Shown here piece by piece: positions 1-11,029 of a DNA stretch of 11,029 bases. The translations under genes were made by a program, and so were the position numbers. The notes below the pieces were generated by a model that was not told the origin of the DNA, ran no database searches, and saw only the letters and a list, made by a program, of their open reading frames with translations. Positions within the stretch are counted from its first letter, which is position 1, and every line of letters starts with the position of its first letter. Source of the stretch: a virus (taxonomy: Duplodnaviria; Heunggongvirae; Uroviricota; Caudoviricetes); the IMG/VR virus record IMGVR_UViG_2671181094_000005; one strand, 5' to 3'.

Positions 1-20
1 TACTGCCATATTCCCCCCAC

Positions 21-45
21 AAAAAAACCCGCCTGAACCGGCGGG
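21..45 (-). terminator. Rho-independent terminator downstream of lom
   Basis: On the minus strand: GC stem CCCGCC (28-33) pairing with GGCGGG (40-45), 6-nt loop, followed by a run of 7 U (plus-strand A-run 21-27). It starts about 27 nt after the lom stop codon (74-76). Confidence 0.6.
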
Positions 46-73
46 CTGTCATAACACTGTGTTACCTGGCTAA

Positions 74-673
74 TCAGAATTTATAACCGACACCCACGAT
101 GAAACCGTCAGTGCGCCAGTCACCACTGCCGGAACCTTCATAAGCAATATCAATGGCCACGGATTCGGTCGGGTTAAACTGCACGCCAGCCCCCCACGCC
201 AGAGACGTGTTGCTGTGGCGACCGTCATCACTTCCGGTCAGCACATCGTGCGTTTTCCCCTTGTTGTCAGTTACGCGGAGATAATCCCCGGAGAAAGTCG
301 ACACACGGCTGTAAGCCACACCCGCCATCGCATACGCGCTGAACCATTCATTCACGCGCACAGACGGCCCCGCCATCACGCTGAACCAGCGGTTACGCAC
401 GGAATCCTCATGCCAGCGGGTATCGCTGTAATGCGTTTTTTGCTCATCTTCAGCGTTGGCATAACTGAATGACGTAATCAGCCCCAGCGTGTCCGTAAAC
501 TCATAACGGTATTTCACGTTAATCCCGTTCAGATCATCACTACCGGGAACGTTCGTCGAGGCATGAAGATACCCTGCGCTCAGTGTGGCCTGCTGCTCAG
601 ACGCCCATGCAGGCGCACCGGATACGGCCAGACAGATGGCTGCGGACAAAATGGCTGCACAAACTTTACGCAT
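74..673 (-). CDS. lom: Lom outer membrane protein (Ail/Lom/PagC family beta-barrel), lambda Lom homolog
   Basis: 199-aa ORF, ATG at 673 preceded by GAGAGGTAA Shine-Dalgarno. N-terminal signal peptide (MRKVCAAILSAAICLAVSGAPAWA). Near-colinear with lambda Lom as recalled from memory (e.g. ...GINVKYRYEFTDTLG..., ...SVMAGPSVRVNEWFSAYAMAGVAYSRV..., C-terminal GFIVGVGYKF). Located immediately after J as in lambda. Confidence 0.9.
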   Translation of the reverse strand: MRKVCAAILSAAICLAVSGAPAWASEQQATLSAGYLHASTNVPGSDDLNGINVKYRYEFTDTLGLITSFSYANAEDEQKTHYSDTRWHEDSVRNRWFSVMAGPSVRVNEWFSAYAMAGVAYSRVSTFSGDYLRVTDNKGKTHDVLTGSDDGRHSNTSLAWGAGVQFNPTESVAIDIAYEGSGSGDWRTDGFIVGVGYKF

Positions 674-697
674 AATTACCTCTCGCTTTTCTGCAAT

Positions 698-721
698 AAA
701 AAAGGCGCCAGAAATGGCGCC
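698..721 (-). terminator. Intrinsic terminator-like hairpin between J and lom
   Basis: Palindromic stem GGCGCC (704-709) / GGCGCC (716-721) with 6-nt loop AGAAAT; on the minus strand it is followed by 6 U (plus A-run 698-703). Lies between the J stop (741-743) and the lom ribosome-binding site. Confidence 0.5.
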
Positions 722-740
722 CGCATATGGGTTATAAAAT

Positions 741-3185
741 TCAGCTGATACTGATACCTGCTGTGGATTTCTTCATCACCACAACCAGCAAATCACTGAT
801 ACTGGCTGTGGGATACCAGTCATTTACCAGCCACGCTGATACCGAAAACTCCAGCGTCATGTGACCGTGACCGGCAGGCATATCAATAACACCTGTATAA
901 ACCAGCGTATTATCCAGCGCGGTACGGTTATAAATTTCAGCACCGTTTTTCTTCACTATCAGGCGGCATGACGAATAAATATCGTTATTCTCCCGCTCAT
1001 GTTTAGCGTCACGAAACGCCACCGTGGGAATAACAATCTGCCGGTCAAACGGCTGATCGTCATAAACCCTGACGGTAATGGTCCCTGATGGCCACCGCTC
1101 CGGTGCACGGGAGTCCCGGGGGAAAGCTTTGCCCACTGTTTTAACGAGATCGCCTTCAATCTGGTTCGCAGACAGTTTTCCCAGAACCCGACAGTTTTCA
1201 TTTATCGTGACATTGTTGAGCGTCCCGGCGTTCGCATTCACACTGCCACTGATATCCGCATTTTTCGCCGTCAGTCGCCCGTCCGGTGTAAGGGAAAATG
1301 CAGGAGGATTACCGCCGCTGGTAATGGTGGGAGCCGTCAGGCGTTTCAGGAACACGTCGTTCATGAATATCTGATCACCCTGACCAACAAACATCGGCTT
1401 TGTGTTGCCATTCGCAGGATTAATCATCGCAATCCTGTCTGCCGCCAGCAGCACCTGACTCTGCATTCCTGCTGGCGTATTCTCAATACCGGCACCGATA
1501 CCCGCAATATAAAGGCGTCCGTCCTGCATCTGCTGCAGTTTCACGGCCCACATGCTGTTCAGGTTATTATTTGTATCAACCTGAACCTTCTGTATCTGCT
1601 GGATCGCTGCACTCTGGTCTTCCAGTTTCTTATTGACGGTCTGTGTGATTTCATTGCTGACATCCGTAATGGATGTCCTGATTTCAGCCAGGTCAGGCGC
1701 AAGCTGACCGTTATCAATCTGCGTCCACAGCTCCTGAGCCAGATGGGTTTTCCCTATCTCGCCTTTGAAAAAATCCAGATAGCCGGATGCGTCATCACTC
1801 GGCTGACCAACAGCCTCCACGAATGCCGATTTGCCAACGGTGTTCACACTGCGGATATAAAAGTAATAATCATGGCCCGGTTTGATATTGATACTGGCGG
1901 CTATCCAGTACAGCCCCGCACCAAGGTAGCGGGCTGTGGTTTCAACCTGCCTGATATCGGTAATCCGCGTTTCCGAGAACCAGAACTCAAACTGTACCGT
2001 CGGATCATAAACCGCAAGATGCGGCGTGGCAGTTATCTGAAAATAGCCCGGCGTCAGCTCAATCCGCGACGGTGCTACCGGTGCGGCAATCCGGAACGAT
2101 ACCGACGCCGGATCGCCCTGCTGTCCCCACGCATTTACCGCCCGGACTGTCAGCGTGTACCGTCCCAGCGCCAGTTGCGTGAAGCGGTATGTGGTTTCTG
2201 TCGTCCGGGCCGTGCTGACCAGCCGCTCACTGCCGTCGTCCGCTGCCACGGTCAGGCGAAGCATAAAGCTCACCCCCTTCACCACCTTCGGCGTGTCCCA
2301 GCGGGCCAGTACCTGATACTCCCCGCTGTCTGCGGTGACTTCGGCAGTCAGGTGCTGCACCGCTGGCGGCGTGACACCATTCACCGTGCCGCTCTGGTCG
2401 CCGTCAAAGTGCGCCCCGTTATCCACGATGGCCTCTTTTTCCGGCACATGCTGCACGGCGGTGATGGCATACGTGCCGTCGTCGTTCTCACGGATACTCA
2501 CGCAGCGGAACAGTCGCTGGCGCAGCGTCGGCAGCTTCAGCCCCCATACGCTGTATTCAGCAACACCGTCAGGAACACGGCTCACTTTTACCTTCACGCC
2601 GTCGGTGACGGACTGAACCTCCACGCTGACCGGACTCCCCTGCCCGTCAACCAGGCTTATCAGCGTGGTGCCGGAAGATGGCAGCGTGATTTCACGGTCG
2701 AGCGTCAGCGTCCGGGTCTGGCTGTTTACCGCCAGCACGCGCCCGCCGGTGCTGATACCGGCATAGTCATCATCGCAGATTTCAATGACATCGCCCGGTA
2801 CATGGCGAAGCCCTTCAGCACCCACGCTGAAATCCACGGTCTGCGTCTCCAGCAGTTCCGTTTTAATCAGCCACAGCCCGGCGCGGTGTGCCTGCCCCCG
2901 GCTGGTACAGCCAAAGGCATCCATCTTCGTGACATTACGACCGTAACGGGCAATGGCCTGCGTATCTTCAACAAGCTCTGTCGCCGTCTCCCAGCCGTTG
3001 TTCGGGTCAATCCAGTTCACCTCAACGGCATTATGGCGGTCCTTCAGGGCGCTGAAGCTGTAGCGGAACGGCGCGCCATCATCCGGCATCACCACATTAC
3101 TGCGGTTATAGGTCCACACCTTATCTGATGGTCGGTCCTGCACGAACGTCAGCGTCTGCCCGTTCCATACCGGCATACAGCGCAT
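741..3185 (-). pseudogene. J: Tail tip / host specificity protein J, N-terminally truncated (C-terminal ~815 codons only)
   Basis: Long minus-strand ORF whose translation from [22 protein letters not shown] onward is colinear with roughly residues 318-1132 of lambda gpJ (recalled from memory, identity not computed), including the fibronectin-III-like central region; the last ~130 residues diverge. Upstream of codon MRCMP the same frame hits a stop (3225-3227) and the preceding sequence is terminase-derived in another frame, so the J N-terminal third is absent. The ATG at 3212 in the ORF track is fortuitous. Confidence 0.8.
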
Positions 3186-3186
3186 C

Positions 3187-3519
3187 ACTGGCTTTAAAGG
3201 GATCCGGTTCATTACGGTAGCCGGTCATGGCATCCATGGCTGGCTGAAAATATTCACCGCAGTGCGGACATGGCCAGTACCAGCGGCGGCGGTCACCACG
3301 ATTGTAAAGGGAAAGAATACCAGTCGTCGGTGGCGCTTCATGAGGCGACTTACGTCGCCATTTGCTGTCGCAGATGTCACGTCCCGGCGAGCTCTCCACC
3401 AGAGTCATCCCGGCGGACATAAATGTGGTGGTACGTTTTGAGGCCTGGGAGAAACCATCACCCTCGCTGTCGATATTCTCCGGAAAACGGTCGTAATCGG
3501 TTAAGGCGACAAACCGGTA
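3187..3519 (-). pseudogene. Terminase large subunit (lambda gpA-like) internal fragment
   Basis: Translation ...YRFVALTDYDRFPENIDSEGDGFSQASKR...WYWPCPHCGEYFQP... resembles the middle of lambda gpA (DDDIEQEGSPTFLGDKR ... HVACPHCGEEQYLKFGD, zinc-finger-like CPHCGE motif), recalled from memory. No proper start codon; frame differs from the upstream Nu1-like fragment and the downstream J fragment. The 99-aa track ORF 3121..3420 is the tail of this frame running into J-derived DNA. Confidence 0.55.
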
Positions 3520-3665
3520 ACGGGGTTCCCCCTGACAGTCGCAGCCACAGGAGTGTTGGCCGCGAGGAGCCGTTTTTTTACTGTGTCCCGGTGAAGCCCA
3601 AAGGCCTCGGCGATTTTAAAAACACTCCAGTAATAAGCATCACCGATCCCGCTCACATTTGACAT
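3501..3665 (-). pseudogene. Terminase small subunit (Nu1-like) N-terminal fragment, 54 codons
   Basis: ATG at 3665 with GGAG 6 nt upstream; translation MSNVSGIGDAYYWSVFKIAEAFGLHRDTVKKRLLAANTPVAATVRGNPVTGLSP* has an N-terminal helix-turn-helix-like segment positioned like that of lambda Nu1, and lies about 198 bp downstream of a cosN-like sequence. Full-length Nu1 is about 180 aa, so this is truncated. Hand-translated; not in the supplied ORF track (below its length cutoff). Confidence 0.5.
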
Positions 3666-3875
3666 AAGCAACTCCATCTGGCAGGTGAAAATCAGGTTTA
3701 TTTATATATTTCAATTAATTGCAAACTAGTCTAATGACAGGGAGAAAAAAATATTGTACAGCTGAAAAGAGAAATAACTTTTTAATTATCAATAAATTAC
3801 CAAACATGCTGCCGCCGCCATGGAAATGCAAAAACTAGCCTTTTTCCGCGACGCTCCCGCCCCGTGGCAGGGACC
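3666..3875 (-). other. Candidate cos site (cosN-like core plus AT-rich cosB-like region) upstream of the Nu1-like fragment
   Basis: Minus-strand sequence GGGCGGGAGCGTCGCGG (plus 3846-3862) resembles the lambda cohesive-end region GGGCGGCGACCTCGCGG (13 of 17 by eye). It is followed by AT-rich DNA and sits about 198 bp upstream of the Nu1-like start, versus about 190 bp in lambda. Similarity is partial and judged from memory. Confidence 0.35.
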
Positions 3876-4228
3876 CCCACTGGGAGGACCCGACAGCCTG
3901 ACAACCGTGACGAGCATCTGAAACAGAGCTTTACATAATGGCATGGGGATAATTCAGAAGGACATCACAGCATGCCCACACAAATTAGTGTGAGTGTCCT
4001 GTTTCTTACTACGCGCAGGACTGACGAGCATGAGGGGAAAATACGAGAACCGAAATGCCTTATCTTCAGAAATGCAGCCGGCATCCGAACTGGACGATAT
4101 TGTAAATTCACCTAAATACGAGGCATTGCTGTAGTTGAATTGCATTGCTGTATTAGCCTGACAGTGACAGAATACGATATTGACTCTGTCACTTGTGAAA
4201 TGGTCAGAATGGTTAGCAGTTATGGTGA

Positions 4229-4435
4229 TCAGTCAACCACCAGGGAATAATCCTTCGTATTCTTATCGTGCTTTACTAACGCGGCCTCAATTGCCCTGAA
4301 TGCTTCCAGAGACACTTGATGTTCTATACATGCAATTACAACATCCGGGTAACCCATCGAAATGGTGCTATTAAGCATAGTTTTTACACGAACCTGCTCC
4401 TGGGAGGGGGCATCAGTGTATTGATCTTTATGCAT
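4229..4435 (-). CDS. Hypothetical small prophage protein (68 aa)
   Basis: ORF with ATG at 4435 and GGAG about 7 nt upstream; AT-rich moron region between cos and the GnsB-like gene. No family recognised with confidence. Confidence 0.45.
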
Positions 4436-4728
4436 TTTGTCGCTCCATGCGTTTGCTCTTCACTTACGGCTAAAAATATAACGTCAAATCACTCAGCATG
4501 AAAGAGTTAAAGATTCAGCGCGTTTCCCTTACATAATCTGTCGTTTGTATTCTCTTCAGGCATACCGGAAAGACTAGGTATTGTCACACAACCAATACCA
4601 TCGACAATCGAGATTTATACCTATTCGGTAATGTTTAAATATAACAAAACCCCGTAAAAACGAGGTTTATGGGTAATTTGTATTGTTGAATAGCATCTGA
4701 TGAGAAATTGATGCTAATACTAAACAGA

Positions 4729-4902
4729 CTAGATTAAATCAATCTTGATATCATAGCTTTCAAGACCAGTCATTTTTTCCCGTGCAGTAAACTGGATACT
4801 GGTAACTTCTTTCCCGGTCTTTTTCTTAAGCTCAATGATTTTTTTTGTTATATATTCAGAAATATCTGCTTCTATTTTTGTTTTTAACTCTTCAATGTTC
4901 AT
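4729..4902 (-). CDS. GnsA/GnsB family protein (57 aa), diverged GnsB-like paralog
   Basis: Translation from the second ATG (4902): MNIEELKTKIEADISEYITKKIIELKKKTGKEVTSIQFTAREKMTGLESYDIKIDLI, colinear with E. coli GnsA/GnsB (MNIEELKKQAETEIADFIAQKIAELNKNTGKEVSEIRFTAREKMTGLESYDVKIKIM, from memory). AGAGGA Shine-Dalgarno upstream; the ORF-track start at 4995 is an upstream in-frame extension. Confidence 0.7.
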   Translation of the reverse strand: MNIEELKTKIEADISEYITKKIIELKKKTGKEVTSIQFTAREKMTGLESYDIKIDLI

Positions 4903-5074
4903 CATTTCCTCTTTTAGTCTGTTATGACTTTCCTGGTACACAGTAGTGTCAATTATATGGAGCAAACGTATAAAAGATAAGATGAAACATCGCAATAATC
5001 AACATACGACGGTCTAAATTTCACACAAACAGATAAAGATGATTATCATTTATTATCAATGCATTAGAATCAAA

Positions 5075-5266
5075 TCAATTCAAGAGTCTCATTGCTGCTT
5101 CCAGAATTTCTTCTGAAGTTACATGTCGATCCGCTGCTACATAAATGACTTTATGATCTCCGGTCAGAGATGGAAACCCTGCAGCCATTACAGTGAGGTG
5201 TGTTGTTTCGCCATTTGGATATTCACGCATGATGGTGTTAACTCCGGTCATCACTGGCACTACCAT
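5075..5266 (-). CDS. Hypothetical small protein (63 aa) between cspI and the GnsB-like gene; possibly a YnfN/YmcE-position gene
   Basis: ORF with ATG at 5266 but no clear Shine-Dalgarno. Its position between a csp gene and a gns gene mirrors the cspG-ymcE-gnsA and cspI-ynfN-gnsB arrangements recalled for E. coli K-12. The call is positional only; the sequence is not recognised. Confidence 0.3.
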   Translation of the reverse strand: MVVPVMTGVNTIMREYPNGETTHLTVMAAGFPSLTGDHKVIYVAADRHVTSEEILEAAMRLLN

Positions 5267-5348
5267 TGCTGGTTCAGAGTTAAAAAAACTATTATTTTTT
5301 TCATAATGTTACCGTAATATGTGAGTATCCATCGACTAGACACTAAGC

Positions 5349-5369
5349 AAAAAAGCTCCCGAAGGAGCC
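5349..5369 (-). terminator. Rho-independent terminator (UUCG tetraloop hairpin plus U6)
   Basis: Minus strand reads AGGCTCC-TTCG-GGAGC-TTTTTT: 5-bp GC stem, UUCG tetraloop, six U. About 200 nt downstream of the cspI stop and about 80 nt upstream of the 63-aa ORF. Confidence 0.5.
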
Positions 5370-5575
5370 TTCATTTTCACTTTCTTAAATCTAACGATAG
5401 ACGGCTAACATTTAAGTATTGTGAAATATTATCAAATGTAATCATCATTGATTTACAAAAGATACATTTTGCCCCGAAAGGATTCCTGTCAGAAACATCA
5501 AAAGATGATGTTCTATACTGAGAACCATGGCAACACGGGCATCTAAAGTGAATATGGTTTGTAATATTTTCTACC

Positions 5576-5788
5576 TCAAAGTGCCACAACATGAACAGCC
5601 GCGGGGCCTTTAGGTCCGTTCTCAATACCAAATTCGACTTCCTGATTCTCAGTTAACGTTTTGAAATCGTTGCTCTGAATAGCTGAGAAATGGACAAACA
5701 CATCTTTGCTACCATCTTTCGGCGTGATGAAACCAAAACCTTTTTCAGGGTTAAACCATTTCACTAAACCAGTCATTGTGTTAGACAT
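5576..5788 (-). CDS. cspI: Cold shock protein, CspA family (CspI-like)
   Basis: 70-aa product [70 protein letters not shown] matches recalled CspI almost exactly, with RNP1 (KGFGFI) and RNP2 (VFVHF) motifs. AAAGGTAATA sequence ahead of the start as in cspA. Alternative ATG one codon upstream at 5791. Confidence 0.85.
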
Positions 5789-5938
5789 CATTATTACCTT
5801 TTGAAGAAGTTAGCCCTTGGGCAGAATGGTCCGAAAAAAAATATCAGAGAGAAAAACCAACAAGGAAATCTCAAGAGGTACAAATAATAAAATTATAACA
5901 ATGACTGCTTCAGATAATTTTGTAACAAACCAGAACAC

Positions 5939-5968
5939 CATTAACGCATGATTAACCAACCATAGCAA
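5939..5968 (-). promoter_or_regulatory. Candidate cspA-type promoter (-35 TTGCTA, -10 GTTAAT/TTAATG) preceding a ~145-nt 5' UTR with cold-box-like element
   Basis: Minus strand: TTGCTA (5963-5968), 17-18 nt spacer, then TTAATG (5939-5944), followed by GTGTTCTGGTTTGTTACAAA. This resembles the cspA promoter and cold box (TTGCAT ... CTTAATG CACATCAACGGTTTGACGTACAGA, from memory). The long UTR is typical of cold-shock genes. Confidence 0.4.
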
Positions 5969-6151
5969 GGATTACTTTTGTAAAGAAAAACACACGAATG
6001 AAACAATAGCTTTATTTATTAATAAAACGTGTCATTCTGTCTAATGACCTTTTATCTTACCCTTAAGATTTCAAGGATTTTGACTCATGGAAGAGTCCTT
6101 TTTATTTAAATTTCACATTCAGCGCTAAAAATAATCCGATTTAATATTAAT

Positions 6152-7179
<1,028 letters not shown>

Positions 7180-7292
7180 GGATATTTATCAGGATTTATC
7201 GGCTTCAAATCCCCGGATATGTTAAATCTTACCTCACCAGTGATGGGCACTGGCGGGAGGAGGATGTCAATCTGATAAACACAGAGGCGACT

Positions 7293-7553
7293 ATGGATTA
7301 CACAAATCTACCTAAACAAACTTTTGCTGATTTAATCGCACTCAGGCAAGCAGTCGTAGCTCTAATCAACTTGTTGCCGGAGAAGGAAAAGGAATTAGTT
7401 AAAGCGCTTCTTAACAGAACTGCCGCCGATTTTTCATCATATCCACTGACAGATGACCTTGCGGACCTTCCTGAATTAATTGCAGCGTCCGCCAATAAGC
7501 TTACTGAAGAGATTTACCCTCCTCAAAAATCTTCACAAAATTCCTGCGAGTAA
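7293..7553 (+). CDS. Hypothetical small acidic protein (86 aa) on the opposite strand inside the lysis cassette
   Basis: ATG at 7293 preceded by ACAGAGG Shine-Dalgarno at 5-nt spacing; stop at 7551-7553 followed about 20 nt later by a hairpin plus T8. Predicted helical, net acidic. Uses several rare codons (CTA, AGG, AGA) and overlaps the 3' end of the convergent DUF1327 ORF by 53 bp, so coding status is uncertain. Confidence 0.4.
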   Translation: MDYTNLPKQTFADLIALRQAVVALINLLPEKEKELVKALLNRTAADFSSYPLTDDLADLPELIAASANKLTEEIYPPQKSSQNSCE

Positions 7554-8052
7554 CTTCAATGCAATAATCGTAAAACGCCGCAAACTGCTCATCGCGGCGT
7601 TTTTTTTCATCTTCAGAAGGAATCAGCACCGACAATTTTTTATTCAGATCAGCGACGCTGCCCTCCAGTTTTTCAATGGGCGATTCAATATCATCTTTTT
7701 CTGACCGCAATGCCGTCGGTGGCGTCTTCAGAGAACCAGTAATTCTTCCCGGTAGCTTTCCTTTGTAGGTTATCCACACATTCTGCGCCTCTAAAATTAT
7801 GGGGCGCTTTTCCGGCGACTGCTCATCCCCTTCACATAACCCGGCAGCAACATCCAGGAAGACCTGTCTGATGCTCCTTCTGGCTGCTGCCTCATAAAAC
7901 TCCAGCGCGGCACCTTCAACACGGTCCAGCGAGATGTCCAGGTCAAAAATTTCACCGTCAAAGTGTTTTTTGTCCCGTAAGGCTACAGTTACCGCCACTT
8001 TATTCTCAAAATTGCGAACTCCTTTCACAACCAGTTCATAGTCTTGAGTCAT
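7501..8052 (-). CDS. DUF1327 (YdfR-like) lysis-cassette protein, apparently with a C-terminal extension (183 aa)
   Basis: ATG at 8052, 4 nt after the holin stop. The N-terminal ~70 residues (MTQDYELVVKGVRNFENKV...EGAALEFYEAAARRS.RQVF) resemble E. coli YdfR as recalled; the remaining ~110 residues are not recognised. The ORF-track start at 8073 overlaps the holin and is less likely. Confidence 0.6.
   Translation of the reverse strand: MTQDYELVVKGVRNFENKVAVTVALRDKKHFDGEIFDLDISLDRVEGAALEFYEAAARRSIRQVFLDVAAGLCEGDEQSPEKRPIILEAQNVWITYKGKLPGRITGSLKTPPTALRSEKDDIESPIEKLEGSVADLNKKLSVLIPSEDEKKRRDEQFAAFYDYCIEVTRRNFVKIFEEGKSLQ
7575..7607 (+). terminator. Rho-independent terminator-like hairpin after the plus-strand small ORF
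   Basis: Stem ACGCCGC (7575-7581) / GCGGCGT (7594-7600), 12-nt loop, then 8 T (7600-7607). Lies inside the coding sequence of the minus-strand DUF1327 ORF; on the minus strand only 4 U follow the stem. Confidence 0.4.
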
Positions 8053-8056
8053 TGGA

Positions 8057-8272
8057 TTACTCTCTTCTCGCAACCTTACGCCTGTCTTCTTTAATCTTGA
8101 AATAAAGGTTTGTCAGATACGTCAGCATGCCAAATACCAGACTACCCAATACACCTATTGCCGCCCACTGTGAGGGCGTGACTTTATCGAGCAACTGTAA
8201 AAACCAGTAGCCAGCACTGCCTGCAGAGGTGCTGTAGGCGATGCCCGTTGTTAACTTATCCATGGATTTCAT
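8057..8272 (-). CDS. Class II holin, phage 21 S21-like pinholin (71 aa) with dual-start motif
   Basis: [71 protein letters not shown]: two transmembrane segments and a charged C-terminus, colinear with S21/EssD as recalled. Met1-Lys-Ser-Met4 dual-start arrangement (antiholin/holin). Strong GGAGGTGA Shine-Dalgarno 4 nt upstream of the ATG at 8272; the 99-aa track ORF is an upstream extension. Confidence 0.85.
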
Positions 8273-8363
8273 AGCCTCACCTCCGCAGATAACGGATGGT
8301 GTACACGGTTTGGTTCGAAGAAGGAAAGAAGTTACATTAGCGTAAGGCCCGAACATCTATTCA

Positions 8364-8394
8364 AAAAGAAAAACGCCAGCAATTATTCTGGCGT
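8364..8394 (-). terminator. Rho-independent terminator downstream of the AraC-family gene
   Basis: Minus strand: stem ACGCCAG / CTGGCGT (8373-8379 and 8388-8394) with 8-nt loop, followed by TTTCTTTTT. About 70 nt after the regulator stop and about 90 nt before the holin start. Confidence 0.5.
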
Positions 8395-8462
8395 AGCTAA
8401 AAATATCGTATAATCTTACACTTCAAAAAATAACTTTATAAAATGCCATCACATCATATCTT

Positions 8463-9176
8463 CTAAGAAAATCTTGATAAATATTGGTGCGGAGGCACAC
8501 CAAAATATCCTCTAAAAACACTTACAAAATATGATGCATTGTCATACCCGCATATTCCCGCCACCTTGCCGACAGTATGGTTACTGTAGATCAATAATCT
8601 TTGCGCCATCATCATTCGTTCTTCAAGAATTAATTTACTAAACGATAATCCTTCGTCTTTTAATTTTCTTTTTAACAAACTCTCGCTCATATATAATCTT
8701 GAAGATATATCACAAAGTCTCCATGACGCTGAGATATCCGAGTGAATAATAGCCTTAACTTTACAACCTAAGCTATTAAGACTTCCGAACAAAAAACTTT
8801 GCACTATTTTCTCTGAAGATAAGACAGCAAGACATGCAAGTGATATTTGATTTCTAACTACATCCACGGTTTTGCTATCACAATTCAAGCATGCAACCAA
8901 GTTCCTTAACAATGAAAAATCTTCACATTCTACTATCAAGTATGACGGATAAAACCTTCTTACAGAAAAAGGTGAGAGTGTGTAGTTTTTAAAGAAATCA
9001 TTAACTGTTTTCTCCTCAATATCTACGATCATTAGATGATCTGTATTTGACGAAAAAAGATCTTTTAAATTGTATTCAATGAGGACAGCATTTCCTTTTT
9101 TAAACAAAATATCTTCTTTACCAATTCGGACACCAAACGAGTTCAACACCAAAATGATAGAACATATGTATGGCAT
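8463..9176 (-). CDS. AraC/XylS-family transcriptional regulator (AppY/EnvY/Rns-like), AT-rich
   Basis: C-terminal AraC-type double helix-turn-helix (...WRLCDISSRLYMSESLLKRKLKDEGLSFSKLILEERMMMAQRLLIYSNHTVGKVAGICGYDNASYFVSVFRGYFGVPPHQY). N-terminus MPYICSIILVLNSF resembles AppY MDYVCSVVFICQSF (from memory). Most likely start is the ATG at 9176 with AGGTGGA Shine-Dalgarno; the ORF-track start at 9185 is a GTG. Strongly AT-rich with a ~400-bp AT-rich upstream region. Confidence 0.8.
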   Translation of the reverse strand: MPYICSIILVLNSFGVRIGKEDILFKKGNAVLIEYNLKDLFSSNTDHLMIVDIEEKTVNDFFKNYTLSPFSVRRFYPSYLIVECEDFSLLRNLVACLNCDSKTVDVVRNQISLACLAVLSSEKIVQSFLFGSLNSLGCKVKAIIHSDISASWRLCDISSRLYMSESLLKRKLKDEGLSFSKLILEERMMMAQRLLIYSNHTVGKVAGICGYDNASYFVSVFRGYFGVPPHQYLSRFS

Positions 9177-9582
9177 ATTATCCACCTGATATCATTGGGG
9201 TTACACCAGGTAAGTATAGGTGGAAAATCAATATTCGCCAGTTCAACAATAAGGAAAATCTCATTGCATCACAACTATAAAACCATGTGTTTAACTCACA
9301 AAAAACAAATCATTAAACTAATCTGTTATATTATAATAGCTGCGTGCAATAATAATATTATATGCTCTTTATATTCACTTGAAATATCTTCATATAAAAA
9401 CAGATTGAATAAAATCTTTTGGGGCTGGTATGTTTACCAACATTAAATTGCATCTCAATGTTTTCTTTAGCGTGAACAGGATTTTTATAAAAACTGACAC
9501 TATGAGCATCATAGCGTAGTTTTTACGATTGTAAATATCCTGCATACAGGAACTCATCACTTTCAGATGATATCGCATACAG

Positions 9583-10542
9583 TTAATTCACCATCAGTCT
9601 TAGAGCCAGTTCTTCCGGATAGGGATCGAAGTAATTCTGTGTAAGCAAGTAATCATTAGGATACTCACCCAGATAATGCTTCAGCAGAGTCAACGGCGCA
9701 AGAAGAGGCAATGTGCCAAAGCGATAGTTAAGTATAACCTCGCTCAACTCTTTACGCTGGCGTGTACTTAAGTAATTACTAAAATACCCCTGTATATGCA
9801 TCAGCACATTCGTGTGATTTTTACGTGATGCTGGTTTTCTGAGAATCGCCATCAGATTATCACGATACACCTCAAAGTATGATTCAAGGTCCGCCCACTC
9901 GTGTATTGCAGCCACAAATGGTCCCATATCTTTATAGCCTGCCTGGCTATGCGCCAACAACTGAAGCTTATAACGACTATGAAAAGCTAATAACTCTCTT
10001 CTTGATAATTTCTCCTTGTAAAGGTGATTGAGCTCATGCAAAGCAAAAACTCTTTCAATAAAATTCTCACGAAGCACTGGATCATGTAATCGCCCATCCT
10101 CTTCAACCGGTAGCCAGGAAAACTTTTCCATCAAAGTGCTCGTAAATAGTCCCACTCCATCTTTACGACCTCGATTACCATTTTCATCATAGACACGCAC
10201 GCGCTCCATGCCACAGCTGGGAGATTTAGCACAAACCACAAACCCCGATACATCCTTTAATTTGTCCATATAAGAACGACTAAACTCTGTCATTCTCTCT
10301 GTCACATCCTCATTCTGGTCGTGGCTGAAACACATCCGTATATTTCCTTGCTTCGAGCGCACAAGTCGTAGAGCAGGACGCGGAACTGGCAGCCCTATAG
10401 CCATTTCCGGACATACTGGTCTGAATGTTACCCATTCCACTAATTTGTCCATTAAAAAGTCATCTCTTTTGTGACCACCATCAAAACGAACAGCAGAACC
10501 GCCCAAACAACCGCTGATCCCAATCACAGGTTTTTTTATCAT
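9583..10542 (-). CDS. DUF523 (TudS-like thio-nucleobase desulfidase) fused to DUF1722 (YbgA-like) protein, 319 aa
   Basis: N-terminal half carries three Cys in the contexts expected for the [4Fe-4S]-binding DUF523/TudS fold (GISGCLGG, PVCPE, KSPSCGM); the C-terminal half is a helical DUF1722-like domain. ATG at 10542 with GGGGGAGG upstream. Domain assignment is from motif recognition, not a profile search. Confidence 0.7.
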   Translation of the reverse strand: MIKKPVIGISGCLGGSAVRFDGGHKRDDFLMDKLVEWVTFRPVCPEMAIGLPVPRPALRLVRSKQGNIRMCFSHDQNEDVTERMTEFSRSYMDKLKDVSGFVVCAKSPSCGMERVRVYDENGNRGRKDGVGLFTSTLMEKFSWLPVEEDGRLHDPVLRENFIERVFALHELNHLYKEKLSRRELLAFHSRYKLQLLAHSQAGYKDMGPFVAAIHEWADLESYFEVYRDNLMAILRKPASRKNHTNVLMHIQGYFSNYLSTRQRKELSEVILNYRFGTLPLLAPLTLLKHYLGEYPNDYLLTQNYFDPYPEELALRLMVN

Positions 10543-10732
10543 TTCCTCCCCCTTGACTAATTCATTAACACATAAACTTTGTAGTGCACGGACTAAATTG
10601 CCTTTCTGGCTTCATCACTGACAATTTTTCTGTTATTGACTATTCCTAATATAGTAGGAAAGTTCTTTAAGTGATCGGTCGTACTCATCTATCTTTCATA
10701 CTTACTCTCAACTATCAAAAGTACAGGATTTA

Positions 10733-11029
10733 GGTGATGCTGCCAACTTACTGATTTAGTGTATGATGGTGTTTTTGAGGTGCTCCAGTGGCTTCTGTTT
10801 CTATCAGCTGTCCCTCCTGTTCAGCTACTGACGGGGTGGTGCGTAACGGCAAAAGCACCGCCGGACATCAGCGCTATCTCTGCTCTCACTGCCGTAAAAC
10901 ATGGCAACTGCAGTTCACTTACACCGCTTCTCAACCCGGTACGCACCAGAAAATCATTGATATGGCCATGAATGGCGTTGGATGCCGGGCAACTGCCCGC
11001 ATTATGGGCGTTGGCCTCAACACGATTTT
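10733..11029 (+). mobile_element. IS1 insertion sequence, left end (partial; continues beyond the window)
   Basis: Sequence from 10733 (GGTGATGCTGCCAACTTACTGATTTAGTGTATGATGGTGTTTTTGAGGTGCTCCAGTGGCTTCTG...) matches the IS1 left inverted repeat and the 5' part of insA as recalled. Only the left ~300 bp of the 768-bp element is in the window. Confidence 0.9.
10788..11029 (+). CDS. insA: IS1 InsA (transposition repressor / N-terminal part of InsAB' transposase), partial
   Basis: GTG start at 10788; translation (M)[79 protein letters not shown]... matches IS1 InsA with its zinc-finger Cys pairs. Truncated by the window edge. Confidence 0.85.

Follow-up and report, generated by a model that had tools for sequence, protein, structure and literature searches.

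Introduction

Qin varies in size from 11 to 97 kb across strains (PMC6379469). In Escherichia coli K-12, the prophage is arranged from its ydfJ-side end as ydfK-pinQ-tfaQ-stfQ-nohA ... gnsB-ynfN-cspI-rzpQ-rrrQ-essQ, with the Nu1-type nohA fused to or overlapping stfQ and with J and lom lost. An undeleted reference is provided by the intact Qin-type prophage, about 40 kb long, of strain 2017.20.01CC (NZ_AP027865.1) and by phages cdtI and Tritos, which carry a full 15.5-kb head and tail module.

Here we analysed a stretch of 11,029 nucleotides from IMG/VR record IMGVR_UViG_2671181094_000005 (the window). Its lineage occupies the same chromosomal locus as K-12 Qin, also has ydfK, pinQ, gnsB, ynfN, ynfQ, cspI, rzpQ, rrrQ, and essQ, and likewise shows a terminase remnant joined directly to a tail-fibre-side gene. 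In contrast to K-12 Qin, where the collapse was larger, it has a DUF1441-type small terminase (terS) stub, an island of the large terminase gene (terL), 814 codons of J, lom, and most of stf. Because the junctions of the two lineages are unrelated, their decay was independent. The 2017.20.01CC prophage, cdtI, and Tritos have the gene order of the window and 98–99% DNA identity to it across cos, terS, and the terL fragment, whereas the J and lom alleles of the intact relatives differ from those of the window (95% and 80% identity), indicating the usual lambdoid mosaicism. Phage lambda shares the order and functions of Nu1-A ... J-lom and a similar cosN core; its gpA belongs to the same Pfam and PHROG family as the window terL, and its J is 77% identical from residue 346. 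In contrast, its small terminase is of the Phage_Nu1 rather than the DUF1441 type, its Lom is only 44% identical, and the receptor-binding end of J is divergent. As described below, the segment is almost certainly a scar without a function of its own, left where a defective lambdoid prophage of the Qin type lost its structural genes in an E. coli lineage other than K-12.

Results

Two joints replace the head and tail-shaft genes

The initial annotation described Nu1-like, gpA-like, and J fragments that directly abut one another. This was borne out almost to the base, the three pieces being minus-strand parts of a small terminase gene, a large terminase gene, and J. Breakpoints had been predicted near 3186–3190 and 3500–3520, and alignment located them between 3186 and 3187 and between 3520 and 3521. 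The features of the scar are the following, with missing DNA given in coordinates of the intact relative (L004):

3851–3862, minus strand: cosN-like cohesive-end sequence GGGCGGGAGCGT (lambda counterpart GGGCGGCGACCT, from alignment to the lambda left end)
3521–3677, minus strand: terS stub, the N-terminal 52 codons (48 from an alternative ATG at 3665) of a DUF1441-type small terminase
3519–3520, no strand: junction A (terL to terS), microhomology AA, 880 bp missing (L004 20347–21226)
3187–3520, minus strand: internal terL fragment, codons 165–275 of 699, ATPase domain including the CPHCGE motif
3185–3186, no strand: junction B (J to terL), exact microhomology TC within a 9/12 imperfect patch, from base-by-base three-way comparison
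741–3186, minus strand: C-terminal J fragment, a pseudogene without the first ~345 codons; 814 codons plus stop, equivalent to lambda J 346–1132
741–3212, minus strand: chimeric 823-codon open reading frame, 9 terL codons out of frame followed by the J fragment

Alignments at both junctions had E-values of 1e-170 or better, which excludes chance. The window lacks 15,510 bp (880 + 14,630 bp) that its closest intact relative has; the portal, capsid, tail tube, tape measure, and other structural genes of this relative are absent, and terS, terL, and J are truncated. Junction maps, the intact relative, and domain matches all agree with the earlier proposal that the whole head and tail-shaft module of a decaying prophage was removed; in this lambdoid prophage, the loss went through two junctions. 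The corresponding distance in lambda had been overstated as 17–18 kb, since the start of Nu1 and codon 346 of J lie 16.35 kb apart. In the genomes carrying the scar, the region is flanked by ydfJ'/ydfK/pinQ on one side and by the Qin late region on the other, as expected for a defective Qin-type lambdoid prophage.

The fragments are indeed joined out of frame, but in two frames instead of the three first described: terS and J share one (first codon base mod 3 = 2) and terL alone departs from it (mod 3 = 0). A single functional fused gene is ruled out by the different frame of terL and by three stops that interrupt the common frame between terS and J. PGAP/RefSeq already annotates three pseudogenes at the scar. 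An assembly artefact or chimera was likewise ruled out, as the same junctions recur in 14 genomes that were finished independently of one another, and again in IMG/VR contigs, in a metagenome contig, and in hundreds of blocks of assemblies.

The terminase and J fragments

Junction A joins terL, which extends to 3520, to terS and the upstream cos region (from 3519/3521 to 3862). The terL fragment matched GpA_ATPase (PF05876) with 96 bits (cutoff 25.6; E 3.8e-27; positions 129–211 of 247) and phrog_15 at 1.9e-45, the PHROG that also contains lambda gpA, and its DNA was 98.3–98.8% identical to terL of cdtI and L004, assigning it to the gpA family of large terminases. It is out of frame with both neighbours and is listed by PGAP as a pseudogene 'missing N- and C-terminus'. 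Because the nuclease domain (PF20454, GpA_nuclease) and the Walker A region are absent, the fragment cannot be functional.

The terS stub matched phrog_141 (2.5e-9) and scored 19.3 bits for DUF1441 (PF07278), which is under the cutoff of 35.1 only because the stub has kept no more than 52 of 175 residues. A full-length relative with 98–99% identical DNA reached 151.8 bits and 7.9e-65, and the location of the stub relative to cos and terL is that expected for a small terminase, in line with membership in the DUF1441/phrog_141 family. A terminase origin of the segment 3187–3665, whose failure would have undone the first reading, is thus supported by the terL and terS alignments and by the Pfam and PHROG matches. 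The term 'Nu1-like' holds only in a loose sense, that of a remote PHROG link. While lambda Nu1 itself scores 333 bits on PF07471 (Phage_Nu1), neither the terS fragment nor its full-length relative matches this profile. BLASTP of the full-length DUF1441 relative against lambda Nu1 was not significant (E=4.6), a PDB sequence search with the full-length protein returned no significant match, and the sole tie between the two families consists of weak reciprocal PHROG cross-hits (1e-9 and 5.6e-8). The previously noted 54-codon open reading frame at 3501–3665 is real but not wholly terS: 48 codons are terS-derived, and the final ~6 come from out-of-frame reading of terL up to the stop at 3501–3503.

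Junction B stands in place of 14,630 bp of the intact L004 (L004 5383–20012). The J side, up to 3186, is 100% identical to J of phage 2B8 over 386 nt and joins lambda J at Met346, and the terL side, from 3187, is 98.3% identical to phage cdtI. The J fragment is 77% identical to lambda J over 814 aa, starting at M346 (BLASTP; lambda J 346–1131), and matches Phage-tail_3, Ig_J, Ig_J_second, Phage_Tail_Tip, and Ig_GpJ_C, all above the Pfam cutoffs, identifying it as a lambda-type tail-tip J. Its N-terminal 345 residues are gone (PGAP pseudogene 'missing N-terminus'), and no convincing Shine-Dalgarno sequence precedes either ATG 3212 or ATG 3185 of the chimeric frame. The 2.4-kb J fragment is certainly non-functional.

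Upstream of the terS stub, the cosN-like sequence is kept despite the destroyed terminase. The records of phages cdtI and Tritos begin exactly at this sequence, suggesting that 3851–3862 is the functional cos site.

A probably young scar with continuing decay

Of 5,426 complete E. coli genomes, 14 (the carriers) have both junctions, and no genome with one junction alone was found in this set. The pair is also present in one metagenome contig and four IMG/VR contigs, and public assemblies contain the junction-spanning open reading frames in 194 and 288 blocks. A scan of metagenomes revealed no single-junction intermediate, and GTDB species representatives gave zero matches for either junction. 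An identical double junction has thus been inherited across a globally spread set of genomes. Apart from one recombined patch in J, the 14 carriers differ from the window by 0–2 substitutions per gene.

Decay of the element has continued in the carriers. Depending on the genome, J is interrupted by IS1 or IS3, the C-terminus of J is gone together with lom, lom is frameshifted, the terL island has lost 11 nt, or cspI and the lysis genes have been removed through IS elements. The 823-codon J frame is open in 9 of the 14 and shortened to 434, 552, or 574 codons in the others. The IMG/VR contig L025 combines junction A with a different left joint (lom to terL 20044).

The genes flanking the scar in the window are as follows:

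74–673, minus strand: lom, full-length Ail/Lom outer-membrane protein, 199 aa, intact
5576–5788, minus strand: cspI cold-shock gene, intact (identical DNA annotated as CspI, WP_000072434.1)
6152–8272, minus strand: lysis region (PGAP annotation of identical DNA, strain 127, as for the four entries below)
6152–6649, minus strand: rzpQ
6646–7179, minus strand: rrrQ lysozyme
7717–8052, minus strand: ydfR-like pseudogene, truncated
8057–8272, minus strand: essQ holin

Lom matched Ail_Lom (PF06316) over its full length (422.5 bits, 1–199 of 199), confirming it as an Ail/Lom outer-membrane protein, and the same DNA is annotated as an intact CDS (WP_001233123.1). The initial view that the neighbours of the scar are intact was correct for lom, rrrQ, rzpQ, essQ, and cspI, which are identical to RefSeq-intact CDSs, but not for ynfN, which is frameshifted, or for the truncated ydfR-like gene. 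Among the carriers, lom is intact in 10 of 14, with a frameshift in KFu024 and deletions in three; it is also truncated in AST19 and in L025.

A recurrent breakpoint in terL

The terL endpoint of the 880-bp joint lies within the hexamer GGTAAT (terL codons 164–165, window 3516–3520), and three to five independent rearrangements share this endpoint:

Window type: terL...GGTAA joined to terS codon 53
GPEC87-32-644: terL...GGTAA joined to inverted capsid
AST19: terL...GGTAAT joined to terS codon ~17
KFu019: stf joined to GGTAAT...
E24377A: stf joined to TAATCC...

The remnants in KFu019, E24377A, AST19, and GPEC87-32-644 lie at the same locus and belong to the same prophage family, but differ in their partners (stf, terS codon ~17, or inverted capsid) and in the side of terL that was kept, and none of them has junction B. 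With the 70-nt sequence L004 20312–20381 as reference, a truncation within ±21 nt of the GGTAAT site was observed in 27 of 761 genomes, compared to 0 of 754 at a control position 160 nt away and 1 of 750 at the other end of the terL island. The loci inspected among the 27 were 18, those of the 14 carriers and the four strains above.

Several local causes of the recurrence were considered. A hairpin is not supported, as folding at the GGTAAT site is not unusual (z = -0.3); a 12-bp hairpin (z = -3.3) is instead found at the second terL-island boundary, the one broken in only 1 of 750 genomes. GGTAAT is the IS1 terminus, but only the six terminal bases match the IS1 inverted repeat and the KFu019 junction alone fits an IS1 pseudo-end, which was therefore rejected as a general explanation. 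A pseudo-site for a Pin/Gin-type invertase, judged by sequence inspection against the consensus, has the left half-site AAACC, but a crossover at the central dinucleotide would not give the recombinant sequences observed. Finally, IMG/VR scans with altered-base patterns on both sides, which bear on an inserted element with a 5-bp target duplication, gave only the window-type joint and E24377A.

Discussion

The scar almost certainly arose in a complete prophage that carried, on the minus strand, cos, terS (DUF1441), terL (gpA family), portal, capsid, tail, J, lom, and stf. Two illegitimate joints, apparently independent of RecA and each with 2 bp of microhomology, removed 880 bp from terS codon 53 to terL codon 164 and 14,630 bp from terL codon 276 to J codon 345. 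A 334-bp island of terL was thereby stranded, with the 5' stub of terS on one side and two-thirds of J, its 3' part, on the other. The intact relative in 2017.20.01CC occupies the same site (ydfJ side to rspB), is colinear from terS and terL to J and lom, and has exactly 880 + 14,630 bp extra. Slipped or template-switch replication or microhomology end joining could account for such joints, although 2 bp at each is only weakly above chance, as an estimated 16% or so of random joints would have at least 2 bp.

Because no single-junction genome was found, speaking of two sequential deletions, as opposed to one complex event, rests on parsimony. It is rather unlikely that both joints formed at once, by template switching from terS to terL, copying of 334 nt, and a further switch to J. 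Short microhomologies would fit such an event, as would the lack of single-junction intermediates in the 5,426 genomes, the one metagenome contig, and the public-assembly places shown. In GPEC87-32-644, moreover, a near-identical terL island (L004 20040–20346) lies inverted between capsid and dicB, which is typical of template switching. However, missing intermediates are equally expected from a young lineage, L025 pairs junction A with another left joint, and in AST19 the terL endpoint is shared while the partners on either side of it are different, so that the junction-A side can occur where junction B does not; the L025 joint itself fits either order of events. A possible, if still doubtful, origin of junction A is a site-specific break at GGTAAT instead of random slippage, whose ends were then joined to arbitrary partners by microhomology; such a break might come from a transposase or homing endonuclease that targets the site, from a cut with a 5-bp stagger, or from replication arrest there. 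The use of GGTAAT by five different junctions and its excess of broken genomes over both controls favour this explanation, and left-kept ends that stop at L004 20344–20346 and right-kept ends that start at 20342–20344 resemble a 5-bp target duplication. On the other hand, neither the inspected loci nor IMG/VR showed an IS, an intron, or an endonuclease gene at this position, the local hairpin is unremarkable, and the inspected loci come from 18 of the 27 genomes. The number of independent events may be as low as three if E24377A comes from a KFu019-like form and AST19 from an ancestor with junction A only.

The intact genes beside the scar had been taken to suggest selective retention, which the locus does not support: the carriers are near-identical and the dead J fragment is about as intact (open in 9 of 14) as lom (intact in 10 of 14). 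It is unlikely that deletions were favoured against costly or lethal morphogenesis genes while purifying selection held lom, the lysis cassette, and cspI. In its favour, cspI and the lysis genes are present in 13 of the 14 carriers, the same block is found in K-12 Qin and in the intact relative, and three IS2 insertions in the cspI-lysis region fell between genes and not within them; purifying selection on defective-prophage genes is also said to have been described by Bobay, Touchon and Rocha (PNAS, 2014). Yet IS2 splits the holin from the endolysin in three carriers, the whole cspI-lysis block is gone from BKQ37E, K-12 Qin has no lom, and lom has been disrupted independently at least as often per kb (2 events in 0.6 kb) as J (3 events in 2.4 kb). 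With 0–2 substitutions per gene among carriers, neutral decay had no time to act and intactness is expected from recency alone, so that lom, the lysis cassette, and cspI appear to be intact mainly through the recency of the event. Very improbable is a satellite-like element that keeps cos to be packaged by a helper with a matching terminase, with structural-gene loss as adaptive piracy. The cosN-like site and its upstream region are retained intact beside the terS stub, but this is the default when a deletion begins 150 nt inside terS; neither the window nor the carrier annotations showed hallmark genes of satellites, and the element is a typical Qin remnant with many IS elements.

The double-joint scar is ordinary, known prophage decay. 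Its value is that of a clean, base-resolved example with an intact relative at the same locus, in which a double scar was inherited by a worldwide lineage and later IS insertions, deletions, and gene conversion are all visible. It also cautions that intact neighbouring genes are no evidence of selection when a scar is young. With low probability, GGTAAT may in addition be a nucleotide-precise, recurrent breakpoint that inactivates Qin-type prophages. If so, a sequence-specific DNA-breaking or fork-arresting activity would act on terL, for instance at the target of a mobile endonuclease or of a transposase with a 5-bp stagger. Such an activity would seed deletions of the structural module in several E. 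coli lineages and would constitute a defined molecular mechanism that grounds lambdoid prophages.

Organization of the collapsed module

By comparison with complete E. coli genomes, the window is assigned to a Qin-type lambdoid prophage remnant, of which it forms part. In the 14 complete E. coli genomes that have both junctions described here (carriers), the gene order is ydfJ', ynfT, ydfK, pinQ, tail-fibre remnants, lom, J', terL', terS' and a 68-aa hypothetical gene, then gnsB, ynfN, ynfQ, cspI, rzpQ, rrrQ, ydfR', essQ, an AraC-like regulator, ybgA, a lipocalin gene and Q. K-12 Qin shares the outer genes and differs in the centre. terS, terL, J, lom and the other genes of interest all lie on the minus strand. 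The fragments and neighbouring features are:

up to 3186, minus strand: J fragment, starting at lambda J Met346 and running 814 codons to the natural stop
3187-3520, minus strand: terL island, codons 165-275 of 699 (phage cdtI terL coordinates); Pfam GpA_ATPase, 96 bits
3519/3521-3862, minus strand: terS fragment and upstream sequence; terS measures 157 nt counted from the ATG annotated in cdtI (3677) or 145 nt counted from the one that PGAP prefers (3665)
3862-3851, minus strand: lambda-like cosN, GGGCGGGAGCGT, surviving with its flanks despite destruction of both terminase genes; the first base of the cdtI and Tritos phage records is the start of this cosN-like site
4229-4435: conserved 68-aa ORF between cos and gnsB (phrog_657, E 4.6e-48), present in the intact prophage of strain 2017.20.01CC and in 13 of 14 carriers, frameshifted in BKQ37E
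5075-5304: ynfN, frameshifted (PGAP annotation of identical DNA)
7256-7891: segment without counterpart in the intact prophage
7717-8052: ydfR-like gene between holin and endolysin, truncated (same PGAP source)
10733-11029: IS1 copy, inserted just beyond ybgA, inside which the window ends

Megablast of positions 2900-3900 against phage genomes returned a J part up to 3186, identical (100%) to phage 2B8 across the 386 nt aligned beside the J-terL joint (junction B), and a terminase part starting near 3181, which has 98.5-98.8% identity to phages cdtI and Tritos. Pairwise BLAST and base-by-base display fixed the segments and placed junction B at 3186/3187 and the terL-terS joint (junction A) at 3520/3521, bearing out the coordinates and breakpoints of the initial annotation. 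Its reading of abutted small-terminase, large-terminase and J fragments was correct apart from small details, one being the three reading frames that it proposed: terS (first-codon positions 3677/3665) and J (3185/3212) share a common frame (mod 3 = 2) with three stops between them, and terL alone (3519, mod 3 = 0) is shifted. The terS ORF continues six codons into terL, out of frame, and stops at 3501. The label "Nu1-like" for the small terminase holds only in a loose sense. The fragment belongs to DUF1441/phrog_141 and lambda Nu1 to PF07471/phrog_57, and BLASTP of a full-length terS relative against lambda Nu1 gave no significant match (E 4.6), but weak PHROG cross-matches in both directions (1e-9 and 5.6e-8) make the two types distant relatives with the same role.

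Extent of the loss and formation of the joints

An intact relative occupies the same locus, adjoining rspB, in E. coli 2017.20.01CC (NZ_AP027865.1; L004), with the order int-xis-exo-dicB...Q-lysis-cspI-gnsB-cos-terS-terL-portal-capsid-tail-J-lom-stf. Compared with L004, the window lacks 20347-21226 (880 bp) and 5383-20012 (14,630 bp), a total of 15,510 bp. In lambda, where the corresponding separation was previously put at roughly 17-18 kb, J codon 346 (16,540) lies 16.35 kb beyond the Nu1 start (191).

The microhomology sought at the joints is present but minimal in length, namely an exact TC at junction B (3185-3186), within a 9/12 patch, and AA at junction A (3519-3520). Because no IS was found at either junction and microhomology is minimal at both, illegitimate recombination is indicated, and both joints would have arisen by slippage during replication, a template switch or end joining at microhomology. 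We found no single-junction intermediate among the complete E. coli genomes, GTDB species representatives and metagenomes scanned, so that either successive deletions or a single complex event would fit. An IMG/VR contig (L025) has junction A with a different left joint, lom being fused to terL at L004 20044; the surroundings of the island have thus been remodelled further, in a way that fits either order of the two joints.

A recurrent breakpoint in terL

Truncated matches to a 70-nt intact-sequence probe centred on the terL end of junction A (window 3516-3520; L004 20342-20346) were found in 27 of 761 genomes, compared with 0 of 754 for a control probe 160 nt away and 1 of 750 for the other island end. 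The arrangements were read from 18 of the truncated genomes, namely the 14 carriers, GPEC87-32-644, AST19, KFu019 and E24377A. Five junctions with different partners, including junction A, all fall inside GGTAAT (L004 20342-20347), with left-kept ends stopping at 20344-20346 and right-kept ends beginning at 20342-20344. In GPEC87-32-644 the terL remnant ends at the same base as in junction A and is joined instead to an inverted capsid gene. AST19, with 988 bp deleted, joins terL...GGTAAT to terS near codon 17, while its island abuts lom on the other side. In KFu019, stf abuts GGTAATCC..., leaving terS intact with terL codons 1-165. In E24377A, stf abuts TAATCC... in an in-frame terL-stf fusion; this annotated CDS (4778-5494 of its locus, L024) combines terL codons 1-165 with the C-terminal part of a side tail-fibre gene and is listed, as intact, under the name "terminase large subunit family protein" (238 aa). 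The E24377A form could be a 424-bp secondary deletion, between TAATC repeats, of a KFu019-like form, and AST19 could derive from an ancestor with junction A only; the independent events at GGTAAT thus number a minimum of three and as many as five.

No IS, intron or endonuclease gene was found at the site in the inspected loci and IMG/VR, and hairpin prediction there gave nothing unusual (z = -0.3). The IS1 ends and Pin crossover sites fit the breakpoint poorly. A second island boundary, at window 3218 (L004 20044, between GGTA and GCCGGTCATGG), is common to GPEC87-32-644 and L025. A 12-bp DNA hairpin (dG -9.4 kcal/mol, z -3.3) has its 5' foot at this boundary, which is broken in only 1 of 750 complete genomes.

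Distribution and continuing decay

Among 5,426 complete genomes, probes of 120 nt across junctions B and A matched in full in the identical 14. These carriers were isolated from dogs, pigs, humans, river water and salad and span four continents; the terminase allele of the window occurs in about 760-790 genomes. Both junctions are also present in four IMG/VR contigs and in a single contig from a gut metagenome. The ORFs spanning them are recorded in public assemblies (194 and 288 blocks), and wherever locations were displayed the two occurred together. Neither was found among GTDB species representatives.

As first reported, lom and cspI are intact in the window, as are the lysis genes (rzpQ, rrrQ, essQ), from which selective retention had been proposed. 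Outside one patch, the carriers differ from the window by 0-2 substitutions per gene; the arrangement is therefore young, and intactness is uninformative on selection. The J fragment, which cannot function, is an uninterrupted 823-codon ORF in 9 of 14 carriers; it is cut by IS1 in BKQ37E and by IS3 in NRZ96606, and a further deletion takes lom as well in 2017-03-3CC, 04A19CPO007 and Ec-U7. lom is intact in 10 of 14 carriers and frameshifted in KFu024. The loss in BKQ37E extends from ynfN through rspA and takes in both cspI and the lysis genes, and IS2 splits essQ from rrrQ in three carriers. Given this youth, the equally open dead J and these losses, the locus lends selective retention no support, although the general idea is plausible from the literature. 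The size of Qin differs between strains, with a range of 11 to 97 kb (PMC6379469).

IS1, IS2 and IS3 also occupy many other positions in the remnant, varying between carriers. The BKQ37E island carries an 11-nt deletion (window-equivalent 3315-3325), so the island itself is still decaying. Among the otherwise near-identical carriers, a patch in the J C-terminal region (window ~711-1674, extending to 2727 in one carrier) diverges by 4-7% (59-94 substitutions). This pattern indicates that other lambdoid J genes have donated sequence to the dead fragment by gene conversion; as these donors are functional alleles, the ORF stays open.

RefSeq/PGAP already calls each of the three fragments a pseudogene ("phage tail tip protein, missing N-terminus"; "phage terminase large subunit, missing N- and C-terminus"; "DUF1441 family/terminase, missing C-terminus"), and the feature is therefore known in databases. 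As such it is a known case of ordinary prophage decay, in which the recurrent terL breakpoint is the sole element that might repay more work.

Follow-up and report, generated by a model that had tools for sequence, protein, structure and literature searches.

A lambda-type cos site in a decayed Qin-like prophage

The DNA analysed here, called the window, is a stretch of 11,029 nucleotides recorded as a virus of the Caudoviricetes (IMG/VR record IMGVR_UViG_2671181094_000005). We are confident that its positions 3678-3891, read on the minus strand, represent the cos site of a lambdoid phage of the cdtI/Tritos type, essentially intact within a decayed prophage at the Qin locus. Judged from its sequence, the GC-rich element at the centre of this region is a genuine and nearly unaltered lambda-type cos, and an ordinary, expected relic in a decayed Qin-like prophage of Escherichia coli. 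Among the components of a lambda-like cos, the 12-mer, the CG pairs at both predicted nicks, the partial symmetry, cosQ, a putative IHF site and the position of the gene of the small terminase subunit (TerS) are recognizable. The corresponding features are listed in Table 1.

Table 1. Features of the cos region and of the terminase remnants in the window. Offsets (+) are counted along the minus strand from position 3862, the first base of the predicted cohesive end.
Feature	Position	Strand	Remarks
cosQ-like heptamer GGGTCCT	3885..3891	(-)	same as the cosQ heptamer of lambda and Gifsy-1
cosN	3849..3864	(-)	predicted 12-nt 5' cohesive end GGGCGGGAGCGT = 3862..3851; CG flanks each predicted nick
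Predicted nicks	minus strand between 3863/3862; plus strand between 3850/3851		putative positions, read from the sequence
Conserved stretch CGCGGAAAAAGGCTAGTTTTTG	3829..3850	(-)	+13..+34, right of cosN; common to all three cosB/TerS types
Type-specific GC-rich block CATTTCCATGGCGGCGGCAGCATG	3805..3828	(-)	+35..+58, the position of lambda R3; candidate TerS site
IHF core TATCAATAAATTA, equivalent of I1	3787..3799	(+), opposite TerS	+64..+76; perfect match to WATCAANNNNTTR
A/T run	3779..3783	.	5 bases instead of 4 (one extra A)
Direct repeat copy 1, TTTTCAGCTG	3759..3768	(-)	candidate TerS site; cdtI, Tritos and HannyBb read TTTTCACCTG here
Direct repeat copy 2, TTTTCACCTG	3682..3691	(-)	77 bp spacing; just 5' of the TerS start; invariant in the alignment
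DUF1441-type TerS remnant	3501..3677	(-)	58-codon ORF: native residues 1-53, 5 foreign codons, stop
Internal TerL fragment	3181..3520	(-)	joined to the TerS remnant at 3519/3520 and to the J tail-tip fragment at ~3181

cosQ and cosN

On the minus strand, the core of the site reads GTCGGGTCCTCCCAGTGGGGGTCCCTGCCACG GGGCGGGAGCGT CGCGGAAAAAGGCTAGTTTTTGCATTTCC, the 12-mer GGGCGGGAGCGT being preceded by ACG and followed by CGCGG. An initial annotation of this DNA had described a GC-rich sequence on the minus strand followed by AT-rich DNA, placed it about 198 bp upstream of a TerS remnant and compared this layout with that of lambda cosN and cosB relative to Nu1. This description is borne out in its three parts. 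The GC-rich 17-mer GGGCGGGAGCGTCGCGG is located at 3862..3846 on the minus strand, and AT-rich DNA runs over about 185 bp from cosN to the terminase remnant. The distance of 198 bp is exact when counted from 3862 to the ATG at 3665, and the upstream ATG at 3677 gives +186. The lambda order is reproduced, with GGGTCCT, a spacer of 22-23 nt, ACG-12 nt-CGC, the IHF site and TerS at about 190 bp. In lambda, the cos consists of cosQ, cosN and a cosB with I1 and R3/R2/R1, and Nu1 starts at +191, so that TerS begins at about +190 in both. The span initially proposed, 3666-3875, covers cosN and cosB but omits the cosQ-like heptamer.

The junction reads GGGTCCT-22 nt-ACG, GGGCGGGAGCGT, CGCGGA in the window, GGGTCCT-23 nt-ACG, GGGCGGCGACCT, CGCGGG in lambda and GGGTCCT-23 nt-ACG, GGGCGGCAGCGT, CGCAGG in Gifsy-1; in this alignment the heptamer is separated from the nick by 22 nt in the window versus 23 nt in the two other phages. 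The 12-mer of the window is identical to that of lambda at 8 of the 12 positions (mismatches at bases 7, 8, 9 and 11; bases 1-6 are the same) and to that of Gifsy-1 at 11 of the 12 (mismatch at base 7). In the definition of Feiss et al. (PMC4669245), a lambda-like cos has such a 12-base end, and its natural variation is found in bases 7-12; the conserved elements are bases 1-6, the CG dinucleotides bordering the nicks and the cosQ of 7 bp, which stands about 20 bp upstream of cosN, with TerS starting about 100-200 bp right of cosN. The published differences between the Gifsy-1 and lambda ends are at bases 8, 9 and 11 (Feiss et al., PMC4669245), and the alignment is validated by the fact that the Gifsy-1 record, as read here, reproduces them. 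The two-fold symmetry of cosN concerns 8/16 bp in the window versus 10/16 in lambda, the latter count being in agreement with the published value of 10/16 bp (PMC9026076).

Related phages and distribution of the cos core

From cosQ to the TerS start, the window displays 97-99% identity to the phages cdtI, Tritos and HannyBb, which encode the same N-terminus of a DUF1441 TerS. HannyBb (PP925841) is continuous through the whole region at 98.7% identity. The initial annotation had considered that the similarity to known cos regions might be limited to the short GC-rich core; the homology extends beyond this core, covering cosQ, cosN and cosB and reaching up to the start of TerS. The records of cdtI (NC_009514, AB285204) and Tritos (OV696610) open with GGGCGGGAGCGTCGCGGAAAAAGG, their base 1 corresponding to position 3862 of the window. 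These record starts may themselves have been set by analogy, and the papers on Tritos, on Ayreon and on infant-gut coliphages contain no determination of the ends. Compared with the cos of cdtI, Tritos and HannyBb, that of the window is distinguished by the destroyed terminase operon, the extra A at 3779-3783 and a few SNPs.

A separate observation concerns mEp460_4F5 (LR595868), whose assembly derives from virions. It was opened 5 nt left of the predicted nick (L131 1-20 and the end of L132), and 3 nt (TCG) are missing exactly at the predicted right-hand nick. Such an anomaly is of the sort expected in assemblies at physical cohesive ends.

An exact 28-mer around the nick was detected in more than 120 IMG/VR contigs, where TerS starts at +185 to +187. 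The comparison of the IMG/VR loci (L008-L127, e.g. L008, L015 and L002) reveals that this single cosQ-cosN core is associated with three cosB/TerS types, with TerS proteins beginning with MELLM (179 aa), MDREL (164 aa) or MDHEL (163 aa). The presence of three cosBs on a shared cosQ-cosN resembles the case of lambda and 21, where cosQ and cosN are common and cosB is different. In IMG/VR mosaics with unrelated left flanks, the homology starts exactly at GGGTCCT, a convergence that would be expected for the boundary of a functional module.

Six distant phages with a DUF1441 TerS (Fels-1, VT1-Sakai, mEp043, Klebsiella phage Kp4865-4, Citrobacter phage Chris1 and Gifsy-2) contain the motif CACG-12 nt-CGCGG at 129-201 bp before TerS, with GGGTCCT or GGTACTCC preceding it by about 22 nt. 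GGGTCCT is also kept in VT1-Sakai, mEp043 and Kp4865-4. In these six phages the 12-nt block is GC-rich, and the sequence right of cosN reads CGCGG(G/A)AA..GGC..TTTTT.

Concerning the complete genomes of E. coli, the full type-A cos (window 3666-3895) was recovered in 886 of 5,426 (~16%) and at least the cosQ-cosN core in about 39%. Among the matches listed, no E. coli genome has a RefSeq feature annotated under the cos. The literature search found no paper describing the 12-mer or dissecting the cos of a phage with a DUF1441 TerS; the query with the 12-mer returned an unrelated paper on a mammalian promoter and nothing else.

Two divergent copies were observed in E. coli. In strain STEC383 (NZ_CP091026.1, L141 701-925), the same cosB and GGGTCCT are found with GGGCGACGGACG as the 12 bases between the CG pairs; one cosB type can therefore pair with a different cohesive-end sequence. 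Strain BH100N (NZ_CP025703.1) contains a PICI-like island of about 10 kb between cspD/yljB and clpS (about 1,023,166-1,033,300; L143 9167-19300), with genes for int, an HTH regulator, an Icd-like protein, DUF4222, primase and SSB. The cos of this island (L142 701-924) has the same cosQ-cosN-cosB with the 12-mer GGGCGGGAGCGT, and its homology to the window ends at the TerS start codon. It is followed by a gene encoding a ClpP-like protease/major capsid fusion and, 2.8 kb further, by the gene of a 161-aa DUF1441 protein. The island thus resembles a satellite making use of this type of cos.

cosB and the candidate TerS-binding sites

The GC-rich block CATTTCCATGGCGGCGGCAGCATG is invariant across the type-A cos sites, including the diverged copies of BH100N and STEC383, and in the type B and C cosBs it is replaced by other sequences. 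Its assignment as an R site is a candidate one, made by inference.

The initial annotation had proposed to search the region 3666-3840 for two further elements, an IHF consensus and terminase R sites. The first was found as a perfect core (Table 1). The type B and C cosBs, as well as Fels-1, VT1-Sakai, mEp043, Kp4865-4 and Chris1, contain an IHF core with 0-1 mismatch on the same strand, within +61..+77. When 44 distinct type-B cosBs are compared, the consensus positions of the core are fixed and its four N positions vary. The best match of lambda to the IHF core contains 1 mismatch and is located at +79..+91, on the same strand as the core predicted in the window. As for the R sites, a lambda-style R3/R2/R1 triplet was sought, and no inverted R2-like copy was identified; the candidates obtained are the GC-rich block that corresponds in position to R3 and two direct 10-mers, TTTTCA(C/G)CTG. 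Since two direct 10-mers alone turned up, the R sites keep the status of candidates.

Between -40 and +198, the window is identical to three loci with an intact TerS of 179 aa (L060, L073 and L115), except for one A in the run 3779-3783. The variant TTTTCAGCTG of the first repeat is thus also found beside intact TerS genes. The A-run has a length of 3 at the locus L092, again with an intact TerS, which indicates that this length varies naturally. The extra A is located beyond the IHF core and therefore leaves the spacing between cosN and the R3 position unaltered; on the distal side, it shifts the phasing of the IHF site relative to the repeats by 1 bp.

In comparison with lambda, the cosB of the window is unrelated in sequence, its TerS belongs to DUF1441 and not to Phage_Nu1, and R3/R2/R1 are not demonstrable. 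Gifsy-1, from Salmonella, shares with the window cosQ and the ACG/CGC flanks, but has a Nu1-type TerS and a cosB of its own.

Small and large terminase remnants

The ORF of the TerS remnant opens with MELLMSNVSGIG. Its ATG at 3677 corresponds to the protein start MELLMSNV..., and a second in-frame ATG at 3665 (+198) to MSNVSG.... The upstream ATG is the start that RefSeq uses for cdtI gp01. The remnant matches the Pfam family DUF1441 with an E-value of 0.0011, a match that owing to the truncation falls under the curated cut-off, whereas a full-length relative matches with 1.7e-44 (PF07278). This intact relative matches DUF1441 only and gives no match with the Phage_Nu1 profile (PF07471), which is matched by lambda Nu1. 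The TerS of this module would therefore be Nu1-like in role while standing outside the Phage_Nu1 family.

The AlphaFold model of an intact TerS homologue (mean pLDDT 84) displays an N-terminal strand-helix-helix-wing-helix arrangement at residues 11-64. The best Foldseek matches are MerR-like winged helix-turn-helix DNA-binding domains, the class to which the DNA-binding domain of Nu1 belongs; these matches are weak (E at least 0.04), and the claim is therefore limited to a predicted winged helix-turn-helix. A sequence search of the PDB with the intact TerS gave no meaningful match. Residue 53, the last native residue of the remnant, falls in the model within the wing of this N-terminal domain. 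A role of the remnant as a DNA-binding competitor was rejected, as the protein ends there, before helix 3.

The comparison with cdtI by BLAST aligns window 3862-3519 with cdtI 1-343 and window 3520-3181 with cdtI 1224-1563. An 880-bp deletion relative to cdtI (bases 344-1223) thus fuses codon 53 of TerS to a central part of TerL. Both the TerS remnant and the terL fragment are labelled as pseudogenes by RefSeq in E. coli strain 127. With its terminase genes destroyed, the resident prophage is unable to make terminase or to cut its own cos. A longer ORF of 823 codons (window 741-3212, minus strand) was also noted, which runs in frame from inside the TerL fragment into the C-terminal ~815 residues of J, the tail-tip (host-specificity) protein; the TerL and J pieces under this ORF are both RefSeq pseudogenes.

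The prophage and its chromosomal locus

The window is 100% identical to the corresponding region of E. coli strain 127 and of several other isolates. In strain 127, this region is flanked by rspB on one side and by a truncated ydfJ on the other, at the site of the Qin prophage. The element measures about 29.5 kb and contains int, xis, dicB, ydfD, the Q antiterminator, essQ, rrrQ, rzpQ, cspI, ynfN and gnsB. The genes int and xis are annotated as intact and the replication region is broken by IS2. On the other side of the cos are found the terS, terL and J fragments, followed by lom, tail-fibre fragments, IS2 and pinQ.

The Qin prophage of K-12 contains an almost lambda-identical cos at the equivalent position, upstream of nohA, and the retention of a cos within the Qin prophage family is therefore already established. 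In K-12, Qin and DLP12 both represent, like the window, a complete cos in a defective lambdoid prophage beside a terminase remnant. The alleles differ in that K-12 Qin has a lambda-type cosN/cosB with a Nu1 homologue, whereas the window has a packaging module of the cdtI/Tritos type. The cos of the window is an unannotated yet ordinary instance, since cos retention in Qin and DLP12 has already been described.

The flanking pseudogene DNA is conserved among strains as well as the cos itself, and consequently there is no sign of cos-specific selection. A second cosQ/cosN was found neither within 49.7 kb downstream nor in the 78 kb examined of the strain 127 chromosome. The hypothesis of a cos-to-cos transduction via a second chromosomal cos was dropped, none being present in these 78 kb.

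The Gram-negative PICIs of the EcCICFT073 type carry a phage-type cosQ-cosN on a non-autonomous element, which can be used by the terminase of a helper (PMC6739421, PMC9026076). In contrast with the window, which has nothing comparable, PICIs excise, replicate and carry Rpp with its own R3 to redirect TerS. The set of characters of a PICI (int, regulator, primase-replicase, own cos, packaging-redirection gene and a size of ~10-15 kb) was not recovered for the window; with its 29.5 kb and the presence of Q, lysis genes and remnants of tail genes, the element corresponds to a decayed lambdoid prophage.

Predicted use of the site by a compatible phage

By analogy with lambda, the N-terminal winged helix-turn-helix of the TerS of a compatible phage would bind cosB, IHF would bend the DNA at 3787-3799, and TerL would introduce two nicks, one per strand and offset by 12 nt, at ACG, GGGCGGGAGCGT, CGC. 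Packaging would head to lower window coordinates, through the terS, terL and J remnants and lom, then into the host genes ydfJ, dcp, marRAB and lsr. In strain 127, the path from the cos comprises about 11 kb of prophage debris, ydfJ, dcp, marRAB (at ~30 kb) and lsr (at 45-50 kb).

A helper of the Tritos, cdtI or HannyBb type, superinfecting or co-resident, would probably cut at the cos of the window, and on the lambda model both cutting and the initiation of packaging in trans appear plausible. Tritos is an active prophage of LF82 and forms plaques on MG1655 (PMC9928086). The initial annotation had admitted as helper any lambdoid phage with a compatible terminase. This range has to be narrowed to phages with a type-A DUF1441 TerS, which include Tritos, cdtI, HannyBb and many prophages: lambda, 21 and phi80 would not initiate here because their cosB and TerS family differ. 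A mismatch in cosB results in a discrimination of more than 1000-fold between lambda and 21 (PMC4669245).

The productive packaging of the prophage DNA by a helper, which had also been envisaged, would need a second cosQ-cosN downstream, and the 49.7 kb downstream in the identical chromosome of strain 127 contain none. Termination of the lambda type requires both cosQ and cosN. In the absence of a downstream cosQ-cosN within a headful, the likely product, instead of a transducing phage, is a stalled, tailless and non-infectious particle. The docL particles of lambda, reportedly described by Sternberg and Weisberg in 1975, are said to be the classical precedent. The use of a prophage cos of shared specificity by an infecting phage leads to tailless particles (Feiss et al., PMC4669245). 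An efficient transduction from the cos of the window is unlikely.

The double-strand end produced at the cos would promote the recombination of the helper with the moron/lysis region left of the cos. If the lambda analogy holds, this stimulation would be a likelier and better-supported consequence than transduction. The cos region of K-12 DLP12 is a hotspot of recombination with lambda, and recombination on the cosQ side is enhanced when cos is broken (PMC3945230). On the cosQ side of the window cos are found gnsB, ynfN, cspI and lysis genes. Tritos carries ynfN, cspI, cspB and hokD, and HannyBb is 99% identical to window 3520-4300; both observations are consistent with such recombination traffic.

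The annotation of this cos indicates the point at which the chromosome would be broken by a compatible terminase and the direction of the ensuing packaging, with marRAB and lsr ahead. The site is also a likely boundary for recombination when phages of the Tritos/cdtI type enter a cell with a resident defective prophage. No new principle is involved, as earlier work has already described both the retention of cos in Qin and DLP12 and what follows from it.

Alternative interpretations

The site could be a dead relic, derived from a cos but no longer cut, on account of the 1-bp insertion in cosB and/or of the replacement of C by G in the first copy of the repeat TTTTCACCTG, and without consequence for the cell. 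The heavy decay of the prophage (880-bp terminase deletion, loss of the head and tail genes, IS2 insertions) is in keeping with this reading, as are the occurrence of the 5-A variant beside truncated TerS only and the equal conservation of the flanking pseudogene DNA, which gives no indication of selective retention. However, no difference from the sites beside intact terminase genes is seen in cosQ, in cosN, in the R3-position block or in the IHF core. Moreover, the A-run has 3 or 4 bases beside intact TerS and the insertion is distal to the IHF site, and the TTTTCAGCTG variant accompanies the intact TerS of L060, L073 and L115. We consider that a site inactivated by these two changes is improbable, and we retain an essentially intact cos.

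Such an intact cos may have been kept in the widespread Qin allele by its action on incoming phages, either as a decoy or as a break point made by their terminase, and we attach only a slim chance to this proposal. If it acts as a decoy, the terminase and proheads of Tritos/cdtI-type phages would be diverted, resulting in a partial defence. If it acts as a break point, the adjacent cold-shock and lysis morons would recombine into the infecting phages. Doc-like particles containing a ydfJ-marRAB-lsr segment would be a rare by-product.

It is very unlikely that the cos was retained as a useful element, i.e. as a decoy for the terminase and heads of type-A phages or as a signal by which a satellite-like element would be packaged with the help of another phage. 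The yield of an infecting phage is indeed reduced by a prophage cos that shares its specificity (Feiss et al., PMC4669245), the annotation of strain 127 gives int and xis as intact, and the PICI-like island of BH100N has the same cosQ-cosN-cosB without an adjacent TerS, from which it seems that this cos type is exploited by satellites. On the other hand, cos-specific selection is not seen, the replication region is disrupted by IS2, the element of ~29.5 kb has a single cos, and its TerS remnant is cut within the DNA-binding domain.

Finally, the chance is negligible that the region is an unrelated GC-rich repeat, a regulatory element or a small gene (51-codon ORF 3789-3944, REP-like) resembling cosN by accident, as the initial annotation had envisaged for a repeat: the automatic annotation of HannyBb does place hypothetical ORFs across the region, but the 20-mer ACGGGGCGGGAGCGTCGCGG (3846-3865, minus strand) is present in a single copy in the window with 0.00 matches expected by chance at up to 3 mismatches (200 dinucleotide-preserving shuffles), the homology to cos is continuous, the conservation follows the cos sub-sites rather than a reading frame, the flanks change right at GGGTCCT with three different cosBs behind it, and the listed genomes have no RefSeq feature there. 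The Rfam scan at gathering thresholds recovered no family at the cos site, and the promoter/terminator scan of 3400-4500 detected no promoter-like or terminator-like site; the reading as a regulatory RNA or a terminator was dropped after these empty scans.

Neighbouring elements in the window

Immediately left of the cos, the minus strand of window 4229-4435 contains a 68-codon ORF (WP_000548593.1), which corresponds to a conserved, uncharacterised gene. Lambda, HK629 and HK630 have, close to their right end, a hypothetical gene with which this ORF shares about 84% DNA identity. Further left, window 5549-5946 (minus strand) matches the Rfam family of the cspA thermoregulator with 109 bits (E = 1e-27), in the leader of the cold-shock gene cspI of the prophage.

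Follow-up and report, generated by a model that had tools for sequence, protein, structure and literature searches.

The lysis cassette and its annotation

What occupies the wide space between the DUF1327 gene and the endolysin gene in a lysis cassette of the Qin type, in which these genes are otherwise tightly packed? The question is raised by a stretch of viral DNA of 11,029 nucleotides (IMGVR_UViG_2671181094_000005; hereafter the window), in which the start of the endolysin gene rrrQ (7179) lies 873 bp from the start of the DUF1327 open reading frame (8052), in line with the ~870 bp of the original prediction, which was made from the sequence alone. The window is the decayed, Qin-type prophage Qin of E. 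coli HS, and positions 6600-8400 are 100% identical to E. coli HS and to many further strains. Qin in E. coli HS is cryptic, its tail and terminase genes being truncated. The cassette runs along the minus strand, with essQ, encoding an S21-type class II holin (8057-8272), as the right flank of the region under study and rrrQ, encoding an R21-like endolysin (6646-7179), as the left flank, beyond which lies rzpQ (6152-6649). Between the flanks is a minus-strand ORF of 183 aa (7501-8052) that belongs to phrog_2091, a family to which PHROGs gives no function. The endolysin gene has no recognisable Shine-Dalgarno sequence, as had been noted originally, the bases 5' of its ATG being CTGATAAATATCC. 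Cassettes of this S21/R21 type are those carried by most Stx phages (PMC8136144).

Existing annotation covers the region in part. In E. coli HS, PGAP calls a hypothetical protein, WP_001557934.1, on the plus strand at 7293-7553 (hereafter ORF86) and describes 7717-8052 as a "YdfR family" pseudogene "missing C-terminus". ORF86 also corresponds to phrog_2572, the 86-position profile of which it matches over its full length (E = 4.4e-53) and to which PHROGs assigns no function. The protein is therefore already catalogued in RefSeq and PHROGs as hypothetical, and we found no description of ORF86 or of the site that it occupies in the literature searched. IS elements break up the locus in some strains, which shows that ORF86 is dispensable in cryptic prophages.

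An insert with genes on both strands

That the region is an insertion relative to the compact cassettes of this type, as originally proposed, was borne out by comparison with two kinds of reference. In the Qin prophage of K-12, ydfR (103 aa) and rrrQ overlap by 4 nt, and alignment of the window with K-12 shows divergence over about 7195-7870. Sharper junctions, at about 7204 and about 7716, were obtained relative to otherwise similar cassettes (L107/L114 type) that lack any plus-strand ORF, encode a DUF1327 protein of 116 aa and have a DUF1327-to-endolysin gap of about 60 nt; we refer to these as cargo-less. The left junction falls directly past TTTATCGG and the right junction directly past the GSLKTPP codons, the latter coinciding with 7717, the point at which PGAP truncates its YdfR-family pseudogene. 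The additional DNA thus amounts to about 513 bp (about 7204-7716), which stand in place of about 45 bp. The G+C content of this module is 0.41-0.45, vs. 0.50-0.54 for its flanks, and the module is carried by 294 of 5,426 complete E. coli genomes (about 5%).

The original prediction described the region as a gap holding a convergent plus-strand ORF. Each feature that it named was found, either exactly at the coordinates it gave or a few bases away, and the plus-strand ORF stands; the minus strand of the insert, however, is not empty, since the DUF1327 frame runs 71 codons further (7501-7716), through the terminator of ORF86 and into ORF86 itself. The insert therefore comprises a plus-strand unit, consisting of a leader, ribosome binding site (RBS), ORF86 and terminator, and a minus-strand coding segment that we term ext. 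An inverted 8-nt repeat had also been noted as flanking the divergent region. The two arms are present (TTTATCAG at 7185-7192 and CTGATAAA at 7272-7279), but have no significance as a repeat: two more, unrelated, perfect 8-nt inverted pairs occur within the same 650 nt, and at least two matches were obtained in 15 of 200 shuffled sequences. The left arm falls within a strongly conserved leader motif (see below). We consequently rejected the pair as a transposon-like or insertion-boundary repeat, as it is at chance level and is not retained in other clades. A search of 7100-7800 against Rfam found no family.

ORF86 and its relatives

ORF86 (7293-7553, plus strand) encodes an acidic protein of 86 aa (pI 4.57, with 13 acidic and 8 basic residues), as originally described. 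Its predicted translation signal, AGAGG at 7283-7287, is a good Shine-Dalgarno-like sequence 5 nt 5' of the ATG, and in other ORF86 clades the equivalent position is occupied by TAAGGA with the start codon retained. The 3' end of ORF86 overlaps that of the minus-strand ORF (7501-8052) by 53 nt.

A word-indexed search with ORF86 returned close relatives only, nearly all of them named E. coli, and in a scan of one genome per species E. coli was the sole match. An exhaustive HMMER search identified the full-length homologs P0020 (89 aa) and P0019 (93 aa), and a follow-up search added the Salmonella relatives P0026 and P0027. The homologs are 41-49% identical to ORF86 of the window over their full length with the frame remaining open. 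The family is a narrow one, confined to prophages of Escherichia, Shigella and Salmonella. Conservation of the 86-aa frame, which had been suggested as a check on the prediction, was found at the level of the protein: pN/pS between clades is 0.43, and none of seven divergent copies contains a stop codon, vs. 28-38 stops in four of the five other frames and 6 in the mirror antisense frame. Within clades, a pN/pS of 0.68 indicates moderate constraint. In the part of ORF86 that does not overlap ext, variable sites are distributed over the three codon positions as 36/26/47 of 65 (chi-square p = 0.001), and the indels that distinguish copies (two codons more or fewer in an EKEK repeat, deletion of SA) are all in frame.

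The AF2 model of ORF86 has moderate confidence (pLDDT 72.6) and contains helices at residues 8-25, 30-47 and 59-74; the protein is predicted to be soluble (GRAVY -0.2), with three amphipathic helices and without transmembrane segments. The model had no counterpart at E <= 0.001 in Foldseek comparisons with PDB and BFVD. Neither ORF86 nor ext matched anything in Pfam, NCBIfam, PADLOC or the PDB sequences, apart from sub-threshold coiled-coil (GCN4-like) hits for ext, and no match was obtained in PADLOC at E <= 0.1 for ORF86, the 183-aa ORF, free-standing ext or a 210-aa protein found at the same site in other prophages. The records of PhiR5_1 and PhiR12 label the ORF86 homologs as DUF1823; we rejected this label, as PF08853 matches ORF86 over 39 residues only, with E = 0.13 and 12.9 bits vs. 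a gathering cut-off of 25.

The intrinsic terminator of ORF86, originally placed at 7575-7607, was found at 7572-7607 as a 10-bp stem, a 12-nt loop and a run of eight T residues. The arms (7572-7581 and 7594-7603) form a perfect 10-bp inverted repeat, the T-run extends up to 7607, and the predicted RNA fold has an energy of -18.1 kcal/mol (z = -2.5). The terminator begins 19 nt past the ORF86 stop codon and is embedded in the minus-strand coding sequence. The hairpin is retained in the same place in every ORF86 clade. In one clade (L092) the stem, which is CGCCGC/GCGGCG elsewhere, has undergone a double compensatory change to CGCCAC/GTGGCG that keeps the pairing, yet alters two amino acids encoded on the opposite strand (R to H and A to V). 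Stem mismatches (CGCAGC) were found mainly in loci whose adjacent cargo is not ORF86. On these comparative grounds, we regard ORF86 as a genuine conserved gene with its own RBS and intrinsic terminator.

The DUF1327::ext fusion

The DUF1327 (YdfR-family) domain of the 183-aa ORF occupies residues 1-112 (7717-8052, minus strand; PF07041, E = 2.6e-42, 143.4 bits vs. a gathering cut-off of 25). A single-domain member of this family would be about 100-116 aa long and end in the C-terminus proper to the family, a form from which the 183-aa ORF departs by its in-frame C-terminal extension, ext (7501-7716, minus strand; 71 codons). Ext lies outside the Pfam domain, and its last 17 codons and stop codon overlap ORF86. 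The original prediction would have failed had DUF1327 proteins been uniformly ~180 aa and the plus-strand frame unconserved; the DUF1327-containing ORFs of related loci range from 75 to 329 aa, and the frame is conserved as described above. The long CDS labelled "DUF1327" in Stx1_14040 and similar relatives probably extends too far, running antisense to a real plus-strand gene.

Several occurrences of ext elsewhere clarify its status. In E. coli it exists as a free-standing gene of 67 aa (P0037; listed in 401 blocks of the collection) that directly follows the holin gene and converges on ORF86, the DUF1327 gene being absent. In Salmonella prophages it is a free-standing gene of 73 aa, the start of which overlaps the stop of a DUF2514 spanin gene, and in locus L187 it forms the N-terminus of a protein of 213 aa. 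Fusions of ext to DUF1327 are of two kinds, which differ both in the DUF1327 allele and in the position of the in-frame junction. Eight divergent copies of ext contain no stop codons, and its pN/pS is 0.8 in E. coli and 0.46 in Salmonella; both frames of the insert are coding. The core of ext also occurs beside other cargos and without ORF86 (L187 and L005). As to its structure, ext looks like a coiled coil, a resemblance based on the sub-threshold GCN4-type matches and on two helices in a low-confidence model: the AF2 prediction of the 183-aa ORF has a pLDDT of 40.5 and is usable only for the two long helices in ext. Ext is best described as a separate coding element of the insert that is fused to DUF1327 in the window, which makes the 183-aa ORF a DUF1327::ext fusion rather than a truncated pseudogene.

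ORF86 and ext occur together in four genomic contexts, in all of which the two are convergent, overlap by 53-59 nt and have the terminator within ext. The first is the DUF1327::ext fusion of the window, which is also present in the deposited complete phage genomes PhiR63_1, 2H10, PhiR5_1 and PhiR12_x. In the second, the holin gene is followed by free-standing ext, convergent ORF86 and the endolysin gene, and in the third a K-12-like DUF1327 allele bears a different extension. The fourth context is that of Salmonella prophages, in which a spanin gene is followed by ext, a convergent ORF of 93 aa (ORF93) and the small terminase gene; there the pair comes after the final lysis gene and before the small terminase gene, and an adjacent endolysin gene is absent. 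The role in lysis timing or against the host that was originally offered as speculation is neither favored nor disfavored by the analysis, although the Salmonella arrangement makes a function specific to endolysin expression less likely. Since the 3' end of ORF86 and its terminator lie inside ext, the two always move together, and their linkage is explained by this physical overlap.

A shared leader and exchangeable cargo

The plus-strand unit begins with a 21-nt leader motif, ATATTTATCAGGATTTATCGG (7182-7202), that abuts the rrrQ start codon and includes a -35-like TTTATC (7195-7200). No base of the motif differs between ORF86 clades, even in the Salmonella loci, where there is no neighboring endolysin gene, and the leader pattern has exact matches in at least 120 IMG/VR stretches. 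Cargo-less cassettes have the motif too, and it forms part of the 5' UTR of the endolysin gene, so that it may be conserved to some extent for translation of the endolysin rather than for transcription of ORF86. A weak sigma-70 promoter, TTTATC-17-TATGTT (7195-7223, plus strand), is putatively located here, and the Salmonella clade has TTTATC-17-TATTGT with identical spacing. The pattern TTTATC-17-TANNNT was found in 57 of 60 distinct cargo-bearing leaders vs. 3 of 19 cargo-less ones, counts that are not independent as the sequences are related. In a consensus promoter scan of 7180-7292 no candidate reached threshold, and the proposed -35 element matches at three of six positions. Further downstream, in the presumed 5' UTR, the sequence can be read as a small hairpin (CCAGTG-ATGGG-CACTGG, 7237-7253), a segment common to the leaders of the F86, F87, F104, F116 and F210 cargo types. 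All cargo types have the leader in common up to GGATATGTT(A/T)A.

What follows the leader differs between prophages. A motif scan of IMG/VR and scripted analysis of the matches revealed that the leader is followed by ORF86, by nothing, or by other ORF families, of which there are at least five: one of 90 aa, the commonest, and others of 104, 87, 105 and 210 aa. No kinship between the cargo families was detectable by hhalign (probabilities <=2.3%). Weak collinear N-terminal hints (hhalign E 0.02-0.04) were seen for the pairs F86-F90, F90-F116 and F87-F116, which we note as leads and not as evidence. The four smaller families are PHROG families without an assigned function. Several of the alternative cargos have their own hairpin + T7 terminators, located within the extended DUF1327 frame, and the 90-aa family has a clear coding signature (pN/pS 0.30; codon-position variability 14/9/32). 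With one and the same leader standing before five or more unrelated families, the site itself is a hypervariable antisense cargo slot for small ORFs and not the scene of a one-off insertion. Pas sRNAs were considered as the identity of the unit and rejected, as they lie upstream of the holin gene and not at the slot.

What the unit may be

We favor, with moderate confidence, the explanation that the insert consists of two convergent genes in a recombination-prone cargo slot of S21/R21 cassettes, the plus-strand half being a moron-type unit. This interpretation is based on the optional presence of the unit, its antisense orientation, its own terminator, its lower G+C content and the exchangeability of its cargo. 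The plus-strand half would then be a moron-type transcription unit that points against the Q-dependent late operon and has a transcript of its own, made most likely while the prophage is repressed, from which a small acidic three-helix protein of the cytoplasm is translated. Ext would be a small coiled-coil gene of the late operon which, in the window, has been joined in frame to the DUF1327 gene. The activity of the ORF86 promoter, expression in the lysogen and a benefit to host or phage are what we infer from the sequence for such a unit.

The position of the unit also allows it to be viewed primarily as a cis-antisense RNA directed against the late lysis mRNA at the junction of DUF1327/ext and the endolysin gene, with the ORF secondary; such an RNA could damp leaky lysis genes in lysogens, or tune the supply of endolysin and the timing of lysis. 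Such a transcript would be complementary to the late mRNA throughout the interval from ext to rrrQ, and the fact that unrelated cargos keep the same place and antisense orientation suits a function that depends on position. There is a proposed precedent in the antisense RNA at the endolysin gene of phage PAK_P4 (PMC12197685), and a connection to RNA is suggested by residues 1-72 of K-12 YdfR, which bind the catalytic (N-terminal) domain of RNase E and co-purify with RNA (PMC13232886). Nevertheless, we consider a pure antisense-RNA role unlikely because ORF86 is under selection at the protein level, as is the 90-aa cargo; because the predicted transcript (about 7230-7607), which reaches over the 3' end of ext, leaves about 50 nt between itself and the rrrQ start (7179), and so does not cover the rrrQ initiation region; and because the Salmonella module has no lysis gene downstream on the late strand. 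In addition, Q-modified polymerase and the abundance of late mRNA would probably swamp a weak promoter.

The constancy of the ORF86-ext pair, which holds in four contexts and across about 50% sequence divergence, could instead reflect a functional partnership, in which ORF86 is a cognate antagonist or immunity-like partner of ext, or of DUF1327::ext, that is made independently of the late operon. By analogy, the order of late gene, antisense small gene and lysis gene would mirror that of colicin operons. This explanation seems improbable to us, as the linkage is accounted for by the 53-59 nt of shared coding sequence and by the terminator inside ext, the ext core is found with other cargos and without ORF86 in L187 and L005, and ext has neither known toxicity nor a PADLOC match. 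A broader version of this idea extends to all cargos, making the slot a diversifying locus in which each cargo encodes a small protein, expressed from the prophage, that specifically counteracts or controls the late protein next to it through the variable C-terminal module of that protein. The two would form a colicin-immunity-like safety or regulatory pair, with cargo turnover driven by conflict between co-resident lambdoid prophages; we judge this version to be quite improbable. If the late protein of such a pair acted through a DUF1327 domain that binds RNase E, it is feasible that the pair would act on RNA decay or on the commitment to lysis.

That the insert is recombination debris of a decaying prophage and ORF86 a functionless chance ORF, as might be supposed from the cryptic state of this Qin with its truncated tail and terminase genes, the interruption of the locus by IS elements in some strains and the PGAP pseudogene label on the DUF1327 gene, is already disfavored and in our view very improbable, as the module also occurs in phages whose genomes were deposited as complete, with the host named, the ORF is open at 41-49% identity with an excess of synonymous changes, the start codon and RBS are retained, and the terminator has undergone compensatory change.

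S21/R21-type cassettes hold a previously undescribed hot spot at which small antisense genes are swapped behind a common leader. If they are expressed in lysogens, the cargo genes become candidate lysogenic-conversion, exclusion or lysis-safety factors, candidates that concern commensal as well as Shiga-toxigenic E. coli. The conserved leader and the embedded terminators provide simple handles for experiments on them.

Comparison with known systems

WP_001557934.1 and phrog_2572 are the same protein as ORF86, and neither entry gives a function, the partnership with ext or the architecture of the slot; what is new here is that the insert is made up of two genes, that the 183-aa ORF is to be read as DUF1327 fused to ext, that the terminator is embedded and co-varying, and that the site is a cargo slot with a shared leader. 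The fusion protein resembles K-12 YdfR in having a full DUF1327 domain (N-terminal 112 aa) and in the same position after an S21-type holin gene. It differs from YdfR, which is 103 aa and translationally coupled to rrrQ, in that the endolysin start of the window is 321 nt downstream.

Cis-antisense RNAs are known from several phages, among them lambda oop and paQ, P22 sar, and PAK_P4as15 at the endolysin gene (PMC12197685). The unit is like these in that a regulatory or lysis region of a phage would be transcribed antisense, and unlike them in the protein-coding signature of ORF86, in a predicted transcript that lies off the endolysin start, and in the occurrence of the module away from endolysin genes.

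In its architecture the locus is also reminiscent of the operons of pore-forming colicins, in which an immunity gene on the opposite strand lies between the colicin gene and the lysis gene. Like these immunity genes, ORF86 is small, is flanked by a late gene and a lysis gene that are encoded on the other strand, has its own transcription signals (the promoter being putative), and occupies a single position at which there is allelic diversity. The likeness is architectural only: ORF86 lacks transmembrane segments and has no known toxin partner, its setting is a phage and not a plasmid, and searches of Pfam, NCBIfam and PADLOC revealed no toxin domain in either ext or DUF1327.

The closest parallel is with the morons (in the sense of Hendrix and Juhala) of lambdoid phages, such as lambda bor, which lies beside Rz. 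As with bor, the ORF86 unit is optional among relatives and located at a gene boundary of the late region by the lysis genes, and it is oriented against the late operon, with its own intrinsic terminator and a G+C content below that of its flanks. Unlike bor, it is situated inside the lysis cassette (between DUF1327/ext and the endolysin gene) rather than after it, the 3' end of ORF86 and its terminator are embedded in a convergent coding sequence, and the promoter is weak and putative. Moreover, ORF86 is predicted to be a soluble three-helix protein and not a lipoprotein, and a single leader serves alternative cargos.

Modular organization of the late-strand protein and exchange of cargo genes

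In related loci, the length of the minus-strand ORF that follows the holin gene varies from 75 to 329 aa (e.g., minus-strand 451-1092 in L187, 451-1257 in L154, and 41-1030 in L162). The ORF is composed of DUF1327, the core of the coiled-coil extension (ext) and other C-terminal modules, and as the order of these differs between loci, we conclude that the protein encoded on the late strand is highly modular in its own right.

Within the DUF1327::ext ORF of PhiR5_1 (L003, ~2930-3020; alignment columns 507-606) there is an 84-nt in-frame "insertion" which contains the hairpin and T7 terminator of the 87-aa family of cargo, the small plus-strand ORFs found between the DUF1327/ext and endolysin genes. 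PhiR5_1 therefore has two tandem terminators, and these are a trace of a past exchange of cargo. In the Stx1a phage Stx1_14040 (L005), the shared leader is followed by a plus-strand ORF of 210 aa (2631-3263) that ends at its own hairpin and T7, and which overlaps by about 250 nt an annotated minus-strand CDS for a 263-aa "hypothetical" protein (3012-3803). The C-terminal third of this 263-aa product is probably antisense read-through and not real protein.

Some strains have IS elements inserted in the region of ORF86, the 86-aa plus-strand gene of the window, and in E. coli 13E0725 (L088, about 2806-4100) ORF86 itself is interrupted by an element of the IS3 family. Two odd proteins among those compared, P0012 and P0023, appear to be read-throughs of ORF86-IS junctions.

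Other features in and around the lysis region

Genes for an AraC-family HTH protein, a YbgA-family protein and a lipocalin separate the Q antiterminator gene from the holin gene. Downstream of the AraC-family gene (8463-9185, minus strand) and directly upstream of the holin gene essQ is a strong hairpin which, with its T-run, resembles a terminator (8373-8394, minus strand). The only family to reach its gathering score in an Rfam scan of the window was the cspA thermoregulator RNA (RF01766; 109 bits), whose match at 5549-5946 on the minus strand lies within the 5' leader of cspI.

Nested out of frame in the lysis gene rzpQ (6152-6649) is a minus-strand ORF (6202-6498) encoding a lipobox-like protein segment. 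This ORF, which is absent from the PGAP annotation of E. coli HS, corresponds to rzoQ, which encodes the o-spanin in K-12.

None of these cassettes provides the R21-type endolysin gene with a Shine-Dalgarno sequence, as seen in the window (7160-7202) and in the cargo-less cassettes L107 and L114, and an invariant CCGATAAATCCTGATAAATATCC always precedes the start of the gene. Coupling of the endolysin gene to an upstream stop codon is restricted to the K-12 type of cassette, in which ydfR overlaps rrrQ.

What the first reader, a model, noticed from the sequence alone, without database searches (positions are those of the whole stretch)
7501..8052. DUF1327 (YdfR-like) ORF appears C-terminally extended to 183 codons
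Only the N-terminal ~70 residues match what I recall of the ~100-aa K-12 YdfR. The remaining ~110 residues are charged, coiled-coil-like and unrecognised, and contain the terminator-like hairpin of the convergent plus-strand ORF. This could be a genuine longer family member, a fusion created by the insertion, or a read-through.
Basis: inference. Interest (0 to 1): 0.4.

Follow-up and report, generated by a model that had tools for sequence, protein, structure and literature searches.

The report
Long YdfR-family prophage protein, already catalogued
The 183-codon gene is an intact, common long version of the mosaic YdfR/DUF1327 prophage gene that sits between the holin and endolysin genes of E. 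coli lambdoid prophages: ordinary, although RefSeq wrongly marks it as a truncated pseudogene.

Summary
The ORF is real: 7501..8052, minus strand, 183 codons, with its ATG 4 nt after the holin stop codon.

- **Match to K-12.** K-12 YdfR (103 aa) matches only residues 1-74. K-12 is the odd one out, because Pfam DUF1327 covers residues 1-112 here. Only residues 113-183 lie outside Pfam.
- **Already catalogued.** PHROG phrog_2091 (183 positions) covers the whole protein. The exact protein is on at least 1000 public contigs, named "YdfR family protein", and in the phage record PhiR63_1.
- **A mosaic family.** Members fall into length classes of 103, 114-116, 169, 171, 176, 183, 211, 268, 296 and 329 aa.
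- **The tail.** It has a three-heptad zipper-like helix (122-143) and a second helix. It recurs behind other N-termini, or at the start of a protein. Its frame stays open to the same "...KSLQ*" stop in all 13 loci checked, despite in-frame indels, one of which removes exactly one heptad.
- **The convergent gene.** Every such form comes with a convergent 86-aa gene (7293-7553) that overlaps it by 53 nt. That gene's terminator-like hairpin (7572-7607) lies in codons 149-161.

Function is inferred only. The N-terminal domain probably binds RNase E/G, as shown for K-12 YdfR 1-72, and the tail may mediate self-association.

Low interest; already known as a sequence family.

The parts
7501..8052 (-). 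183-codon YdfR-family ORF (stop codon 7501-7503)
   Evidence: ORF list and sequence. phrog_2091 matches end to end. The exact protein is on at least 1000 contigs.
7717..8052 (-). Codons 1-112: the DUF1327 domain. Codons 1-74 (7831-8052) are the part shared with K-12 YdfR.
   Evidence: Pfam PF07041 at 143 bits, residues 1-112 on profile 1-92/93. BLASTP to K-12 YdfR covers 1-74 at 84%. AF2 predicts strands 5-14, 18-27 and 34-43 and a helix 50-73 at pLDDT 60-80.
7504..7716 (-). Codons 113-183: the helical tail module outside Pfam
   Evidence: No Pfam or NCBIfam hit. phrog_36381 and phrog_15975 match only this part. Only 17 cluster representatives among 1.84 billion match it. AF2 predicts helices 123-143 and 147-182 at low confidence.
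7624..7689 (-). Codons 122-143: three-heptad zipper-like helix (I122, I126, L129, V133, L136, L140, L143)
   Evidence: The a/d positions are 7/7 I/L/V, matched by 2 of 5000 shuffles. The 176-aa variant lacks exactly seven residues, GSVADLN 131-137.
7572..7607 (+). Terminator-like hairpin (stem 7572-7581 / 7594-7603, loop 7582-7593) with a T8 run at 7600-7607, inside codons 149-161
   Evidence: Fold energy is -16.7 kcal/mol, z = -2.5, on the plus strand. The minus strand also folds, but no U-tract follows the stem there. The hairpin matched the search pattern in 9 of the 12 fetched loci that carry the convergent gene; the window itself is a tenth instance.
7293..7553 (+). Convergent 86-aa ORF that overlaps the last 17 codons and the stop codon of the 183-aa ORF (7501-7553)
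   Evidence: phrog_2572 matches end to end, E = 4e-53. The exact protein is on at least 1000 contigs. GAGG lies 6 nt before the ATG. It is present in all 12 fetched loci with the ...KSLQ* tail and in the window, and absent from K-12 and the 116-, 296- and 329-aa forms.
8057..8272 (-). Phage-21-type class II holin gene (essQ) immediately upstream
   Evidence: Pfam Phage_holin_2_1. RefSeq annotates essQ in E. coli HS.
6646..7179 (-). Lysozyme gene (rrrQ) downstream, 321 nt after the ORF
   Evidence: Pfam Phage_lysozyme. RefSeq annotates rrrQ.

Best explanation
**What it is (shown).** This is an intact, widespread 183-aa allele of the mosaic YdfR/DUF1327 gene. That gene occupies the slot between the class II holin and the lysozyme genes in the late (lysis) operon of E. 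coli lambdoid prophages; this copy lies in a Qin-like prophage.

- It is built of separable blocks: a DUF1327 part (residues 1-112) and a 71-residue helical tail (113-183).
- The tail moves as a unit of its own among relatives.
- The last 19 codons belong to the same sequence block as a convergent 86-aa gene.
- That gene's terminator-like hairpin is written into codons 149-161.

**How it probably works (inferred).**
- The protein is made from the late transcript, translationally coupled to the holin gene.
- Its N-terminal beta3-alpha domain is 84% identical to K-12 YdfR 1-74. K-12 YdfR 1-72 was shown to bind the catalytic half of RNase E and RNase G, and the K-12 protein co-purifies with RNA. 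So this protein probably binds host RNase E/G or RNA late in infection.
- The zipper-like helix 122-143 would provide self-association or a docking surface.
- The hairpin stops transcription of the convergent gene but lacks a U-tract in the late-operon direction, so late transcripts can still reach the lysozyme gene.
For: - **Domain and family coverage.** Pfam DUF1327 covers residues 1-112 at 143 bits. phrog_2091 covers 1-183. phrog_406 matches only the DUF1327 part and phrog_36381 only the tail.
- **Spread.** The exact protein is on at least 1000 contigs as "YdfR family protein". An identical CDS is annotated in phage PhiR63_1. 281 of 5426 complete E. coli genomes carry the 510-bp block, including HS and REL606.
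- **Frame conservation.**
  - Length classes share the same tail through in-frame indels, one of exactly one heptad.
  - The frame is open to ...KSLQ* in all 13 loci checked (the window plus 12 fetched loci). This includes five that RefSeq calls pseudogenes.
- **Tail as its own module.**
  - It is found with its own start codon in the 213-aa slot protein of an Stx2 phage.
  - It is found behind a different N-terminus in P0176.
  - It is found in front of DUF1327 residues 75-112 in P0185.
- **Breakpoints** were mapped by blastn.
- **Heptad statistics** are and the **hairpin**.
- **RNase E/G binding** by K-12 YdfR 1-72, pull-down and RNA co-purification come from PMC13232886.
Against: - **No direct evidence of expression or function** exists for this allele.
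- **Selection on the tail is weak or unresolved.** pN/pS is 0.4-1.0, against 0.3-0.47 for the N-terminal part. Much of the conservation reflects recently shared DNA.
- **The AF2 models are poor.** Mean pLDDT is 54 for this protein and 44 for the 296-aa form. Residues 77-126 are unmodelled, although 75-112 are the most conserved.
- **RefSeq disagrees.** It annotates only codons 1-112 as a pseudogene.
- **The K-12 result is modest.** Overexpressing YdfR changed few transcripts.
- **No promoter was found** for the convergent gene.
Confidence: 0.7

Rival explanations
1. The extension is a functionless by-product of mosaic recombination in a decaying prophage. In this view the real gene is the 112-116-codon DUF1327 unit. 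After the tail/antisense-gene block was joined on, the ORF simply ran on to the next stop. This is in effect RefSeq's view that it is a pseudogene.
For: - PGAP marks codons 1-112 as "incomplete; missing C-terminus" in HS, REL606, M9 and three other strains.
- The break against the 116-aa form falls exactly after codon 112.
- pN/pS of the tail reaches about 1 in some pairs.
- The window's prophage is defective: its tail and terminase genes are truncated.
Against: - The same 183-aa CDS is annotated in the complete genome record of phage PhiR63_1.
- The frame is open in 13 of 13 loci, across versions with heavily diverged N-termini (pS about 0.7) and several in-frame indels.
- The heptad pattern is non-random, and a seven-residue deletion keeps the register.
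- The tail is homologous to parts of the 296-, 329- and 213-aa slot proteins.
- The pseudogene flag reflects a mismatch in length with a reference protein, not a stop codon or frameshift.
Confidence: 0.2
2. The extension is a read-through. A stop codon at about codon 103-116 was lost by point mutation, so downstream non-coding DNA became coding.
For: Shorter family members of 103 and 114-116 aa exist.
Against: - Shorter forms do not have a stop aligned to an otherwise homologous sequence.
- Homology to the 116-aa form ends at codon 112 and resumes only at 7206.
- Homology to K-12 ends at codon 67.
- The tail has protein-level homologues of its own.
Confidence: 0.03
3. The tail is a degenerate BRCT-like domain that would bind a phosphoprotein or nucleic acid.
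For: A profile of the family hits the PARP-1 BRCT domain over residues 115-182. The E-value is 0.025 and the alignment looks plausible.
Against: - All four hits are the same protein.
- No Pfam BRCT family matches even at E up to 10. The only weak hits are coiled-coil or helical-hairpin families.
- AF2 predicts two long helices, not an alpha/beta fold.
- The first BRCT strand is missing.
Confidence: 0.03

Closest known systems
E. coli K-12 YdfR (b1555, P76160; 103 aa; Qin prophage)
   Same: It occupies the same slot, 4 nt after essQ and before rrrQ. Residues 1-74 are 84% identical. This region contains the stretch (1-72) shown to bind RNase E and RNase G.
   Different: K-12 replaces 663 nt of the window (7190-7852) with an unrelated 98 nt. 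It therefore lacks DUF1327 residues 75-112, the tail and the convergent gene, and its stop overlaps the rrrQ start.
114-116-aa YdfR family proteins (phrog_406; e.g. phage PhiR55_1, P0090, P0118)
   Same: The DUF1327 part, residues 1-112, is 87-94% identical, in the same slot.
   Different: They end 2-4 residues after P112. They lack the 510-bp block 7207-7716, which holds the tail and the convergent gene.
296- and 329-aa YdfR family proteins (phrog_1085; e.g. P0049, Stx2a phage Stx2_95)
   Same: They have DUF1327 plus a homologous tail up to about residue 176.
   Different: After codon 164 the DNA diverges and the ORF continues into a further domain of about 130 aa. There is no convergent gene, and the lysozyme gene follows within 36 nt.
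213-aa slot protein of Stx2a phage Stx2_12E129_PPompW (related to P0179)
   Same: It is in the same slot. Its N-terminus is homologous to tail residues 128-178 at 65% identity, with the same heptads.
   Different: It has no DUF1327 domain, it carries the extra C-terminal domain, and it is followed by a different antisense gene of 104 aa.
Phage proteins that target host RNase E (T4 Srd, T7 gp0.7, phiKZ Dip). This is a functional analogy from my own knowledge, not tested here.
   Same: If the inference from K-12 YdfR holds, this is a phage-encoded protein that contacts RNase E.
   Different: There is no sequence or fold relationship. The effect of YdfR on RNase E activity is unknown, and overexpression changed few transcripts.

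Membership tests
Pfam DUF1327 (PF07041) / NCBI 'YdfR family protein' | Match to the family HMM above the gathering score (25 bits) | tested here: met
   143.4 bits, E = 2.6e-42, residues 1-112 on profile positions 1-92 of 93.
   The model ends at residue 112, leaving 71 residues outside. No NCBIfam model matches.
PHROG phrog_2091 (183-position phage protein family) | End-to-end match to the family profile | tested here: met
   Residues 1-183 on profile 1-183, E = 8.1e-112.
Full-length orthologue of K-12 YdfR | Collinear similarity over the whole 103 aa | tested here: not met
   Only residues 1-74 align. The DNA breakpoints are at 7853 and 7189.
RNase E/G-binding protein (as K-12 YdfR) | Physical interaction with the RNase E N-terminal half or with RNase G | not testable with these tools
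   Known only for K-12 YdfR 1-72 (PMC13232886). It is inferred here from 84% identity over residues 1-74.
Coiled coil / leucine zipper | Heptad repeat with hydrophobic a/d positions in a predicted helix | tested here: inconclusive
   - Residues 122-143 have 7 of 7 a/d positions as I/L/V, matched by 2 of 5000 shuffles.
- A variant deletes exactly one heptad.
- That is only three heptads, the helix has low pLDDT, and the Pfam zipper hits are below threshold.
- Residues 147-183 show no heptad pattern.
BRCT domain | Match to BRCT family models, or an alpha/beta BRCT fold | tested here: not met
   There is only one weak PDB sequence match, E = 0.025. There is no Pfam BRCT hit at E up to 10, and the prediction is all-helical.
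Known anti-phage defence proteins (PADLOC) | Match to any PADLOC model | tested here: not met
   No hit for the 183-aa protein, the 86-aa protein or two longer relatives.
Intrinsic terminator (hairpin 7572-7607, plus strand) | A G+C-rich stem followed by a U-tract, just after a stop codon, and actual 3' ends there | tested here: inconclusive
   The 10-bp stem, the U8 tract and the position 18 nt after the stop are met. The 12-nt loop is longer than usual, so the scan did not list it. Transcript 3' ends cannot be tested here.

The most novel reading that the evidence does not exclude
The tail module and the convergent 86-aa gene form one mobile two-gene cassette that works as a unit inside the lysis operon. 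For example, the two proteins could be partners. Alternatively, the antisense transcript could damp leaky late transcription into the lysozyme gene in lysogens; it ends at a one-directional terminator written into codons 149-161. The strict co-occurrence (13 of 13 loci) and the 53-nt overlap do not exclude this.
Probability: 0.07. Interest if true: 0.45.

Novelty: already known. Interest (0 to 1): 0.18.

Why it matters
It matters little as a discovery. There are two practical points.

1. **Annotation.** In all six RefSeq complete genomes inspected, including the laboratory strains HS and REL606, PGAP cuts this open 169-211-codon ORF at about codon 112 and labels it a pseudogene. So the tail is invisible to annotation-based analyses.

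2. **Follow-up on YdfR.** K-12 YdfR, recently reported as an RNase E/G interactor, is an atypical recombinant of a modular family. Work on YdfR function should take into account the conserved 75-112 segment and the tail and extra domain that most relatives carry.

Tried and rejected
- **NCBIfam:** no model matches.
- **PADLOC:** no hit.
- **Rfam:** nothing in the region. The only hit in the window is the cspA thermoregulator.
- **BRCT lead:** a PDB profile search gave a weak PARP-1 BRCT match. Pfam does not reproduce it, so I rejected it as chance.
- **AF2 of this protein:** mean pLDDT 54.
- **AF2 of the 296-aa relative:** mean pLDDT 44. Both models are too poor to say whether the tail is an independent domain; only the secondary structure is usable.
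- **Foldseek:** searches of PDB and BFVD with the poor model gave nothing at E <= 0.001.
- **Pairwise pN/pS of the tail:** 0.4-1.0, inconclusive. The closest copies share nearly identical DNA, and the distant ones align poorly around the indels.
- **Word-indexed search with the tail alone:** it returned only E. coli and Shigella fragments.
- **Promoter scan:** no sigma-70-like site upstream of the 86-aa gene.
- **"DUF1823" label:** some phage records give the 86-aa protein this label, but Pfam does not support it (E = 0.13).
- **Literature:** apart from PMC13232886, searches found nothing on YdfR function.

Full report
**1. The observation**

The minus-strand ORF 7501..8052 exists as described. 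It has 183 codons plus TAA, and its ATG at 8052 lies 4 nt after the stop codon of the holin gene. This is the same spacing as between essQ and ydfR in K-12.

The neighbours are:
- a phage-21-type class II holin gene upstream (8057-8272);
- a lysozyme gene (6646-7179) and an Rz-like gene downstream.

The stretch 7180-8360 is 100% identical to E. coli HS and many other strains. The window therefore comes from a Qin-like lambdoid prophage.

**2. What matches what**

- K-12 YdfR (103 aa) aligns only to residues 1-74, at 84% identity.
- At the DNA level, homology to K-12 stops at 7853 (codon 67) and resumes at 7189. K-12 has an unrelated 98 nt in place of 663 nt here.
- K-12 is a poor yardstick. 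Pfam DUF1327 (93 positions) matches residues 1-112 at 143 bits.
- Only 71 residues (113-183) therefore lie outside the curated domain.
- These residues are not unknown either:
  - phrog_2091 has 183 positions and matches end to end (E = 8e-112);
  - phrog_36381 and phrog_15975 match the tail alone;
  - phrog_406 matches the DUF1327 part alone.
- The exact 183-aa sequence is on at least 1000 public contigs. It is named "YdfR family protein" and is UniProt A0A1U9T3F9.
- It is a CDS of the complete phage record PhiR63_1.

**3. A modular, mosaic family**

Homologues fall into discrete length classes: 103, 114-116, 169, 171, 176, 183, 211, 268, 296 and 329 aa. Alignment and blastn breakpoints define these blocks:

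| Block | Residues | Features |
|---|---|---|
| A1 | 1-74 | Three strands plus a long helix in AF2, pLDDT 60-80. Very divergent alleles, pS about 0.7. |
| A2 | 75-112 | Nearly invariant even in DNA. |
| B | about 113-146 | Contains the heptad helix. |
| C | 147 to about 176 | Second helix. |
| D | about 130 aa | Extra domain, present only in the 213-, 268-, 296- and 329-aa forms. |

Breakpoints against the window:
- Against the 116-aa form, homology ends exactly after codon 112 (7717) and resumes at 7206. B, C and the convergent gene are therefore one 510-bp block.
- Against the 329-aa form, the break is after codon 164 (7561).

The tail occurs in three other contexts:
- with its own start codon, followed by D, in the same slot of an Stx2 phage that has no DUF1327;
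- behind an unrelated N-terminus (P0176);
- in front of A2 (P0185).

Full-sensitivity HMMER finds only 17 cluster representatives among 1.84 billion that carry the tail. The module has few relatives: those named by a source in the indexed search are all Escherichia or Shigella.

**4. Is the extension really coding?**

Evidence for:
- Forms of 169, 171, 176, 183 and 211 aa all return to the same "...FVK(I/A)FEE(G/S)KSLQ*" ending through in-frame indels.
- The 176-aa form deletes exactly seven residues (GSVADLN). That is one heptad of a helix whose a/d positions (I122, I126, L129, V133, L136, L140, L143) are all I/L/V. Only 2 of 5000 shuffles match this.
- In 13 of 13 loci examined the frame is open to that stop.
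- Five of those loci are flagged by RefSeq as "pseudogene, missing C-terminus". I translated them, and they give intact ORFs of 183, 169, 211, 183 and 183 aa.

Evidence against, or neutral:
- Pairwise pN/pS of the tail is 0.4-1.0, against 0.3-0.47 for A1.
- Much of the identity among copies is recently shared DNA.
- Both AF2 models are of low confidence.
- No fold match is significant.

On balance the tail is a genuine, weakly constrained helical module.

**5. The convergent gene and the hairpin**

- The plus-strand ORF 7293-7553 (86 aa) matches phrog_2572 end to end and has GAGG 6 nt before its ATG.
- It overlaps the last 53 nt of the 183-aa ORF.
- It is present in every locus whose YdfR-like ORF ends in ...KSLQ*. 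It is absent from K-12 and from the 116-, 296- and 329-aa forms.
- Eighteen nt after its stop lies a hairpin: a 10-bp stem and a 12-nt loop followed by U8 (7572-7607).
- In the late-operon direction the stem also forms, but no U-tract follows it. The element therefore looks like a one-directional terminator.
- It encodes E149-Y161. The palindrome arises from KKRR (AAAAAACGCCGC) facing AAF (GCGGCGTTT).
- The 329-aa form has no convergent gene, and there one synonymous change breaks a stem pair.
- No promoter-like site was found upstream of the 86-aa gene.

**6. Function**

Nothing is shown for this allele. The only experimental data concern K-12 YdfR (PMC13232886):
- Residues 1-72 were recovered in a two-hybrid screen with RNase G.
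- They interact more strongly with the RNase E N-terminal half.
- Strep-YdfR pulls down RNase E 1-598 and co-purifies with DNase-resistant nucleic acid.
- Overexpression changes few transcripts.

The window protein is 84% identical over that region. The best inference is therefore a late-expressed accessory protein whose N-terminal domain contacts RNase E/G or RNA. The zipper-like tail would provide self-association or docking. This is inference, not evidence.

The tail itself cannot be needed for lysis. K-12 and the 116-aa forms lack it, and the 213-aa slot protein of an Stx2 phage lacks the DUF1327 domain.

**7.

- "Genuine longer family member" is right.
- "Fusion created by the insertion" is partly right. 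The tail and the convergent gene come as a block, and the final codons belong to that block. The direction of the event cannot be told.
- "Read-through" is not supported.

**8. Verdict**

This is an ordinary, already catalogued member of a mosaic prophage gene family of unknown function. There are two by-products:
- RefSeq systematically under-annotates it as a pseudogene cut at codon 112. The block occurs in 281 complete genomes. In all six inspected RefSeq genomes the CDS is cut at about codon 82-114 and flagged as a pseudogene.
- K-12 YdfR is an atypical truncated recombinant of the family.

Noticed in passing
window 7501-7716 (L001 8322-8537; L014 1195-1410): RefSeq/PGAP annotates only about codons 1-82 to 1-114 of this ORF as a "YdfR family" or "DUF1327" pseudogene ("missing C-terminus"). 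This holds in E. coli HS, REL606, M9, 12690, CB6837 and 99RCEF. Translation shows intact ORFs of 169-211 aa, with no stop or frameshift.
   Followed up: yes
window 7293-7553 (+): This is a convergent 86-aa gene (phrog_2572, no Pfam domain) in the lysis operon, between the YdfR-like gene and the lysozyme gene. It always accompanies the ...KSLQ* tail forms. A differently sequenced antisense gene of 104 aa sits at the same place in an Stx2 phage (L007 3121-3435) and shares an "LLP.E.E.VKA" motif with it. Its function and promoter are unknown.
   Followed up: partly
window 7717-7830 (codons 75-112) versus 7831-8052 (codons 1-74): Alleles whose first 74 codons are very diverged (pS about 0.7) share almost identical DNA in codons 75-112 (pS 0.04-0.12). 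AF2 cannot model this most conserved segment (pLDDT about 30). It could be a recombination linker or an unrecognised functional element.
   Followed up: partly
P0185 and P0176: These are shuffled relatives. P0185 places the zipper module in front of DUF1327 residues 75-112. P0176 joins an unrelated 110-aa N-terminus to the same tail.
   Followed up: no
P0178: This 622-aa protein has nine tandem repeats containing "EKLEGSVTDL...RFAAF" and an OmpA-like C-terminus. It matches the tail at E = 2e-14. The match is probably compositional or convergent, but the shared motif is striking.
   Followed up: no
window 5549-5946 (-): Rfam cspA thermoregulator (109 bits) in the leader of the cspI-like cold-shock gene (5576-5791).
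   Followed up: no
window 741-3420 (-): A tail-tip (J-like) ORF is joined directly to a terminase large-subunit fragment. Both are pseudogenes in the HS annotation. A large deletion has removed the morphogenesis genes, so the prophage is defective.
   Followed up: no
window 8463-9185 and 9583-10542 (-): An AraC-type helix-turn-helix gene and a YbgA-family gene lie upstream of the holin gene. K-12 Qin has ynfU, cspB and cspF in that position. This is a different set of cargo genes in the same prophage position.
   Followed up: no
window versus L001 (E. coli HS): The offset between the window and HS is 821 nt at the YdfR-like gene but 200 nt at the lom gene. The window strain therefore differs from HS by about 620 nt of indels somewhere in between.
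   Followed up: no

Follow-up and report, generated by a model that had tools for sequence, protein, structure and literature searches.

An AT-rich AraC/XylS-family regulator gene between Q and holin in Qin-type and related prophages of E. coli, a probable cargo unit and a tentative regulator of acid resistance

Introduction

The AraC-like regulators carried by prophages, AppY, PatE and PsrA/B, are among the clearest cases in which phages have rewired core stress and virulence circuits of E. coli. PatE (Z0321), encoded on OI-8/CP-933H of O157:H7, is the closest studied relative of the protein described here and resembles it in being prophage-borne and of similar size. PatE activates hdeA (-132 to -45) and gadE directly and raises acid resistance, PsrB likewise activates hdeA and gadE directly, and PsrA/B act through GadE to repress type III secretion (PMC10877973, a review). 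PsrA and PsrB, also from O157:H7, are 90% identical to each other, and their genes reside in prophages with effector loci and Pch regulators, as seen in Sakai Sp4, where pchA lies near psrA (ECs_1087). The levels of psrA go up once silencing by Hha/H-NS is countered (PMC13502914). AppY, encoded by DLP12 in K-12, has acid-resistance genes of the host among its targets; the AR2 genes are also under its regulation, and H-NS is one of several regulators on which appY expression depends (PMC10057817). GadW, GadX and YdeO belong to the same subfamily and are chromosomal. More distant members of the AraC family include the virulence regulators Rns, CsvR and ToxT, whose structures are solved and which respond to or bind fatty acids.

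The interval between the antiterminator gene Q and the holin gene of lambda-like prophages is a hot spot for cargo, with genes that share the late-gene orientation and an atypical base composition. The cargo is a toxin in the case of stx, for which dependence on Q read-through is proven, a porin in the case of nmpC (DLP12) and a cold-shock protein in the case of cspB/cspF (K-12 Qin). Here, we describe a regulator gene with the same position, orientation and kind of composition, which belongs to an uncharacterised, widespread branch of this well-known regulator class in this well-known cargo slot. The functional facts on PatE and Psr were taken from reviews, and Sakai sequences were used for the comparisons. 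We infer that ECs_0287 of Sakai is PatE, because Sp1, which corresponds to the CP-933H/OI-8 element that carries Z0321, has no other such regulator.

Results

An AT-rich regulator gene lies directly upstream of the holin gene essQ

The window, which is the whole 11,029-nt stretch of viral DNA analysed here (IMGVR_UViG_2671181094_000005), is collinear with a Qin-type defective prophage that adjoins rspB in E. coli strain 127, and judged by its sequence it is such a prophage. All substantive genes of the window are carried by the minus strand. From high to low coordinates, these are a YbgA-like cargo gene (9583-10542), the product of which combines a DUF523/TudS-type 2-thiouracil desulfidase domain with DUF1722, followed by a 406-bp spacer, the AraC-family gene, a predicted terminator and the lysis genes, of which essQ, encoding a class II (S21-type) holin (8057-8272, minus strand), is the first. 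Downstream of essQ are a DUF1327/ydfR fusion, the lysozyme gene rrrQ, rzpQ/rzoQ, cspI with a cspA-type leader, ynfQ, ynfN and gnsB. The low-coordinate end of the window then holds a terminase fragment fused to a J fragment, and finally lom; the prophage is heavily deleted, with most morphogenesis genes lost. The essQ-to-gnsB module is common to the window and K-12 Qin. In an Rfam search, the cspA-type leader (5549-5946) was the sole match, and no family was matched in 8400-9600.

The regulator gene occupies positions 8463-9176 on the minus strand and encodes 237 amino acids plus a stop codon. The protein is identical to RefSeq WP_001146313.1, which is annotated with the same 237-aa length at the identical locus and labeled 'helix-turn-helix domain-containing protein', while PHROGs assigns it to phrog_1450, 'unknown function'; a literature search on the accession found no mention of it. 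The program-called ORF is slightly longer (8463-9185, minus strand) and begins with a GTG at 9185. As this codon falls within a conserved Shine-Dalgarno sequence (AGGTGGA, 9181-9187, minus strand), we rejected it in favor of the ATG at 9176, 4 nt downstream of that sequence, as the likely start. The CAGGTGGAT..ATG block is kept in four diverged cassettes. The start of essQ lies 190 bp past the regulator stop codon, in agreement with an earlier note on this DNA, which had placed the gene immediately upstream of the holin.

The same note had described the gene and ~400 bp upstream of it as markedly more AT-rich than the flanking lysis and structural genes, and this is what we found. The regulator ORF has a GC content of 33.5% (GC3 30%) and the spacer 31.0%, compared with 46-52% for the lysis genes, 55% for J and lom and 45.7% for the whole window. 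Taken as one unit, the gene and spacer have 32.6% GC, against 46-56% for lysis and structural genes, which is atypical of the prophage. With 67-69% AT they form the most AT-rich 1.1 kb of the window; just 1.8% of sliding 1120-bp windows had a lower GC content, and every one of these overlapped the gene and spacer. The csp/gns region (4500-6150, 30-39% GC) is nearly as AT-rich.

The gene is flanked by a conserved putative promoter and a terminator of its own

The AT-rich spacer (9177-9582, minus strand, 31% GC) is conserved at its ends and variable, with indels, in the middle. Near its upstream end, a putative promoter (TTTACA-16 nt-TATGAT, 9508-9535, minus strand) matches the consensus at 10 of 12 positions and was the top promoter-like site in a scan of 8000-11029. 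The -35 and -10 hexamers and the spacing between them do not vary in any of the allele classes, including cassettes with only 76% identity, while the flanking sequence does. A hairpin is predicted over the -10 element (9497-9517, minus strand; -13.5 kcal/mol, z = -6.1), and this could be a weak terminator or attenuator following the ybgA-like gene. Because the hexamers never vary while the stability of the hairpin does (from -16 to -2.6 kcal/mol across alleles), we prefer to read the conserved block at 9497-9535 as the promoter of the regulator gene rather than as a ybgA terminator. The spacer would then probably serve as a leader of about 325 nt.

At the other end of the gene, a candidate intrinsic terminator (8363-8394, minus strand) consists of a 7-bp GC-rich stem (8394-8373; -11.3 kcal/mol, z = -2.9) and a following T-run. 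Terminator-like sites are somewhat common in this part of the window (five in 8000-11029 vs 1.9 expected). This one was detected in every locus where the AraC clade is upstream of the holin, the 50%-identity paralogue locus L021 included, and the sequence before the holin lacks it in K-12 Qin, DLP12, Sakai Sp4 and the Stx2k phage. The absence from these four excludes a general module of the region before the holin. From this distribution, the predicted terminator is a part of the cassette, linked to the gene as the earlier note had supposed when it gave the gene its own terminator, and it plausibly insulates the holin gene from transcription of the cargo.

Finally, we scanned for the H-NS nucleation motif (TCGATAAATT-type). 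The window has 14 matches vs 14.8 expected, one of which is in the gene and spacer region, and the motif is thus not enriched there.

The cassette occupies the Q-to-holin interval

In strain 127, the gene order is Q (82-type, 125 aa), a lipocalin gene on the opposite strand, the YbgA-like gene, the AraC gene and the holin gene. The same order is present at 70 of 80 IMG/VR loci, the other ten of which end at contig ends, and each of the 70 complete cassettes has the YbgA-like gene upstream of the AraC gene. These 70 cassettes belong to the clade with at least 84% identity. Four further lambda-like prophage loci with a regulator that is 76% identical have the same order and also carry replication, nin and lysis genes; in three, terminase and portal genes come next, and the fourth is disrupted by IS1 past the lysis genes. 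The isolated phages 1H12 (Jouyvirus) and IdasGreatGrand also have this gene order. Homologues with 60% (P0013) and 50% (P0016) identity are located directly downstream of two other Q families, without ybgA or lipocalin; for P0016 the holin gene is next, and for P0013 the contig stops just past the gene.

Regulators of the same kind are found at this position in O157:H7 and in a Shiga toxin phage. In Sakai Sp4, PsrA is encoded between Q, on its upstream side, and the ileZ-argN-argO tRNAs. In phiSTEC1575-Stx2k, a Psr-like gene lies past Q and directly precedes three tRNAs; stx2A and stx2B come next and, later, the holin gene. Given the Q-to-holin order in relatives and the sharing of one interval by a Psr-like gene and stx2, the description of the locus in the earlier note as the position that stx occupies is a fair one. 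In K-12 Qin, the module of essQ, ydfR, rrrQ, rzpQ, cspI and gnsB has cspB/cspF in place of the cassette, and homology to the window restarts ~30 nt before the holin ATG, which is where we therefore place the downstream edge of the inserted cassette. Of the features by which a moron is recognized, insertion between conserved phage genes, absence from related phages with the same neighbors and atypical base composition are found here, together with a linked terminator and a putative promoter. The position is not exclusive to the Q-to-holin interval for the wider family, since PatE-type genes, like appY, are also found at the tail-fibre end of prophages and phages (Sakai, mEp332).

The window has no Q gene, again as noted earlier. 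In collinear genomes, Q begins ~390 bp past the point that corresponds to the window end, and Q, a putative late promoter and a terminator are just outside the span that matches the window. The terminator in these relatives is strong (-14.9 kcal/mol), has the orientation of Q and is ~100 nt past the Q stop codon. We regard it as putatively tR'-like, in agreement with the pR'-tR' layout of the late region of phage lambda. In the window, the left end of an IS1 element (10733-11029, plus strand) occupies the sequence from 10733 to the window end, starting 2 nt upstream of the position at which the lipocalin (blc-like) gene starts in collinear genomes. The exact IS1 junction was not present as one piece in 5426 complete genomes. 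IS1 separates the cassette from the Q side in the window copy. As the element intervenes, we make no claim of late read-through in the window copy, and with the prophage so heavily deleted such read-through may be absent.

The protein is a two-domain member of the GadW/YdeO/AppY/PatE/Psr subclade

Assignment of the gene to the AraC family, as first proposed in the earlier note, was supported at several levels. Pfam models HTH_18 (3.1e-16) and HTH_AraC (6.1e-11) both scored over their gathering scores, and the C-terminal ~100 residues form a domain with two helix-turn-helix motifs, the hallmark of AraC/XylS proteins. An AlphaFold (AF2) model of the regulator (pLDDT 86, pTM 0.78) has a small beta/alpha domain at the N-terminus, joined by a helical linker to a seven-helix DNA-binding domain, and residues 136-235 of the model superpose on the DNA-binding domain of GadX with an rmsd of 1.1 A. 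Sequence matches in the PDB were to the GadX DNA-binding domain (4e-21) and to CsvR, Rns and ToxT (1e-18 to 3e-12). The latter three were also the full-length matches in Foldseek and share the two-domain layout with the regulator. They differ from it in sequence (16-22% identity), in domain orientation (TM-score ~0.45) and in having a longer N-terminal domain.

BLASTP alignments with PatE-like proteins, PsrA, GadW, AppY and YdeO span residues 1 to ~235. Identity to the regulator is 86% for the homologue in phage IdasGreatGrand, 77% for that in phage 1H12, 60% for P0013, 50% and 47% for the PatE-like P0016 and P0017, 47% for ECs_0287 over the full length, 39% for PsrA (a 237-aa ORF in Sakai), 34% for GadW, 31% for EnvY, 30% for AppY, 29% for YdeO and about 40-41% for GadX in the DNA-binding domain. 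The kinship with AppY, PatE, Psr and GadX that had been suggested is thus confirmed by homology. An N-terminal motif, M-x-x-[VIT]-C-S-[VI]-[IV] (M..CS[VI]I), is common to the regulator, GadW, YdeO, AppY (MxxVCSV), PsrA and ECs_0287. On these sequence grounds, the protein is a two-domain AraC/XylS member of the GadW/YdeO/AppY/PatE/Psr subclade.

Within the subclade, the regulator is an orthologue of none of the named proteins. The best full-length NCBIfam model was YdeO, with 112.3 bits vs a cut-off of 348, and GadX reached 89.8 bits vs an equivalog cut-off of 500; scores so far under the cut-offs exclude orthology to either. Orthology to PsrA is excluded by the 39% identity to ECs_1087, and orthology to PatE by the 47% identity and by the neighbor-joining tree, in which the window clade is sister to the PatE clade and P0016 and P0017 group with ECs_0287. 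PatE and the regulator therefore represent separate sister clades, and their genes differ in location, with the PatE-type gene at the tail-fibre end in Sakai and mEp332. The PatE-clade P0016, on the other hand, resembles the regulator in having the Q-to-holin slot and the same terminator. PsrA/B are of the same clade as the regulator and, like it, are encoded downstream of Q in lambda-like prophages. The cassette differs from the Psr loci in containing the lipocalin and YbgA-like genes, and no effector or pch gene was found in 30 kb around the regulator gene in strain 127. AppY is similar in being prophage-encoded, AT-rich and of the same clade, but its gene is past the tail-fibre genes at the prophage end, outside the Q-to-S interval. 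GadW, GadX and YdeO are set apart from the regulator by their chromosomal location.

Discussion

We are highly confident of the identity and architecture of the cassette. We further consider it probable that the regulator gene is a moron, that is, a self-contained cargo unit between Q and holin that encodes an activator of acid resistance, in this case retained in a decayed Qin-type prophage. The acid-resistance regulon itself is a more tentative assignment, made by analogy with the studied relatives, and it may well need revision. The cargo unit would consist of the promoter, the ~325-nt leader, the AraC-like gene and the terminator. In the lysogen, the gene would depend on its own AT-rich promoter, and its expression would probably be weak and subject to repression by H-NS, which is plausible by analogy with appY and psrA. 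The terminator would keep this transcription of the regulator out of the holin gene. Upon induction, Q-modified polymerase that starts past the Q gene would not stop at the terminator of the cassette and would continue into the lysis genes, as happens with stx, running antisense across the lipocalin gene and sense across ybgA, the AraC gene and the holin gene. If this is true, the regulator would be co-expressed with the lysis genes upon induction.

The two helix-turn-helix motifs would let the protein bind to AT-rich promoters of the host, which it would activate. By analogy, its likeliest targets are the gadE and hdeAB promoters of the acid-fitness island, the circuit controlled by PatE and PsrB. 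For PatE, activation of gadE/hdeAB is experimental, whereas for the regulator the role is proposed by homology. Should the regulator drive gadE/hdeAB, commensal as well as pathogenic E. coli would have in it a common modifier of acid resistance that varies from strain to strain, a result useful to specialists that would not surprise them.

A different host regulon is rather unlikely in our estimation, and it is the best supported of the alternatives. The regulator might control genes other than the GAD/acid-fitness island, either an AppY-like pleiotropic set or a response to a small ligand through the N-terminal domain. All studied relatives are less than 50% identical to the regulator, and their N-terminal domains only 24-35% (33% for PatE and 24% for PsrA), so the regulon or the signal could be different from theirs. 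The full-length structural neighbors are the fatty-acid-binding Rns, CsvR and ToxT, and AppY, of the same clade, is pleiotropic in E. coli physiology (PMC10057817). The DNA-binding domain, however, is 65% identical to that of PatE-like proteins, with agreement at 11 of 12 positions in recognition helix 3, and all three studied prophage members (PatE, PsrB and AppY) control AR2 acid-resistance genes. The N-terminal domain is also shorter than in ToxT or Rns. We therefore retain the acid-fitness island as the tentative target of the cargo regulator.

As many AraC-family proteins regulate adjacent operons, the regulator might instead act locally on its co-travelling cargo, the ybgA-like desulfidase gene, the lipocalin gene or both. 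The constant association of lipocalin, YbgA-like and AraC genes in the 70 complete cassettes, and their co-occurrence in isolated phages, are consistent with this idea. The homologues with 60% and 50% identity nevertheless have the Q-to-holin position without either cargo gene, and PatE-like copies are found alone at the tail-fibre end of phages. Additionally, PatE, PsrA/B and AppY act on host genes. We consider local control improbable, and action on host genes as part of a moron remains the preferred reading.

Two related proposals would have the regulator serve the phage. In the first, an environmental input, possibly a ligand sensed through the Rns/ToxT-like N-terminal domain, would tune late or lysis expression or the decision to induce; in the second, which we judge marginally the weaker of two very improbable proposals, the protein would be a regulator of the phage life cycle that adjusts late or lysis genes, for example the timing of the holin, and not host genes. 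Both draw on the fact that the gene is always directly upstream of the class II holin gene and the DUF1327 gene, a position that is kept behind three different and unrelated Q families. If the first were true, it would reveal a previously unrecognized control point in the Q-to-S interval of lambda-like phages. The conserved terminator between the regulator and the holin speaks against a role in the life cycle, as do the operation of the same lysis module without the regulator in K-12 Qin (with csp genes) and DLP12 (with nmpC), a base composition unlike that of the phage backbone and the presence of family members at the far end of prophages.

That the gene is a decaying, non-functional relic or pseudogene in a dead prophage, as might be suspected from the terminase and J fragments, from IS elements in some genomes (IS3 in the gene, IS1 or IS2 in the spacer, IS3 in ybgA) and from a window allele that is 6 residues shorter at the C-terminus than the paralogues owing to a change in a T-run, is scarcely credible, given that 78 of the 80 IMG/VR loci have full-length copies (237-248 aa), that pairwise dN/dS is 0.17-0.25, indicative of purifying selection, that the identical protein is annotated in many genomes and orthologues are present in viable phages, and that the shortening falls beyond the last helix of the DNA-binding domain. 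The sequence comparisons show a protein that is intact and kept by selection, and the pseudogene that the earlier note had named as one way for its proposal to fail was not what we found.

The gene and spacer were detected at a nucleotide identity of at least 80% in 973 of 5426 complete E. coli genomes (~18%), a count that includes the gene or a close paralogue. In 864 of these genomes at least 80% of the length was covered, and every copy was chromosomal. This branch of regulators, counted with its close paralogues, thus reaches roughly one complete E. coli genome in six and is also present in viable temperate phages. In a scan of GTDB species representatives, we detected one locus only, in a contig binned as part of a Nanosynbacter MAG, which is most likely a mis-binned phage contig.

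Cargo genes carried with the regulator

The AraC/XylS-family regulator gene does not travel alone. A gene for a YbgA-like protein, which combines a DUF523/TudS-type 2-thiouracil desulfidase domain with DUF1722 (9583-10542 in the window), and a gene for a Blc-like lipocalin (16736-17260 in L001, a prophage locus outside the window) accompany it in all 70 complete cassettes (70/70), as well as in phages 1H12 and IdasGreatGrand. The PHROGs entries for both the YbgA-like protein and the lipocalin give unknown function. We also noted that the L001 prophage, which holds this lipocalin gene, has a second item of nucleoside-modification-related cargo besides the TudS-like gene, namely a truncated epoxyqueuosine reductase (QueH) gene (18939-19376) with ydfU and Q lying downstream of it.

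Relatives of the regulator are found at two positions in phage genomes. In phage phiSTEC1575-Stx2k (L106, 7001-9324), a Psr-like homologue with 38% identity lies directly 5´ of three tRNAs and stx2k, while phage mEp332 carries a PatE-like homologue with 46% identity at its tail-fibre end (L107, 3992-4744). Given these two placements, the regulator family uses both of the classic sites at which lambda-like phages carry cargo. Among GTDB species representatives, the sole match to the regulator (84% identity) was on a contig of 3.2 kb (L025, JARKOR010000151.1) assigned to a Candidatus Nanosynbacter MAG; this contig most likely comes from an E. coli phage and was mis-binned.

IS insertions in the cassette

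The window terminates within an IS1 element, whose left end (GGTGATGCTGCC...) occupies 10733-11029 and whose insertion point is 2 nt upstream of the position of the lipocalin start codon in collinear genomes. A search of 5426 complete E. coli genomes did not recover this exact IS1 junction as a single piece. Repeated IS insertions into the cassette were observed in other genomes (L016, L017, L018, L019 and L032), with IS1 in the AT-rich spacer, IS2 directly past the putative -10 element, IS3 within ybgA and a copy of IS2 separating ydfR from the holin gene. The regulator gene itself is interrupted by IS3 in at least four genomes.

Decay and a second AT-rich block in the window

Head and tail genes are essentially all gone from the window; lom is intact. 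Positions 741-3420 constitute a deletion scar, where a J tail-tip fragment without its N-terminus (741-3212) adjoins a fragment of the terminase large subunit (3121-3420). The DUF1327/ydfR ORF (7501-8073), annotated in RefSeq as a pseudogene with a missing C-terminus, encodes a 190-aa fusion with a C-terminal part unrelated to YdfR, and the opposite strand carries an ORF of 86 aa (7293-7553) with the annotation hypothetical protein. Finally, a cspA-type thermoregulator leader (5549-5946; Rfam RF01766, 109 bits) was detected upstream of cspI, within a second AT-rich block of prophage cargo (30-39% GC) that also contains ynfQ, ynfN and gnsB.

Follow-up and report, generated by a model that had tools for sequence, protein, structure and literature searches.

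The locus at positions 9583-10732 of an 11,029-nucleotide stretch of viral DNA (the window, hereafter) raises the question of which enzyme its gene encodes, on which thiolated substrate this enzyme acts, and whether the gene belongs to the phage or to a flanking chromosome. [quoted passage not shown] The window gene very probably (probability of roughly 0.85) encodes a RudS-family [4Fe-4S] desulfidase that converts s4U in tRNA to U and is carried as cargo by lambdoid phages. The domains, residues, fold, orthology and genomic context of this rudS gene were established in the present analysis, and the activity of its product would by analogy be that of a published enzyme to which it is 92% identical.

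The rudS coding sequence occupies positions 9583-10542 of the minus strand, where the open reading frame list gives an uninterrupted frame for 319 aa plus a stop. It is 100% identical to the gene in prophage L001, the product of which (WP_000592549.1) carries the RefSeq name 'YbgA family protein'. The polypeptide combines PF04463 (2-thiour_desulf, i.e., TudS, formerly DUF523) in its N-terminal part (residues 7-149, positions 10096-10524, minus strand; E 5.8e-40, 137 bits against a gathering cutoff of 34.7) with PF08349 (DUF1722) in its C-terminal part (residues 192-309, positions 9616-9969, minus strand; E 9.4e-40, 136 bits against a gathering cutoff of 22.5), and both Pfam profiles were matched over their full length (1-141 of 141 and 1-117 of 117, respectively). 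The fusion of a TudS-type (DUF523) domain with DUF1722, which had been read from the sequence in the preliminary description, is thereby borne out with E-values of about 1e-40 for each domain.

Three cysteines, in the contexts GISGC12LGG, PVC44PE and SPSC110GM, had been proposed to match the [4Fe-4S] ligands of TudS, and in a phmmer alignment Cys12, Cys44 and Cys110 indeed pair with Cys10, Cys43 and Cys104 of TudS structure 6z92. They are invariant across 32 homologues, and their numbering equals that in RudS_vir and RudS_ST. Moreover, Glu46, Ser107/Ser109 and Arg19 pair with Glu45, Ser101/Ser103 and Arg17, the catalytic Glu, the two Ser and the phosphate-binding Arg of TudS (PMC10611767). Arg55 lies 11 residues past the second Cys, at the same spacing as in RudS_KT, in which Glu51, Ser111 and Ser113 are catalytic and Arg60 is conserved (PMC11417400). 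The tRNA-binding residues of the latter enzyme (Arg24, Tyr25, Asn26, Ser243 and Arg244; PMC11417400) would correspond to Arg19, Phe20, Asp21, Ser239 and Arg240 if the offset seen at the Cys motifs is kept constant. This mapping places one Asn-to-Asp difference at Asp21, and a Tyr-to-Phe change at the tRNA-binding Tyr leaves the enzyme active (PMC11417400). The Ser239-Arg240 pair, which would take the position of RudS_KT Ser243-Arg244 in DUF1722, is likewise invariant in the 32 homologues, and comparison with phage copies revealed purifying selection on rudS (dN/dS of 0.14 and 0.24).

The fold agrees with this domain assignment. In the AF2 model of the window protein (mean pLDDT of 74, pTM of 0.75, with residues 14-25 and 282-319 below 50), the N-terminal half matched TudS structures 6z96, 6z92 and 6z93 with a Foldseek probability of 1.00 and target-normalised TM-scores of 0.66-0.70, and the best five matches in the Foldseek PDB search were all TudS chains, the next match having an E-value of 0.12. 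The DUF1722 half was modelled as all-helical, and no solved DUF1722 structure was found by sequence or fold search. TudS (DUF523Vcz, PDB 6Z92/6Z96) thus shares with the window protein the fold, the three Cys ligands, the Glu, the two Ser and the phosphate-binding Arg, but it is a single domain of approximately 166 residues, with approximately 26% identity to the window protein over the first half of the latter. TudS acts on free bases and nucleotides (thiouracil, 4-thio-UMP), whereas the window protein has an added DUF1722 half of 170 aa, and in RudS this added half redirects the activity to tRNA (PMC11417400). Membership of the stand-alone TudS class (a single domain of approximately 150-170 aa) was rejected on basis of the length of 319 aa, the second domain and the 26% identity. 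Identity with YbgA (b0707) of E. coli K-12, a stand-alone DUF1722 protein encoded upstream of phr that lacks the catalytic TudS domain, was rejected as well; the YbgA model NF007549 matches only aa 161-315 (E 5e-56), and its 189 bits remain below the equivalog cutoff of 237 bits, so the window protein is a paralogue of YbgA. Overexpression of YbgA leaves tRNA s4U unchanged (PMC11417400).

The closest enzyme of published function is RudS_vir, which is gp66 (H3V29_gp66) of Escherichia phage 1H12 (NC_049947), also of 319 aa and 92% identical to the window protein; the two share Cys12, Cys44, Cys110 and both domains, and differ at 26 amino acids. RudS of phage IdasGreatGrand is closer still (97% amino acid identity), and the chromosomal RudS proteins of Citrobacter, Klebsiella, Enterobacter and Salmonella are 69-76% identical to the window protein, including RudS_ST of Salmonella LT2 (ORF319, STM1389), which has the same length of 319 aa and the same Cys numbering. 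RudS_vir and five other RudS enzymes lowered the s4U content of tRNA in E. coli, Cys mutants were inactive, and RudS_KT removed sulfur from tRNA in vitro as a purified protein (PMC11417400). The preliminary description had considered the role of DUF1722 not established and thiolated tRNA as a target speculative, and both statements are out of date, as DUF1722 has been assigned to tRNA binding via docking and mutagenesis, and RudS desulfurates tRNA s4U (PMC11417400).

By homology, Cys12, Cys44 and Cys110 of the window protein would hold the [4Fe-4S] cluster, the fourth, ligand-free iron of which would bind the thione sulfur of s4U, while Glu46, Ser107 and Ser109 would aid hydrolytic removal of the sulfur via a [4Fe-5S] intermediate. 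The half formed by the helical DUF1722 domain would dock on the anticodon arm of the tRNA, which implies that the enzyme would act on an entire tRNA instead of a free base, and desulfidation would restore uridine at tRNA position 8.

The alternative that the enzyme is mainly TudS-like, and serves the salvage of free thiolated pyrimidines (4-thiouracil, or 4-thio-UMP from tRNA breakdown) instead of de-modification of intact tRNA, is consistent with the presence of every TudS catalytic residue in the catalytic half. Furthermore, among the RudS enzymes tested RudS_vir had the shortest lag on 4-thiouracil, and its tRNA desulfidation was lower than that of the other RudS enzymes despite good protein levels (PMC11417400), on which ground tRNA specificity may be lower in RudS of the phage clade. 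Of the 209 positions that are well conserved (at least 90%) among 29 chromosomal homologues, 13 also differ in this clade. Its substitutions include Thr14, which adjoins the ligand Cys12, as well as Arg71, Pro76, Pro142, Gly178 and Arg267. Against salvage, rescue of a uracil auxotroph, as achieved by TudS, was obtained with none of the tested RudS enzymes, none of them supported growth on 2-thiouracil, and all of them, including RudS_vir, reduced tRNA s4U (PMC11417400). The intact DUF1722 domain with its invariant Ser-Arg pair, within a gene that is under purifying selection as a whole, argues in the same direction. Nucleotide salvage, which the preliminary description had put forward as a role, has thus become less likely because of the uracil auxotroph result, and as the main function it is improbable.

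Enzymes directed at modifications of tRNA or nucleic acids are common in phages, and the phage context alone would suit a different thiolated target in nucleic acid, for instance s2U or s2C in tRNA or a modification of phage or host, with a conceivable part in phage-host conflict. This reading is very improbable, as 2-thiocytidine was unchanged upon RudS induction and growth on 2-thiouracil was not obtained (PMC11417400), and as the closest relatives, at 70-76% identity, are ordinary chromosomal RudS proteins.

The genomic position of rudS was established by comparison with sequenced phages and prophages. The order Q antiterminator, lipocalin gene (on the opposite strand), rudS, AraC-type regulator gene and holin-lysozyme-Rz is kept in phages 1H12 and IdasGreatGrand, and the same order from Q to holin was found in prophages that carry three rudS alleles (100, 97 and 90% nucleotide identity). 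In 1H12, IdasGreatGrand and the prophages L001, L084, L085 and L087-L096, rudS lies on the late-gene strand in the slot between Q and holin. A location in the chromosomal flank, or at the prophage boundary, was rejected because the gene is present inside sequenced phages between Q and holin. The gene is thus prophage cargo in the variable Q-to-holin slot of lambdoid phages, as the preliminary description had supposed, and not core chromosome; the locus was found in approximately 19% of complete E. coli genomes, and 17,794 indexed blocks of the assembly collection contain exactly the window RudS protein. Within the window, IS1 conceals the Q side.

Lambdoid phages carry cargo genes ('morons') in the slot from Q to holin, an example being stx in Stx phages, and rudS resembles such cargo in its Q-holin position, its late-gene strand, its placement after a terminator-like hairpin located past Q, its own flanking terminator-like hairpins and a composition unlike that of its neighbours. 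Unlike the stx toxin genes, the present cargo comprises an eraser of a tRNA modification, a lipocalin and an AraC-type regulator. Chromosomal enterobacterial rudS genes differ from the phage copy in that only the latter sits in a phage late region, and in that a MerR-family regulator is encoded beside rudS of Salmonella and E. cloacae (PMC11417400) and none near the phage copy.

Downstream of rudS, a terminator-like hairpin was detected by consensus scan at positions 9497-9517 (minus strand), 66 nt beyond the rudS stop, overlapping with a promoter-like site at 9508-9535 (TTTACA-16-TATGAT), from which the AraC-type gene could be transcribed; both elements recur in L001 and 1H12. The AraC-family regulator gene (8463-9185, minus strand; HTH_18 and HTH_AraC, 33% GC) encodes a protein for which YdeO is the closest NCBIfam model, with a score far under the cutoff of that model. 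It is located downstream of rudS in L001, 1H12, IdasGreatGrand, L084 and L085 as well, and its product is only 76% identical between the window and 1H12. A second terminator-like hairpin from the consensus scan (8373-8394, minus strand), which is conserved in L001 and 1H12, lies in the gap between this gene and that for the class II holin (8057-8356, minus strand; PF04971, E 9e-34; essD/essQ in relatives), with which the lysis cassette starts. Relatives annotate the holin in a shorter form of 71 aa (8057-8272). The cassette continues with the lysozyme gene (6646-7179, minus strand; PF00959) and an Rz-like DUF2514 gene (6152-6649, minus strand; PF10721), a region annotated rrrQ/rzpQ in L001. 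The earlier placement of rudS next to the lysis cassette is imprecise, as the AraC-family gene intervenes before the holin. On the model of Stx phages, RNA genes were sought near rudS; no tRNA genes were found in the window by ARAGORN, and an Rfam search at gathering threshold, which found no riboswitch or sRNA near rudS, detected only a cspA thermoregulator elsewhere in the window.

The cassette of 1H12 is arranged like that of the window (Q, lipocalin, rudS, HTH regulator and holin-endolysin-Rz), but the window copy resides in a defective prophage, in which IS1 takes the place of the junction with lipocalin. Of 80 enterobacterial chromosomal loci, 20 show linkage of the lipocalin gene to rudS; this gene directly adjoins rudS in the Kluyvera chromosome, and in Enterobacter it is separated from rudS by MerR/MlrA-like and transthyretin genes, the arrangement MerR (MlrA-like)-transthyretin-rudS being found in Enterobacter mori (L017). 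Because the pair also occurs together in the chromosomes of Kluyvera and Enterobacter, it is probable that lipocalin and rudS were taken up jointly from an enterobacterial chromosome, and that the MerR-type regulator of Enterobacter did not come with them. As the phage copy has lost this regulator, its regulation must differ.

In intact phages, rudS would be transcribed from the late side. The consensus scan revealed a candidate promoter-like site at the Q end and, between Q and lipocalin, a terminator-like hairpin with a 9-bp stem and a T-run that is conserved in L001 and 1H12. Since rudS follows this candidate late promoter and the candidate terminator, and shares the strand of Q and the lysis genes, late transcription that depends on Q is expected to extend across it. 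In lambda, the Q-modified RNA polymerase reads through terminators.

In the window, IS1 would separate rudS from this late-promoter route. The left end of IS1 (IRL and the start of insA; 10733-11029, plus strand) was recognized by the InsA domains Zn_ribbon_InsA (E 1e-21) and HTH_Tnp_IS1 (E 2e-24) in the frame that starts from GTG at 10788, and the match is annotated as IS1A in thousands of E. coli records. The exact rudS-IS1 joint was absent, as one piece, from the complete E. coli genomes searched. The claim that the locus is bounded by IS1 stands for one side only, from position 10733, since the window ends inside the element, and the claim that the IS1 end lies 190 bp upstream of the start codon proved exact (10543-10732, 190 nt). 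These 190 nt (minus strand) represent the complete native lipocalin-rudS intergenic region and are identical to IS1-free L001 up to the joint, which alignment with IS1-free relatives places 2 nt upstream of the divergent lipocalin ATG. As IS1 inserted there, the whole intergenic region stays with rudS, and the suggestion that the native promoter had been displaced was rejected. IS1 only interrupts transcription that would reach rudS from the phage late promoter, itself a candidate from the consensus scan.

The retained region (35% GC) contains a strong ribosome binding site (GGAGG, 10545-10549). The consensus scan detected no sigma-70 match of at least 9 of 12 positions upstream of rudS, the weak promoter-like pair being TTGAGA (10706-10711) and GATGAG (10684-10689) with a 16-nt spacer. 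At the same place 1H12 scores 9 of 12, the -10-like hexamer being GATGAT in the phages versus GATGAG in the window. An outward-facing hybrid promoter at the IS1 terminus was not supported; the IRL sequence TTGGCA faces rudS, but the best -10 hexamer (TACTTT, 17 nt away) matches only 3 of 6 positions and the scan was empty there. For a MerR-type or other operator, the palindrome TTCCTA-N6-TAGGAA upstream of rudS, with 6-bp arms, is a weak candidate, and one arm is mutated in IdasGreatGrand.

With no convincing sigma-70 promoter in the 190 nt and the late-promoter route blocked by IS1, rudS in the window may be barely expressed. An extreme form of this view, in which the prophage is decaying and carries a competent rudS as a silent passenger, unexpressed because it is cut off from its late promoter and has no strong promoter of its own, is rather unlikely. 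It draws on the prophage being a remnant, in which a terminase fragment adjoins a J tail-fibre fragment, on the position of IS1 between rudS and the place that lipocalin, terminator-like hairpin and Q take in relatives, on the low-GC upstream region with its GATGAG hexamer, and on the split rudS copies of REL606 (B-lineage; IS3) and KMi012 (IS1). Insertion sequences have struck the rudS cassette repeatedly. Against it, the open reading frame is intact and identical in many strains, its dN/dS ratios are well below 1, the ribosome binding site and the full native intergenic region are kept, and IS1 need not block a Q-modified polymerase, provided that Q persists beyond the window.

The function of the rudS family and of its phage representative has already been published, and no question is left open by the gene as such. 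What the phage gains from the enzyme is a more tentative matter. UV is a classic inducer of lambdoid prophages, and s4U8 is a photosensor in tRNA, the crosslinking of which triggers growth delay and the stringent response. Lambdoid phages might conceivably use RudS as a late-expressed eraser of this host tRNA modification, and phage or host could benefit from, e.g., a reduction in the tRNA crosslinking and growth delay that UVA induces. The slot that rudS occupies is used by Stx phages for their toxin genes, which predicts expression coupled to induction. If this doubtful role were true, transcription of rudS together with the lysis genes under Q, or low expression in the lysogen, could sustain translation in irradiated cells, phage-clade substitutions might tune the substrate range, and rudS would be a trait of lysogenic conversion or of lytic fitness carried by approximately one fifth of E. 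coli genomes. No literature linking RudS to prophages was found in a literature search, and E. coli has been described as lacking RudS (PMC11417400), whereas prophage-borne rudS is present in approximately 19% of the complete genomes of this species. Carriage of rudS, as well as its split copy in REL606, therefore matters when s4U, UVA-induced growth delay or tRNA modification profiles are studied in different E. coli strains.

The rudS gene of the window (9583-10542, minus strand; 319 codons in the ORF listing), of which the ATG is preceded by a GGAGG ribosome-binding site at 5 nt distance, is a real, intact, and well-conserved gene of a family that was characterised in 2024. As the preliminary description had proposed, it encodes a TudS-type DUF523-DUF1722 fusion, since a single ORF matches both PF04463 (2-thiouracil desulfurase, formerly DUF523; residues 7-149, E 5.8e-40) and PF08349 (DUF1722; residues 192-309, E 9.4e-40) over the full length of the Pfam profiles. 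The three cysteine contexts cited there are all present, and alignment by phmmer with the stand-alone desulfidase TudS (PDB 6z92, E 8e-4), the only match among PDB sequences, pairs Cys12, Cys44, and Cys110 with TudS Cys10, Cys43, and Cys104, the three [4Fe-4S] cluster ligands (PMC10611767). The same alignment pairs Glu46, Ser107, and Ser109 with the catalytic TudS residues Glu45, Ser101, and Ser103, and Arg19 with the phosphate-binding Arg17 (PMC10611767). An AlphaFold2 model built with 31 homologues as input (mean pLDDT 74, pTM 0.75) had TudS chains only as its best five PDB matches in Foldseek (probability 1.00, TM-score normalised to target 0.66-0.70), the first non-TudS match having an E-value of 0.12; for the helical C-terminal half, phmmer and Foldseek found no solved relative in the PDB. 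Moreover, rudS is under purifying selection, with dN/dS values of 0.14 and 0.24 relative to the copies of the Escherichia phages 1H12 and IdasGreatGrand. One E. coli record encodes a 403-aa protein (P0002) that carries a GGDEF domain (PF00990) in addition to DUF523 and DUF1722, with 98% identity to the window protein across 92% of the query; its probable origin is a rearrangement or a chimeric assembly.

The name RudS was given to TudS-DUF1722 fusions by Jamontas et al. (2024, NAR; PMC11417400), who reported that RudS overexpression decreased tRNA 4-thiouridine in E. coli 4.7- to 26-fold, that cysteine mutation abolished the activity, that purified RudS_KT desulfurated tRNA in vitro, that DUF1722 binds the tRNA anticodon region (from docking and mutagenesis), and that RudS_KT overexpression lessened the UVA-induced growth delay. 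Because of these results, the earlier view of the DUF1722 role as not established, and of action on thiolated tRNA as speculative, is outdated. The enzymes tested included RudS_vir, which is gp66 of phage 1H12 and carries Cys12, Cys44, and Cys110 (PMC11417400). Across its full 319 residues the window protein shares 92% identity with gp66, and it shares 97% with the IdasGreatGrand copy; a near-identical phage copy has thus already been assayed. Transfer of the essential or important RudS_KT residues by a constant offset places them at Cys12, Cys44, Cys110, Glu46, Arg55, Ser107, and Ser109, as well as Arg19, Phe20, Asp21, Ser239, and Arg240, most of which are invariant among 32 homologues. RudS_vir was well expressed, yet its tRNA desulfidation was lower than that of the other RudS enzymes, and its lag on 4-thiouracil was the shortest (PMC11417400). 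Phage-clade RudS deviates at 13 of 209 positions that are well conserved among 29 chromosomal homologues, among them Thr14, which lies two positions after the ligand Cys12. The phage enzymes may be partly shifted to small substrates.

Comparison of genomic context across strains identified rudS as prophage cargo rather than chromosomal flank. In 1H12 and IdasGreatGrand the gene order is Q antiterminator, lipocalin, rudS, AraC-type HTH gene, holin, endolysin, and Rz, with Q on the rudS strand and the lipocalin gene on the opposite strand. This order recurs in L001, an IS1-free prophage with a 100% identical rudS, at ten more places encoding the exact window protein, and in prophages with rudS alleles of 97% and 90% nucleotide identity, which have differing lambdoid backgrounds and intact packaging and head genes. 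The rudS locus is accessory and not core, because only 1266 of 5426 complete E. coli genomes match it and 1042 keep at least 80% of it, whereas E. coli has been stated to be without RudS (PMC11417400). The reported location next to the lysis cassette needs a small correction, in that the AraC-family gene (8463-9185, minus strand) stands between rudS and the holin gene.

Insertion sequences have a hot spot in the Q-to-holin cassette, where IS1, IS2, IS3, or an IS5-like element lies in the Q/lipocalin gap, inside rudS, in the rudS/AraC gap, or in place of the AraC gene, depending on the strain (window 10543-10732, L089, L090, L091, L094, L095, and L096). In E. coli B REL606 (NC_012967.1, 1614655-1616875) rudS is split by IS3 after approximately 49 codons, and in strain KMi012 by IS1. 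BL21 records match the locus in separate parts only, consistent with a disruption as in REL606; BL21(DE3) was the expression host in the RudS study (PMC11417400).

In the window, the IS1 left end extends from 10733 to the window end, InsA reads from a GTG at 10788 with both its Pfam domains matched, and megablast matches this part to stretches annotated as IS1A in E. coli records numbering in the thousands. The interval from the rudS ATG to IS1 is exactly 190 nt, as described before, although rudS is bounded by IS1 on one side only. The exact rudS-IS1 joint was found in none of the 5426 complete E. coli genomes. The suggested displacement of the native promoter did not hold: the upstream region is identical to that of IS1-free copies as far as the joint, and the whole intergenic region stays with rudS because the lipocalin ATG of those copies lies 2 nt beyond it. 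The gene that is severed from its promoter, or lost, is instead that for the lipocalin. In a consensus scan of these 190 nt, no sigma-70 match reached 9/12; 1H12 scores 9/12 at the same spot (TTGAGA-16-GATGAT), where the window has GATGAG. Between Q and lipocalin, L001 and 1H12 have in common a promoter-like site where Q ends and, as a second element, a strong terminator-like hairpin (9-bp stem and T-run), the expected layout of a lambdoid late promoter and terminator, and rudS lies downstream on the late strand. This cargo slot is the one in which Stx phages carry stx. In intact phages, Q-modified polymerase would transcribe rudS, the AraC gene, and then the lysis genes by read-through, a path that IS1 would break in the window.

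The window prophage is a deletion remnant from which all head and most tail genes are absent. A fragment of the large terminase subunit (3121-3420) directly adjoins tail-fibre protein J, of which the last 823 residues remain (741-3212), and next comes a Lom/Ail outer-membrane protein gene of full length (74-673). The Rfam scan of the window yielded only a full-length match to the cspA-type thermoregulator (RF01766, 109 bits, 5549-5946, minus strand), spanning from upstream of a cspI-like cold-shock gene (CSD domain, 5576-5791, minus strand) through most of its coding sequence. Between holin and lysozyme (7293-8073), the DUF1327 (ydfR) ORF has 190 aa rather than approximately 103, and an 86-aa ORF without Pfam match (7293-7553) lies on the opposite strand. 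REL606 has this hypothetical gene too, beside a ydfR annotated as truncated, and a small insertion within the lysis cassette is therefore suggested.

The AraC-type gene, which in the phage cassette always follows rudS directly, was acquired separately. Its GC content is 33% versus 43% for rudS, its product diverges faster (76% versus 92% amino acid identity between window and 1H12), and IS1 replaces it in one strain (L095). The gene is absent from the chromosomal rudS loci: its sole match in the 80 searched, L039, is a 3.2-kb contig binned as Candidatus Nanosynbacter that holds the prophage cassette of E. coli (rudS 92%, AraC gene 85%, holin 87%). Both this contig and L008, binned as uncultured Clostridiales with an enterobacterial-type RudS (73%), probably represent binning errors in public MAGs. 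The nearest NCBIfam models of the AraC-type protein are YdeO, HilD, and GadX, all far under cutoff, and it might be akin to the prophage AraC-like regulators of acid resistance and type III secretion PsrA, PsrB, PatE, and AppY.

The closest chromosomal RudS proteins (319 aa, 69-76% identity) are encoded by Citrobacter, Klebsiella, Enterobacter, Serratia, and Salmonella, and a second enterobacterial clade shares 56-61% identity with the window protein. A phage-type lipocalin (71-80% identity, tblastn) lies beside rudS in 20 of the 80 chromosomal loci. In Kluyvera (L033, 5352-6960) lipocalin (minus strand) and rudS are immediate, divergent neighbours, which is also the phage arrangement, whereas Enterobacter mori (L017, 4021-6960) has between lipocalin (minus strand) and rudS a MerR/MlrA-like regulator, with MlrA helical and C-terminal domains, and a transthyretin/HIUase-family gene, both on the rudS strand; the phage cassette lacks MerR. 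MerR-family regulators beside rudS have been tied to possible light-inducible expression (PMC11417400). Because of this chromosomal linkage, the lipocalin-rudS pair was probably taken from a chromosome as one unit without the MerR regulator. The literature searched contained no paper that ties RudS to prophages. Modestly new are the late-region cargo position of rudS in lambdoid phages, its presence in roughly one in five complete E. coli genomes, and its probable co-capture with the lipocalin gene and loss of the MerR regulator.
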